Positions 1 to 36,987 of a DNA stretch of 36,987 nucleotides are shown here, one piece after another. Under the pieces are notes generated by a model that saw only the letters and a list, made by a program, of their open reading frames with translations, did no database searches and had not been told where the DNA came from. Numbering within the stretch: position 1 is the stretch's first letter; the number at the start of each line of letters is the position of its first letter. Location: contig MFKJ01000010.1 of assembly GCA_001779535.1 (NCBI GenBank), forward strand, positions 1-36,987. The letters are read 5' to 3'. The translations under genes were made by a program, and so were the position numbers. This DNA is from Candidatus Jorgensenbacteria bacterium RIFCSPHIGHO2_02_FULL_45_20. GTDB lineage: Bacteria > Patescibacteriota > Minisyncoccia > UBA6257 > GWB1-50-10.

Positions 1-87
1 GCACAAGAAAAAAAACAGCAAGTATTAAGCACTGCAAACAACCTAAATCAGGAATAATGAATTATGAATGACCGATTAGTGAGGGTT

Positions 88-121
88 GGACGTCCGACGT
101 CATACACGACGTCGGACGTCC
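88..121 (+). terminator. Perfect 14-bp-arm palindrome (GGACGTCCGACGTC-atacac-GACGTCGGACGTCC) followed by a T-rich tract. Candidate intrinsic terminator of a gene entering from the left edge.
   Basis: Arms are exact reverse complements. TTATATTTATT follows. An open + frame from position 1 stops at 55-57. Confidence 0.45.
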
Positions 122-151
122 TTATATTTATTCACGTCATAAGAAAAACAC

Positions 152-180
152 TGGACATACGCGTGTTTTAGTGGTATAAT
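152..180 (+). promoter_or_regulatory. Sigma70-like promoter with extended -10
   Basis: TGGACA (152-157), 17-nt spacer, TGgTATAAT (172-180). It lies 68 nt upstream of the ATG at 249. Confidence 0.5.
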
Positions 181-248
181 TATAGATAGTAAAACTTGAT
201 AATTCAAGCTTTGTAACCTTTTACGATTTACATTACAAGGAGAGAAAA

Positions 249-476
249 ATGAAACTGAAACGTTATGTTGTAATGTTTATTGCGATGCTGGCAGTGGTCG
301 TCCAGCAAAGCTGTGGAGTGTTGTGTGAGGGAGGGGGTTGGGAAAAGAATGTCACCCCTACTCACCCTACTCTATGGTGGCCACAATGGTTACCGATTGT
401 GGCAATGGTTTTTCTGTTATTTGCTAGACGAAGATTGGTGAGTTTTTTTCACAGATTTGTTTCATTTCGCTCATAA
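249..476 (+). CDS. Small predicted membrane/secreted protein (75 aa), family unknown
   Basis: AAGGAGAG (237-244) lies 6 nt before the ATG. It has its own promoter and terminator. There is an N-terminal hydrophobic signal-like segment, and a C-terminal TM (LPIVAMVFLLF) followed by ARRR. Confidence 0.45.
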   Translation: MKLKRYVVMFIAMLAVVVQQSCGVLCEGGGWEKNVTPTHPTLWWPQWLPIVAMVFLLFARRRLVSFFHRFVSFRS

Positions 477-485
477 TTAATCACA

Positions 486-515
486 CTCCGCGCGCCCGCG
501 CGGAGTTTGCTTTTA
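486..515 (+). terminator. Intrinsic terminator of the small + strand gene
   Basis: CTCCGCGCG (486-494) pairs with CGCGCGGAG (497-505), followed by TTTGCTTTT. Confidence 0.6.
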
Positions 516-615
516 TATATTCGCTTTGAATTTATTCAGTCCGCCAGCTGATAAATTAAAACTTTGTTTTCAGGTTTTTATCTTGGGTTCTCTTTATTAA
601 ATCCCCGCTCTAACA

Positions 616-644
616 CCCCGCCGCTTGCGGTGCGGTTATTCATT
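616..644. repeat. Copy of a GC-hairpin module (CCCCGCCGCTTGCGGTGCGGTTATTCATT), paralogous to 23810-23838
   Basis: About 27/29 identity with the hairpin plus stop-codon region at the 3' end of the glycerate kinase gene. Confidence 0.6.
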
Positions 645-700
645 TCTTTCATTCGAAATTCATTCGAAATTCACCCGTCTGCGCAGGTAGGCCAGCTATA

Positions 701-835
701 CCGTAGCTTCGGTGTAGGTTTTGGATTTCGGAATTTAAACATTTAGATTTATTTAGGATTTGGATATTAGGGTTTAGGATTTTTGCTTGTACAATACTTA
801 CTACTTTATACTCGATACTTTATACACTTATATTC
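701..835. repeat. Intergenic mosaic repeat with 7-nt periodicity (about 17 heptads from 717), paralogous to 16058-16141 and 30941-31110
   Basis: Heptads GGTTTTG GATTTCG GAATTTA ... TTTAGGA TTTGGAT ATTAGGG TTTAGGA ... ATACTTA CTACTTT ATACTCG ATACTTT ATACACT. The alignment to the other copies is visible by eye. Confidence 0.75.
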
Positions 836-863
836 TCCCAATTTTTATTTTTCAATTTTGCGC

Positions 864-1634
864 TTACTTCGTAAGCACTTCCGCCCCTTCTTCCGTAATC
901 GCCACAGTGTGCTCGAAGTGCGCGCTCACGCTTCCGTCTTTAGTCGCGAAGCTTTCGTCCGGTAGTTCAATTATTTCATCTGAACCGGCGGCGAACATCG
1001 GCTCAATCGCCAGCACCATTCCCTCCATAAGTTTTATCCCGGTTCCCTTTTTGCCGAAATTATACACCATTGGCTCTTCGTGCACTTTGAATCCGACCCC
1101 GTGTCCGGTGAGTCCTCTTACAACCGAGACATTGCTTCGCTTCGCGCGCGCCTCTATCGCGTACCCTATGTCTCCGAGATGCTTGCCCGGCACGCACTCG
1201 CCTATCCCGTCGTAAAGCGCTTCTTCAGTCGCCTCTACGAGTTTCAGCAATTTATCCGGCAGTTTTCCAACACCCACAGTCGCGGCGGCGTCTGTTATTC
1301 GTCCTTTATATTCGACTCCTATGTCTATTTTCACTACATCGCCTTCGCGTATCCTGCGCTCGCCTGGAACTCCGTGCACTATCTTGTTGTTTATCGAAAT
1401 ACAAATAGCGGCCGGGTACGCTCTCAAAGTGCCTTCGGGGCGGTAGTTTAAGAAAGCCGGCCGCGCGCCGCGTTCTTTAAGCATCTCGCGGGCAAGCGCG
1501 TCAAGCGAACGCGTTTTGACTCCCGTCTGAACGTTTTTTTTCAGCTCGTTCAAAACAAAGGCCAGTATGGCCCCTGACTCGCGAAGCGTTTTTATATCCT
1601 CCTTCGTCTTAATTATTTGCGAAAAACTTTTCAC
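864..1634 (-). CDS. map: Methionine aminopeptidase, type I
   Basis: 256 aa with MetAP motifs (VHGVPG, DIGVEYKGRITD, GHGVG, EPM). GTG start overlaps the adk stop. Conserved position after adk. Confidence 0.9.
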   Translation of the reverse strand: MKSFSQIIKTKEDIKTLRESGAILAFVLNELKKNVQTGVKTRSLDALAREMLKERGARPAFLNYRPEGTLRAYPAAICISINNKIVHGVPGERRIREGDVVKIDIGVEYKGRITDAAATVGVGKLPDKLLKLVEATEEALYDGIGECVPGKHLGDIGYAIEARAKRSNVSVVRGLTGHGVGFKVHEEPMVYNFGKKGTGIKLMEGMVLAIEPMFAAGSDEIIELPDESFATKDGSVSAHFEHTVAITEEGAEVLTK

Positions 1635-2311
1635 GAAAGTTTAAGCGCGGCAGAAATCGCTTTATGCACTTTATACGGGGCAGGAATTCCATTTATTGTC
1701 TTCACCGTGTATTTTTTGCGCTTCGCCGCGGCAATAATCGGAAGCGTCTTGTTCCTGTATTCTTTGAGGCGTTCTAAAATCACCTTCGGAGCATCAAGCG
1801 TTCTCCGGCGCAACGCTCCGGCGCAAAACGCGCACTTGTTCCCGCCGGCGTCAGCGAGGCGAGGCAAACCGCAAACACCGCACACAAAACGCGCGCTGTT
1901 CCTTTTTAGCGATTCCTTGTCTGTTGTTTTAAGCTGAATAATTGTAATATTTTTCTTACCGTACGTCTTGGACAGAAAACTAAGCAACCCTTCGGTTTTT
2001 TTATCGCCAAACGCTTCTGTAATCGTCCGCGGCGAACCGCTGAACACGACGCTGTACCCGCCTTTCCATATTCCTTCCGTCTTTTTCTTCATCACGTCCA
2101 GCACGAACGACGTAGTCATAAGTTTTCCGCTGTCAAAAGACGCTTTTTCTCTCTTCAGAACTTTGTCCTTCCGCGCCTCCGGAGAATTGACAAGCGCCTC
2201 CAAAAACCGTCCTGTGTCAAAATGAATGAAATTATATCTCTTCGCAAGCAACTCCGCCTGCGTTCCCTTGCCCGCCCCCGGCGCCCCGTAAATGATAATA
2301 GCTTTTTCCAT
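1631..2311 (-). CDS. adk: Adenylate kinase with a 4-Cys zinc lid
   Basis: P-loop GAPGAGKGTQ. Lid is CGVCG...CAFCAG. I chose the ATG at 2311 (MEKAIIIYG) over the TTG at 2335. Confidence 0.85.
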   Translation of the reverse strand: MEKAIIIYGAPGAGKGTQAELLAKRYNFIHFDTGRFLEALVNSPEARKDKVLKREKASFDSGKLMTTSFVLDVMKKKTEGIWKGGYSVVFSGSPRTITEAFGDKKTEGLLSFLSKTYGKKNITIIQLKTTDKESLKRNSARFVCGVCGLPRLADAGGNKCAFCAGALRRRTLDAPKVILERLKEYRNKTLPIIAAAKRKKYTVKTINGIPAPYKVHKAISAALKLS

Positions 2312-2353
2312 ATATGGATTATACACTAAAAACAATTTTAAATTTTGAAACTC

Positions 2354-2528
2354 GAATTTTGAGTGAAATTCGAATGAAAGAATGATGGTTCGACTTCGCT
2401 CACCACAAAACGAAACAAAAAGAATGGGATTTATTCAGAATGGTTATTCTGTGTTTAAGTAATTAATTATTTCGAAATTGATTCGAAATTCAAAATTCAT
2501 AATTCGAAATTCCCTCTCTATTCTACCC
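2354..2528. repeat. Long intergenic repeat, copy 1 (secY-adk spacer), paralogous to 28079-28226
   Basis: GAATTTTGAGTGAAATTCGAATGAAAGAAT ... TTATTCAGAATGGTTATTCTGTGTTTAAGTAATT ... TTCGAAATTGATTCGAAATTCAAAATT is shared. It has a 28-nt extra segment (2384-2411) relative to copy 2. Confidence 0.8.
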
Positions 2529-2543
2529 ACTACTCATTTCCAA

Positions 2544-3812
2544 TCAAAATTTATCATATTCCCTTATAGTGAGCTGTGACTCTATCTGTTTCATCACCTC
2601 AAGCGCCACGGCAACGACTATAAGAAGTCCAGTGCCTCCCAAGGTAAGCGACTTTATGCCGGTGAACATTCGCGTAATATTCGGCAGAATGGCTATCACG
2701 CCGAGAAACACGGCGCCGAAAAGCGTAATGCGGTGGACTGTTTTAGATATAACTTCCGCGGTTGCCTGCCCGGGGCGTATGCCGGGAATAAAGCCGCCGC
2801 TCTTCTGAAGGTTCTTCGATATTTCATCAGGGTCGAAAGTAATCGCCGTGTAAAAATAGGTGAATATGACGACCAAAATGAAATACAGGACGCTGTAAAT
2901 TATCTGATTGTTGAAAAAATAATTCACTATTCCATTCACGCGATACGACAAATCCGGCGACAAAATGGATATTATCTGCGCGAAAAACTGCGGAAAAAGC
3001 AGAAGGGAAATCGCGAATATTATAGGGATGACTCCGGCCTGGTTCACGCGGAGAGGAAGATATGTTGAAACGCCGCCGTACATTTTGTTGCCGCGCACCT
3101 GCTTGGCGTATGAAACCGGCACTTTCCGTTCGCCCTCGTTTACAAAAACAACTCCCGCTATAACGACTATGCTTAAAACTATAAAGATGAGATAGGTTGG
3201 CAGTTCGGCCGGCGTGTAAGTAAGCGCGCCGGCGGAAAACATCTGCGGAATCCTACTCACTATTCCGGCAAAAATCAGGAGTGAAACGCCGTTCCCTATC
3301 TTATATTCGGAAATCAGTTCCCCTATCCACATCAAAAGCACGCTTCCCGCCGTTACTATTATCACGTTCGTTACCATCTGCGCGAGCGGAAGCGGGTCGA
3401 GCACTTTCTGCGAAATCAAAAGATTCAAAAAACTGTATCCCTGAAGCGCCGCGAGAGGAACGGTAAGAAATCGCGACGTGCGGTTGAATTTCGCCCTCCC
3501 TTCCGCGCCTTCTTCATAGTATGCCTTTTTTAAGCTCGGAAAAACTATCGTGAGAAGCTGCATTATGATGGTCGCGGTGATGTAAGGACCTACCCCGAGC
3601 ATAACGAGCGACAAACTGCTTAGTCCGCCGCCGGAAAAAAGGTCCAACAGCCCGAGAAGCTGGCTTGAACCGAAAAACTCGCTAAGGCGTCCGGTGTCTA
3701 TGCCTGGAATCGGTATCGCGGCGAGAATTCTGAAGGCAACAAGAAGAAGCGACACCATAAGTATTTTTCTCCTTAAATCGGGTATCTTGAAAATTTCAAG
3801 AAATTTGTTCAT
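2544..3812 (-). CDS. secY: Preprotein translocase subunit SecY
   Basis: 422 aa, 10-TM profile, SecY-type N-terminus (IPDLRRKILMVSLLLVAFRILAAIPIPGID). Conserved position after rplO. Confidence 0.95.
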   Translation of the reverse strand: MNKFLEIFKIPDLRRKILMVSLLLVAFRILAAIPIPGIDTGRLSEFFGSSQLLGLLDLFSGGGLSSLSLVMLGVGPYITATIIMQLLTIVFPSLKKAYYEEGAEGRAKFNRTSRFLTVPLAALQGYSFLNLLISQKVLDPLPLAQMVTNVIIVTAGSVLLMWIGELISEYKIGNGVSLLIFAGIVSRIPQMFSAGALTYTPAELPTYLIFIVLSIVVIAGVVFVNEGERKVPVSYAKQVRGNKMYGGVSTYLPLRVNQAGVIPIIFAISLLLFPQFFAQIISILSPDLSYRVNGIVNYFFNNQIIYSVLYFILVVIFTYFYTAITFDPDEISKNLQKSGGFIPGIRPGQATAEVISKTVHRITLFGAVFLGVIAILPNITRMFTGIKSLTLGGTGLLIVVAVALEVMKQIESQLTIREYDKF

Positions 3813-3821
3813 AACAGTTTC

Positions 3822-4247
3822 TTACTCGGACACTGTGCCGCCGGCAGACAATATCTTCTTTTTGGCACTTTCGGAAACACGGAGACCGATGATTTTGAAG
3901 GCCTTTTTCACGTCGCCGTCTCCTAAAATCTTGAGTTGGATACCCGAACTTTTTACCACCCTGTGTTTCAAAAACGTTTTTTTTGAGATAACCGTCTCAT
4001 TTTTGAAGGTTTTATCCAGGTCGCCAACATTCAATACAAACATTTTCGGTGTTCTGATTTTATTTTTGACTCCGCGCAACTTCGGGATTTTGGACAAAAT
4101 ATCCCTTTCAGCCGGGCGTATTCTGTGCCCCGCGCGCGCTTTTTGCCCTTTTTGTCCGCGCCCCGAAGTAGTGCCGCGTTTGCCGCCGCGCCCTATTCTT
4201 TTTTTATTCTTACGCGGACTGGTTTGTCTTATTTCTTGTATAAACAT
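3822..4247 (-). CDS. rplO: 50S ribosomal protein L15
   Basis: KKRIGRGGKRGTTSGRGQKGQKARAG. The ATG at 4247 gives the canonical distance to the GRG motif. The 4286 start would overlap rpsE. Confidence 0.9.
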   Translation of the reverse strand: MFIQEIRQTSPRKNKKRIGRGGKRGTTSGRGQKGQKARAGHRIRPAERDILSKIPKLRGVKNKIRTPKMFVLNVGDLDKTFKNETVISKKTFLKHRVVKSSGIQLKILGDGDVKKAFKIIGLRVSESAKKKILSAGGTVSE

Positions 4248-4263
4248 AAATTTTATGTGCAAT

Positions 4264-4773
4264 TTATTCTTCGGCGTTTCCGGCATCCGGCTCTCTTTCT
4301 TCCGACGTCTTCGCCCTGCTTTTCAACTTCTTTATGGCTTCCATTGTCGCCATCGCGTTCGTCAGTTTATTTGTCGTCCTCCCTAATATCTTGGCCGAAA
4401 CGTCCTTTACTCCGAGAAGTTCAAGCACGGCTCGCACCGAGCCGCCGGCTATAAGGCCATGTCCTTCGCGCGCCGGTTTAAGCCGCACGCGCGCCGCGCT
4501 GTATTTCGCCTCCACGTCATAAGGCAACGTCCTTCCGGCAAAAAGCTCCACTTTTATCATCTTTTTCTCCGCCTGGCGTTTGGCTTTTTCAACGGCGGAG
4601 GCCACGTCGAGTCCTTTGGCCATTCCTATTCCGACCCTTCCCTTTCTGTCTCCTGAAACCACGGTCGCGCGGAAACTGAAACGCTTGCCCCCGGCAACAA
4701 CGCGGGTAACACGCCTGATTTCAAGAGTTCTTTCGTCAAACTCGCTTTTTCTTTGCTTAAAAAATGGTTTCAT
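4264..4773 (-). CDS. rpsE: 30S ribosomal protein S5
   Basis: 169 aa. RRVTRVVAGGKRFSFRATVVSGD and GLIAGGSVRAVLELLGVKD. Confidence 0.95.
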   Translation of the reverse strand: MKPFFKQRKSEFDERTLEIRRVTRVVAGGKRFSFRATVVSGDRKGRVGIGMAKGLDVASAVEKAKRQAEKKMIKVELFAGRTLPYDVEAKYSAARVRLKPAREGHGLIAGGSVRAVLELLGVKDVSAKILGRTTNKLTNAMATMEAIKKLKSRAKTSEEREPDAGNAEE

Positions 4774-4783
4774 TGGTTTGTTG

Positions 4784-5140
4784 TTAGAAAATCAATTTGC
4801 TTTCGCGAGCGCCTTCCGCGAGCGCTTTTACCCGTCCGTGATATTTATACCTTCCGCGGTCGAACACGGCTTTGGTGATGCCCGACTTTAAGGCCTTTTC
4901 AGCAATCATTTTGCCGACCTCTTTTGCGGCTTCAAGCTTGCTTTTTTTACTTCCTTTAATTTCATTGGAAGAAGCCGAAACAAGCGTTTTGCCCGTCGAA
5001 TCATCAATAAGCTGGGCGTATGTCTGTGTGTTGCTTCTGAAAACCGAAAGGCGCGGGGCGTCTTTCGTGCCCTTTCCTATGGTTTTTCTTATTTTCGCCG
5101 CGCGGCGGTTTTTCTTCGCGTTATAACTTTTTTTGTCCAT
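4784..5140 (-). CDS. rplR: 50S ribosomal protein L18
   Basis: 118 aa. [19 protein letters not shown] and [21 protein letters not shown]. Confidence 0.9.
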
Positions 5141-5153
5141 ATTTTTATTTCTT

Positions 5154-5708
5154 TTACGAAGCGGAAGCGCTTGTAGTGCTCTTCTTTCCGGCTTTTCTTC
5201 TTACAACCTCATCGGAATATCTGAATCCCTTGCCCTTGTACGGTTCGGCTTTTTTCATGGCGCGGATCTCCGCCGCCACTTTTCCGACGAGCGCCTTGTC
5301 GGTTCCTTTTATTTTTAGAATGGAGTTTTTTTCAATCTCGAATGAAATGCCAGGCGTCTTCGGATACAACACCGGATGGGAAAATCCGATATGGAGCGTA
5401 AGTCCGTCTCCGTCTTCCATTATACGGAATCCGACACCTTCAAGTATGAGTGTTTTTTCAAATCCCTTGGTAAGCCCGATAACCGCGTTCGCCGTAAGAG
5501 CTTTCAACGTCCCCCAGTTGCTGCGCGCTTGTTGGGAATTTCTGAATGTTTCAAAAGAAAGCGACGAGCCGCTCAAAACAGGCCTTACTCCGTCTAAAAT
5601 TTTGACTTTGGCTTCCCCCGCCGCGCTTTTCAAAACTATATCGAAATCGGTTACCGATGCCGTTATTCCGTTCGGTATCTCAATTATTTGTTTCCCTATT
5701 TTGCTCAT
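5154..5708 (-). CDS. rplF: 50S ribosomal protein L6
   Basis: [15 protein letters not shown]-terminus, LEGVGFR, KGKGFRY. I chose the ATG at 5708 over the longer ORF start. Confidence 0.9.
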
Positions 5709-5740
5709 ATATAGATGTATGTTTACTTTGAGGTTTATCC

Positions 5741-6112
5741 CTACCAAATTTCAAACAGTGTCTGTCCGCCTAGTTTATTTTTTTTTGCCCTGACTCCCGA
5801 CATTATTCCTTTCGGAGTCGAAACCATCATAATTCCATGCCCGCTCTTAACGGGCTTGAATTTTTTATAACCACCGTACCTTCTGACCGACGGGCGGCTT
5901 AAAAACTTTATGCCCTCTATCGGCCTGTCCTTCGAAAACGAAACTTCAATGATTTTTTTCGGCGGGCGTCCTTTTATGTCCATTTTCTTCACGAACCCGT
6001 ACCGCTTCAGTTCTTCAAGAACAGCGTAATCCATTCTCGAATAGCGGGTTTTAAGCGAGCGTTTGCCGGAGCGTTCCGCATTTTTGATTTTTATCAAAAG
6101 GTCTATATACAT
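5741..6112 (-). CDS. rpsH: 30S ribosomal protein S8
   Basis: 123 aa. LLIKIKNAERSGK, IMMVSTPKGIMSG and a GGQTLFEIW C-terminus. Confidence 0.9.
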   Translation of the reverse strand: MYIDLLIKIKNAERSGKRSLKTRYSRMDYAVLEELKRYGFVKKMDIKGRPPKKIIEVSFSKDRPIEGIKFLSRPSVRRYGGYKKFKPVKSGHGIMMVSTPKGIMSGVRAKKNKLGGQTLFEIW

Positions 6113-6124
6113 ATATTTTTATCG

Positions 6125-6310
6125 CTACCAGCTTGATTTTTTGATTCCGGGAATGTCCCCATTGCTCGCCAGCTCGCGGAAGCAGATTCTGCAAACGTTG
6201 AAATCGCGCATATAGCCGCGCTTTCTTCCGCACCTGAAACAGCGGCGCACAATCCGACTTGAAAATTTCGGTTTCTTGCGCGAACGGGCTATTGTAGATT
6301 TTTTAGCCAT
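6125..6310 (-). CDS. rpsN: 30S ribosomal protein S14, short zinc-binding (type Z) form
   Basis: 61 aa. [23 protein letters not shown] carries two CxxC pairs. Confidence 0.9.
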
Positions 6311-6313
6311 AAA

Positions 6314-6850
6314 TCAGCTTTTTAATGGTACATTCGACGACCTGTAAAAATCAATTGCTTTGTCTCTGTTTTTCACAATAGGCACGATTGTAATTTGAAA
6401 TCCGAAACTGGTGGTTGAACGGTCGGCGTCAATCTCCGGAAACACGTATTGATCGCGGAACCCGACATTCAAATTGCCCATCTTATCAACGCATCCGGTA
6501 TCAATCCCGCGAAAATCTTTTACTCTTGGAAAAATTATGTTATTTAATTTTATAAAAAAATCGTTCATTTTTTTCCCGCGGAGCGTTATCTGGATGCCCA
6601 CGGCATCGCCTTCGCGTATCTTAAAATTTGAAATGGATATTTTGGCACGTCTCACGGCTCCGCGCTGCCCGGCGATAAGCGCGAGTTCGTTCATAATTTC
6701 CGGCAAAACCTTGTCTTTGAAATGCGGAACCTGCGACAATCTTCCGATGCCTGCATTTATAACTATTTTCTCTAAAAATTTGTTGCTCATATACGTATTA
6801 TTCCCCGTGTATTTTTTGTTTATATCGCCGCTCCGCACTTCCGGCAACAT
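6314..6850 (-). CDS. rplE: 50S ribosomal protein L5
   Basis: EKIVINAGIG and FRGIDTGCVDKMGNLNVGFRDQYVFPEI. The upstream NNTYMSNKFLEKIV aligns with the conserved N-xx-M-xxxxx-EKI of L5, so the ATG at 6850 is used. It overlaps rplX by 31 nt. Confidence 0.85.
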   Translation of the reverse strand: MLPEVRSGDINKKYTGNNTYMSNKFLEKIVINAGIGRLSQVPHFKDKVLPEIMNELALIAGQRGAVRRAKISISNFKIREGDAVGIQITLRGKKMNDFFIKLNNIIFPRVKDFRGIDTGCVDKMGNLNVGFRDQYVFPEIDADRSTTSFGFQITIVPIVKNRDKAIDFYRSSNVPLKS

Positions 6851-7119
6851 CTTGTTTTTTTTCCGTCTTCAATGCGGTATTGTTCCCTAACCGCCCTGTT
6901 GCACGAAGAGCATACAACCATTGCGTTCGAAACGTCAAACGGGCGTATAATGGAAACGACCTCGCCCTTTTCTCCCTGCCTTTTCGGCTTGGAATGTTTT
7001 TTGTAAACATTCACGCCCTCGACCGTTATTTTCCCGGCGCGCGTATCAAAACGGAGAATCTTGCCTGTTTTGCCTCTGTCTTTGCCGCTTATTATTTTTA
7101 CCGTATCGCCTTTTTTCAT
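6820..7119 (-). CDS. rplX: 50S ribosomal protein L24, with a C-terminal 4-Cys ribbon
   Basis: MKKGDTVKIISGKDRGKTGKI KOW motif. C-terminus has CSSC...CRKC. Confidence 0.9.
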   Translation of the reverse strand: MKKGDTVKIISGKDRGKTGKILRFDTRAGKITVEGVNVYKKHSKPKRQGEKGEVVSIIRPFDVSNAMVVCSSCNRAVREQYRIEDGKKTRCCRKCGAAI

Positions 7120-7145
7120 AATTATTTTGTATATAGAAGAAGAGG

Positions 7146-7511
7146 TTATACCAACTCTTCGGCAAGCGACGCTATTGTGTCATATCCTTTTTCTTTTATC
7201 TCTCTCGGAATCGGACCGAAAATCCTTGTCGCGCGCGGTTCTTTCTTGTCGAGAATAACGGCGGCATTATCGTCAAAACGCACGTAAGAACCGTCTTTGC
7301 GCCTGAGGGGAAAGCGGCCGCGGACCACAAGCGCGCGCACCTTTTCTTTCTTTTTCACTGCTTTTCTCGGTTCAGCCGACTGAACAGATGCGACTATGAC
7401 GTCCCCTATCTTCGCGTATCTTTTTCTCGTTCCGCCAAGCACGCGGAAACAGCGGATAAACTTAGCTCCGGAATTGTCTGCGACCGCCAATATCGAGCGT
7501 TCCTGTATCAT
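7146..7511 (-). CDS. rplN: 50S ribosomal protein L14
   Basis: 121 aa. MIQERSILAVADNSGAK and RFDDNAAVIL. Confidence 0.95.
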   Translation of the reverse strand: MIQERSILAVADNSGAKFIRCFRVLGGTRKRYAKIGDVIVASVQSAEPRKAVKKKEKVRALVVRGRFPLRRKDGSYVRFDDNAAVILDKKEPRATRIFGPIPREIKEKGYDTIASLAEELV

Positions 7512-7514
7512 ATA

Positions 7515-7766
7515 TTATTCAGCTTTTGAAATTATCGTCCACCTTTTGTCTTTAGATATGGGCCTTGTTTCCTGAATCATAACCTTCGCGCCGATTGCGT
7601 ATCCGTTTTTCTCGTCGTGTGCTTTGTATCTCCTGCTCACTTTGAAATATTTGTCATACCGCGCGTGTTTTTTGAGGCGCGTTACTTCAACAACGCGCGT
7701 TTTGGACATCTTGTCCGAAACGACAATTCCCTCTAATATTCTTTTTTGCGTTTTTTTGTTCTCCAT
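7515..7766 (-). CDS. rpsQ: 30S ribosomal protein S17
   Basis: 83 aa. [16 protein letters not shown] and KYKAHDEKN. Operon position. Confidence 0.9.
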
Positions 7767-7768
7767 AA

Positions 7769-7984
7769 TTATTTGTCCTGTCGGGCAATGGCGCTTTTTT
7801 GGGTTATTAACGTGTTTATCTGGGCTATTGATTTACGAACTGCTCTTAGTTCCTTCAAACTCTTTATCTTTCCGGAAGCAACGTCAAGTTTTAAGACCGC
7901 GCCTTTTTCCTCCAAGTCCGCGATGGCCCGTTCGAGTTCGGCAAGCGGTTTGCTTTTGAATTCCTTAAACTCGTTTTTTTTCAT
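7769..7984 (-). CDS. rpmC: 50S ribosomal protein L29
   Basis: 71 aa helical protein between rplP and rpsQ. Overlaps rplP by 4 nt. Confidence 0.85.
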
Positions 7985-8397
7985 GTTGCAAGAGTTATGA
8001 TTTTTGTCCTGACCGGCAATTTATGCCCGGCGAGGCGCAACGCCTCAAGCGCGATTTTCTCCGATACCCCCCCTATTTCAAAAAGAATTCTGCCCGGCTT
8101 CACCGGAAACACGTAACTGTCTATGTTTCCTTTTCCGCCTCCGAGAGTAACCTCCGGCGGAAGTTTTGTAACGGGCTTGTCGGGAAAAATGCGTATCCAA
8201 ACCCTACCCTCGCGTTTCATAGCGTGAGCGAGCGTTTTCCTCACCGATTCTATCTGCCGTGAGTTTACCCACGAAGAAGAGGTCGCCTGAAGTCCGTACT
8301 CTCCGTAGCTTATGGTAAGCCCGCGGGTTTCGGTAGTGCGCCTGCGTGAGCGCCCTTTTTGCATTTTGCGGTGTTTTTGTTTTTTTGGCTGTAACAT
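7981..8397 (-). CDS. rplP: 50S ribosomal protein L16
   Basis: MLQPKKQKHRKMQKGR and RIFPDKPVTKLP. Confidence 0.95.
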   Translation of the reverse strand: MLQPKKQKHRKMQKGRSRRRTTETRGLTISYGEYGLQATSSSWVNSRQIESVRKTLAHAMKREGRVWIRIFPDKPVTKLPPEVTLGGGKGNIDSYVFPVKPGRILFEIGGVSEKIALEALRLAGHKLPVRTKIITLAT

Positions 8398-8419
8398 ATT
8401 TTACGCGCGCTTTGTTTTT

Positions 8420-9100
8420 TTATCTTACATTTCTGTTCCCAAACACGTCGCCTTTGTATATCCAAACCTTGACTCCGACGGTTCCATAAGTATTAAAAGA
8501 AGTCGCTTCGCCGTAATCAATGTTCGCGCGAAGTTTTTGGAGCGGCATTCTCCCGAACGCCAGCCAATCACTTCTCGATATTTCCGCGCCGTTAAGCCGT
8601 CCGGAAAGTTTGATTTTCGCGCCCAGCGTTTCTTTATTCTGCTTCAAAAGCTCAAGGTGTCGCTTCAAAATGCTCCTGTATGGAAATCTTTTTTCAATAT
8701 CAAAAGCTATCTGCTGCGCCGTTACGGCCGCCGAAACCTCCGTGCGCTTTAATTCTTCCACGTTAATGCTCAAAACAAACTGCGGCGGTTTCTTATTCTC
8801 GGCGCGCAATTTTTTTATCGCCGAGAGCAAAGCGTTCTTAAGTTCGTCTATTCCCTGTCCGCCCCTTCCTATTATAAGACCCGGGCGGCCCGCTTTGATG
8901 TTCACGCGTATCACATTATTGCCGGCGCGTTCTATATCTATAGCCGCTATTCCCGCGACCAAAACTTTCTTTCTTACAACTTTCCTTATAAGACAGTCCT
9001 CTTCAATGTAAAACTTCATTGATTTCTTAAAAAACCACCTGCTGTTCCACGGCAGCGTGATGCCTAATCTAAGCGTATTTGGTTTTATTTTCTGTGCCAT
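8420..9100 (-). CDS. rpsC: 30S ribosomal protein S3
   Basis: MAQKIKPNTLRLGI N-terminus, KH-domain GLIIGRGGQGI, GRLNGAEI. ATG at 9100 chosen. Confidence 0.95.
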   Translation of the reverse strand: MAQKIKPNTLRLGITLPWNSRWFFKKSMKFYIEEDCLIRKVVRKKVLVAGIAAIDIERAGNNVIRVNIKAGRPGLIIGRGGQGIDELKNALLSAIKKLRAENKKPPQFVLSINVEELKRTEVSAAVTAQQIAFDIEKRFPYRSILKRHLELLKQNKETLGAKIKLSGRLNGAEISRSDWLAFGRMPLQKLRANIDYGEATSFNTYGTVGVKVWIYKGDVFGNRNVR

Positions 9101-9117
9101 AATAGTCAATGGGTTAA

Positions 9118-9645
9118 TTACATCGCTTTCCTTCTGAATATCCTCCTTAATCCGCCGGCGGCTTTAGAATGTTTCTTGTCGGCGGCTTCTTTATCTACCG
9201 TTTCTTTGACCGTTTCTTTTTTATTTGACGGCTTTTTGCTCTTCTTGCCTCCGTCTTTTTCTTTTTTGGGACGCTCGTGTATTACGAACCTCGCGGGCGA
9301 TGGTGAAGGAGAAACGCCAAGAACGATTGTAACATGGCTTGTTCGCTTTCGTATAGGACTCCACGCCCCGCGCGCCCGCGGCGTCCACCTTTTCTGGGTC
9401 GGCCCACGGTCTATACGGAGTTCTTTGACGAAAAGTTTATGAGGGTCGAGCTTGCCAACTTTGGCATTCGCGATAGCGGAATTCAAAAGTTTCAAAATCG
9501 GTTCGGACGCTCTGCCGGGAAAAAGCATAAGCTGCGCCTGCGCCTCGGTAACCGGCAATCCTCTTATCAAGTTTGCCTGGAGTCCGACTTTGCGCGGCGC
9601 GATGCGCAGATATTTCAGTTTTGCCATTGCGGTGTTTTGCTCCAT
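9118..9645 (-). CDS. rplV: 50S ribosomal protein L22 with a ~65-aa Lys-rich C-terminal extension
   Basis: LNSAIANA and RKRTSHVTIVL core, then PKKEKDGGKKSKKPSNKKETVKE...RRIFRRKAM. Confidence 0.9.
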   Translation of the reverse strand: MEQNTAMAKLKYLRIAPRKVGLQANLIRGLPVTEAQAQLMLFPGRASEPILKLLNSAIANAKVGKLDPHKLFVKELRIDRGPTQKRWTPRARGAWSPIRKRTSHVTIVLGVSPSPSPARFVIHERPKKEKDGGKKSKKPSNKKETVKETVDKEAADKKHSKAAGGLRRIFRRKAM

Positions 9646-9669
9646 ATATATTGTGTATCTTATGTTTTC

Positions 9670-9975
9670 TTACGCGCTTTTCTGCGCTATATTTTTGGCC
9701 ATTTCAAGTTCTTTCTGAATCCTTCCTCCGTGCCTTATAAATTTTCTCGTCGGAGAAAACTCGCCGAGCCGGTGGCCTATCATATCTTCCCTCACCGTCA
9801 CCTCGATAAATTCTTTCCCGTTATACACGCCAAACCTGTACCCCACCATTTCCGGAGATATTTCAGAAGCGCGCGCCCACGTTTTAATAACCGTTTTGCC
9901 GTCCGGTTTAGCCGCTGATATTTTCTTCAAAAGTTTTTGGTTTATGTAAGGACCCTTTTTTGATGACCTGCTCAT
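9670..9975 (-). CDS. rpsS: 30S ribosomal protein S19
   Basis: SRSSKKGPYI, FGVYNGKEF and GHRLGEFSPTRKF. Confidence 0.95.
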   Translation of the reverse strand: MSRSSKKGPYINQKLLKKISAAKPDGKTVIKTWARASEISPEMVGYRFGVYNGKEFIEVTVREDMIGHRLGEFSPTRKFIRHGGRIQKELEMAKNIAQKSA

Positions 9976-9979
9976 AAAT

Positions 9980-10807
9980 TTATTTTCTCCTTTTTACTAT
10001 CATTGAATTCGACCACTTTTTTCTCTTTCTTGTTTTACGTCCGCCGGTTATGTTGCCCCACTTGTCTTTCGGGCGTTTCGTACCGCGCTGCGTCTTGCCT
10101 TCTCCTCCGCCATATTTATGGTCGCGCGGGTTCATAACGGAACCGCGCACGGTAGGACGGATTCCTAAAGCGCGCGAGCGTCCAGCTTTTCCGAGCACGA
10201 CAAGGTTGTGTTCCCAGTTTGACGTCTGCCCTATGGAAGCATATCCGTCCCACGGAACTTTTCTTACTTCGCCGGACGGCATTTTAAGGTGGGTGTGCCC
10301 GCCGTCGTGAGCGAGAATCTGGACCGAAGTGCCGGCGGAACGGGCAATTTGTCCGCCGCGCCCCGGAAATATTTCAATATTAAAAACGAACGTACCGACT
10401 GGTATGCGCTTCAAAGCGGTTCTGTTACCGACCTCAAGCGGAGCATCGGCTGAAGTTATGATTGTCGAACCCATTTTCAATCCGTTCGGAGCGAGAATAT
10501 ATCGCCTTTCGCCATCGGCGTAGCAAACACGCGCTATAAAAGCAGTCCTGTACGGGTCGTATTCAATTCCCTCTACTTTCCCGCTCACGCCGATTTTATT
10601 CTGCTTGAAATCAATAAGCCGGTAGGCCCTCTTGTTGCCGCCGCCTTGATGCCGCATAGTGATTCTCCCCTGGTTATTCCTTCCGGCGGGGCTTTTCAAT
10701 CTTATAGTCAGTTTTTTAAGAGGACGCTTTTCGCCTTCCAAAAAATCTTTATATGTTACAGCCGTGTAGTGGCGCCTTGATGGAGTTGTAGGATTGTACT
10801 TTTTCAT
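9980..10807 (-). CDS. rplB: 50S ribosomal protein L2
   Basis: 275 aa. GRNNQGRITMRHQGGG and VRGSVMNPRDHKYGGGEG. Confidence 0.95.
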   Translation of the reverse strand: MKKYNPTTPSRRHYTAVTYKDFLEGEKRPLKKLTIRLKSPAGRNNQGRITMRHQGGGNKRAYRLIDFKQNKIGVSGKVEGIEYDPYRTAFIARVCYADGERRYILAPNGLKMGSTIITSADAPLEVGNRTALKRIPVGTFVFNIEIFPGRGGQIARSAGTSVQILAHDGGHTHLKMPSGEVRKVPWDGYASIGQTSNWEHNLVVLGKAGRSRALGIRPTVRGSVMNPRDHKYGGGEGKTQRGTKRPKDKWGNITGGRKTRKRKKWSNSMIVKRRK

Positions 10808-10819
10808 AATAGAGATTTT

Positions 10820-11182
10820 TTACGACGCGTCTATTTTATCACCTTTCTTGAGCAAAACTATGGCCTTTTTTACGTCTTCTTTTTTTGAAACATCGCTTCT
10901 GTAGCGGCTTTTAGACCCCGGTTTTCTCACGATATTGACTCTGAGCACGCGCACCCCGTAGCGGCGCGCTACTTCCTTTTTTATTTCGCTCTTGTTCGCG
11001 TCAATCCTTACGAGAAACGTGTACTGGTTCTCTTTCTCCATCGAATCGTGGCTCTTCTCGCTTATGAGCGGTTTTATAATGTTTCTGCGCGAGCGAACAA
11101 CGGTTCCTTGCGCCGCCGATAAGTTCTGCTCCGCCGCCGCGAGTATTTCTTTTTCTTTTGTTGTTATTTTTTTCGCGGACAT
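10820..11182 (-). CDS. rplW: 50S ribosomal protein L23 (N-terminally extended)
   Basis: IKPLISEKS and YTFLVRIDANKSEIKKEV. Operon position between rplD and rplB. Confidence 0.85.
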   Translation of the reverse strand: MSAKKITTKEKEILAAAEQNLSAAQGTVVRSRRNIIKPLISEKSHDSMEKENQYTFLVRIDANKSEIKKEVARRYGVRVLRVNIVRKPGSKSRYRSDVSKKEDVKKAIVLLKKGDKIDAS

Positions 11183-11186
11183 ATTT

Positions 11187-11804
11187 TTATTTCATTCTTT
11201 CCGCCGCCGCTTTTTCAAAAACAATGTATTTCTTCAAAGCGCAATCATAGACATTCAACGATTCAGCGCTTATAACGTTCACTCCTTGAATGTTTTTGGA
11301 TAAACGGAAAATGTTTTTGTCCTCGGCGCTCTTAATAAGCAGAACCGATTTTTTATTCTTTCCGAAAAACTTATCCAAAAACTGCGCCGCGCTTTTGGTT
11401 TTCGGCAGTTCAAAATCAAAATTATTTATTACAAAAAGTTCGGAGTCGCTTCTCTTTTTGGAAATAACCGAAAACAGCGCGGCCTTCCTGGCTTTCTTGC
11501 TTATTTTTTTTGAAAAATCCTTGTCGTTTCTCGGACCGAATGTTATTCCGCCGCCGCTCCAAATCGGCGAACGCCTCGAACCATGCCTCGCGTGTCCCGT
11601 ATGTTTCTGCCTCCACGGCTTTTTACCGCCGCCTCTCACCTCCGAACGGTCCTTGGTCTGCGCCACGGAATTCCTCTTATTCGCATAATAAGCGGTTATC
11701 GCTTGGTGCACGAGATCCGGTTTCCACGCGGCGCCGAAAACAGCATCAGAAACGGTAATCGAGCCGTCCGGCTTTTTTTCTTTGTTATAAATTTCGAGTT
11801 TCAT
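11187..11804 (-). CDS. rplD: 50S ribosomal protein L4
   Basis: 205 aa. RSEVRGGGKKPWRQKHTGHARHGSRRSPIWSGGG. Confidence 0.9.
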   Translation of the reverse strand: MKLEIYNKEKKPDGSITVSDAVFGAAWKPDLVHQAITAYYANKRNSVAQTKDRSEVRGGGKKPWRQKHTGHARHGSRRSPIWSGGGITFGPRNDKDFSKKISKKARKAALFSVISKKRSDSELFVINNFDFELPKTKSAAQFLDKFFGKNKKSVLLIKSAEDKNIFRLSKNIQGVNVISAESLNVYDCALKKYIVFEKAAAERMK

Positions 11805-11807
11805 TTT

Positions 11808-12260
11808 TTACGCTGTTTTCTTTTTTTGCCGTATTTCGACGCGGGCGCCGCGTATTCCGGGAATAGCTCCTTTGAGTAATATCGTTTTTTCGGACTGTCG
11901 GACATCCGCCACGCGAAGATTGCGCACGGTAACCCGTTCATTGCCCATTCTGCCCGCCATCTTCCTGCCTTTTATAGTTCTTTGCGGGGCCGTAGCTCCT
12001 ATTGAACCCGGAGCTCTCAATCGGTTTTTCTGTCCGTGCGTTTTCGGACCGCCCGCGAAACCGTGCCGTTTCACGACGCCCTGGAAACCCTTTCCCTTGC
12101 TTCTGCCTGAAACATTGACCTTATCCCCGATTTTCAATTCCCCGATTTCTTTTTCATCGGCATACAAAACCGAAGTAACCGGAATTACGGCATCGTTGTT
12201 CCAAATTTGCGTCATTACGCCTTTTTTGGCGTGTATTTTTTTCACCGATTCGTTTTTCAT
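11808..12260 (-). CDS. rplC: 50S ribosomal protein L3, unusually short (150 aa)
   Basis: KKGVMTQIW..IPVT at the N-terminus, then SKGKGFQGVVKRHGF, APGSIGA and KMAGRMGNERVTV. The central ~60 aa found in E. coli L3 are absent. Confidence 0.85.
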   Translation of the reverse strand: MKNESVKKIHAKKGVMTQIWNNDAVIPVTSVLYADEKEIGELKIGDKVNVSGRSKGKGFQGVVKRHGFAGGPKTHGQKNRLRAPGSIGATAPQRTIKGRKMAGRMGNERVTVRNLRVADVRQSEKTILLKGAIPGIRGARVEIRQKKKTA

Positions 12261-12318
12261 ATTTTTCCACTTTTTTCTGGAATAACGCGCCGCTACGAAA
12301 ACGCGGCGGGGGCATACG

Positions 12319-12352
12319 AAAAAAACAGCAGGGGCAAGCCCTGTTGTTTTTT
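12319..12352 (-). terminator. Terminator-like hairpin plus U-tract inside the rpsJ-rplC spacer (possible attenuator)
   Basis: Minus-strand RNA is AACAACAGGGcuugcCCCUGCUGUU followed by UUUUU. Stem is 5 bp + mismatch + 4 bp. A-run and T-run flank it. Confidence 0.4.
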
Positions 12353-12372
12353 ACGGCTGACCCGATGTTAAT

Positions 12373-12401
12373 AATTTATATTATTAACAAAGGGAAGTCA
12401 A
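12373..12401 (-). promoter_or_regulatory. Candidate internal promoter just downstream of the rpsJ stop
   Basis: Minus strand reads TTGACT (12396-12401), then N15-TATAAA or N17-TAAATT (12373-12380). Confidence 0.35.
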
Positions 12402-12411
12402 CTCCTTTGCA

Positions 12412-12738
12412 CTATCCCATTTTGATTTCCACATCAACGCCGGCAGGAAGATTAAGGTCGGACAGCGATTCAATTATCTTCTGTTGCGGATTCATTATAT
12501 CCACAAGTCGCTTATGAACGCGAAGCTCGAAATGTTCTCCAGATTTCTTATGCACAAAAGTGGAGCGATTCACTGTATAACGCTTAAACTCTGTAGGCAG
12601 AGGAATCGGCCCTACGACCTCGCCGCCATGGTACTTTATGGCCTCTATAATCTGCTTTACCGACGAATCTATAAGTTTGGCGTCATACGCTTTTACGCGA
12701 AGCCGCAATCTTTCCTTTTGTTCTTCCTTTTTCGGCAT
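12412..12738 (-). CDS. rpsJ: 30S ribosomal protein S10
   Basis: 108 aa. RLRVKAYDAKLIDSS, GPIPLPT and HKRLVDI. Confidence 0.95.
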   Translation of the reverse strand: MPKKEEQKERLRLRVKAYDAKLIDSSVKQIIEAIKYHGGEVVGPIPLPTEFKRYTVNRSTFVHKKSGEHFELRVHKRLVDIMNPQQKIIESLSDLNLPAGVDVEIKMG

Positions 12739-12771
12739 ATTGATATGTTTAGGAACGGAAATTGTTTATTT

Positions 12772-13971
12772 TTATTTCACTATCTTCGTAACCGCTCCTG
12801 CGCCTACCGTCTTGCCGCCTTCGCGTATCGCAAAACGCTGTTTCTCTTCAAGCGCGACCGGCGAGATTAGTTTCACGGTAACTTTGTTCACTGTGTCTCC
12901 CGGCATAACCATTTCAGTGCCTTCCGGAAGAACCATTTCTCCCGTAACATCCGTTGTGCGGATGTAGAACTGCGGTTTGTAGCCCTTGAAAAACGGCGTA
13001 TGCCTTCCTCCTTCCTCTTTCGAAAGAACATATACTTCCGCTTCGAATTCGGAGTGAGGCGTAACGGAGCCCGGTTTCGATATAACCTGTCCGCGTTCAA
13101 CATCTTCTTTTTTTAATCCGCGGAGAAGTATTCCGACATTGTCTCCGGCTTGTCCGGAATCAAGCGTCTTTTGGAACATCTCTACACCGGTAACAACCGT
13201 CTTCTGCGTCGGACGAAGTCCTACCACTTCAACTTCGTCGTTTATCTGAACCATTCCGCGCTCTATTCTTCCGGTGCACACCGTGCCCCGCCCTTCTATG
13301 GAAAATATGTCTTCGATGGGCATCAAAAACGGTTTGTCTGTTTCACGCACCGGCTCCGGAATGTAATCATCAAGGGCCTTCACTAAATCCAAAATCGGCT
13401 TTGCGGCGGGATCATCCGGAGAACCCGCTTCAAGCGCTTTGAGCGCCGAACCGCGTATGACCGGCACATCATCTCCCGCGAACCCATACTTCTTCAAGAG
13501 TTCTCTCACTTCGGACTCGACGAGGTCTATGAGTTCCGGGTCGTCAACCATATCAACTTTGTTCAAAAATACGATTATAGCCGGAACGCCAACCTGATGA
13601 GCCAGAAGAATGTGCTCCCTTGTCTGGGGCATCGGGCCATCAGCGGCCGAAACCACGAGTATGGCTCCATCCATCTGCGCCGCGCCGGTTATCATGTTTT
13701 TGATGTAATCGGCGTGGCCTGGGCAGTCAACGTGGGCATAGTGCCGCTTTTCCGACTCGTATTCCGAATGATGGAGGGCGATTGTGATTCCGCGCGCCTT
13801 TTCTTCCGGAGCGTTATCTATCGCGTCAACGCCTTCCGCCTTTGAGGCCAACCCTTTTTTGAAAAGCACGTTTGTTATGGCCGCGGTAAGAGTTGTTTTT
13901 CCGTGGTCAACATGTCCGATTGTTCCGATGTTCACATGCGGTTTGGAACGTTCGAATTTTTCTTTAGCCAT
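12772..13971 (-). CDS. tuf: Elongation factor Tu
   Basis: 399 aa. [18 protein letters not shown] and NKVD motifs. Confidence 0.97.
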
Positions 13972-14020
13972 TGTTTTTTATTTTTTCTATAGTTTTCGAC
14001 CTATTTTTTAATTCTATCTC

Positions 14021-14049
14021 ATTTTCAGTTATAACGCATTCACTGTCAA
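14021..14049 (-). promoter_or_regulatory. Candidate promoter for tuf
   Basis: Minus strand reads TTGACA (14044-14049), N17, GAAAAT (14021-14026). Confidence 0.3.
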
Positions 14050-14059
14050 GGGAATGAAA

Positions 14060-15889
14060 TTACTCCTTCTTCAAGAGCTCCTTGAAAATTTCCGGAGGGA
14101 TGGATGTATCGGCGCGTTCTTTGAGGCGTTCTTTCCCCTTCTTCTGTTTTTTCCAGAGTTTCATTTTTCTTGTTCTGTCTCCCCCGTTTTTCCCGAAATT
14201 CCCGAGTTCCTTGCGCGTCGCTGTTATGTCCGCCCTCGCGATTACCCTCCCGTAGGCGACCGCCTGAATCGGCTGGGTGTACTGCTGTTTCGGAAGGAGA
14301 GCCGTCAATTTTTCGACTGTCTTTCTTGCTTCGCGTTCGAGTGAGTCCTTCGGAAGAAAACGGATTAGTCCCGTTATTGCTTTCCCCGACACCAGAAAAT
14401 CAACTCGCGCTATGTCTGTTTTTTCATACCCGCACACGTTATAGCTGAAAGACGCGTACCCTTCGCTTACCGATTTCAGACAATCATCAAAATCGCTTAC
14501 AAGTTCGACAAGCGGCATTTTCGATGAAAGTTTTATCCTGTCCCCTATAGTTTCCGTGTGTACCTCCGAAAATCTGAATTTCTTACGGAGCGATAAGACA
14601 CCGGACAAAAATCTATTCGGAAAAATCAAAACTATGTCTATCATCGGCTCCGATATTTCAAGATAATCGGCTGGCAAGTCATCGGGCTTGACGACCTCAA
14701 TCATCTCGCCGCGTTTCGACTTAACGAGATATTTGACTGAAGGAAATGTGTTTATAACACCTATCTGGAATTCTCTCCGGAGCCGCTCGGCCGTTATCTC
14801 GAAGTGAAGCCGTCCTAAACATCCGACCTTGAATCCCCTTCCTAAAACCTCGTTATTGTCCGGCTCTGTTGAAATTGACGAATCGTTCAATTTGAGTTTC
14901 TGAAGCGCTTTGCGCAAAAAATCATATTCGCTCGCCTCCTCCGGGAAAAACGAAACGAAAATCACCGGCTTCGGCTCTTCATACCCGTGAAGCGCGAATT
15001 TTACACAATCCTCGGATTGAACGCCGCCGCTATCCACAAAAAAAGCCGTGTCCCCTATCTTTATTTTTTCAGGGTCCTTTATTCCGGTCGCCACATAGCC
15101 GATGTCGCCGTCTCGTAAAATATCAAGCGGCTTCATTTCCGGGAAAAATTTCCCCGTTTCCTTTATTTTTGTTCTCGTTCCGGCGCGCGCCATTTTGATT
15201 TCTCCGTCCGCGCGGAACTCGCCGCCGAAAATCCTGACGGAAGCCACAACCCCCTTGTGATTATCATAAAACGAATCGAATATGAGCGCCTTGCCTTTGA
15301 AAGGCGCGCTGTCCGATTTTTCGGGAGGCGGAATGACTTGTACTATTTTTTCAAGCAATCCCGGAACGCCCTCTCCGGTTTTTCCGGACACGCACATTAT
15401 TTCTTCCCTTCCGCACCCGAGCACTTCGGCAAGTTCTCCCTTCGCGGAATCGGCGGCTTTCTCGCCGAAAGAATTTATCAAATCAATTTTATTCAGAACA
15501 CCGATGATTTTAATGCCGGCTTTTTTCGCCGAAAAAAAATTCGCGAGCGTTTGCGCCTGCACTCCTTGAGTCGCGTCAACAAGAAGAACCGCGCCCTCGA
15601 CCGCCTCGAGCGCGCGCGACACTTCGTACGAAAAATCGCTGTGCCCGGGAGTATCTATAAGATTAAGCGAGTATTCCTCGCCATCGCGAGCCAAAAATTT
15701 CATCGTAACTGGCGCCATTTTTATCGTAATACCTCGCTCCCGTTCAAGTTCCAGCTGGTCAAGATACTGCGATTTCATCTTCCTCTTATCAATGGTATGT
15801 GTGTATTCCAAAAAACGGTCGGCCAGCGTTGACTTGCCGTGGTCAATATGGGCTATTATAACGAAGTTTCTTATTTTATTTGAAAACAT
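14060..15889 (-). CDS. lepA: Elongation factor 4 (LepA)
   Basis: 609 aa. NFVIIAHIDHGKSTLADRFL, DTPGHSDF, NKIDL. Length and C-terminal domain are LepA-type, not EF-G. Confidence 0.95.
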   Translation of the reverse strand: MFSNKIRNFVIIAHIDHGKSTLADRFLEYTHTIDKRKMKSQYLDQLELERERGITIKMAPVTMKFLARDGEEYSLNLIDTPGHSDFSYEVSRALEAVEGAVLLVDATQGVQAQTLANFFSAKKAGIKIIGVLNKIDLINSFGEKAADSAKGELAEVLGCGREEIMCVSGKTGEGVPGLLEKIVQVIPPPEKSDSAPFKGKALIFDSFYDNHKGVVASVRIFGGEFRADGEIKMARAGTRTKIKETGKFFPEMKPLDILRDGDIGYVATGIKDPEKIKIGDTAFFVDSGGVQSEDCVKFALHGYEEPKPVIFVSFFPEEASEYDFLRKALQKLKLNDSSISTEPDNNEVLGRGFKVGCLGRLHFEITAERLRREFQIGVINTFPSVKYLVKSKRGEMIEVVKPDDLPADYLEISEPMIDIVLIFPNRFLSGVLSLRKKFRFSEVHTETIGDRIKLSSKMPLVELVSDFDDCLKSVSEGYASFSYNVCGYEKTDIARVDFLVSGKAITGLIRFLPKDSLEREARKTVEKLTALLPKQQYTQPIQAVAYGRVIARADITATRKELGNFGKNGGDRTRKMKLWKKQKKGKERLKERADTSIPPEIFKELLKKE

Positions 15890-15900
15890 ACCGCTAATAA

Positions 15901-15935
15901 TTTAAAATTTTCAATTTGAAATTTTCAATGAATTC
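15901..15935. repeat. Inverted copy of the ATTGAAAATTTCAAATTGAAAATT module (see 26225-26279 and 29025-29074)
   Basis: Its reverse complement GAATTCATTGAAAATTTCAAATTGAAAATTTTAAA matches GGATTCATTAAAAATTGAAAATTTCAAATTGAAAATTATTC. Confidence 0.65.
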
Positions 15936-16057
15936 GCCAGCCGGCAAATCAATTGCGGAGAAAAGAAGTCAAAATACAGACACCGTTTTTCTGATTTTCT
16001 CTTATTTTGAATCCGTCTTGGGCTGATTTGATTAAAAATTGAAAATTGCCTGCCACG

Positions 16058-16187
16058 CCGTAGCTTCAGTGTAGGTTTTGGAATTTTGGAATTTGAACAT
16101 TTGGATTTATTTAGGGTTTAGGGTTTGGTGCTTAGAGTTTTGTTATCAGAGTTTTATTCGAAATTCAAAATTCGTAATTCGAAATTT
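16058..16187. repeat. Intergenic mosaic repeat, the clearest heptanucleotide-periodic array (16 heptads, 16074-16185)
   Basis: GGTTTTG GAATTTT GGAATTT GAACATT TGGATTT ATTTAGG GTTTAGG GTTTGGT GCTTAGA GTTTTGT TATCAGA GTTTTAT TCGAAAT TCAAAAT TCGTAAT TCGAAAT. Paralogous to 701-784 and 30941-31007. Confidence 0.8.
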
Positions 16188-16197
16188 CTGCTCTGCT

Positions 16198-18294
16198 CTA
16201 TCTTTTCCCGAGCGTAAGATAAATCATCTCACGCGCCGCCGCGCCGCTGGTTTCGTAATTGAAAAACGGACTGCGCGACTCCTCCCAAATATACCCGAGC
16301 GGGGCGCTAATCGCCACTTTCAGTTTCGAAGACACGCCCGACTGCGACTCGAATATGAAAGTGAATACACGCCCTTTCGCAACCGCCGTTTTGTCTGATG
16401 GAGGCGTCTCAAACTTTATTGAAAACACCCTTTCCTTCCCGGCCTGAACATTAAACCAAGTGCCGAAAACCGACTTGCCAAACGCTTGAAATGCCCATGT
16501 CTGATAGGAACTCGAATATATTTTAGAGTCCTCTATTTTTTTAAGCTCCGGGTACGTTTCATACCCTTCGGCCTCGTAATCGAACTTCGATACTATGTTT
16601 TTCACGTCGTTCCCCTTGACGGACACAAGCGAAGAACCGGGAGCCGCGTATATCTGGATGAAATTTTTGTTCGTCTCCCTCCACCACGGGTCTTTTTCTT
16701 TATTTCCCGTATGCTTTCTGTTTACGGATAAATCCGTAAACACTCCCCCTTCCGAATCAACGTCCACGCGCGCGTCAACCGACTGTTCCATAAAAACATC
16801 CGTTTTCCCTCCCGCGATGTTCGCGTTTACGACCGCGAGATAACTCCCCCAAAAGCTGTTCGGCAAATCCAGTGTCTCGCCCGCGACGCCGGAAGAAACA
16901 AGCGAGCTCTGTATGTTATTGTCCTTCGCGTAAATCATTATATCCTTTTTTGCCACGTGCTCGAAAATGCTTTTCGCGAGCGCTTCGCGTTCAAGTTCGG
17001 AAACCGAGTTCATTTTTTCGAGCGCGAGCGGAGCAAGCGTTTTCAAAATCCGCTTGGGTTCGCCAGCTCTTTTGTCGGCTCCGGTTTCAACTTCCCTTTG
17101 TATTTCTTTCAAAAAATTCTTGTTGTCAATCGCAAGCTTGTAATCCTCAAGTTCAATCGGGCCCGTTGCCGAAAGAAAACTCTCAAAAACGTTTATATTC
17201 AACCCCACTGCCGCGTCAAATTTCACGTCTCTCTCCGAATACATCTTTGAATTTTCCAGGAAGAATAAAATCGCGCGCGCCGATGAAGGAAAATCGAAAA
17301 ACCAGTTCGCGTCCCTCGCCCCCCAGTCGGTACTCATTGTTTTTATCTCCTGCGGAGGGACTATTTTCAAATCGAGCTGCCCATCAGGGTCATATATATC
17401 GCGAACGTCCATTGATTTCATTTGTCCGTTTTGAACTATAATATCAGCATAGCTCCCGACAAATCCTCCACCGGGTCTTATCTCCGCCGTATTCTGAAAA
17501 AGTACGGCTATGTGCCTTTCTTCATTCGACCGCAATACGCCTAAAATACCGCCCAAAAAAATATCCGCTTTATTCAGTTCGCCGCTGTATTTCAGATATT
17601 CGCCGCTTATATTTTGTTCGTACTCGCTTAGAGAATCCGAAAATCCGCGCAGTGCCGCGAGATTGTTTCTTACGGATTCGAGTTTCGAACCGGCTCCGCT
17701 TATTTCCGAACGAATAGCGGAAATGTTTTGAATGAGAAGCGCTCCGTTGGTCTGAAAATTTTTCATCCCGTCAAGCGTAAGGGCTTCCAGTTCGGACGCG
17801 AGATTCATAACGCTTGAATTTAATTCAATGGCATCTTCTAAAATGTCCGCGGCGTTTCGAAATCGCGGAATAAAAAAACCGAAAATTTTAAGCGCTTCGC
17901 TTCCGTATGTCCTATCCATTATATTTTTCATATTCCTGAGTTCCTTGTCGTTTTCCGCCAAAAAAACTTCCGCATCGCCGAAACGCGTTTCCTTGAGCGC
18001 CTGAATCGATAAGGAAAAGTTGCCTGCTATGTTCAGAACCCCTCCCGCGAACGCTTTTTTGATTTCGCCCGCGCGCAAGAATGCCGCTCCTGCCCACAAA
18101 GCGATAAGTACGAGCGCTGAAACGACAATCCCGAACGCGATTTTTCCGACCGAAAAAAACTTGAACGCCGGAGCGCGCGGAACCTTGGACAGATTAACAG
18201 TTTCAATGCGCGAAATCCTGCCGTAATTGCCATCCGGTTTTTTCACATCAACCAAAACCGGCTGTATGTTTTTTCTTGGAACTCTCTTTTCCAT
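16198..18294 (-). CDS. DUF4012-like membrane-anchored protein (family assigned from memory)
   Basis: One N-terminal TM (FGIVVSALVLIALWAGAAF). Core motif FQNTAEIRPGGGFVGSYAD. ATG at 18294 with AGGA 5 nt upstream is preferred over the GTG at 18357, which overlaps the upstream gene. Confidence 0.7.
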   Translation of the reverse strand: MEKRVPRKNIQPVLVDVKKPDGNYGRISRIETVNLSKVPRAPAFKFFSVGKIAFGIVVSALVLIALWAGAAFLRAGEIKKAFAGGVLNIAGNFSLSIQALKETRFGDAEVFLAENDKELRNMKNIMDRTYGSEALKIFGFFIPRFRNAADILEDAIELNSSVMNLASELEALTLDGMKNFQTNGALLIQNISAIRSEISGAGSKLESVRNNLAALRGFSDSLSEYEQNISGEYLKYSGELNKADIFLGGILGVLRSNEERHIAVLFQNTAEIRPGGGFVGSYADIIVQNGQMKSMDVRDIYDPDGQLDLKIVPPQEIKTMSTDWGARDANWFFDFPSSARAILFFLENSKMYSERDVKFDAAVGLNINVFESFLSATGPIELEDYKLAIDNKNFLKEIQREVETGADKRAGEPKRILKTLAPLALEKMNSVSELEREALAKSIFEHVAKKDIMIYAKDNNIQSSLVSSGVAGETLDLPNSFWGSYLAVVNANIAGGKTDVFMEQSVDARVDVDSEGGVFTDLSVNRKHTGNKEKDPWWRETNKNFIQIYAAPGSSLVSVKGNDVKNIVSKFDYEAEGYETYPELKKIEDSKIYSSSYQTWAFQAFGKSVFGTWFNVQAGKERVFSIKFETPPSDKTAVAKGRVFTFIFESQSGVSSKLKVAISAPLGYIWEESRSPFFNYETSGAAAREMIYLTLGKR

Positions 18295-18305
18295 ATAATT
18301 CCTGT

Positions 18306-19460
18306 TTATACTTCTTCGTGTATTATTTTTGAAATTTTGTCGGCGGCCGTTTCCCACCTGAATCGCTCCGAGTTTTGTTTGCCTGCCTTGATGAGAGCCG
18401 ACATCCTCTTCGGACTGTCGGCGAGTCCCTCTATCGCGGAAACAAATCCGTCTTCATCCCGCGCGGGAATAAGCATGGCTGAGCCGCCAAGCGTCTCGCG
18501 GAACACTCCTATATCGGAGGCCGCGACCGGCGAGCCGCATGCCTCGCACTCAAGCGGAGGAAATCCGAAGCCCTCGTAAAAAGACGGGTAAAGCAAGAGG
18601 AAGGCCGAGTGATAAAGATTTCTCAAATCCTCAAAAGACGCAAACCCCCAAAATTTTATGTCGGAAGCGCGCTTTGAACGCGCGGCAAAATCGAATATGG
18701 GCTTTGATAGCCATCCGCGCGGTCCGACTATCACAAATTTAAAATCCCTGAAAAACTTTTTCTCCTTGAGCTTCTCGAAAATCCTTATTGCCCCGGCGAT
18801 GTTTTTTCTCGGTTCAATCGTTCCGACAAAGAGAAAAAACGGATTTTCAAGGCCATGCGCTTTTTTGAATTCAATCACATCTTCTTTACTGACGTCTTCG
18901 CGAAAAAACGGGTTTATTCCGGAATGCACGACGCTCACCTTGTTGGGAGATATCCCCCACAAGTCCGTAATGTCGGTTCTTGTCGAAGAAGACACTGTTA
19001 TTATTTTGTCCGCTCTCATCGCCTGTTTTCTCGGCTGGACATACCGGTGCCATAATCTTTTTCGCGGAGAAAAAAAATGCGGGAAACGCGCGAAAGACAA
19101 ATCATGAAACACGACTATATCTTTCATAGTCCGAACGCCTCGGAGCGGAAGAAAATGCGGGCGGAATAAAACGTCATATTTTTTGAAAATACCGGTCTTC
19201 GGAATGCCTATCGTCTCCGAAAAAAGTTCTATCGCCTTATTCGGTATACCCCAATCAACAACCTCACCGCCCTGCCCAGTTGCGCAGGCAGATTGAACTT
19301 CCTCCGGCACCGTTTTTTTTCTGAAAGAATTGAAAAAAACCGAATACTCATCGCTGTCGCCGGAACGCGTCGAAAGATACCTGAGAAGCATGCGGGTATA
19401 TTCCGGGATGCCGGATGTTGTTTTTCCTATTGCGGCCCTCCTATCGTAAAGAATCTTCAT
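18306..19460 (-). CDS. Glycosyltransferase, GT4 family
   Basis: 384 aa. C-terminal EGFGFPPLECEACGSPVAASDIG (E-x7-E type motif). Confidence 0.8.
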   Translation of the reverse strand: MKILYDRRAAIGKTTSGIPEYTRMLLRYLSTRSGDSDEYSVFFNSFRKKTVPEEVQSACATGQGGEVVDWGIPNKAIELFSETIGIPKTGIFKKYDVLFRPHFLPLRGVRTMKDIVVFHDLSFARFPHFFSPRKRLWHRYVQPRKQAMRADKIITVSSSTRTDITDLWGISPNKVSVVHSGINPFFREDVSKEDVIEFKKAHGLENPFFLFVGTIEPRKNIAGAIRIFEKLKEKKFFRDFKFVIVGPRGWLSKPIFDFAARSKRASDIKFWGFASFEDLRNLYHSAFLLLYPSFYEGFGFPPLECEACGSPVAASDIGVFRETLGGSAMLIPARDEDGFVSAIEGLADSPKRMSALIKAGKQNSERFRWETAADKISKIIHEEV

Positions 19461-19502
19461 TTTATACTATTATATACGACACAACTTTTCTCCGCGGGTA
19501 TT

Positions 19503-20612
19503 TCATACTTCGGCTCCCGCTTTACGCATCGCGGCGGTTAATTCTTTTCTGAACCTGTCTTCGGAAAATTTTTTCGCGTATTGCGCTATGTAATGCCTAT
19601 CGAATTTTTTGGATTCGAATTCTCTCACTGCCCCGATTATGGCTGATGGCGTCTGCTCCGAAAAAAGCAACCCTGTTTTTCCGTTTTCCACTATCTCACT
19701 TCCGCCTCCGGTCTGGAAAGCCAAAACGGGCAGTCCGCACATCTGCGCCTCGGCCGCGACGAGGCCGAAGTCCTCCACCTGCGGAAAAATAAGCGCCCTC
19801 GCGCCGGTGTAATATTTTCTTAGTTTGCTGTCGCTTACCCCCGAAATGAACCTTACAAACGCCGGATTGGCTATTTTTTTCAGCTTTTCTTCTTCCGGAC
19901 CTCTCCCTATAATCACAAGCTTTTTTCCCATCGCGCTAAAAGCGGAGATACCTACATCGAAACATTTGTAATATAACAAACGCCCGACCATTAGATAATA
20001 GTCGTCCTGTTTTTCGCGCGGCTCGAAATAAAAATCATCCTCCCGGACGGGGGGATAAACCACTTCAGCGTCCCGTCCGTAATACGCGCGTATTTTATCG
20101 GCAATAAAGCGCGAATTCGCTATGAATACATTGACGCGTCCGGCGGCTTTTTTATCCCACTTCCGGAGCCACCGCGCGACCATCCACGCCGCAGGGCGTA
20201 AAATTGTGTTCCCGAGAGGCGACGGCCGGAGCGGTAGATTTTTAAGATATTCTATTTCCCACGCGTACCTAAGGGGAGTGTGGCAATATGATATGTGGCA
20301 CGGCGCGTCAACCGGAATCCCCTTCGCGTATCCGGCGCTTGAAGAAACGACAAGGTCGTATTTTTCGCGGCTTCGCATAAGGCGGGTCGCGAGCGGAGCG
20401 AGCGGAATAAACGCCCTGTGTCTGTTTCGAATCCAGTTGCGGTCGAGAAAGCTCGTTTCTTTGACCATTCCCCTAAAAATCCCGCATGTTTTTTGTTCGT
20501 CGTAAAGCAGGGTGTAAACGTCCGCACCCGGAAAAATATCAAGAATGGATTTCAATACCCGCTCGGCGCCGCCAAGCTGGTTAAGATAATCATGAAGTAC
20601 CGCGACTCGCAT
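19503..20612 (-). CDS. Glycosyltransferase, GT4 family
   Basis: 369 aa. LNQLGGAERV at the N-terminus and EDFGLVAAEAQMCGLPVLAFQTGGGSEIV. Confidence 0.8.
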   Translation of the reverse strand: MRVAVLHDYLNQLGGAERVLKSILDIFPGADVYTLLYDEQKTCGIFRGMVKETSFLDRNWIRNRHRAFIPLAPLATRLMRSREKYDLVVSSSAGYAKGIPVDAPCHISYCHTPLRYAWEIEYLKNLPLRPSPLGNTILRPAAWMVARWLRKWDKKAAGRVNVFIANSRFIADKIRAYYGRDAEVVYPPVREDDFYFEPREKQDDYYLMVGRLLYYKCFDVGISAFSAMGKKLVIIGRGPEEEKLKKIANPAFVRFISGVSDSKLRKYYTGARALIFPQVEDFGLVAAEAQMCGLPVLAFQTGGGSEIVENGKTGLLFSEQTPSAIIGAVREFESKKFDRHYIAQYAKKFSEDRFRKELTAAMRKAGAEV

Positions 20613-20632
20613 AAATTGATTATAAACGAATT

Positions 20633-21235
20633 TTAAATCCCTGTCGGGTCGGTAAAAAGTATCGTGATAGTTTTCCGGATTATTTTCGCGTCAGTTTTGA
20701 AATTGACGCGCTTAAGATAATCAAAATCGAGCTCCAATTCCTTCAAAAACGGCAGAGCCGATGCGCCGCTCACTTGCGACAGTCCCGTTATCCCCGCTTT
20801 CGCGTCCGCTATTTTTTTAAACTCCGGCGGATATTTCTCCACCTCTTCCGGCTCATGCGGCCTGGGGCCTACAAGCGCCATGTCGCCCGCTAACACATTC
20901 AAAAACTGCGGAAACTCATCAAGACGGAATTTACGGAGAATTTTTCCTGTTTTTGTAACCCGCGGGTCGCGTTTCATCTTGAAAAGCGGTCCATCCGCGC
21001 GCTCGTTCATACCCATAAGGTGCCTTTTCTTTGAGTGCGCCCCGCGCTCCATCGTCCTGAACTTCCATACGCGTATCGTTTTTCCGCCGCTTAATCTTTC
21101 CAAACGCACGAATACCGGAAACCCGTCCTCAATCGCGATAAAAAAGGCGGCGAATGGAAGTAAAATAAAAACAGCGAGCGCTCCGAGCGCTCCTCCAAGC
21201 AGGTCAATTAATCTTTTCCACGCGGAGTAATTCAT
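20633..21235 (-). CDS. Polyprenyl-phosphate sugar-phosphate transferase (bacterial sugar transferase family)
   Basis: 200 aa. N-terminal TM, then KFRTM, DEFPQFLNVLAGDMALVGPRP. Confidence 0.85.
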   Translation of the reverse strand: MNYSAWKRLIDLLGGALGALAVFILLPFAAFFIAIEDGFPVFVRLERLSGGKTIRVWKFRTMERGAHSKKRHLMGMNERADGPLFKMKRDPRVTKTGKILRKFRLDEFPQFLNVLAGDMALVGPRPHEPEEVEKYPPEFKKIADAKAGITGLSQVSGASALPFLKELELDFDYLKRVNFKTDAKIIRKTITILFTDPTGI

Positions 21236-21244
21236 CGCGTTTCG

Positions 21245-23683
21245 TCAACCGTTTTCTTTTCCGGCAAGACGGAGAATTGTTTTTATAACCGAATCGGGAC
21301 TCAAAGATATGCTCATAATACCCTCTTGAACCAAAAATTCCGCGAACTCAAAATAGTCCGACGGGGCCTGCCCGCATATTCCGATGTATTTCTTTTTTCT
21401 TTTGCATTTTTTCACGGCTTCGGCGATGAGTTTTTTCACGGCATCATTTCTCTCGTCGGCTATTCCCGCGACAAGCGCGGAATCGCGGTCTATCCCGAGC
21501 GTAAGCTGGGCAAGGTCGTTCGACCCGATGGACATTCCGTCAAAAATTTTTAAAAACTCGTCCGCGAGCAAAACATTCGAAGGTATTTCGCACATAACGT
21601 AAACCTTGAGCGTCTTGTCGCTTTTCCTTGAAAGTCCGTACTCCTCCATAACCTCCAAAACTTTCCGCCCTTCTTCCGGAGTCCTGCAAAACGGAACCAT
21701 AGGTATGACGTTTTTCATGCCGATTTCGGAACGGACTTTTCGGAATGCTTCGCACTCAAGAGAAAACGCTTCTTTGAATTTCGGGTCGTAATACCGCGAA
21801 GCGCCGCGCCATCCGAGCATCGGATTTTCCTCTTCCGGTTCATAAAGTTCCCCTCCTATAAGCTGTCTGTATTCGTTCGTTTTGAAATCCGACAGGCGTA
21901 TTATCGCGTCATTCGGCGAGAAAGCGGCGGCTATTTTCGCTATTCCTTCCGCGAGCTTATCGGAATAGAATTTCTTTTTGTCCTCATATCCGCGCGTTTC
22001 GGCGTCAATCGCGCCTATTATTTTCAAAATCCGGTTTTTTTCTCTCTTGTCTTTCAGATGAGCCGCCCCGTGCTTCAATTCTTTATATTTGATAAGTGCG
22101 TTCGGGTGGATTTTTATATGAGACGCTATTATGAATTCCAGGCGTCCGAGTCCGACTCCGGAAACCGGAAGATTGTGATAGCCAAATGCTTCGTCCGGTG
22201 AACCGATATTCGCCATAATCTTCGTTTTCGTTTCCGGAATTTTATCAAGTTTGTGCTCTTTCACGGAAAAATCCATCTCTCCTTCGTAAACGCGTCCCAC
22301 ATCCCCCTCTGCGCAACTCACTGTAACAAACATCCCGTTTTTCAATTCTCTTGTCGCGTTTTTCGTACCCACAATGCACGGCGTTCCAAGCTCCCGCGAC
22401 ACTATGGCCGCGTGCGACGTCCTGCCGCCATTGTCGGTTATGATAGCGGAGGCGATTTTCATAATCGGCTCAAGGTCGGGGTCCGTAATCGGAGCGACAA
22501 GCACTTCTCCTTTCTTGAATTCCGCTACTCCCCGCGCGTTTTTTACAATCCGTACCTTTCCAACGCCGATTTTCGAACCCACGGATATTCCCGCGAGAAT
22601 CATCTTTCCCTTTTCCTTTATTTCATATTCCGTATATGTGTTTTTATCGCGCGCGGCCGCGACTGTTTCCGGACGCGCCTGCACTATGAAAAGTTCGCCG
22701 GTGGTCCCGTCTTTCGCCCACTCGATATCCATCGGTTGAAAACACCCGCGCTCTTTGGAAAAATGTCTTTCTATTTTCATGCACCATTCTCCCAGTTTCA
22801 CCGCTTCTTCGTCCGTTATGGAAAATTTATCGCGCGCCGATTCCCCGACTTTTATTCTTTTCGTGCCGCCAAACGTCGAATATACGAGCTTTATGTCTTT
22901 TCGTCCGAGTTTTTTTGAAATCACGGGATTGAATCCGCCCTCAAGCGACGGCTTGAAAAGCACGAATTCGTCAGGGATGACTTCCCCCTGAACTATCATC
23001 TCCCCCAATCCGTAGATGCTGTTTATAACTATCACTTTTTCGAATCCGGATTCCGTGTCTATCGTGAAAGCGACACCGCTTGAGGCGATATCCGAGCGCA
23101 CCATTTTCTGCACGCCAACCGAAATAGCTACATCCGAGTTCGAAAATCCTTTATGCACTCTGTAAGAAATAGCCCTGTCCGTAAAAAGAGACGCCATGCA
23201 TCGTCTCACGGCTTCAACAACGTAAGAGGCCCCCGAAACATTCAAATATGTTTCTTGTTGTCCGGCGAAAGACGCTCCCGGCAGATCTTCGGCGGTCGCC
23301 GAAGACCTTACCGCGACACTTATGTTTTTGCCGTATTTTTCGCTCAAATTTTTATACGACGACTTTATTTCTTCCCTTATCTCGCGTGGCATTTTAGCGC
23401 GCATTATGAGCCGTCTGATTTCCTTCCCGCGTTTTTTCAGCTCGCCGATCTTGCGGGTATCGAGGCCTTTCAAAATTCCCTTGATGTTTTTATCCAGACC
23501 CGTCGTTTTCAGAATATGCCTGTACGCTTCCGCGGTTACGGCAAATCCGCCGGGAACGTTGATTCCTTCGGGTACGAGCCGCGAATACATCTCGCCAAGC
23601 GCCGCGTTTTTGCCGCCGACCACCGGCACATCTTTTATTCCTATTTCGTTGAAATCCAAAACAAACGGTTTTTCATTTTTCAT
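21245..23683 (-). CDS. ppsA: Phosphoenolpyruvate synthase (pyruvate, water dikinase)
   Basis: About 812 aa. GGKNAALGEM, phospho-His motif GGRTSHAAIVSRELGTPCIVG, C-terminal PEP-utilising domain. ATG at 23683 preferred over the TTG at 23713. Confidence 0.9.
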   Translation of the reverse strand: MKNEKPFVLDFNEIGIKDVPVVGGKNAALGEMYSRLVPEGINVPGGFAVTAEAYRHILKTTGLDKNIKGILKGLDTRKIGELKKRGKEIRRLIMRAKMPREIREEIKSSYKNLSEKYGKNISVAVRSSATAEDLPGASFAGQQETYLNVSGASYVVEAVRRCMASLFTDRAISYRVHKGFSNSDVAISVGVQKMVRSDIASSGVAFTIDTESGFEKVIVINSIYGLGEMIVQGEVIPDEFVLFKPSLEGGFNPVISKKLGRKDIKLVYSTFGGTKRIKVGESARDKFSITDEEAVKLGEWCMKIERHFSKERGCFQPMDIEWAKDGTTGELFIVQARPETVAAARDKNTYTEYEIKEKGKMILAGISVGSKIGVGKVRIVKNARGVAEFKKGEVLVAPITDPDLEPIMKIASAIITDNGGRTSHAAIVSRELGTPCIVGTKNATRELKNGMFVTVSCAEGDVGRVYEGEMDFSVKEHKLDKIPETKTKIMANIGSPDEAFGYHNLPVSGVGLGRLEFIIASHIKIHPNALIKYKELKHGAAHLKDKREKNRILKIIGAIDAETRGYEDKKKFYSDKLAEGIAKIAAAFSPNDAIIRLSDFKTNEYRQLIGGELYEPEEENPMLGWRGASRYYDPKFKEAFSLECEAFRKVRSEIGMKNVIPMVPFCRTPEEGRKVLEVMEEYGLSRKSDKTLKVYVMCEIPSNVLLADEFLKIFDGMSIGSNDLAQLTLGIDRDSALVAGIADERNDAVKKLIAEAVKKCKRKKKYIGICGQAPSDYFEFAEFLVQEGIMSISLSPDSVIKTILRLAGKENG

Positions 23684-23809
23684 GACTGTTTTTTCTCTGA
23701 TATGATGAACCAAAAAATATCAAAACGACTTTTTATAATTCTACACTATTTATCAAATCCCCGCGTGGTTGGTTGAGGAAACACAATTTTACGAGAAACG
23801 CCCGCGATA

Positions 23810-23829
23810 CCGCGCCGCTTGCGGCGCGG
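23810..23829 (-). terminator. GC hairpin immediately after the glycerate kinase stop codon
   Basis: CCGCGCCGC-tt-GCGGCGCGG is a perfect 9-bp inverted repeat abutting the TAA at 23830-23832. The U-tract is weak. Confidence 0.45.
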
Positions 23830-25125
23830 TTATTCATTAAAATGTGCGGCTAAGACGATGTCCGCCACATTCGAACCGGTCGGACCTGTCTCCAAAAAAT
23901 CGCCTGTTTTTTCAAAAAAACCGGAAGAGTTATTATCGTTCAAATAATCCCAAACATTCATGTTTAATTCAGCGGCGTGTTTTATAGATATTGCGTCGCA
24001 GATACCGCCCGCGAAACGGCCGTTGTCAATGCCATCGGAAGCAACGGCTATTATTATGTCCGAATCATCGGCAAAACGCATCGCCGAAAGAGCTATCTCC
24101 TGATTTCTGCCACCCCGGCCTTTTCCTTTTACGACAACCGTGCTCTCACCGCCGTACAAAAGAAATGTATCCGGTTTTTCGCTTTTAAGATTGTTCGCTA
24201 TTCCCGCGCCTATATGCCTTGCGTGTCCGGAAAATTTATCGGTCATTATTTTGGCTTCGTATCCGAGATTTTCCGCCGCTTCTTTCATCGCCGCGAGCAT
24301 AGCGGAGTTCGAAACAATGACAGTATTCGTTACATTCGTAAAAAACCTGTTTTCCTTCGGTGTCTCAATAAGCGCTTTTTCAATGAAAGGATACGTTTCT
24401 GAAACTCCATATTCTTCTATTACTCTTTTCGCGTCCGACATACTCGTGGAATCGAACGCCGTTGGTCCGGAAGCTATAAATTCTATGCTGTTGCCGGGCA
24501 CGTCTGAAAATATAAGAGAGACGACTTTCGCCGGAAAGGCGTATTTGGCGAGATATCCGCCTCTCGCGAGAGACAAATGTTTTCTCACGGTATTGACTTT
24601 TTCTATTGACGCGCCTTTTTTAAACATCATATCTATGACTTCCCGCTCCTCGACGCAAGTCATATTATCCGGCTGGCACAATAACGCGGAGCCACCGCCG
24701 GAAATAAAGGATATCACAAGGTCGTTTTCAGTCGTCTCCGAAAGAAGAGAAATAAGCCGCCTCGTCGCGGAAATATTGCGCTCCGAAGCGAATGGATGGT
24801 CGCCCGCGTACGTTTCTATATTCGGGTTCTCGAACTTGCCCTCGTAAATGTCAACGACAACCCCTTTATAGATGAGCTCGCCGAGAATTTTTTCGGCTTC
24901 AAGCGCGGCTCTTACGCCGCATTTACCGACACTCACGAGAAACACGCGCGAATTTTGATTGACGGTTATTTCACTGCCGGCTAAGACGATTTTTCTGTCG
25001 AATCGCTGCATGGCCTTACGCACGGCTGTTTCGGTCCTAATGGCATTAAATCCCTCCTCAATAATTTTGAGGGCGGTTTTTCTTCTCTCGTCTGCCGCAA
25101 GTTGTTCGAAATTTTTTATCCTCAT
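23830..25125 (-). CDS. Glycerate kinase / hydroxypyruvate reductase family (DUF4147 + MOFRL type)
   Basis: GKGRGGRNQEIALSA and LISGGGSALL. The ATG at 25125 forms an ATGA overlap with the upstream stop. Confidence 0.8.
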   Translation of the reverse strand: MRIKNFEQLAADERRKTALKIIEEGFNAIRTETAVRKAMQRFDRKIVLAGSEITVNQNSRVFLVSVGKCGVRAALEAEKILGELIYKGVVVDIYEGKFENPNIETYAGDHPFASERNISATRRLISLLSETTENDLVISFISGGGSALLCQPDNMTCVEEREVIDMMFKKGASIEKVNTVRKHLSLARGGYLAKYAFPAKVVSLIFSDVPGNSIEFIASGPTAFDSTSMSDAKRVIEEYGVSETYPFIEKALIETPKENRFFTNVTNTVIVSNSAMLAAMKEAAENLGYEAKIMTDKFSGHARHIGAGIANNLKSEKPDTFLLYGGESTVVVKGKGRGGRNQEIALSAMRFADDSDIIIAVASDGIDNGRFAGGICDAISIKHAAELNMNVWDYLNDNNSSGFFEKTGDFLETGPTGSNVADIVLAAHFNE

Positions 25126-25502
25126 TTTCCGGCAGTTTGAAATTCGCACCCCGCTTCTTTCGCCAGCATTTCCGCGGTTAGCTCACCGGTATGTCTTTTG
25201 CCGTCAGGGAAAATCCATGTCGGAATCACTTCCACGCCTTTTCCAACGCATAATTCAACGTTATCGGGACACTCGACATACGGCACGTACTTAAACGCGC
25301 CGTCAAACATTCTCTTTTGATTCTGGCAATGCGAACACCACTCGGCTCCGTACATAACGACGTTTTTATCCGCGAGGCACTTCGCGAGATTTTCAAGCTC
25401 CATAGACGCGCCTGATGTATTGATCCCCGGATAAACGATCGCGACCGCGAGAATAATAATCGCCGCCGTTATCGCCGACCATATAATTATTTTTTTGTTC
25501 AT
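25122..25502 (-). CDS. Membrane-anchored thioredoxin-fold protein (VKOR-partner-like Trx domain)
   Basis: N-terminal TM, MYGAEWCSHCQNQK (CxxC), ECPDN..C and PTWIF.DG. ATG at 25502 chosen. Confidence 0.7.
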   Translation of the reverse strand: MNKKIIIWSAITAAIIILAVAIVYPGINTSGASMELENLAKCLADKNVVMYGAEWCSHCQNQKRMFDGAFKYVPYVECPDNVELCVGKGVEVIPTWIFPDGKRHTGELTAEMLAKEAGCEFQTAGK

Positions 25503-25507
25503 GCGTG

Positions 25508-26035
25508 TTACTCCTTGCAACAATCAACTAATTTTTCGACTATGTCCTCCACAGTCCACGGCTTTTTCGCGCCGTTTTCTTCGGCGCCTTTCATGCCGCC
25601 GTTTGATTTATCCCCGGCTGAAACGTCAATCAATTTCAAACGGATGCCCCAAAACGCGGAATACAGATGATAGGCGTTTTGAAACATTTTCTCCGCCTCT
25701 TCTTTTTTATTTTCGGACAAGAGTTTCGTGCCGACCTCCATAATTCTCATCGCGGCGGCGAGCAGGTGTTTGGATATGCACCACGACTCACCTTCATTTA
25801 TAGGAATCATTTTCCCCAAAAGCTCTTTGCGAATCCCTCGCGCCTCGTTCAAAATGTCGAGGTACTTGCTATCTTTGGTTTTGGACGCAGTAAAAAATAA
25901 ATGTTCCTCTATGCTCACAAGATTCATAACCGCGATACTCAAATCCTCTTCCATGGATAAATCAAAACTTCCGCTTTTTCTAAGTTCTTCGGCTTTTTTC
26001 AACATCTCTTCAAATTTCTTTTTTTCTATTTCCAT
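25508..26035 (-). CDS. Hypothetical helical cytoplasmic protein (175 aa), ends in CC-K-E
   Basis: Uninterrupted ORF in the operon direction with an ATG start, 5 nt from the downstream Trx-like gene. No recognisable motif. Confidence 0.6.
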   Translation of the reverse strand: MEIEKKKFEEMLKKAEELRKSGSFDLSMEEDLSIAVMNLVSIEEHLFFTASKTKDSKYLDILNEARGIRKELLGKMIPINEGESWCISKHLLAAAMRIMEVGTKLLSENKKEEAEKMFQNAYHLYSAFWGIRLKLIDVSAGDKSNGGMKGAEENGAKKPWTVEDIVEKLVDCCKE

Positions 26036-26115
26036 AAATATTATTTTACCATCATTATATACAAATTTATAATCCCCGCATTACACCTGATTACGCATAT
26101 ATGAATTGCTCTCAA

Positions 26116-26197
26116 GCTCTAAATCCTAATATCTAATCCGCCTGACCGGCGGACTAAACAAATCTTAATGTTCAAATTCCAAAATTCAAAACCCGTC
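26116..26197. repeat. Inverted-orientation copy of the GGTTTTGAATTTTGGAATTTGAACATT...TTAGATATTAGG module, carrying the TCCGCC-N5-GGCGGA palindrome
   Basis: The reverse complement aligns with 30940-30980 plus 31012-31060. Confidence 0.75.
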
Positions 26198-26224
26198 TTT
26201 TTCTGTGGTTTTATCTCATTTTGA

Positions 26225-26322
26225 GTTCGTTTTGGTTATGGATTCATTAAAAATTGAAAATTTCAAATTGAAAATTATTCTCTGCTTTGCGCTTAATACT
26301 TGCCGCTTGATGCTACTTCCCG
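26225..26322. repeat. Heptad-periodic array (14 units). The first 55 nt are paralogous to 29025-29074.
   Basis: GTTCGTT TTGGTTA TGGATTC ATTAAAA ATTGAAA ATTTCAA ATTGAAA ATTATTC TCTGCTT TGCGCTT AATACTT GCCGCTT GATGCTA CTTCCCG. Confidence 0.8.
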
Positions 26323-26329
26323 CCCCGTC

Positions 26330-27142
26330 TCACAAAATAAATATCAATCCTCCTAAAATGAGCATCGCTATTCCGCCGATAATTCTGCCCCGCACGGTGT
26401 CTTTTTTCCACTCCTCCGCTTTTTTGAGAAGAATTTCGTTTCCCGCAATCGCAAGAATGATTATAAGCGGCAAAACAAATACGGCATTATACAAAACAAG
26501 ATAGCCAAGCCCGCTGAAAAATGTGGAGTGGTCATGAAGCAAACCAAGCACAAGCAGGTACGGACCGCCGGTGCATGGAAACTCCCACACGCCCACAAGA
26601 AAGCCGAGCGTGAAAGCGGAAGGCACCGATGCCTTGCTTACAAACAGCGCGATTTTTCTGTGAACAGAACCGGGTATTCCGATTCTAATCGGAAAATTCG
26701 GGAAAAAATGGTTCGCGAGATTCAATAATCCCGAAAATATGAGAATGGCTCCGCCTATTCTCGCGACAAAATGCGGAATGTTCAAAAATTGGAGCGTCTT
26801 CAAAACGCCAAGTCCTATCAAAACATACACGACAAACACTCCGAGAACGTAAGCCCCGCCCGTGAAAATAATATTTTTACGCGTTCGTCCCAAACTAAAA
26901 AGAAACGCTATCGTGAGAAATAAAACCGAAAAAGCGCACGGGTTCACGCTGTCTATCAAAGCCGCGATTACAATAAGCGGCAGGAGTGCTCTACCGCCAA
27001 GAGACGCGGCAAGCAAACCGCCATCCGGCATAGAGTGTTTTATAAAATAAACCGCGGAAAATAAAATCACCGCTAAAACAACGATGGCCACAAGCTGGAA
27101 AACACTCTTTCTTTTCTCTTTTATTATTTTCTGTTCATCCAT
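26330..27142 (-). CDS. CcdA/DsbD-family transmembrane thiol-disulfide electron transporter
   Basis: 270 aa polytopic protein. DSVNPCAFSVL and WEFPCTGGPY carry the two conserved TM cysteines. Confidence 0.8.
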   Translation of the reverse strand: MDEQKIIKEKRKSVFQLVAIVVLAVILFSAVYFIKHSMPDGGLLAASLGGRALLPLIVIAALIDSVNPCAFSVLFLTIAFLFSLGRTRKNIIFTGGAYVLGVFVVYVLIGLGVLKTLQFLNIPHFVARIGGAILIFSGLLNLANHFFPNFPIRIGIPGSVHRKIALFVSKASVPSAFTLGFLVGVWEFPCTGGPYLLVLGLLHDHSTFFSGLGYLVLYNAVFVLPLIIILAIAGNEILLKKAEEWKKDTVRGRIIGGIAMLILGGLIFIL

Positions 27143-27144
27143 GG

Positions 27145-28041
27145 TTATTTTCCACGCTTAAACATGTCTTGAAATACATCTTTAGGGTCGCGCTTATTTT
27201 CTATTATTTCGCGGAGAGCGGATAATATTTCGAATCTCTCCACGTTCCGACCAATGAGAGAAAACACGGACGGCGCAGAAACGACTCCTTCCGTCTGCTC
27301 GTCAAACACGCCGTCAAGCAGCACGTCTTCACCTGCCTGTCTATTATGTGAGTATCCGCTGAATCCGCATGCCGCGAGGTCTCCGAGTCCCGCCGCGCCG
27401 AGCGCTGTTTCCGCTTTGCCGCCAAGCATTTTAACCATCGCGGGTATCTCGCCTATCGCCTTCGAGAGAAGCCAGCCCTTCGCGTTATCGCCCCAGCCGA
27501 GTCCGTCGGCAACGCCGAAAGCAAGCGAATAAACATTTTTCAAAACACCGCTCAAAGCGACCCCATGAACGTCTTTTAAGCGTATTAAATTTATGCGGCT
27601 GTTTCCGAACAATTCGCGCGCAGTAAGGAAAATCTTTTCGTTTCCACATCCCAAAACTCCCGCCCCCGCAAAGTCCCGTTCCAACTCCTCGGCAAGTAGC
27701 GGCCCTCCAAGTATGCCAAACTGTTTTTTCGAAAAGAATTCTCCAATTATTACGTCCGCCGTTTTTCCGGTGCCGCGTTCAATTCCTTTCGTAAGCGAAA
27801 TTATAAATGTATTTCTCTCCGCGTATTCTTTCACCAAAGCGCACGCTTCACGGAGCCCCGCGGACGGCACGCACAAAAAAATCGCATCGGCGCCGTTGAT
27901 TATTTCGGATATGTTTCTTTGGTTCGGTACGGCGCCTTCTTTTTTGTCCCAAAGCCGTACCTCATTTCCAGAAGAAGTTATCACGCCCGAAAGCGCTTTG
28001 CCTATCCTTCCGGCCCCTATGATTGCGATATGATTGTTCAT
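27145..28041 (-). CDS. gpsA: NAD(P)H-dependent glycerol-3-phosphate dehydrogenase
   Basis: IAIIGAGRIGKAL Rossmann motif, LTKGIE, GGPLLAEEL, KNVYSLAFGVADGLGWGDN and GLGDLAAC. Confidence 0.85.
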   Translation of the reverse strand: MNNHIAIIGAGRIGKALSGVITSSGNEVRLWDKKEGAVPNQRNISEIINGADAIFLCVPSAGLREACALVKEYAERNTFIISLTKGIERGTGKTADVIIGEFFSKKQFGILGGPLLAEELERDFAGAGVLGCGNEKIFLTARELFGNSRINLIRLKDVHGVALSGVLKNVYSLAFGVADGLGWGDNAKGWLLSKAIGEIPAMVKMLGGKAETALGAAGLGDLAACGFSGYSHNRQAGEDVLLDGVFDEQTEGVVSAPSVFSLIGRNVERFEILSALREIIENKRDPKDVFQDMFKRGK

Positions 28042-28057
28042 GATAATTTTGAATTTT

Positions 28058-28076
28058 GTCCGCCAGTCGAGCGGAC
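28058..28076. repeat. Small GC palindrome GTCCGC-cagtcga-GCGGAC, embedded in the AT-rich repeat
   Basis: 6-bp arms. Flanked on both sides by GAATTTTG. Absent from the paralogous position in the 2341-2360 copy. Confidence 0.65.
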
Positions 28077-28078
28077 TA

Positions 28079-28226
28079 GAATTTTGAGTGAAACTCGAAT
28101 GAAAGAATCAATGAAACAAAGAGAACGGAGTTTATTCAGGAAAGGTTATTCTGTGTTTAAGTAATTCAGTATTTCGAAATTGATTCGAAATTCAAAATTA
28201 GAAATTTCCGCTGCTTTCTACTCCCA
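28079..28226. repeat. Long intergenic repeat, copy 2 (tsaC-gpsA spacer), paralogous to 2354-2528
   Basis: About 29/30 identity over the first 30 nt and roughly 88% over the last ~90 nt, by eye. Confidence 0.8.
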
Positions 28227-28243
28227 TTGTTCCCTTCTGCTTA

Positions 28244-28894
28244 TTATACCTCAACTCGACCGATTATTTTTTCTATCCTCGATCTCGATATACCGCCAGC
28301 GCGAATTATTTTCGGCGGCTGTCCGGTAAAATCAATCACGGTTGACGGAACTCCGACTTTTGACTTCCCGCCGTCTAAAACAAGCGGGACTTTTCCGTTC
28401 AACTCTTTTACAACCGACAAAGCGGAGGTTGCTTCCTTGTTACTGCCGGATATGTTTGCCGAAGTCGCCGCAATCGGCCCTCCAAACTCTTTTATCAGGG
28501 CGCGCGCGATTTTTGAGTCCGGCATCCTTATTCCTATCGTATTTTTCCCGCCCGTCAAAATATCGGAAAATTCTTTTTTCTTTTTTAAAATCACCGTCAA
28601 CGCCCCGGGGAAAAATTCATCAATGAGAACCCTCGCGCTTTTTGGTATCGTAACCGCGATTCTTTTAACATCACTATCGTTACAGACAAGAATACTCACG
28701 GGTTTGTCCGCGCGCCTGTTTTTAGCGCGAAAAAGTTTTCGAACCGCCCGCGCGTTAAACGGGTCGGCTCCTAACCCGTAAACGGTCTCTGTCGGAAAAG
28801 CGACAATTTCCCCGCGCCTCATAATATCCGCCGCCAATTTTATTATTTTCCTTTCCGGATTTTTTGGATTTACTTTTATTATTTCGGTTAACAT
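28244..28894 (-). CDS. tsaC: L-threonylcarbamoyladenylate synthase (TsaC/YrdC/Sua5 family)
   Basis: 216 aa. VAFPTETVYGLGADPFN and SANISG. Confidence 0.85.
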   Translation of the reverse strand: MLTEIIKVNPKNPERKIIKLAADIMRRGEIVAFPTETVYGLGADPFNARAVRKLFRAKNRRADKPVSILVCNDSDVKRIAVTIPKSARVLIDEFFPGALTVILKKKKEFSDILTGGKNTIGIRMPDSKIARALIKEFGGPIAATSANISGSNKEATSALSVVKELNGKVPLVLDGGKSKVGVPSTVIDFTGQPPKIIRAGGISRSRIEKIIGRVEV

Positions 28895-29024
28895 GGACGA
28901 AGTAATTTACGATTTTCAATTCGAAGTTTTTAATGAATGTTTAATGAGGAGAAAATAAAATCAAAACAATGATTAATTATTATTATACTCTGTCTTTGAA
29001 ATTATATGTTTTTTCTCCCTTTGC

Positions 29025-29074
29025 GTTCGTTTTGGTTATGGATTCATTAAAAATTGAAAATTTCAAATTATTTC
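29025..29074. repeat. Copy of the GTTCGTTTTGGTTATGGATTCATTAAAAATTGAAAATTTCAAATT module
   Basis: Identical over about 45 nt to 26225-26269. Abuts the stop codon of the 569-aa gene. Confidence 0.8.
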
Positions 29075-30783
29075 TATGCCGTTTCTCTCGCGTAACATCC
29101 GTTGCAATAAATTATCGGAGCGTTTTTTTCCGTGAGTGTCGTTTTGAAAGAAACCCCGCATTTCGCGCATTTTCTTTCGACTGTCTGGCAATAATTTATA
29201 TCCTCAATCCATCTGTGGACTTTTTCCATAATTCTGCACATCGGGCACTCGCGGGGAATAGGCAAATTCATTTTTTTTAAAAACGATAGTTCCGTCTCAA
29301 TAATCCTGTATCCTTTGCCGCAAGCCGAACATTCTATGACTTCTTTCAAGATTGATTCTCCCGTGTCTTTTATATGGTCGGGCAACTCATTCGCCTTTTT
29401 TGTTATATCGTATGTTCTTTTCTCTTTTTCTGTCCATATAAATCCTTCTTTTTCCGCCGCCTCTTTTGTCTTCGGGAAAAACAAACTCGCGAATGAATCG
29501 TTATACGGGAAACCGGTGAATTCGGGCGGGAAAAGCTCCCCGTATTTATAAACATTTCCCTTTTTGTCGGTGTATGGCATATCGTCCATATACTTTATTA
29601 TCTTCTCTCTTAAAAAACGGTATTCGCTCTCGCTGTACCTCTTATTCAGAACGCAAAACTCCCCTTTCTTCACGGACACGCATCCAAAATGATTTTTTCC
29701 TCCGGTTGACGCCCGGCAATATTCGGCGCTTATTAGATTTATTCCAGATTCATCACAAAATTTTATATCAGAGACATTTTCCCCAATATTAACCGAATCA
29801 CAACACCTCGCCATATTATTCCCCCAGCTTGCTATGTCGTAAGAATCTTTTGTCGGATTGTCCGCTATAAGAAACAAATATTTACCGTCTTCCGCAAAAG
29901 ACGTTTCAAAACATTCTTTTATGTTTTTTGAATTGAAAATATAATTTCCCGTCGAATTGACGCAAAACTTATCATAAATTCCCTTGTAAAAACTTTTTGC
30001 GTTGCAACTACGCGCTTTTTTCTTTATTTCTTGATATTTTGAATAAGAACCGATATCTATTTCGCTTATTTTTCTGAAATATTCTTCTTTCGACAATTGT
30101 TCATCAAAATAGACGTATTTTTTGTTTTTTATGTTTGTTGACGCGAAACAGTTTTGACACCCAGAAATATCACGGGAGAAAAAACATTCAAGGGATTCTG
30201 TTGCGTGGTCGGTTCCAACGCATCTATTACTCTGAAATGTATGAATGGAATCATAACAAAGTTCAGAATCGGCGGTTAAGGAACAATCGAAAATGTCTTT
30301 ATTCCCTATGCTATAAAAACCATAAGAGCAATTTTCTCCCCTGTCGCCGTGAAAAATCAGATAGCAGTTTTTCAAGTTACCTGTATGGTTTGTATATGGA
30401 GAACTTTTTGTTGTAGGAATATCTATTGACAAAGATATAATCGGGACATTGTGCAAAAGTTCATTGAACTGCTCAAAAAATGGTCTTGAGAAATCGTAAC
30501 CCCGCCCGTATTCAAACGCATCCCAATTATCGCTCCACCAGCATTTCGGACAATACACTTTATACGGCGCATCCGGAGAATATCGCGAAATCACGCTTTT
30601 CTTACATAAATCGCAATCGCGTTTATAAAGATTGAAAAAATTCAAAAACGACAATCTTCTCTCAAGCCGGCATCTCGGACAAAACGTCGGCAGCGGCACT
30701 TCTATCTTCCTATAGAAATCAAAGTCCTCGCTTTCTATCGTGTAGTTTTGCTTGCAATTCTGACACTGTTTTGATTCTTGCAT
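29074..30783 (-). CDS. Cysteine-rich protein (569 aa). Double zinc-ribbon modules at both termini flank a Cys-ladder repeat core. Function unknown.
   Basis: Long uninterrupted ORF with an ATG start. Eight CxxC pairs, four N-terminal and four C-terminal. The terminal modules are homologous to each other. Confidence 0.75.
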   Translation of the reverse strand: MQESKQCQNCKQNYTIESEDFDFYRKIEVPLPTFCPRCRLERRLSFLNFFNLYKRDCDLCKKSVISRYSPDAPYKVYCPKCWWSDNWDAFEYGRGYDFSRPFFEQFNELLHNVPIISLSIDIPTTKSSPYTNHTGNLKNCYLIFHGDRGENCSYGFYSIGNKDIFDCSLTADSELCYDSIHTFQSNRCVGTDHATESLECFFSRDISGCQNCFASTNIKNKKYVYFDEQLSKEEYFRKISEIDIGSYSKYQEIKKKARSCNAKSFYKGIYDKFCVNSTGNYIFNSKNIKECFETSFAEDGKYLFLIADNPTKDSYDIASWGNNMARCCDSVNIGENVSDIKFCDESGINLISAEYCRASTGGKNHFGCVSVKKGEFCVLNKRYSESEYRFLREKIIKYMDDMPYTDKKGNVYKYGELFPPEFTGFPYNDSFASLFFPKTKEAAEKEGFIWTEKEKRTYDITKKANELPDHIKDTGESILKEVIECSACGKGYRIIETELSFLKKMNLPIPRECPMCRIMEKVHRWIEDINYCQTVERKCAKCGVSFKTTLTEKNAPIIYCNGCYARETA

Positions 30784-30789
30784 ATTGCC

Positions 30790-30818
30790 TGTATAGATGG
30801 CTTTGACGCTGATTTTAA
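30790..30818 (-). promoter_or_regulatory. Candidate promoter of the 569-aa gene; the -10 lies 6 nt from the ATG
   Basis: Minus strand reads TTAAAA (30813-30818), N17, TATACA (30790-30795), GGCAAT, ATG. Confidence 0.35.
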
Positions 30819-30846
30819 CGGATTTACGCGGACAAATTCGGTTTCA

Positions 30847-31110
30847 AGTTCTAAATCCTAATCTCTAAACTCTAAACAATATCAATACCCAAAATTCAAA
30901 ATATAAAACATTTTGCCTACCGCACCGTGTCTTTAGTGCGGGTTTTGAATTTTGGATTTTGAACATTTGAATTTGTTTAGGATTTAGATATTAGGGTTTA
31001 GGATTTTATTTGGATTTGTTTAGTCCACCGGTCAGGCGGATTAGATATTAGGGTTTAGGATTTTATCTTGTGTGCAATACTTTCTACTTTACAAACTTTA
31101 TGGACTTTAT
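30847..31110. repeat. Composite repeat. A long imperfect inverted repeat (arms 30847-30902 and 30941-31007) is followed by a duplicated heptad module with a GC palindrome and an ACTTT-type heptad tail.
   Basis: The left arm matches the reverse complement of the right arm at about 45 of 53 aligned positions, with one 8-nt indel. GATT(T)AGATATTAGGGTTTAGGATTTT occurs twice (30981-31007 and 31038-31067). Confidence 0.75.
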
Positions 31111-32288
31111 ACTATTCCATATCTGCTTATTATACCCAAAAATTCACTCTTAAACTCTTTGTATTTTCCTTCCTTTATCGCCTTTCTTATCTTACACATA
31201 AGGTTATTAAAAAAGAAAACGTTGTGGATTGTGGCCAATTTCCCGGCGCGACGGTCTTTTAATTTGAACATTTTTCGCAGTTCCCCGCGCGATATTCGAG
31301 ACGAACACGCTTCGCACGAACATTCCATTTCGAGCGGCTCGGTTGAATTCACATATCCCGATTTTTTTAGATCTATTCTTCCATCACGAGTCCACAAAGC
31401 GCCGTGCCGCGCTTCGCGCGTAGGCACAACGCAGTCAAAGGTATCCACGCCCGCGTCCACCCCCTTAAACACATCCCTAACTGTCCCTATGCCGAGAAGA
31501 TGGCGCGGCTTCTGTTCGGGAAGCAAGTCGTTCACGGCCGCGACCATACCACCCATTCCGTTCTCGCCGAAAGAACCGCCTATGCCGAAACCATCAAACG
31601 GAAGCGAACCGATGAATTTTGCGCTCTCCGCGCGTAAATCGGAAAACACTCCGCCTTGCACTATTCCGTAAAGCATCTGGCTCGCGTTCGTCTTTTTTGA
31701 AAGGCAAACCTCCGCCCACCTGTGCGTACGATTCATCGCTTTTTTTGTGTATTCGTAATCGCTCCATGGAGAAGTGCACTCGTCAAACGCGAACATTATA
31801 TCCGCGCCGAGGCGTTCCTGGATTTTCATTGATTCCTCCGGTCCTAAAAAACGTTCGTCGCGACCATCCGTGAAAAACGCGCCATTTTCCGTAACGCGCA
31901 CAAGATTTTCTTGAGACGCGGCGGCTCGCGGAAAATCCGCAGTGCGCAAAATTCCCACCTTGCCGGTATTATGTTCCCTGCCGAACCCAAAGCTGAACAC
32001 CTGGAATCCGCCGCTGTCCGTCATAATAATGCTCCCTGGCATATCTATCCGCGCCGGCAATCCTTCAAACGAATTAAGTGAATCACCAAGCTCGCGCCAC
32101 AAGTGATACGTGTTCGCTATAATAAGCCGCGTTCCCGCGCGTTCCGCTTCACGCGCGTCAATACACCGCACCTCGGCGTTCGTGCCAACAATCGCGTAAG
32201 CCGGCGTCTCAAGTTTTTTGCCGGATTTAGTTTCCAAAACACCCGCGCGGGCGCGCGAATCGCTGTCTTTGTGCGTTATACAAAACAT
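31107..32288 (-). CDS. tgt: tRNA-guanine transglycosylase (queuine/preQ1 tRNA-ribosyltransferase)
   Basis: 393 aa. TDSGGFQVFS, FDEC, LLGIG, DTFDCVVPTREARHG, and zinc site CSCEAC...H. Confidence 0.9.
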   Translation of the reverse strand: MFCITHKDSDSRARAGVLETKSGKKLETPAYAIVGTNAEVRCIDAREAERAGTRLIIANTYHLWRELGDSLNSFEGLPARIDMPGSIIMTDSGGFQVFSFGFGREHNTGKVGILRTADFPRAAASQENLVRVTENGAFFTDGRDERFLGPEESMKIQERLGADIMFAFDECTSPWSDYEYTKKAMNRTHRWAEVCLSKKTNASQMLYGIVQGGVFSDLRAESAKFIGSLPFDGFGIGGSFGENGMGGMVAAVNDLLPEQKPRHLLGIGTVRDVFKGVDAGVDTFDCVVPTREARHGALWTRDGRIDLKKSGYVNSTEPLEMECSCEACSSRISRGELRKMFKLKDRRAGKLATIHNVFFFNNLMCKIRKAIKEGKYKEFKSEFLGIISRYGIV

Positions 32289-32295
32289 CCTCGTC

Positions 32296-33312
32296 TCACG
32301 CCTTTTCGGAAAGCGATGAATCGTACGCTCCGAGAAGCGCGAAGAAAAAACTTAAAACAATCGGGCCGAAAATAAATCCGAGAGGACCGAAAAATTCAAG
32401 GCCTCCTAAAACGCTCAAAAGTACGAGAAAAGGATGCACGCGCACGCCTTTCTCCAGAAGGAGCGGTCGCAAAACATTGTCTATCGAACCAACGACAAAA
32501 ACCCCCCAAAGAACAAGAGCTAAAGCCAAAATAGGAGCGCTTCCGACTGCCACATAAATGGCGGCGGGGAGAATGATGATTATAGTTCCTAAAACCGGAA
32601 TGAGCGCGGCAAAAATCGCGACGAATCCCCAAAGCGCGGGATTAGGCACGCCAAAAATCCAGAACCCAATCCCGGCGGCAATTCCCTGGCAAACCGCCGT
32701 GATAAGAGTTCCTTTCACTACCGCTCTCGCGGCAATTGTGAGCTTGCCGGCTATTTCTCTCCCGTATTTTTCATCAAAAGGAAGATGTGAACGAATAACC
32801 CGCTTGATTCTGTCAGCGTCCCGCAAAAAGAAAAACATTGCCAAAAAACTTATCACAAGCTCGGTGAGCGCCTGCGTTACGCCGGAGAAAATACTTCCTA
32901 AATTCTGCACGAGCCACAATGCCGCCTTCCGCGCGTAATCAGAAATGTCGAAAAACACATTGGGAGCAATACGGCTTATGTTTTTCTGAATAAACAAAAT
33001 CGCCTCGCTGTTTTCCTGCCCGCTCGAAAGAGCCGTATAAAGATTATGCCCTTCTACAAACGCCTTTGTGCCGAAAAACGCAAGAGGTATAAGTATGACC
33101 AAAAAAACTATGAGCGCGGAAACAATGGCGGCAATGCTTTTTCTGCCGCCGAATAGCTTCGCGAGTTTTCTATGAAACGGTTCGAAAACCACCGCGAATA
33201 CAGCCGCGAGGGCAAGTGAATATAAAAACGGGCGAAGCACAAAAAATGCCAAAATCCCCGCGGCGGCTATAGAGAAAGAAAAAAATATGGTCTGTATCCT
33301 TTTGGTATCCAT
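32296..33312 (-). CDS. AI-2E family transporter (UPF0118/PerM-like permease)
   Basis: 338 aa, about 8 TM. LGSIFSGVTQ, IPVLGTIIIILP and DNVLRPLLL. Confidence 0.85.
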   Translation of the reverse strand: MDTKRIQTIFFSFSIAAAGILAFFVLRPFLYSLALAAVFAVVFEPFHRKLAKLFGGRKSIAAIVSALIVFLVILIPLAFFGTKAFVEGHNLYTALSSGQENSEAILFIQKNISRIAPNVFFDISDYARKAALWLVQNLGSIFSGVTQALTELVISFLAMFFFLRDADRIKRVIRSHLPFDEKYGREIAGKLTIAARAVVKGTLITAVCQGIAAGIGFWIFGVPNPALWGFVAIFAALIPVLGTIIIILPAAIYVAVGSAPILALALVLWGVFVVGSIDNVLRPLLLEKGVRVHPFLVLLSVLGGLEFFGPLGFIFGPIVLSFFFALLGAYDSSLSEKA

Positions 33313-33323
33313 ATATTGTTATT

Positions 33324-34070
33324 TTACTCGTATTTTCCGGCAGCGTTTCTGTATCCGCAATATTCGCATCTCGGGGAAGCAGAAGGCAAAACATCGGTTT
33401 TAAGACACTCGGCGATTTCAAACAGTTTGCCCTCCACCCACGAATCGTTTCCTTTATACGACAACAACTGAACTTTAAATTCAAGTTTCCCGTCAAACGC
33501 TTCCTTGTCCTTGTCTCCGTTCGCGTAGACGAAATAGCCGGTGTCCGAAACCGCGAAGCCATTCCTGCGCAAAAGCCACTGGTAAATTTCCATCTGGCGC
33601 TTGTACGACCCTCTGTATTCAACGTCCAAAGTTATTTCCGCGTTCGTGGATGTGGCTTTGTAATCAACTACTATAAGCTCTCCCGCGGGATTAACCCAAA
33701 CATCATCAACGGCTCCAGTTACTATAAAATTGGTTTTCGGGTGATAATATTGCACGCCCTTAAAATTTTCGCGCCATTCGTTAATCATACCGTGATTAAA
33801 CGGAACGGCATCGAGTCCATACGCTTCCATAAGCGGATGTCTCGTGCCGCGCATTCTGTGAATATCGAATTCTTTTTTCAAAAGAGTATCAACCGCGGAA
33901 TTCAGAGTGAATGGAAATCCGGGCGGCCTGCCTACGCCGAATTTTCTATCGAGATAAAAACACCTCACGCATTCGGAGAACAACTCTATTTTCGAGCGGC
34001 TGACTCTGAACGGCTCCGGACTCTTGGAATCATATAAATTTCTGAAACGCTGTCCTATAATCGGCGTCAT
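33324..34070 (-). CDS. PD-(D/E)XK nuclease, Cas4/RecB-like, with Fe-S-type cysteines
   Basis: GAVDDV...IVVDYKAT (D...D-x-K) and YKRQMEIYQWLL (QxxxY). Cys cluster is ECVRC at the N-terminus and C-x12-C-x2-C at the C-terminus. Confidence 0.7.
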   Translation of the reverse strand: MTPIIGQRFRNLYDSKSPEPFRVSRSKIELFSECVRCFYLDRKFGVGRPPGFPFTLNSAVDTLLKKEFDIHRMRGTRHPLMEAYGLDAVPFNHGMINEWRENFKGVQYYHPKTNFIVTGAVDDVWVNPAGELIVVDYKATSTNAEITLDVEYRGSYKRQMEIYQWLLRRNGFAVSDTGYFVYANGDKDKEAFDGKLEFKVQLLSYKGNDSWVEGKLFEIAECLKTDVLPSASPRCEYCGYRNAAGKYE

Positions 34071-34996
34071 CGTTTTATTTCAGGCAAAGCCGGCGAAAGT
34101 GGCGGATAAAGGTCTTTATCTATTGTCTTGTCAAAACAAACTTCGCCGGAGTCATGTTCCCAAAAATCACCCCCTCCATACATCGGCTTCGAGACGCCGC
34201 CACTTGTTTCCGAACTTGGCAAAACAAAATTCGCGCACAAAGTAAACGAATTGTCTCCGGTTGTTTCATACGCGTATTCCTCGTTCGTTGAAGGGTCTTT
34301 AGGAACGGAAAATCCCCTGATTGAATCGCTCACATCCGAAAGTGAGTTAGGAAGCGTTTCTTTTCTCTGCCAATAATAAATTATTTCCGACTGGATGGTC
34401 TGAAGGTCGGATATTCTCCTTTCGTCCGACTTGCGAGCGCGTTCTTTCGCGGGGGAACCGACAAGTATAAATCCCGTAACTATCGAAGCAAGCGCGATCG
34501 CCGAAACAAAATATACTAACACTTTCATCGCGGGAGTAAATTCCGCGCTCTTAAGTTCCCATATATAATATCTGAACACCGCTCCGGCAGTGAAGAAAAC
34601 CGCAAGCACCTTGAATATAAATCTGGCGGTCAAGTCCCCTTCAAGGAAGTTATTCAACAGAGCGACAACATCGCCCAAAATCACAAGCGCGGCTATAAAC
34701 AGCGCGAAGTATAAAAGCCACTTCCTTATCGGAAGCGAGCGTTTTTCGGGATTCTCGGCGTATTCCTTGCGGAACGAACGCATCACAAAAACAAAAACCG
34801 GAAACGCGACCACAAGAAAAGAAATTCCCCATCGCACGCCGGAATACGCGCTCTGCGAAGAATAATACCCGTCAAGCGAATTCGGAAAAAATATGTTTAC
34901 GCACTGAAAAACTATCGTGAGAAAACTTATAGCGCTCGCTATAAGCGCTATGATGCCGACAAGATGCAAAAAAATATCCTTGGGTGATGTTTTCAT
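34067..34996 (-). CDS. Polytopic membrane protein with a C-terminal pilin-like globular domain (DUF5671-like, from memory)
   Basis: Six hydrophobic helices, then SDLQTIQSEIIYYWQRKETLPNSL...PKDPSTNEEYAYE...FTLCANF. Its stop overlaps the nuclease ATG (ATGA). Confidence 0.6.
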   Translation of the reverse strand: MKTSPKDIFLHLVGIIALIASAISFLTIVFQCVNIFFPNSLDGYYSSQSAYSGVRWGISFLVVAFPVFVFVMRSFRKEYAENPEKRSLPIRKWLLYFALFIAALVILGDVVALLNNFLEGDLTARFIFKVLAVFFTAGAVFRYYIWELKSAEFTPAMKVLVYFVSAIALASIVTGFILVGSPAKERARKSDERRISDLQTIQSEIIYYWQRKETLPNSLSDVSDSIRGFSVPKDPSTNEEYAYETTGDNSFTLCANFVLPSSETSGGVSKPMYGGGDFWEHDSGEVCFDKTIDKDLYPPLSPALPEIKR

Positions 34997-35003
34997 AAAT
35001 ATA

Positions 35004-35031
35004 ATTATACCGGAAAACCTCTCTTCCGCAA
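35004..35031 (-). promoter_or_regulatory. Promoter of the membrane protein/nuclease pair; the -10 lies 7 nt from the ATG
   Basis: Minus strand reads TTGCGG (35026-35031), N16, TATAAT (35004-35009), TATATTT, ATG (34996). Confidence 0.45.
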
Positions 35032-35036
35032 AATAT

Positions 35037-35081
35037 GTGTACGACGTCGTACGTCATACCATGACGTACGACGTCGTACAC
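35037..35081 (-). terminator. Perfect 21-bp-arm palindrome with a 3-nt loop, downstream of the SOD gene
   Basis: GTGTACGACGTCGTACGTCAT-acc-ATGACGTACGACGTCGTACAC. On the minus strand it is followed by ATATTTTG. Confidence 0.6.
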
Positions 35082-35099
35082 AGCAATCCTGTCTGCCAC

Positions 35100-35732
35100 T
35101 CACGCCTGATTCACTCCGCCGTGTCTTTTGTACAGGTTATGCTTTTCCACGAACGAGTCCACATAATCCCAATTAAGCGTCTTGAAGAAGGCCTCTACAT
35201 ACGCCTTCTTGTCCGTGCCATGGTCCATAAAAAAAGCGTGCTCGTACATATCCATCGCTATAATCGGTTCCGCGTCCCATATCGCGCCGACATTCTGCGC
35301 GTCCATTCCGTAATTATGCAGGCGGTTGTCCTTCCATTCGTACGCGAGCACCGCCCACCCGCGGGCCGACATCCCCGTGGCTGTAAAATCTTCCTTCCAC
35401 GCCTCGTACGAACCAAAATCCTTTTCAATCATCTCAAGAATCTTGCCTTTCGGTTTCCCATCTCCGCCCAAAAGCGGGAAATACGCTTCATGAAGTTTCA
35501 TCCCGTTCACCGCGAACGTCTCCTGTCTTTTGAGCTCCCCTATCTCGCTATAAACCGCGTTCGCCGCCGACTTGTCCGCTTCGTTTATCTTTTTCTGAAT
35601 CTCGTTCGTCTTTTTCACGTAGACATCGTAAAGCTTTTTGTGTTCCCTTACCGACTTCAAGCTTATTCCTTCCAAATCCCTATCGAGCTTGAGCGGCTCG
35701 ATTTCATACCCTTTGCTTATTTTATTCGACAT
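35100..35732 (-). CDS. Superoxide dismutase, Fe/Mn family (divergent)
   Basis: C-terminal DMYEHAFFMD (D-x-x-E-H ligand motif), GWAVLAY and LHEAYF. ATG at 35732 preferred over the TTG at 35780. Confidence 0.8.
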   Translation of the reverse strand: MSNKISKGYEIEPLKLDRDLEGISLKSVREHKKLYDVYVKKTNEIQKKINEADKSAANAVYSEIGELKRQETFAVNGMKLHEAYFPLLGGDGKPKGKILEMIEKDFGSYEAWKEDFTATGMSARGWAVLAYEWKDNRLHNYGMDAQNVGAIWDAEPIIAMDMYEHAFFMDHGTDKKAYVEAFFKTLNWDYVDSFVEKHNLYKRHGGVNQA

Positions 35733-35828
35733 ATATTTTTTATTTTTGACCTTTTTGCCGCGCCACAAAAAGCCCGGCAATCAGATACGCGGAATCAATT
35801 TTTAATTTAAAATGAATATCTGTTCTAC

Positions 35829-36416
35829 TCACTTACCCTTCCTCCCCATCTCTTCCACTACTTTGATTTGTTTCGCAAGCTTCTTCTCCTTCGCTTCTTT
35901 CATCCCTGTAAAAACGGACGCGCGCACGGGAGAAACGCCACAGAATTTGAGTATACCTTTTTTGACCGCTTTGAGTCCAGGAATTCCTAAAAACAAAAAC
36001 CAGTAATATGGGCGCGGAGCATCCATCGTCATTATGATTCGCGCGGAACGTCCGCTAAGAAGTTTTTCCTGAAACATACGTCCTTCGTGAAATTTGAATC
36101 CGAAGCCGGGTAAAATCGCTCTGTCAAAAAGCCCTATGAGTTTTGCCGGCGCGGAAGCCCACCATAGCGGGAAAACAAGAACGAAATGTTCCGCCCACTT
36201 CATATTCTCCTGAAAAGCGATAAGCGGCTGTTCAAGTTTCTGCACATCCTTATATCCGCGGCGCAGATTCGGTTCAAAATCCATTTTTTCAAGCGACATA
36301 AATCGCGTTTCGTGTCTGGCTTCAGCCGCTCTTTTTTCATACGCTCTCGCAAGGGCGCCGCAATAGCTTCCGTTGTCGGGATGCCCAAGAAGAATGAATA
36401 TTCTTTTTTTATCCAT
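35829..36416 (-). CDS. Flavodoxin-like fold NAD(P)H (quinone) oxidoreductase
   Basis: 195 aa. IFILLGHPDNGSYCGALARAYE and VLVFPLWWASAPAKL. Confidence 0.75.
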   Translation of the reverse strand: MDKKRIFILLGHPDNGSYCGALARAYEKRAAEARHETRFMSLEKMDFEPNLRRGYKDVQKLEQPLIAFQENMKWAEHFVLVFPLWWASAPAKLIGLFDRAILPGFGFKFHEGRMFQEKLLSGRSARIIMTMDAPRPYYWFLFLGIPGLKAVKKGILKFCGVSPVRASVFTGMKEAKEKKLAKQIKVVEEMGRKGK

Positions 36417-36429
36417 AAAACCGCACGGC

Positions 36430-36825
36430 CTACTCGGTCGTTACGCCATCAAACTCATCACTCGCATCCGCGAGCGCGGCGGCTTTGGTCGCGTGTATTT
36501 TGCCGTCTCTATGCTCCGGCGGAGAGTAAAGCGTGTAAAGCTTCATCGGTGAACCCGTTCCGTTCACAATGTTATGTTTCGTTCCGGCCGGGATAACCAC
36601 CGCGAATCCGTCTTCTATATTATGTTCAACGCCGTCTAAAATCGCTTTCCCGTTCCCGCTTTCAACTCTGACAAACTGGTCAAGCGTGTGCGTTTCTTCT
36701 CCGATATCATCGCCGGCGGCTAAACTCATCACGACAAGCTGGCTGTATTTCGCCGTGTAAAGCACCTTTCTGAAATTGCCGTTTTCCTGCGTTTCCTTTT
36801 CTATATTTCCCACGTATCCTTTCAT
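36430..36825 (-). CDS. Cupin-domain protein
   Basis: 131 aa. G-x5-H-x-H-like EETHTLDQ and VVIPAGTKHNIVN, the two cupin motifs. Confidence 0.75.
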   Translation of the reverse strand: MKGYVGNIEKETQENGNFRKVLYTAKYSQLVVMSLAAGDDIGEETHTLDQFVRVESGNGKAILDGVEHNIEDGFAVVIPAGTKHNIVNGTGSPMKLYTLYSPPEHRDGKIHATKAAALADASDEFDGVTTE

Positions 36826-36909
36826 AATTCTTTATATTTACCAATTTTATACGACTAACATAATTCTACATCATTTGATAAAAATACCCAATATTACGTT
36901 GTAGATAAT

Positions 36910-36956
36910 AAAAAAGGTTACCGAAACCCTCCCGAGTAGATACTAATTCGGTTACC
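36910..36956 (-). terminator. Hairpin plus U6 terminator of a minus-strand gene lying beyond the right edge
   Basis: GGTAACCGAA ... TTCGGTAACC pairs at 9 of 10 positions with a 21-nt loop. It is followed by TTTTTT on the minus strand. Confidence 0.5.
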
Positions 36957-36987
36957 GTGGTCGCATGACCATGGAAACCAAGAAAAA

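Follow-up and report, generated by a model that had tools for sequence, protein, structure and literature searches.

A heptad-built, AT-rich palindromic repeat family in the lepA-upstream spacer of a Candidatus Jorgensenbacteria genome and in distant bacterial phyla

Introduction

Several families of short repeats are known from the spacers between bacterial genes. REPs, found in enterobacteria and pseudomonads, are imperfect palindromes of 20-40 nt that are rich in GC and carry a conserved 5' tetranucleotide. The MITEs, such as the Correia/NEMIS elements of Neisseria and the RUP elements of pneumococci, are AT-rich. The BOX modules of pneumococci measure 45-59 nt. BOX and SPRITE repeats have been judged parasitic because close relatives live without them (PMC3049150).

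Repeats with a 7-nt unit have also been described. STRRs of heterocystous cyanobacteria are tandem runs of one heptamer, and the TAACTGA repeats of Beggiatoaceae, cyanobacteria and Bacteroidetes are another heptamer-based group, for which Csp, S1 and CsrA have been suggested as readers (PMC4679880). Polymerase slippage has been proposed as the cause of long heptanucleotide repeats (Mrazek et al. 2007, as summarised in PMC4679880). Reading at this spacing is known from HutP, whose sites hold three XAG motifs with 4-nt spacers and hence have a period of 7 (PMC2425495). Here we analyse a window of 36,987 nt, the whole stretch from position 1 to 36,987 of contig MFKJ01000010.1 of Candidatus Jorgensenbacteria bacterium RIFCSPHIGHO2_02_FULL_45_20 (GCA_001779535.1), in which a heptad-rich spacer upstream of lepA had drawn attention.

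Results

Period-7 signal upstream of lepA

The spacer between the DUF4012 gene and lepA (15890-16197) reads as quoted in the first-pass annotation, and its period of 7 stands out against shuffled controls. Within 16074-16185, the autocorrelation at k=7 is 0.533 compared with 0.318 in shuffles (z=5.2; 0 of 2000 shuffles as high), and that at k=14 reaches z=5.6. At k=21 the value is not significant against shuffles (z=1.4), and the argument that three heptads equal two helical turns finds no backing here. Tandem Repeats Finder (TRF) reports 2.4 perfect copies of TTTAGGG at 16110-16126, where two perfect units had been noted, 4.4 copies of ATTCGAA at 16156-16186 (83% matches), a period of 8 with 2.4 copies at 16076-16094 and a period of 14 at 15899-15929. 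The earlier parse into 16 unbroken heptads was right about the strength of the periodicity and overstated the register: agreement between successive heptads falls to 0-2 of 7 bases at units 4-6 and 10-12, and the stretch is therefore better taken as three blocks, the first of them better fitted by a period of 8. Against dinucleotide-preserving shuffles, period-7 z values of 2 to 6 are confined to the spacers that had first been noted (1-863, 2336-2543, 15890-16197, 26036-26329, 28042-28243, 28895-29073 and 30784-31106), and the signal is absent from six other spacers of the window.

Composition of the lepA-upstream spacer

Both perfect TTTAGGG units fall inside an A-type right arm (Table 1), laid out as the core GGAATTTGAACATTTGGATTTATTTAG followed by the outer heptads GGTTTAG, GGTTTGG and TGCTTAG and a terminal AGTTT. 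A profile of 111 arms, all from other organisms and none from the window or relatives of the source organism, matches 16082-16139 at E=3.4e-10; 16088-16114 fits the pattern exactly, where shuffles would give 0 matches, and the right boundary of the family maps to 16140. This 7-periodic stretch represents one half, the right arm, of a discrete imperfect palindrome that is AT-rich and about 140-170 nt long; on its flanks the spacer contains pieces of two related subfamilies with heptad arms, B and C.

The hairpin of the adjoining loop segment has partly decayed. The loop motif (CCGTRKCTTYRGTG) occurs at 701, 16058 and 30925 in the window and on contigs L067, L099 and L141, and nowhere else; its stem reads CCGCAC/GTGCGG at 30925 and CCACAC/GTGTGG in the relatives. 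The motif thus marks a lineage-specific subfamily, which is also present in relatives of the source organism.

On the other side of the A-type arm, the B-type array directly adjoins the DUF4012 stop codon, which lies at 16198-16200 on the minus strand. It shares direct-repeat family D4 with 2478-2525 and 28173-28220 and matches the left-arm profile weakly (E=0.04). The two C-type copies that had been proposed for this spacer were both recovered. The partial direct copy is 95% identical to 26243-26262 (over 16028-16047) and to 29043-29062. The inverted copy, first placed at 15901-15935, abuts the lepA start codon (15889), and 24 nt of it (15906-15929) are 100% complementary to 26253-26276. Between them, the right part of the central segment resembles 26200-26241 and 29008-29041. 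On the gene strand, the inverted copy holds the sigma-70-like hexamers TTGAAA and TAAATT, 18 nt apart, with TAAATT at 15899-15904 on the minus strand; four promoter-like sites were found around the lepA spacer against 0.9 expected.

Table 1. Repeat features of the lepA-upstream spacer and of other spacers in the window
Feature	Position	Strand	Remarks
A-type right arm (half-element)	718..782	+	Profile match 725-781, E=1.1e-9
B-type palindromic element, secY-adk spacer	2340..2512		D7 (91%), D20 (94%), I5, I24
C-type heptad arm, inverted copy	15896..15935	-	Inverted repeats I8/I9
Central segment between two C-type arms	15936..16027		Repeat families D14, D9; alignment A3
C-type heptad arm, partial direct copy TTGATTAAAAATTGAAAATTG	16028..16050	+	Family D3
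GC-richer loop segment, motif CCGTAGCTTCAGTG	16051..16076	+	Marks lineage-specific subfamily
A-type right arm (half-element)	16077..16140	+	Cross-phylum palindromic family
B-type heptad array, ATTCGAA, 4.4 copies	16153..16186	+	TRF
A-type arm, inverted orientation	26115..26192	-	Profile match E=1.6e-8; inverted repeats I1-I3
C-type arm ATTCATTAAAAATTGAAAATTTCAAATTGAAAATTA	26242..26277	+	TRF 26246-26276; I8, D9
Second B-type palindromic element, sua5-gpsA spacer	28075..28206		D7, D20, I7
C-type palindromic element	28903..29070		I17, I4, D9
Full-length A-type palindromic element, 161 nt	30846..31006	+	Left arm, lineage-specific loop hairpin, right arm
Extra partial arm, 57-nt duplication	31008..31062	+	Family D10, spacing 57

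Other copies in the window

The 37-kb window holds at least five A-type arms, and the pattern GGAWTTTRAACATTNRRATTTRTTTAG has 4 matches in it against 0 in 100 shuffles. Aligned with one another, the modules yield direct repeats that reach 84 nt (64-83% identity) and inverted repeats that reach 51 nt (92%). The alignments bear out the earlier observations that the modules recur in six other named spacers in both orientations, and that this genome has mosaic spacers composed of a few 7-periodic modules. The full-length A-type element is matched by the arm profile in both halves (30948-31005, E=2.5e-15; 30846-30901, E=2.3e-8). The extra arm behind it contains a nested 17-nt palindrome, TCCACCGGTCAGGCGGA, at 31024-31040 and is missing from the related contig L141; a nested 17-nt palindrome is also found in the inverted A-type arm, at 26137-26153. 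The half-element near the start of the window has the hairpin CTATACCG-TAGCTT-CGGTGTAG upstream and a D array (794-825, unit ATACTTT by TRF) downstream. The first B-type element fills the secY-adk spacer with arms at 2340-2382 (inverted) and 2470-2512 and is a near-copy of the second (alignment A2), and the arms of the C-type element (28903-28938 and 29042-29070) are separated by about 103 nt.

Architecture and conservation of the family

Across the family, the left arm runs AAATYCT AAATCCT ... CTAAACAA ... CAAATGTTCAAAAC and is followed by a variable loop; the right arm runs GTTTTGAATTTTGAACATTTGAATTTGTTTAG, three NNNTT[A/C]G heptads and RATTT, and the whole element is built in a 7-nt register. 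Terminal inverted repeats are present (AAATYCTAA...TTAGRATTT), the arms being inverted at the level of the family consensus. The ends are sharp: 70 of 75 full elements begin with A, each of the last three bases is T in at least 71, and the adjoining flanks are unconserved. The number of outer heptads is constant in these 75 elements, at 3 heptads plus 5 nt per outer arm. Conservation within the heptads is itself 7-periodic, in the form of TT[A/C]G plus three variable bases, with 1.2-1.9 bits at the TT and G positions and 0.3-0.8 bits at the three positions in between, except for two variable-triplet positions of the first heptad that carry 1.1-1.4 bits. Ten heptads account for 64% of the outer units, TCG stands instead of TAG in about a third of units, and the most conserved part adjoins the loop and not the tips.

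The elements are short (140-170 nt, below about 300 bp), present in multiple copies and non-coding, with stops in all frames, and the family is placed between genes only. Their arms hold no internal palindromes apart from an optional nested GC palindrome of 16-17 nt in 4 copies. Further 4+3 heptad arrays of other vocabularies occur on 23 of 186 adjacent flanks, compared with 7 of 186 distal ones. The median distance from stop codons is about 37 nt, divergent gene pairs make up 6 of the 58 resolved contexts, and orientation shows no bias relative to flanking genes (12 '++' vs 16 '--'). Distances from the element end to the start codon cluster at 7-11 nt; this clustering is not trusted, because stop-rich heptads artificially bound the start of the longest ORF.

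Empty sites in sister genera

In three syntenic sister genera, whose LepA is 67-70% identical to that of the window, the DUF4012-lepA spacer measures 1, 48 and 10 nt against 308 nt here. Likewise, the secY-adk spacer measures 89, 62 and 0 nt against 208 nt. Between the 175-aa and 270-aa genes lie 30 and 27 nt in the sisters, compared with 294 nt in the window, while the heptad-free S10-L3 spacer has kept its length (151 nt here; 138, 126 and 129 nt in the sisters). The arm profile has no hits in six sister loci of about 106 kb, two of which (L149 and L150) overlap parts of the L148 and L146 contigs. Relatives thus carry empty orthologous sites, with the exact insertion points unreadable since the relatives are only genus-level. 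For Sua5, the nearest homologues are at most 54% identical and none comes from the sister genomes. The lepA-upstream spacer is a pile-up of inserted repeat DNA and not an ancestral regulatory region.

Ten near-identical strain contigs were also compared. Four of them (L002, L004, L005 and L007) are identical base by base across the lepA spacer, with no presence/absence or copy-number variation, and the others aligned at 100% identity.

Distribution across phyla

In species-representative genomes the GGAWTTTRAACATTNRRATTTRTTTAG pattern has 16 hits in at least six phyla, against a chance expectation that we estimate at below 0.1, and all 16 are homologous well past the pattern itself. The hosts are Deltaproteobacteria, Nitrospirae, Planctomycetes, Gammaproteobacteria and several CPR lineages from groundwater and sediment. 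Across these phyla the core is nearly base for base alike, and the element is AT-rich throughout at host loci that range from 33% to 58% GC. Metagenomes add at least 119 stretches with a related pattern, and the worry that the modules might be confined to this contig is thereby settled. Several hits sit at contig ends or beside N-runs.

Viral contigs held 0 copies, 72,556 plasmids none and phage records a single marginal 52-nt hit, in a Bacillus phage; therefore, no vector is known. Neither the core sequences nor a description reached by keyword was found in the literature searched, in keeping with the first impression that such modules had not been described for a CPR-like genome.

Discussion

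Given these observations, we lean, with somewhat better than even confidence, towards an invasive repeat of MITE/REPIN type, non-autonomous and spread horizontally. Such an element would spread, or would once have spread, by horizontal acquisition followed by amplification within the lineage, and could be mobilised in trans by a putative protein that reads TT[A/C]G units 7 nt apart. As side-effects, it would uncouple genes that abut or overlap in relatives, place TAG/TAA stops in three frames on both strands and supply AT-rich promoter-like hexamers just upstream of lepA. Target-site duplication left no trace as an excess of 3-8 nt direct repeats (offsets +/-5, lengths 2-8 tried), the best 2-nt case being 11 observed vs 4.8 expected among 121 tests. 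No autonomous IS with matching ends, and no transposase or other gene family shared beside the elements, was found in about 850 kb of loci; all-against-all clustering of 1358 ORFs returned two families and no others, ABC ATPases (12 loci) and LAGLIDADG endonucleases (5 loci), the latter probably rRNA introns. Three candidate 'long' parent elements (L036, L092 and L108), with inverted arm pairs 1.6-1.8 kb apart, were rejected; they lack transposases and enclose an ABC transporter, a dehydrogenase-like ORF or rRNA-antisense ORFs. The copies on contig L069 differ from one another in their heptads, which is unlike a recent burst. Moreover, position-specific conservation with a period of 7 would not be expected from simple neutral decay of selfish DNA but fits selection for binding.

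The main rival, which we consider unlikely, is that each arm presents at least four TT[A/C]G sites at 7-nt spacing to a putative nucleic-acid-binding protein, which would bind co-operatively and read one unit every 7 nt, and that the element is kept by the host as a cis-element. The outer 26 nt, which lie outside the search pattern, are conserved 7-periodically across the 111 arms of other organisms; the vocabulary is restricted, the unit number fixed, the layout symmetric and the spacer stable among strains, and the additional arrays favour adjacent over distal flanks. A spacing of 7 bp would fall off one face of the duplex but suit single-strand readers, among which cold-shock/OB-fold proteins or a HutP/TRAP-like multimer are candidates; HutP reads motifs at period 7 (PMC2425495) and Csp, S1 and CsrA are the readers proposed for TAACTGA repeats (PMC4679880). 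The element might then insulate a spacer, anchor the nucleoid or act as an antitermination/processing site and could have passed between phyla with, or because of, a conserved binding partner; binding of the heptad stretch by a nucleoid or other putative protein, as first suggested, is possible. However, sister genera manage without the element at the same gene junctions, so lepA, adk and the neighbouring genes do not depend on it. The analysis turned up no candidate for the binding protein, the TCG units break the A that HutP requires, and sporadic cross-phylum spread with a host-independent composition is more typical of parasitic DNA, a like argument having been made for BOX, RUP and SPRITE (PMC3049150). 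We regard as rather improbable the bolder proposal that the heptad grammar is the recognition code of a putative, horizontally mobile protein-DNA or protein-RNA system, reading or writing nucleic acid in 7-nt steps, with the elements acting as functional insulators or processing sites common to CPR and to phyla that may include their hosts, and not as inert parasites.

Transcription in either direction would yield a 5' arm rich in A and C and a 3' arm rich in G and U, and the resulting long stem could act as a bidirectional intrinsic terminator, a stabiliser of mRNA 3' ends or an RNase III site. Full elements do fold better than shuffles (30840-31015: -59.9 kcal/mol, z=-8.3), most of 17 tested elements form 45-60 pairs, and a GC stem followed by GUUUUGAAUUUU is seen in some copies (30925 in the window; L064, L070 and L137); the closeness of stop codons and the rarity of divergent gene pairs also suit this reading. 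Yet the arms show no covariation: those of the same element pair no better than those of different elements, whether judged by outer-arm complementarity (16.1 vs 16.3 of 26 positions) or by inner-arm duplex energy (-11.9 vs -11.3 kcal/mol, p=0.2), and RNAalifold on 14 elements returns a local stem of 9 pairs with 0 compensatory changes. The stems are AT-rich, only a few individual copies have the GC stem-loop and U run of an intrinsic terminator, and the hairpins preceding half-elements are not more stable than controls (-5.4 vs -7.0 kcal/mol). Further, the lepA spacer does not differ from its shuffles in folding (z=-0.1 and +0.6), and no terminator-like site lies in 15850-16250; both results speak against the terminator role once suggested for it. 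Rfam gave 0 matches in the window at gathering score and ARAGORN no tRNA; a permissive Rfam scan of seven loci produced only sub-threshold plant MIR hairpins in L026, dismissed as generic AT-rich hairpins. Overall, these results speak against a structured RNA or hairpin, and a hairpin function strikes us as very doubtful. Local origin by polymerase slippage, with an STRR-like or contingency locus and possibly phase-variable expression, is largely refuted, and we give it hardly any weight. In many bacteria, according to PMC4679880, units of 7 nt are the type most often found among long simple-sequence repeats, and short perfect runs do occur here (TTTAGGG x2.4 and TTTTGGAA x2.4). The array, though, can be matched base for base with homologous arms in other phyla, its unit number is fixed across the family and constant in the four strain contigs checked base by base, and successive units share 0-6 of 7 bases and are therefore not one repeated heptamer.

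If the MITE/REPIN-type reading holds, the repeats matter beyond this locus. CPR/Patescibacteria genomes are regarded as streamlined, and about 5% of this 37-kb core-gene region (ribosomal operon, lepA, tuf and secY) would be invasive repeat DNA that separates genes abutting in sister genera. The near-identity of the core across phyla makes it a tracer of cross-phylum DNA exchange, possibly between episymbiont and host, and raises the question of which machinery moves a palindrome without target duplication or a known transposase. On the practical side, such repeats break assemblies and could be masked and annotated given a model, and the 7-periodic conservation offers a testable handle for finding the protein partner.

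Comparison with known repeat systems

Like the Correia/NEMIS and RUP elements, the repeats are non-coding, AT-rich, intergenic sequences in the range of 150 nt with many copies, inverted-repeat architecture, sharp ends and absence from orthologous sites of relatives, and they can likewise donate promoter-like hexamers. Unlike MITEs, they have no target-site duplication, no parent IS with the same ends was found in the loci analysed, their conservation peaks beside the loop, their arms consist of 7-nt units, and one family extends over many phyla. With REP, REPIN and BIME repeats they share palindromic doublets alongside singletons (half-elements), the lack of target duplication, a strictly extragenic location and BIME-like mosaics of few motifs in both orientations. 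Their arms, unlike REPs, are about 60 nt long, AT-rich and heptad-periodic, with no single-unit GC palindrome, and whereas each REP family is tied to a RAYT gene in a narrow taxon, this family is cross-phylum, and no RAYT gene was seen in the window or in the loci (up to about 22 kb each). Pneumococcal BOX (boxA-boxB(n)-boxC) and SPRITE repeats are similar as modular, mosaic intergenic repeats of low current mobility (PMC3049150); BOX, unlike the element here, is not known to have a 7-nt substructure and is confined to a few streptococci.

The STRRs, to which the array had first been likened, resemble it in their 7-nt unit and intergenic position. The likeness does not extend further: the longest perfect run here is 2.4 copies (TTTAGGG), and the array is an arm of a discrete palindrome with fixed ends and a fixed unit number, two inverted arms around a conserved core and cross-phylum homology, without the copy-number variation of STRRs (75 elements constant, four strain contigs identical). 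HutP sites in the Bacillus hut terminator hold two sets of three NAG motifs with 4-nt spacers on the two sides of a central stem (PMC2425495), and this is a functional analogy for the reading of units at 7-nt spacing; here TCG makes up about a third of the units, the other arm reads CTAA/CGAA on the same strand, and there are many copies per genome. The TAACTGA repeats are heptamer-based and intergenic as well, occur in distant phyla, are suspected of horizontal spread by no known mechanism and often lie directly upstream of start codons (PMC4679880); they differ in their unit and in forming direct arrays of 2-43 identical copies, where the family described here has a palindrome with a conserved core.

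Period-7 sequence upstream of lepA

The spacer between the stop codon of the DUF4012 gene and the start codon of lepA (15890-16197) contains the heptads quoted in the first-pass annotation, as re-reading of the window DNA confirmed. Within 16074-16185, lag-7 autocorrelation amounts to 0.533 (shuffles, 0.318), a value reached by none of 2000 shuffles, and lag 14 is equally strong; lag 21 is not significant, which leaves the argument built on three heptads making 21 bp unsupported. Against dinucleotide-preserving shuffles, the signal reaches z 2 to 6 in precisely those spacers that had been named beforehand, this one and six others, and is absent from six other spacers of the window. The modules said to be common to these spacers were recovered as direct repeats (up to 84 nt) and inverted repeats (up to 51 nt, at 92%). 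The sixteen heptads described as unbroken are indeed periodic, but not in one register: since neighbouring heptads have only 0-2 bases in common at two places, they form three blocks, the first of which is better described as period 8. The spacer contains a half-copy of the main (A-type) family flanked by an array and two arms of related heptad-armed subfamilies, B and C (Table). B-/C-type arms also occur in a few loci of other organisms, including the gammaproteobacterial locus L019.

Table. Features of the window and spacer lengths in relatives
Feature	Position	Strand	Detail
lepA	14060-15889	minus	
DUF4012 gene	16198-18357	minus	
TTTAGGG array	16110-16126		x2.4, perfect; Tandem Repeats Finder
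ATTCGAA array	16156-16186		x4.4; Tandem Repeats Finder
Period-8 run	16076-16094		Tandem Repeats Finder
Period-14 run	15899-15929		Tandem Repeats Finder
B-type array	16153-16186		lepA spacer
C-type arm	15896-15935		lepA spacer
C-type arm	16028-16050		lepA spacer
B-/C-type palindromic elements elsewhere	2340-2512, 28075-28206, 28903-29070		
Right-arm profile match	16082-16139	+	E=3.4e-10
Right-arm profile match	725-781	+	E=1.1e-9
Right-arm profile match	26186-26115	-	E=1.6e-8
Right-arm profile match	30948-31005	+	E=2.5e-15
DUF4012-lepA spacer			308 nt; relatives 1, 48, 10 nt
175-aa gene to 270-aa gene spacer			294 nt; relatives 30, 27 nt
secY-adk spacer			208 nt; relatives 89, 62, 0 nt (third value from the further relative L151)
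S10-L3 spacer (control, no heptads)	12261-12411		151 nt; relatives 138, 126, 129 nt

A palindromic element in distant phyla

The pattern GGAWTTTRAACATTNRRATTTRTTTAG, taken from the longest module where conservation is highest, has four matches in the window against none in shuffles. Scanned against species-representative genomes, it gave 16 loci, with a chance expectation below 0.1 by our own estimate; the modules are not confined to this contig, as had been considered. Going by MAG record titles, from which the taxonomy of non-window hosts was taken, these loci belong to four Deltaproteobacteria, a Syntrophorhabdaceae MAG (two contigs), Nitrospirae, Sedimentisphaerales and one gammaproteobacterium, together with WWE3, Saccharibacteria, Buchananbacteria, two other Patescibacteria MAGs (one with two contigs) and one unclassified bacterium. 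Several lie on contigs of 100-330 kb, and host GC across element loci ranges from 33% to 58%. A slightly altered core pattern gave at least 119 stretches in metagenomes. In the genome loci, GGAWTTTRAACATTNRRATTTRTTTAG belongs to an AT-rich imperfect palindrome of ~140-170 nt, where it makes up the inner portion of the right arm. Since a profile of 111 right arms, built with the window and its close relatives left out, matches within the lepA spacer, and the sole full-length copy in the window is 30846-31006, the clearest heptad array of that spacer is, judged by profile similarity, a half-copy of the cross-phylum family.

Of 75 full elements, 70 begin with A, the three terminal bases are T in at least 71, and the bases immediately outside are not conserved; the core GTTTAG is always followed by three heptads and five bases. 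In the outer 26 nt, left unconstrained by the search pattern, information content is 1.2-1.9 bits at the TT and G of every heptad and 0.3-0.8 bits at the three variable positions (1.1-1.4 at two of these in the first heptad); a further position is two-state A/C. Ten units, including GATTTAG, GATTTCG, ATATTAG, AATTTAG and TGCTTCG, make up 64% of outer units. Left arms appear less conserved, partly through ascertainment, because the patterns picked conserved right-arm cores. Half-elements constitute about a quarter of copies.

Loops are variable, and some harbour other repeats. GC palindromes of 16-17 nt (TCCGCCTGACCGGCGGA, TCCCGAGTACTCGGGA, TCCGCCAGCTGGCGGA) are nested at one identical arm point, CTA^CTAAAC, in four copies from different organisms (window 26137-26153 and 31024-31040; loci L015 ~6150-6177 and L075 ~787-802), and window 28059-28080 has a similar palindrome, GTCCGCCAGTCGAGCGGAC. 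Several elements of other phyla (L012, L035, L044, L074, L094, L132) harbour a different, GC-rich repeat inside their loops (e.g. GTCATCGCGAGGAGCGAAGCGACGTGGCGATC ... GCCACGCCCTGCGGGCTCGCAATGAC); L044 and L074 are the same locus, and their nested-hairpin stems differ with compensating changes. Outward heptad arrays of other vocabularies adjoin 23 of 186 adjacent flanks versus 7 of 186 distal flanks. Such arrays (L101, L118, L113, L107/L056, L139, L135, L122; window 794-825 and 31066-31106) keep a grammar of four conserved and three variable bases: TTACTGx, GTAAAxx, GCTGxxx, CGAxxTA, ACTTTAT.

Probable insertion and amplification in one lineage

Three sister genera keep the gene order over more than 30 kb (LepA 67-70%, SecY 81-82% identical), and in relatives lepA abuts its upstream gene or lies at most 48 nt away, against 308 nt in the window. 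The comparison, at genus level, resolves spacer lengths rather than exact insertion points. No family arms were detectable in six sister loci, ~106 kb in all, in which L149 and L150 cover parts of the L148 and L146 contigs a second time. The S10-L3 spacer has a similar length in all three genera, hinting that the S10 operon has a conserved leader or regulatory RNA. In one sister genus, the secY-adk spacer (L149 7270-7358) contains TTGAAAATTTTATTAAATTTGAAAATCAA, which is similar to the TTGAAAA units of type C; native promoter-region sequence of the clade may be the source of the C vocabulary, or may be mimicked by it.

Window copies have in common a diagnostic GC-richer loop motif, CCGTRKCTTYRGTG, with a compensatory stem change (CCACAC/GTGTGG to CCGCAC/GTGCGG). 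As it is limited to the window and three metagenome contigs of related organisms, the motif is, on its sequence, the signature of a subfamily multiplied within one lineage. In one of the related contigs with this motif, L141, 5598-5954 is 92% identical to window 30653-31009 over the element and the initial ~130 nt of the 569-aa gene; the proteins are 56% identical over residues 1-88, all that the contig covers, and a gene other than tgt lies upstream. Possibly the element moves together with the 5' end of a paralogous gene family, or homogenises it.

Mechanism and alternatives

We would lean, if only slightly, towards a non-autonomous invasive repeat that was horizontally acquired and then amplified, its mobility being deduced from sequence comparison. 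The sharply defined ends, the flanks unrelated to one another, the confinement to spacers between genes and the empty sites in relatives argue for this, as do the lineage-specific subfamily, host-independent composition and patchy cross-phylum distribution; the BOX, RUP and SPRITE repeats of pneumococci were judged invasive by the same reasoning (PMC3049150). Target duplication was not found at element ends, which points away from DDE-type MITE movement and towards REPIN-like (HUH), IS110-like or recombinase-mediated movement. No partner gene was found beside elements in 850 kb of loci, no copies in viral, phage and plasmid collections, and no strain-level polymorphism among four contigs checked base by base. 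The 7-periodic conservation fits a putative protein that recognises TT[A/C]G units in steps of 7 nt. It could be the mobilising enzyme, as an invasive repeat would have it; the main rival is that it would be a host factor. Five loci have LAGLIDADG homing-endonuclease ORFs close to elements (L028/L145, L084, L036, L095; L036 also has an rRNA-antisense-like ORF), probably in rRNA introns of CPR bacteria, and no link to element ends was seen there.

Several other readings were weighed and rejected. A structured RNA is argued against by the absence of Rfam matches above threshold in the window and seven element loci and of compensatory pairs in RNAalifold; outer-arm complementarity is 16.1/26 within one element versus 16.3/26 between elements, and the inner-arm duplex -11.9 versus -11.3 kcal/mol (p=0.2). 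Orientation relative to flanking genes is unbiased (12 against 16). The terminator function proposed for the array falls likewise as a general account, the lepA spacer having no terminator-like site and folding no better than shuffles; hairpins just upstream of half-elements are not unusually stable. A slippage-prone microsatellite is ruled out by the fixed unit number across the family and by the identical spacer in the four contigs of the strain compared base by base.

Local consequences and other features of the window

The C arm upstream of lepA has promoter-like hexamers (TTGAAA, 18 nt, TAAATT; four such sites versus 0.9 expected) and would likely supply them to lepA as putative promoter elements. 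TAG/TAA every 7 nt would likely close all three frames on both strands.

All window genes are on the minus strand save a 75-aa hydrophobic ORF (249-476), preceded by an extended -10 (TGGTATAAT, 172-180) and a strong Shine-Dalgarno sequence (AAGGAGA, 238-244), and followed by a textbook terminator (ACTCCGCGCG-CCCG-CGCGGAGT, then T-rich sequence, 484-515). A perfect 22-nt inverted repeat with a 3-nt gap (TGTGTACGACGTCGTACGTCAT ATG ATGACGTACGACGTCGTACACA, 35036-35082, spacer 34997-35099) and a second long palindrome near the left end (GGACGTCCGACGTC..GACGTCGGACGTCC, 88-121), with the same ACGACGTCG-type core, may be candidate operator sites of one regulator.

The strain is present in at least ten further metagenome contigs, and the window matches LCLJ01000001.1 (MAG GCA_001002015.1, candidate phyla radiation) at 100% except for one 106-nt gap. 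Its SecY homologues indicate a position close to Candidatus Jorgensenbacteria. The NCBI record of the window contig (L001) misses 106 nt at window 22366-22471, present in the window and in L002, another contig of the strain; its pyruvate phosphate dikinase gene is therefore split into two ORFs (411 and 362 aa; 812 aa in L002, 822 aa in the window). This is probably an assembly or curation difference.

Comparison with known systems

The element belongs among the small interspersed palindromic repeats, a known kind, and in its behaviour resembles bacterial MITEs, REP/REPIN/BIME mosaics and BOX elements. It differs from classic MITEs in having no target duplication and from REP in having no GC palindrome as its defining unit, and it falls outside the definitions of terminators and of STRR repeats, earlier named as the closest precedent, its unit number being fixed across the family. 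Consistent with the first-pass annotation, a literature search, with most subscription journals outside it, gave no such element or core sequence. What is unusual is the combination of heptad grammar, missing target duplication and cross-phylum range. The nearest conceptual precedent is provided by the TAACTGA arrays of Beggiatoaceae, cyanobacteria and Bacteroidetes, heptamer repeats with no known mechanism that likewise span distant phyla (PMC4679880).

Follow-up and report, generated by a model that had tools for sequence, protein, structure and literature searches.

A widespread family of CPR proteins with paired zinc modules around a repeat core, and its possible link to VirD4-like ATPases

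In canonical systems, substrates are recruited by coupling proteins of the VirD4/TraG/TrwB type, the T4CPs (PMC12102498). Patescibacteria encode VirD4-type homologues in large numbers, with 5,713 of them in 2,918 genomes and only 148 located near virB4, and a 2025 survey leaves their role open (PMC12102498). The proteins treated here also come close to the Pfam fingers zf_Tbcl (PF13451) and zf_Tbcl_2 (PF23477), which are uncharacterised and classed as "probable treble clef". Neither family has a known function, and no mention of them was found in the literature searched.

The gene described here is located in the window, that is, the whole stretch of 36,987 nucleotides that was analysed. The open reading frame agrees with that given in the preliminary description, and its features are listed in Table 1. 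The product is a soluble cytoplasmic protein of approximately 66 kDa, with a Cys content of 6.0%. As claimed earlier, there is no TM segment (the 19-residue Kyte-Doolittle mean peaks at 0.72); the N-terminus is hydrophilic and carries no signal peptide, and the reading of a cytoplasmic location is borne out. In brief, the protein consists of a double zinc module, a solenoid-like half A with a 12-residue repeat, a half B, a linker and another double zinc module. The architecture proposed in the preliminary description, two homologous double zinc modules around a periodic, Cys-rich repeat core, is correct.

Table 1. Features of the window gene and its product (positions are those of the window)
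Feature	Residues	Position	Strand	Basis or detail
Window gene, complete	569 aa + stop	29074..30783	minus	ORF list, ATG start
N-terminal double zinc module	1-95	30499..30783	minus	Clade-invariant Cys, predicted structure
N module, finger 1	C7/C10 + C35/C38			Followed by basic helix (CPxCRxxRR)
N module, finger 2	C57/C60 + C78/C81			
Conserved WWSDxWD...FFEQF segment and core half A	96-245	30049..30498	minus	Lag-12 autocorrelation, homology to half B
Helical insert and core half B	246-400	29584..30048	minus	HHalign to half A, superfamily conservation
Conserved linker	401-477	29353..29583	minus	Conservation in 236 paralogues
C-terminal double zinc module	478-569	29077..29352	minus	Cys conservation, homology to N module
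C module, finger 1	C485/C488 + C513/C516			CPxCR517
C module, finger 2	C539/C542 + C560/C563			

The protein had been regarded as an orphan. This is refuted: its superfamily extends across the CPR and has thousands of members. We found at least 4,351 homologues, and also 4,415 clusters at 50% identity, 1,850 of these at E <= 1e-30; all are from CPR lineages and all are unnamed. One JGI source labels a homologue "Zn ribbon nucleic-acid-binding protein". The identical protein is found on 15 contigs, full-length homologues are 51-69% identical, and the protein is a member of clade F*, the most conserved clade of the superfamily.

It was also stated that no characterised family could be assigned, and our sequence, profile and fold searches agree. 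Searches of Pfam, NCBIfam, PADLOC and PHROGs with the window protein gave only sub-threshold matches to the LIM, RNHCP, LysW and Lar fingers, and one marginal match to a PHROG without an assigned function. No curated family in Pfam or NCBIfam covers the superfamily. Against PDB sequences, neither the window protein alone nor a profile of 120 sequences matched anything but LIM-like fingers (E >= 0.001). The structure model has a pLDDT of 88.1 and a pTM of 0.90. Foldseek searches of the PDB with two models gave no fold match (best E 1.8 and 1.3), and against BFVD only generic zinc-ribbon matches were obtained (best E 0.009). No relative was found on the viral contigs searched, and no viral or mobile-element association was found. 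Literature searches covering zf_Tbcl/PF13451, tandem zinc-ribbon families of Parcubacteria and cysteine-rich paralogues of the CPR gave no paper on the superfamily. Neither of the outcomes named beforehand as refuting, a match to a characterised family or a lack of homologues together with poor coding, was obtained, as homologues are many and no characterised family matches. A solved structure would likely define a new repeat fold.

The two zinc modules are homologous to each other (HHalign 98.9%, E 3e-17, 81 columns). The eight CxxC pairs claimed for them are confirmed, and all 16 of their Cys show full or almost full conservation among 46 clade members (98% for C563, 100% for the other 15). 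The earlier estimate of approximately four Zn sites is upheld by these pairs, which we suggest would hold four structural Zn ions. In the predicted structure, the N module forms a hairpin (E3-6/E13-16) and two helices, 18-26 and 36-45, at a pLDDT of 93-96; C7xxC10 lies on the hairpin and C35xxC38 opens helix 36-45. Finger 1 of the C module is predicted to follow the same plan, with helix 514-528. In 236 paralogues the Cys of N-module finger 1 are 97-98% conserved, and across paralogues those of C-module finger 2 reach 99-100%.

The modules are basic, with a pI of 8.4-8.6, and the helix that follows the second CxxC is rich in conserved Arg (R39, R42 and R43 in at least 93% of 236 paralogues, R517 in 100%). 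Together with the treble-clef-like predicted topology of finger 1 and the name given by the JGI source, this would fit a stand-alone nucleic-acid binder, in which the zinc modules, one at each end of a rigid spacer, would take hold of DNA or RNA and the paralogues would differ in their targets. We consider such a binder unlikely. No significant match to a characterised nucleic-acid-binding family or structure was found, half A is acidic (pI 5.0), and the second fingers are LIM-like, a type that usually serves protein-protein contacts.

The idea of a role in tRNA modification is a variant of this alternative and stems from the flanking genes, which are as claimed: one encodes TGT (353 bits) and the other Sua5/YrdC/TsaC (197 bits). 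A recurrent linkage was not found; tgt is present at two and tsaC at two of 82 loci, never adjacent to the family gene. Linkage to tgt, tsaC and gpsA was rejected as non-recurrent among the 82 loci. Locus L066 shares only local synteny. Since the tgt/tsaC neighbourhood is not conserved, the implied link to tRNA modification is without support.

The gene had been said to have its own promoter-like sequence, but this is not supported, and the 323-bp upstream spacer contains no sigma-70-like site on the gene strand. The counts from the promoter scan are at chance level, with 8 found and 6.9 expected, and the terminator scan was likewise at chance level. The repeats reported in the spacers are real but not gene-specific; they belong to a dispersed intergenic repeat with further copies at approximately 717-783, 16081-16121 and 26112-26195. 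With Rfam, the spacers matched "miRNA precursor" entries only below threshold, reflecting a long hairpin. Horizontal transfer as the cause of the low GC was mostly rejected, since low GC is family-wide (90% of loci). It should be noted that the window copy has a GC3 deficit of 10 points, above what is usual for the family.

The repeat core is an internal duplication, with half A aligning to half B over 111 columns (HHalign 95.7%, E 1e-8). This duplication was overlooked in the preliminary description. Half A (pLDDT 71-80) consists of approximately eight rungs of 12 residues each, forming a Cys/Ser ladder at positions 128, 140, 152, 164, 176, 200 and 212, with a lag-12 autocorrelation of 0.74. 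The first AF2 model places beta-bridges at 152, 164, 176, 188, 200, 212 and 224, i.e. every 12 residues. The C-terminal part of half A reads Y-x-IFNK-x-YSKEEY and is followed by a helix. The repeat of half B is less regular, 12-13 residues. Its conserved residues are FGC366-368, N380 and Y383, and it ends with ILNKRYSxxEY and helix 385-401. Half A also contains a ninth conserved CxxC, C209/C212, likewise overlooked earlier, and C368 and C377 of half B are conserved in the superfamily.

The linker carries the motifs MPY...YKYGEFFP...YNE and LPDHIKD and has a pLDDT of 93-98. In 236 paralogues G415 is 100% conserved and E416, F417, P419, Y427 and N428 at least 91%. The residues conserved across paralogues are mainly aromatic or structural, and no His is among them. 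Entropy is 1.5-2.0 bits in the termini and the linker, compared with 2.25-2.6 bits in the rungs, i.e. the rungs are more variable.

Of the Cys ladder described earlier, the periodicity stands. Most of the ladder Cys are not conserved; they have frequencies of 0.3-0.9 in the clade and paralogue alignments, and the replacements are Ser, Ala and Gly. The ladder thus looks structural, a matter of small residues and not a set of conserved ligands. Based on the periodicity and the Cys/Ser exchange, we suggest that the ladder points inward within a narrow repeat core and would not bind metal.

The same exchange bears on the view that the protein is a thiol-rich metal or redox buffer, a kind of solenoid "metallothionein" whose Cys-lined core would take up metal ions or switch between the thiol and disulfide states. 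The Cys content of the window protein, the 33-45 Cys and CxxCxxCxxC runs of distant members, and the conservation of C209xxC212, C368 and C377 are in line with such a buffer. Free replacement of most ladder Cys is unlike the behaviour of ligands, and the window copy itself has Ser, Thr or Ile at 173, 179, 182, 185, 197, 206 and 215, positions that are often Cys elsewhere. Recurrent neighbours are CutA1, at 13 loci, M17 metallopeptidase, at 7, and DnaJ, which could suggest a role in metal or redox handling, but these are common housekeeping genes. We regard a buffer of this kind as highly improbable.

Still less credible, in our opinion to the point of being barely worth entertaining, is an enzyme whose catalytic domain would resemble a beta-helix and act, for example, on glycans or the cell envelope. 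The homologue at locus L005 sits within a glycosyltransferase cluster, a context that does not recur. The acidic residues D85, E150, D166, D316 and E416 are conserved, but there is neither a conserved His nor a recognisable catalytic triad or dyad, and no enzyme family was matched by sequence or fold. To our knowledge, 12-residue rungs are also too narrow compared with known catalytic beta-helices.

Members of the superfamily are uniform in length and typically encoded in co-directional tandem arrays of old paralogues. Two or more copies are present at 55 of 82 loci, with a maximum of 10 within 22 kb, and individual MAGs encode no fewer than 7-11 copies. Identity within arrays has a median of 39% and a maximum of 60%, which rules out a recent lineage-specific expansion of the arrays; reciprocal best matches across genomes are 50-69% identical. 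CPR/Patescibacteria genomes are smaller than approximately 1 Mb, and in many of them 7-11 or more copies of this gene of 1.7 kb take up approximately 2-3% of the genome. Keeping so many copies in tiny genomes implies an important lineage-specific function. The window copy, from the most conserved clade, is solitary.

In Parcubacteria, the arrays recur together with genes for VirD4-like ATPases. With gene calls that are crude (longest ORFs) and neighbour labels from BLAST to single representatives, a VirD4-like gene is found in 30 of 79 family-anchored loci, at a median distance of 228 bp, and the array is often bracketed by two such genes. By our own estimate, from approximately two VirD4-type homologues per genome of approximately 1 Mb, co-occurrence by chance within +-10 kb would be about 4-6%. 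In the reverse direction, 47 metagenome loci with a length of at least 9 kb were anchored on the ATPase, and 26 of these contain family genes; among close ATPase relatives the figure is approximately 36 of 56. Family genes are almost absent next to a divergent VirD4-like clade. The ATPase matches themselves are weak, at 34-48 bits. Two wider contexts are seen, SecF-Sig4HTH-Mem465-Mem179-VirD4-CutA-F(n)-VirD4 and DnaK-VirD4long-F-VirD4short-DnaJ, where F is the family gene. The adjacency of family gene and ATPase persists across both although they differ, and we count this in favour of a link.

The long form of the ATPase has a genuine zf_Tbcl_2 finger, which scores 44 bits at a cutoff of 27. 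HHalign matches this finger to the second fingers of the family at 91% (N module) and 90% (C module), with E of approximately 1e-6. A finger type shared in this way may support docking of the family proteins to the ATPase. Neither a VirD4-like gene nor genes for Mem465, Mem179 or CutA are found in the window. Distant CPR lineages are represented by two loci, L163 and L164, labelled Peregrinibacteria and Gracilibacteria, respectively; both have arrays, and no such partner was found up to 10 kb on either side. The link to the ATPase is therefore specific to one lineage, Parcubacteria, and could be frozen synteny.

Based on the architecture and the gene neighbourhood in Parcubacteria, the best explanation we can offer, tentatively, is that the family proteins are non-enzymatic, Zn-stabilised binding scaffolds that act as adaptors to VirD4-like ATPases. 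A scaffold is preferred over an enzyme because no catalytic motif is conserved, bearing in mind that a missing recognisable motif does not exclude an enzyme. In brief, the conserved termini and linker would form a common chassis, and the variable surfaces of the rungs would give each paralogue its own partner. The proteins would work with hexameric, T4CP-like ATPases of the VirD4/TraG type, docking through the zinc fingers of the type common to the long form. The ATPase would be anchored in the membrane through Mem465 and Mem179, and the adaptors would offer it clients, either protein or nucleic acid. The window copy would then be a solitary copy detached from the cluster of ATPase and array. 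In conjugation, VirD4-type ATPases are DNA-dependent motors, and for this reason the nucleic-acid binder discussed above can overlap with the adaptor.

The same neighbourhood could be read differently, with the family proteins as the cargo. As effectors or building blocks, they would be passed by the VirD4-like ATPases to an export route, destined for the cell surface or for the host of these presumed episymbionts. Multi-copy tandem repertoires next to coupling-protein-type ATPases would fit, as would the dedicated membrane partners of the ATPase; Mem465 and VirD4-short each match one half of a single phage family, phrog_5156. However, T4SS-type transport needs unfolding, which four zinc sites and a rigid core would oppose. 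The paralogues are of old origin and keep 50-69% identity between genera, whereas effectors in an arms race should diversify fast. The paralogues lack a signal peptide, and no association with viruses or mobile elements was found. Recruitment of substrates by T4CPs in canonical systems speaks for export (PMC12102498), but most Patescibacteria T4CPs lie away from virB4. We find export as cargo distinctly unlikely.

If the adaptor reading is correct, the link to the ATPase gives a candidate partner for the thousands of Patescibacteria coupling-protein homologues that are without a type IV secretion channel. We also put forward, as a rather doubtful extension, that the Cys/Ser-lined core with its twin zinc caps is a new fold and that the arrays, with 10 or more old paralogues, serve client recognition in a VirD4-type ATPase machine that has been exapted, works independently of VirB4 and is exclusive to the CPR. 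If true, this would explain the purpose of the "orphan" coupling-protein homologues, of which Patescibacteria have thousands.

Compared with known systems, the proposed arrangement resembles the T4CPs in that a membrane-anchored ATPase is paired with soluble partner proteins, and at many loci in Parcubacteria the family genes adjoin the VirD4-like ATPases and often sit between them. It differs in that no relaxase is found among the recurrent neighbour families and that the ATPase is absent from the window, L163 and L164. The core recalls the insect antifreeze beta-helix of the Tenebrio type (AFP, PF02420), with 12-residue coils and an in-register ladder of Cys and small residues, and one paralogue has a faint precomputed AFP match. 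In contrast to the antifreeze proteins, the family has no Thr-Cys-Thr ice-binding face (the TCT motif is absent from the window protein), the exchange of ladder Cys for Ser means that there is no obligatory disulfide ladder, and the window protein is cytoplasmic. The window protein has no Pfam match to this family, and Foldseek with two models gave no PDB beta-helix match.

The C-terminal finger of the window protein (CxxC-x17-CxxC, residues 538-567) can be aligned to CRP LIM fingers among the PDB sequences (E 0.001-0.02). The match to LIM (PF00412) reaches 13.6 bits, below the cutoff of 22.9, covers profile positions 28-57 of 58, half a domain, and is probably generic zinc-finger similarity. 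Sub-threshold matches to zf_Tbcl occur in 19 of 46 clade members (best E 3e-4) and to zf_Tbcl_2 in 11 of 46 (best E 9e-4); the window protein matches neither at E <= 10, and no clade member reaches the curated Pfam cutoffs. The family fingers share with these two Pfam families a set of two CxxC pairs with a helix after the second; for finger 1 of both modules, the predicted order is knuckle, hairpin and helix. Unlike in the Pfam families, the fingers are arranged in two duplicated double modules around a repeat core of 370 residues.

The gene for the 569-aa protein lies where the preliminary description had placed it, between tgt and tsaC (see table), and nearly all genes in the window share one strand. 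The tgt/tsaC context is not conserved, as tgt and tsaC are each found near the family in only 2 of 82 loci, and the lead to tRNA modification is not supported. In 90% of loci the family genes have a lower GC content than the genes around them (mean -3.3 points), and the deficit of the window copy is more extreme than this norm (0.384 vs 0.473). Its GC3 is ~10 points under that of its neighbours (0.41 vs 0.51), a gap larger than the family-typical -2.5 points and not accounted for by amino-acid composition alone.

We did not find the proposed promoter: the 323-bp upstream spacer has no sigma-70-like site on the gene's strand, with counts at chance level. The repeats said to fill the spacers are real, but they are not specific to the gene. 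The unit is a dispersed repeat that recurs at three other intergenic sites in the window. In the upstream spacer the repeats fold as a strongly structured ~160 nt hairpin (MFE -61.7 kcal/mol, z -7.2), surrounding a GC stem and T-run that could act as terminator of tgt. This copy also holds a perfect 26-nt direct repeat.

Features of the window and of loci from other genomes or metagenomes (L-numbers)
Feature	Position	Strand or context	Basis or remark
569-aa family gene	29074..30783	minus	ORF list, ATG start
TGT gene	31107..32288	flanks family gene	353 bits
Sua5/YrdC/TsaC gene	28244..28894	flanks family gene	197 bits
Dispersed intergenic repeat	30846-31066; also ~717-783, 16081-16121, 26112-26195		units TTTAGGATTT / TAAACCCTAA-like
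26-nt direct repeat	30984-31009 and 31041-31066	upstream repeat copy	perfect
Conserved Cys outliers of core	residues 209-215 and 366-377, ~nt 30139-30159 and 29653-29688		paralogue conservation
VirD4-short and Mem465	L024:6485-7966 and L020:6410-7807		halves of phrog_5156 (function unknown)
VirD4-long(zf_Tbcl_2) > F (family gene) > VirD4-short	L092, L095, L097, L101-L106, L112, L125	dnaK/dnaJ insertion	metagenome loci
TrmB-family regulator	L163:16851-17606 and L164:5821-6579	inside or beside array	

The protein is no orphan: it is a member of a large and so far undescribed CPR superfamily. Among 5.8 billion proteins there are at least 4,351 homologues. When 1.84 billion cluster representatives were searched exhaustively with a profile, 4,415 clusters matched at E <= 1e-3, of which 1,850 reached E <= 1e-30; with few exceptions they share one architecture and a length of 545-600 aa. 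The best 120 homologues are all full length (~565-570 aa), 51-69% identical and from Patescibacteria MAGs; none has an informative name. At least 588 stretches of species-representative genomes encode a relative. Among the 80 listed, all are labelled Patescibacteria or unclassified except a 5.4-kb 'Bdellovibrionales' contig (L064), and divergent members carry the labels Gracilibacteria and Peregrinibacteria. No viral contigs encoding a family member were found.

The superfamily is without known relatives by sequence or fold, in line with the earlier failure to assign the protein to a characterised family. Searches of the window protein against Pfam, NCBIfam, PADLOC and PHROGs gave nothing significant. 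The weak signals that recur are limited to sub-threshold matches to uncharacterised treble-clef fingers, zf_Tbcl in 19 and zf_Tbcl_2 in 11 of the 46 members, and to a LIM-like second finger. Neither the first AlphaFold model (pLDDT 80.8) nor the second, from 120 diverse sequences (pLDDT 88.1, pTM 0.90; core 71-79), had PDB fold neighbours (best E 1.8 and 1.3), and a BFVD fold search gave generic zinc-ribbon matches only. Literature searches turned up nothing on the family or on zf_Tbcl.

Both terminal modules and their eight CxxC pairs were described correctly. All 16 Cys are fully or almost fully conserved (C563 98%) in an alignment of 46 full-length homologues, and profile-profile comparison matches the N module (1-95) to the C module (478-569) at 98.9% (E 3e-17, 81 columns). 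Four structural zinc sites are predicted. The core is also duplicated internally, half A (96-245) matching half B (246-400) at 95.7% (E 1e-8), and each half closes with Y-x-I(F/L)NK-x-YSxEEY and a subsequent helix. The periodicity of the reported cysteine ladder is confirmed: half A has a lag-12 autocorrelation of 0.74, with Cys/Ser at 128/140/152/164/176/200/212 and a second register at 173/185/197/209, and the first model shows isolated beta-bridges at 152/164/176/188/200/212/224. Its nature as a Cys ladder is not, since most of these Cys (frequency 0.3-0.9) are exchanged for Ser, Ala or Gly. Such exchange agrees with small residues that pack into a narrow repeat, probably facing inward, and not with metal ligands. 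Exceptions conserved across paralogues are C209xxC212, a ninth CxxC (87-97%), and C368/C377 (85-97%), which might make up a fifth metal site. The window protein has 6% Cys and a pI of ~7; that the family is a thiol-rich metal or redox buffer appears improbable to us. In the distant L163 and L164 paralogues some of the terminal fingers have been lost, and the core has more Cys; each protein has 33-45 Cys, including stretches like CxxCxxCxxCxxC.

Entropy is 1.5-2.0 bits in the termini and linker and 2.25-2.6 bits on the rung surfaces; a conserved chassis thus seems to bear more variable rungs. Conserved residues are for the most part aromatic or structural and none is His, which points to a non-enzymatic protein, and we regard an enzyme as very improbable.

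Family HMM searches on crude ORF calls showed two or more copies in 55 of the 82 loci, in arrays of up to 10 co-directional copies in 22 kb with short or absent spacers; the window has one copy only. Counting just two loci per MAG, a single MAG already has at least 7-11 copies. Within arrays the median identity is 39% (range 28-60%), while several paralogues have reciprocal best hits in other genomes at 50-69%. Based on these identities, the arrays are ancient subfamily sets, not recent bursts. The window's clade, the most conserved one, usually has one copy per array. In L034, L044 and L045 the secY (spc) ribosomal operon has family genes, this clade among them, inserted near its end, with adk/amino-acid kinase on one side and map on the other. 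The Peregrinibacteria-labelled L163 has at least 10 copies and L164 has 3. L164 is labelled Gracilibacteria, yet has archaeal-type PurP (DUF1246/DUF1297) genes, and its label may be wrong.

One neighbour recurs, a P-loop ATPase (~490 aa) that matches TrwB_AAD_bind, T4SS-DNA_transf, TraG-D_C and DUF87 over Pfam cutoffs. Such VirD4-like ATPases occur in 30 of 79 family loci, and their median distance to a family gene is 228 bp. At least 11 loci share the order SecF > sigma-r4/HARE-HTH protein > Mem465 > Mem179 > VirD4-short > (CutA) > array > VirD4-long, where Mem465 (465 aa) and Mem179 are membrane proteins. Mem465 and VirD4-short match the N- and C-terminal halves, respectively, of one phage family, phrog_5156, and so form one membrane-anchored unit, a split form of a membrane-anchored ATPase also carried by phages. 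VirD4-long carries a true zf_Tbcl_2 finger (44 bits), which 47 of 145 VirD4-like proteins possess and whose homologue in the family modules is their second finger (HHalign 90-91%, E ~1e-6).

Reciprocally, among 80 metagenome loci anchored on the ATPase, family genes were found in 26 of the 47 of at least 9 kb and in ~36 of 56 loci of close ATPase relatives; in a divergent ATPase clade they are almost absent (one locus, L145). A second, independent context is the insertion of the unit VirD4-long > F > VirD4-short between dnaK (792 bits) and dnaJ, a hint that the unit is expressed together with the Hsp70 chaperones. A divergent PaaX-like regulator lies upstream of dnaK in these loci. None of the partners (VirD4-like ATPases, Mem465, Mem179, CutA) is present in the window, nor at L163 and L164, which have the TrmB-family regulator instead. 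The VirD4 link is thus specific to Parcubacteria and could partly be inherited synteny.

We tentatively suggest a zinc-stabilised binding scaffold whose paralogues would serve VirD4-like ATPases as adaptors, docking through the common finger type. A stand-alone nucleic-acid binding protein, as first proposed, is unlikely; the conserved basic CRxxRR helix favours it, and it is compatible with a DNA-motor partner. Export of the family proteins as cargo is more doubtful still. The N-terminus of the window protein is hydrophilic, and its Kyte-Doolittle 19-residue mean peaks at 0.72, so the claimed absence of a transmembrane segment stands. Apart from orphan status, promoter and ladder nature, the preliminary description is largely correct. 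The adaptor function is inferred for a family that combines an unusual array organisation with a plausible, testable partner, the VirD4-like ATPase. A 2025 survey (PMC12102498), which did not settle the role of VirD4-type homologues in Patescibacteria, counted 5,713 of them across 2,918 genomes, with no more than 148 close to virB4.
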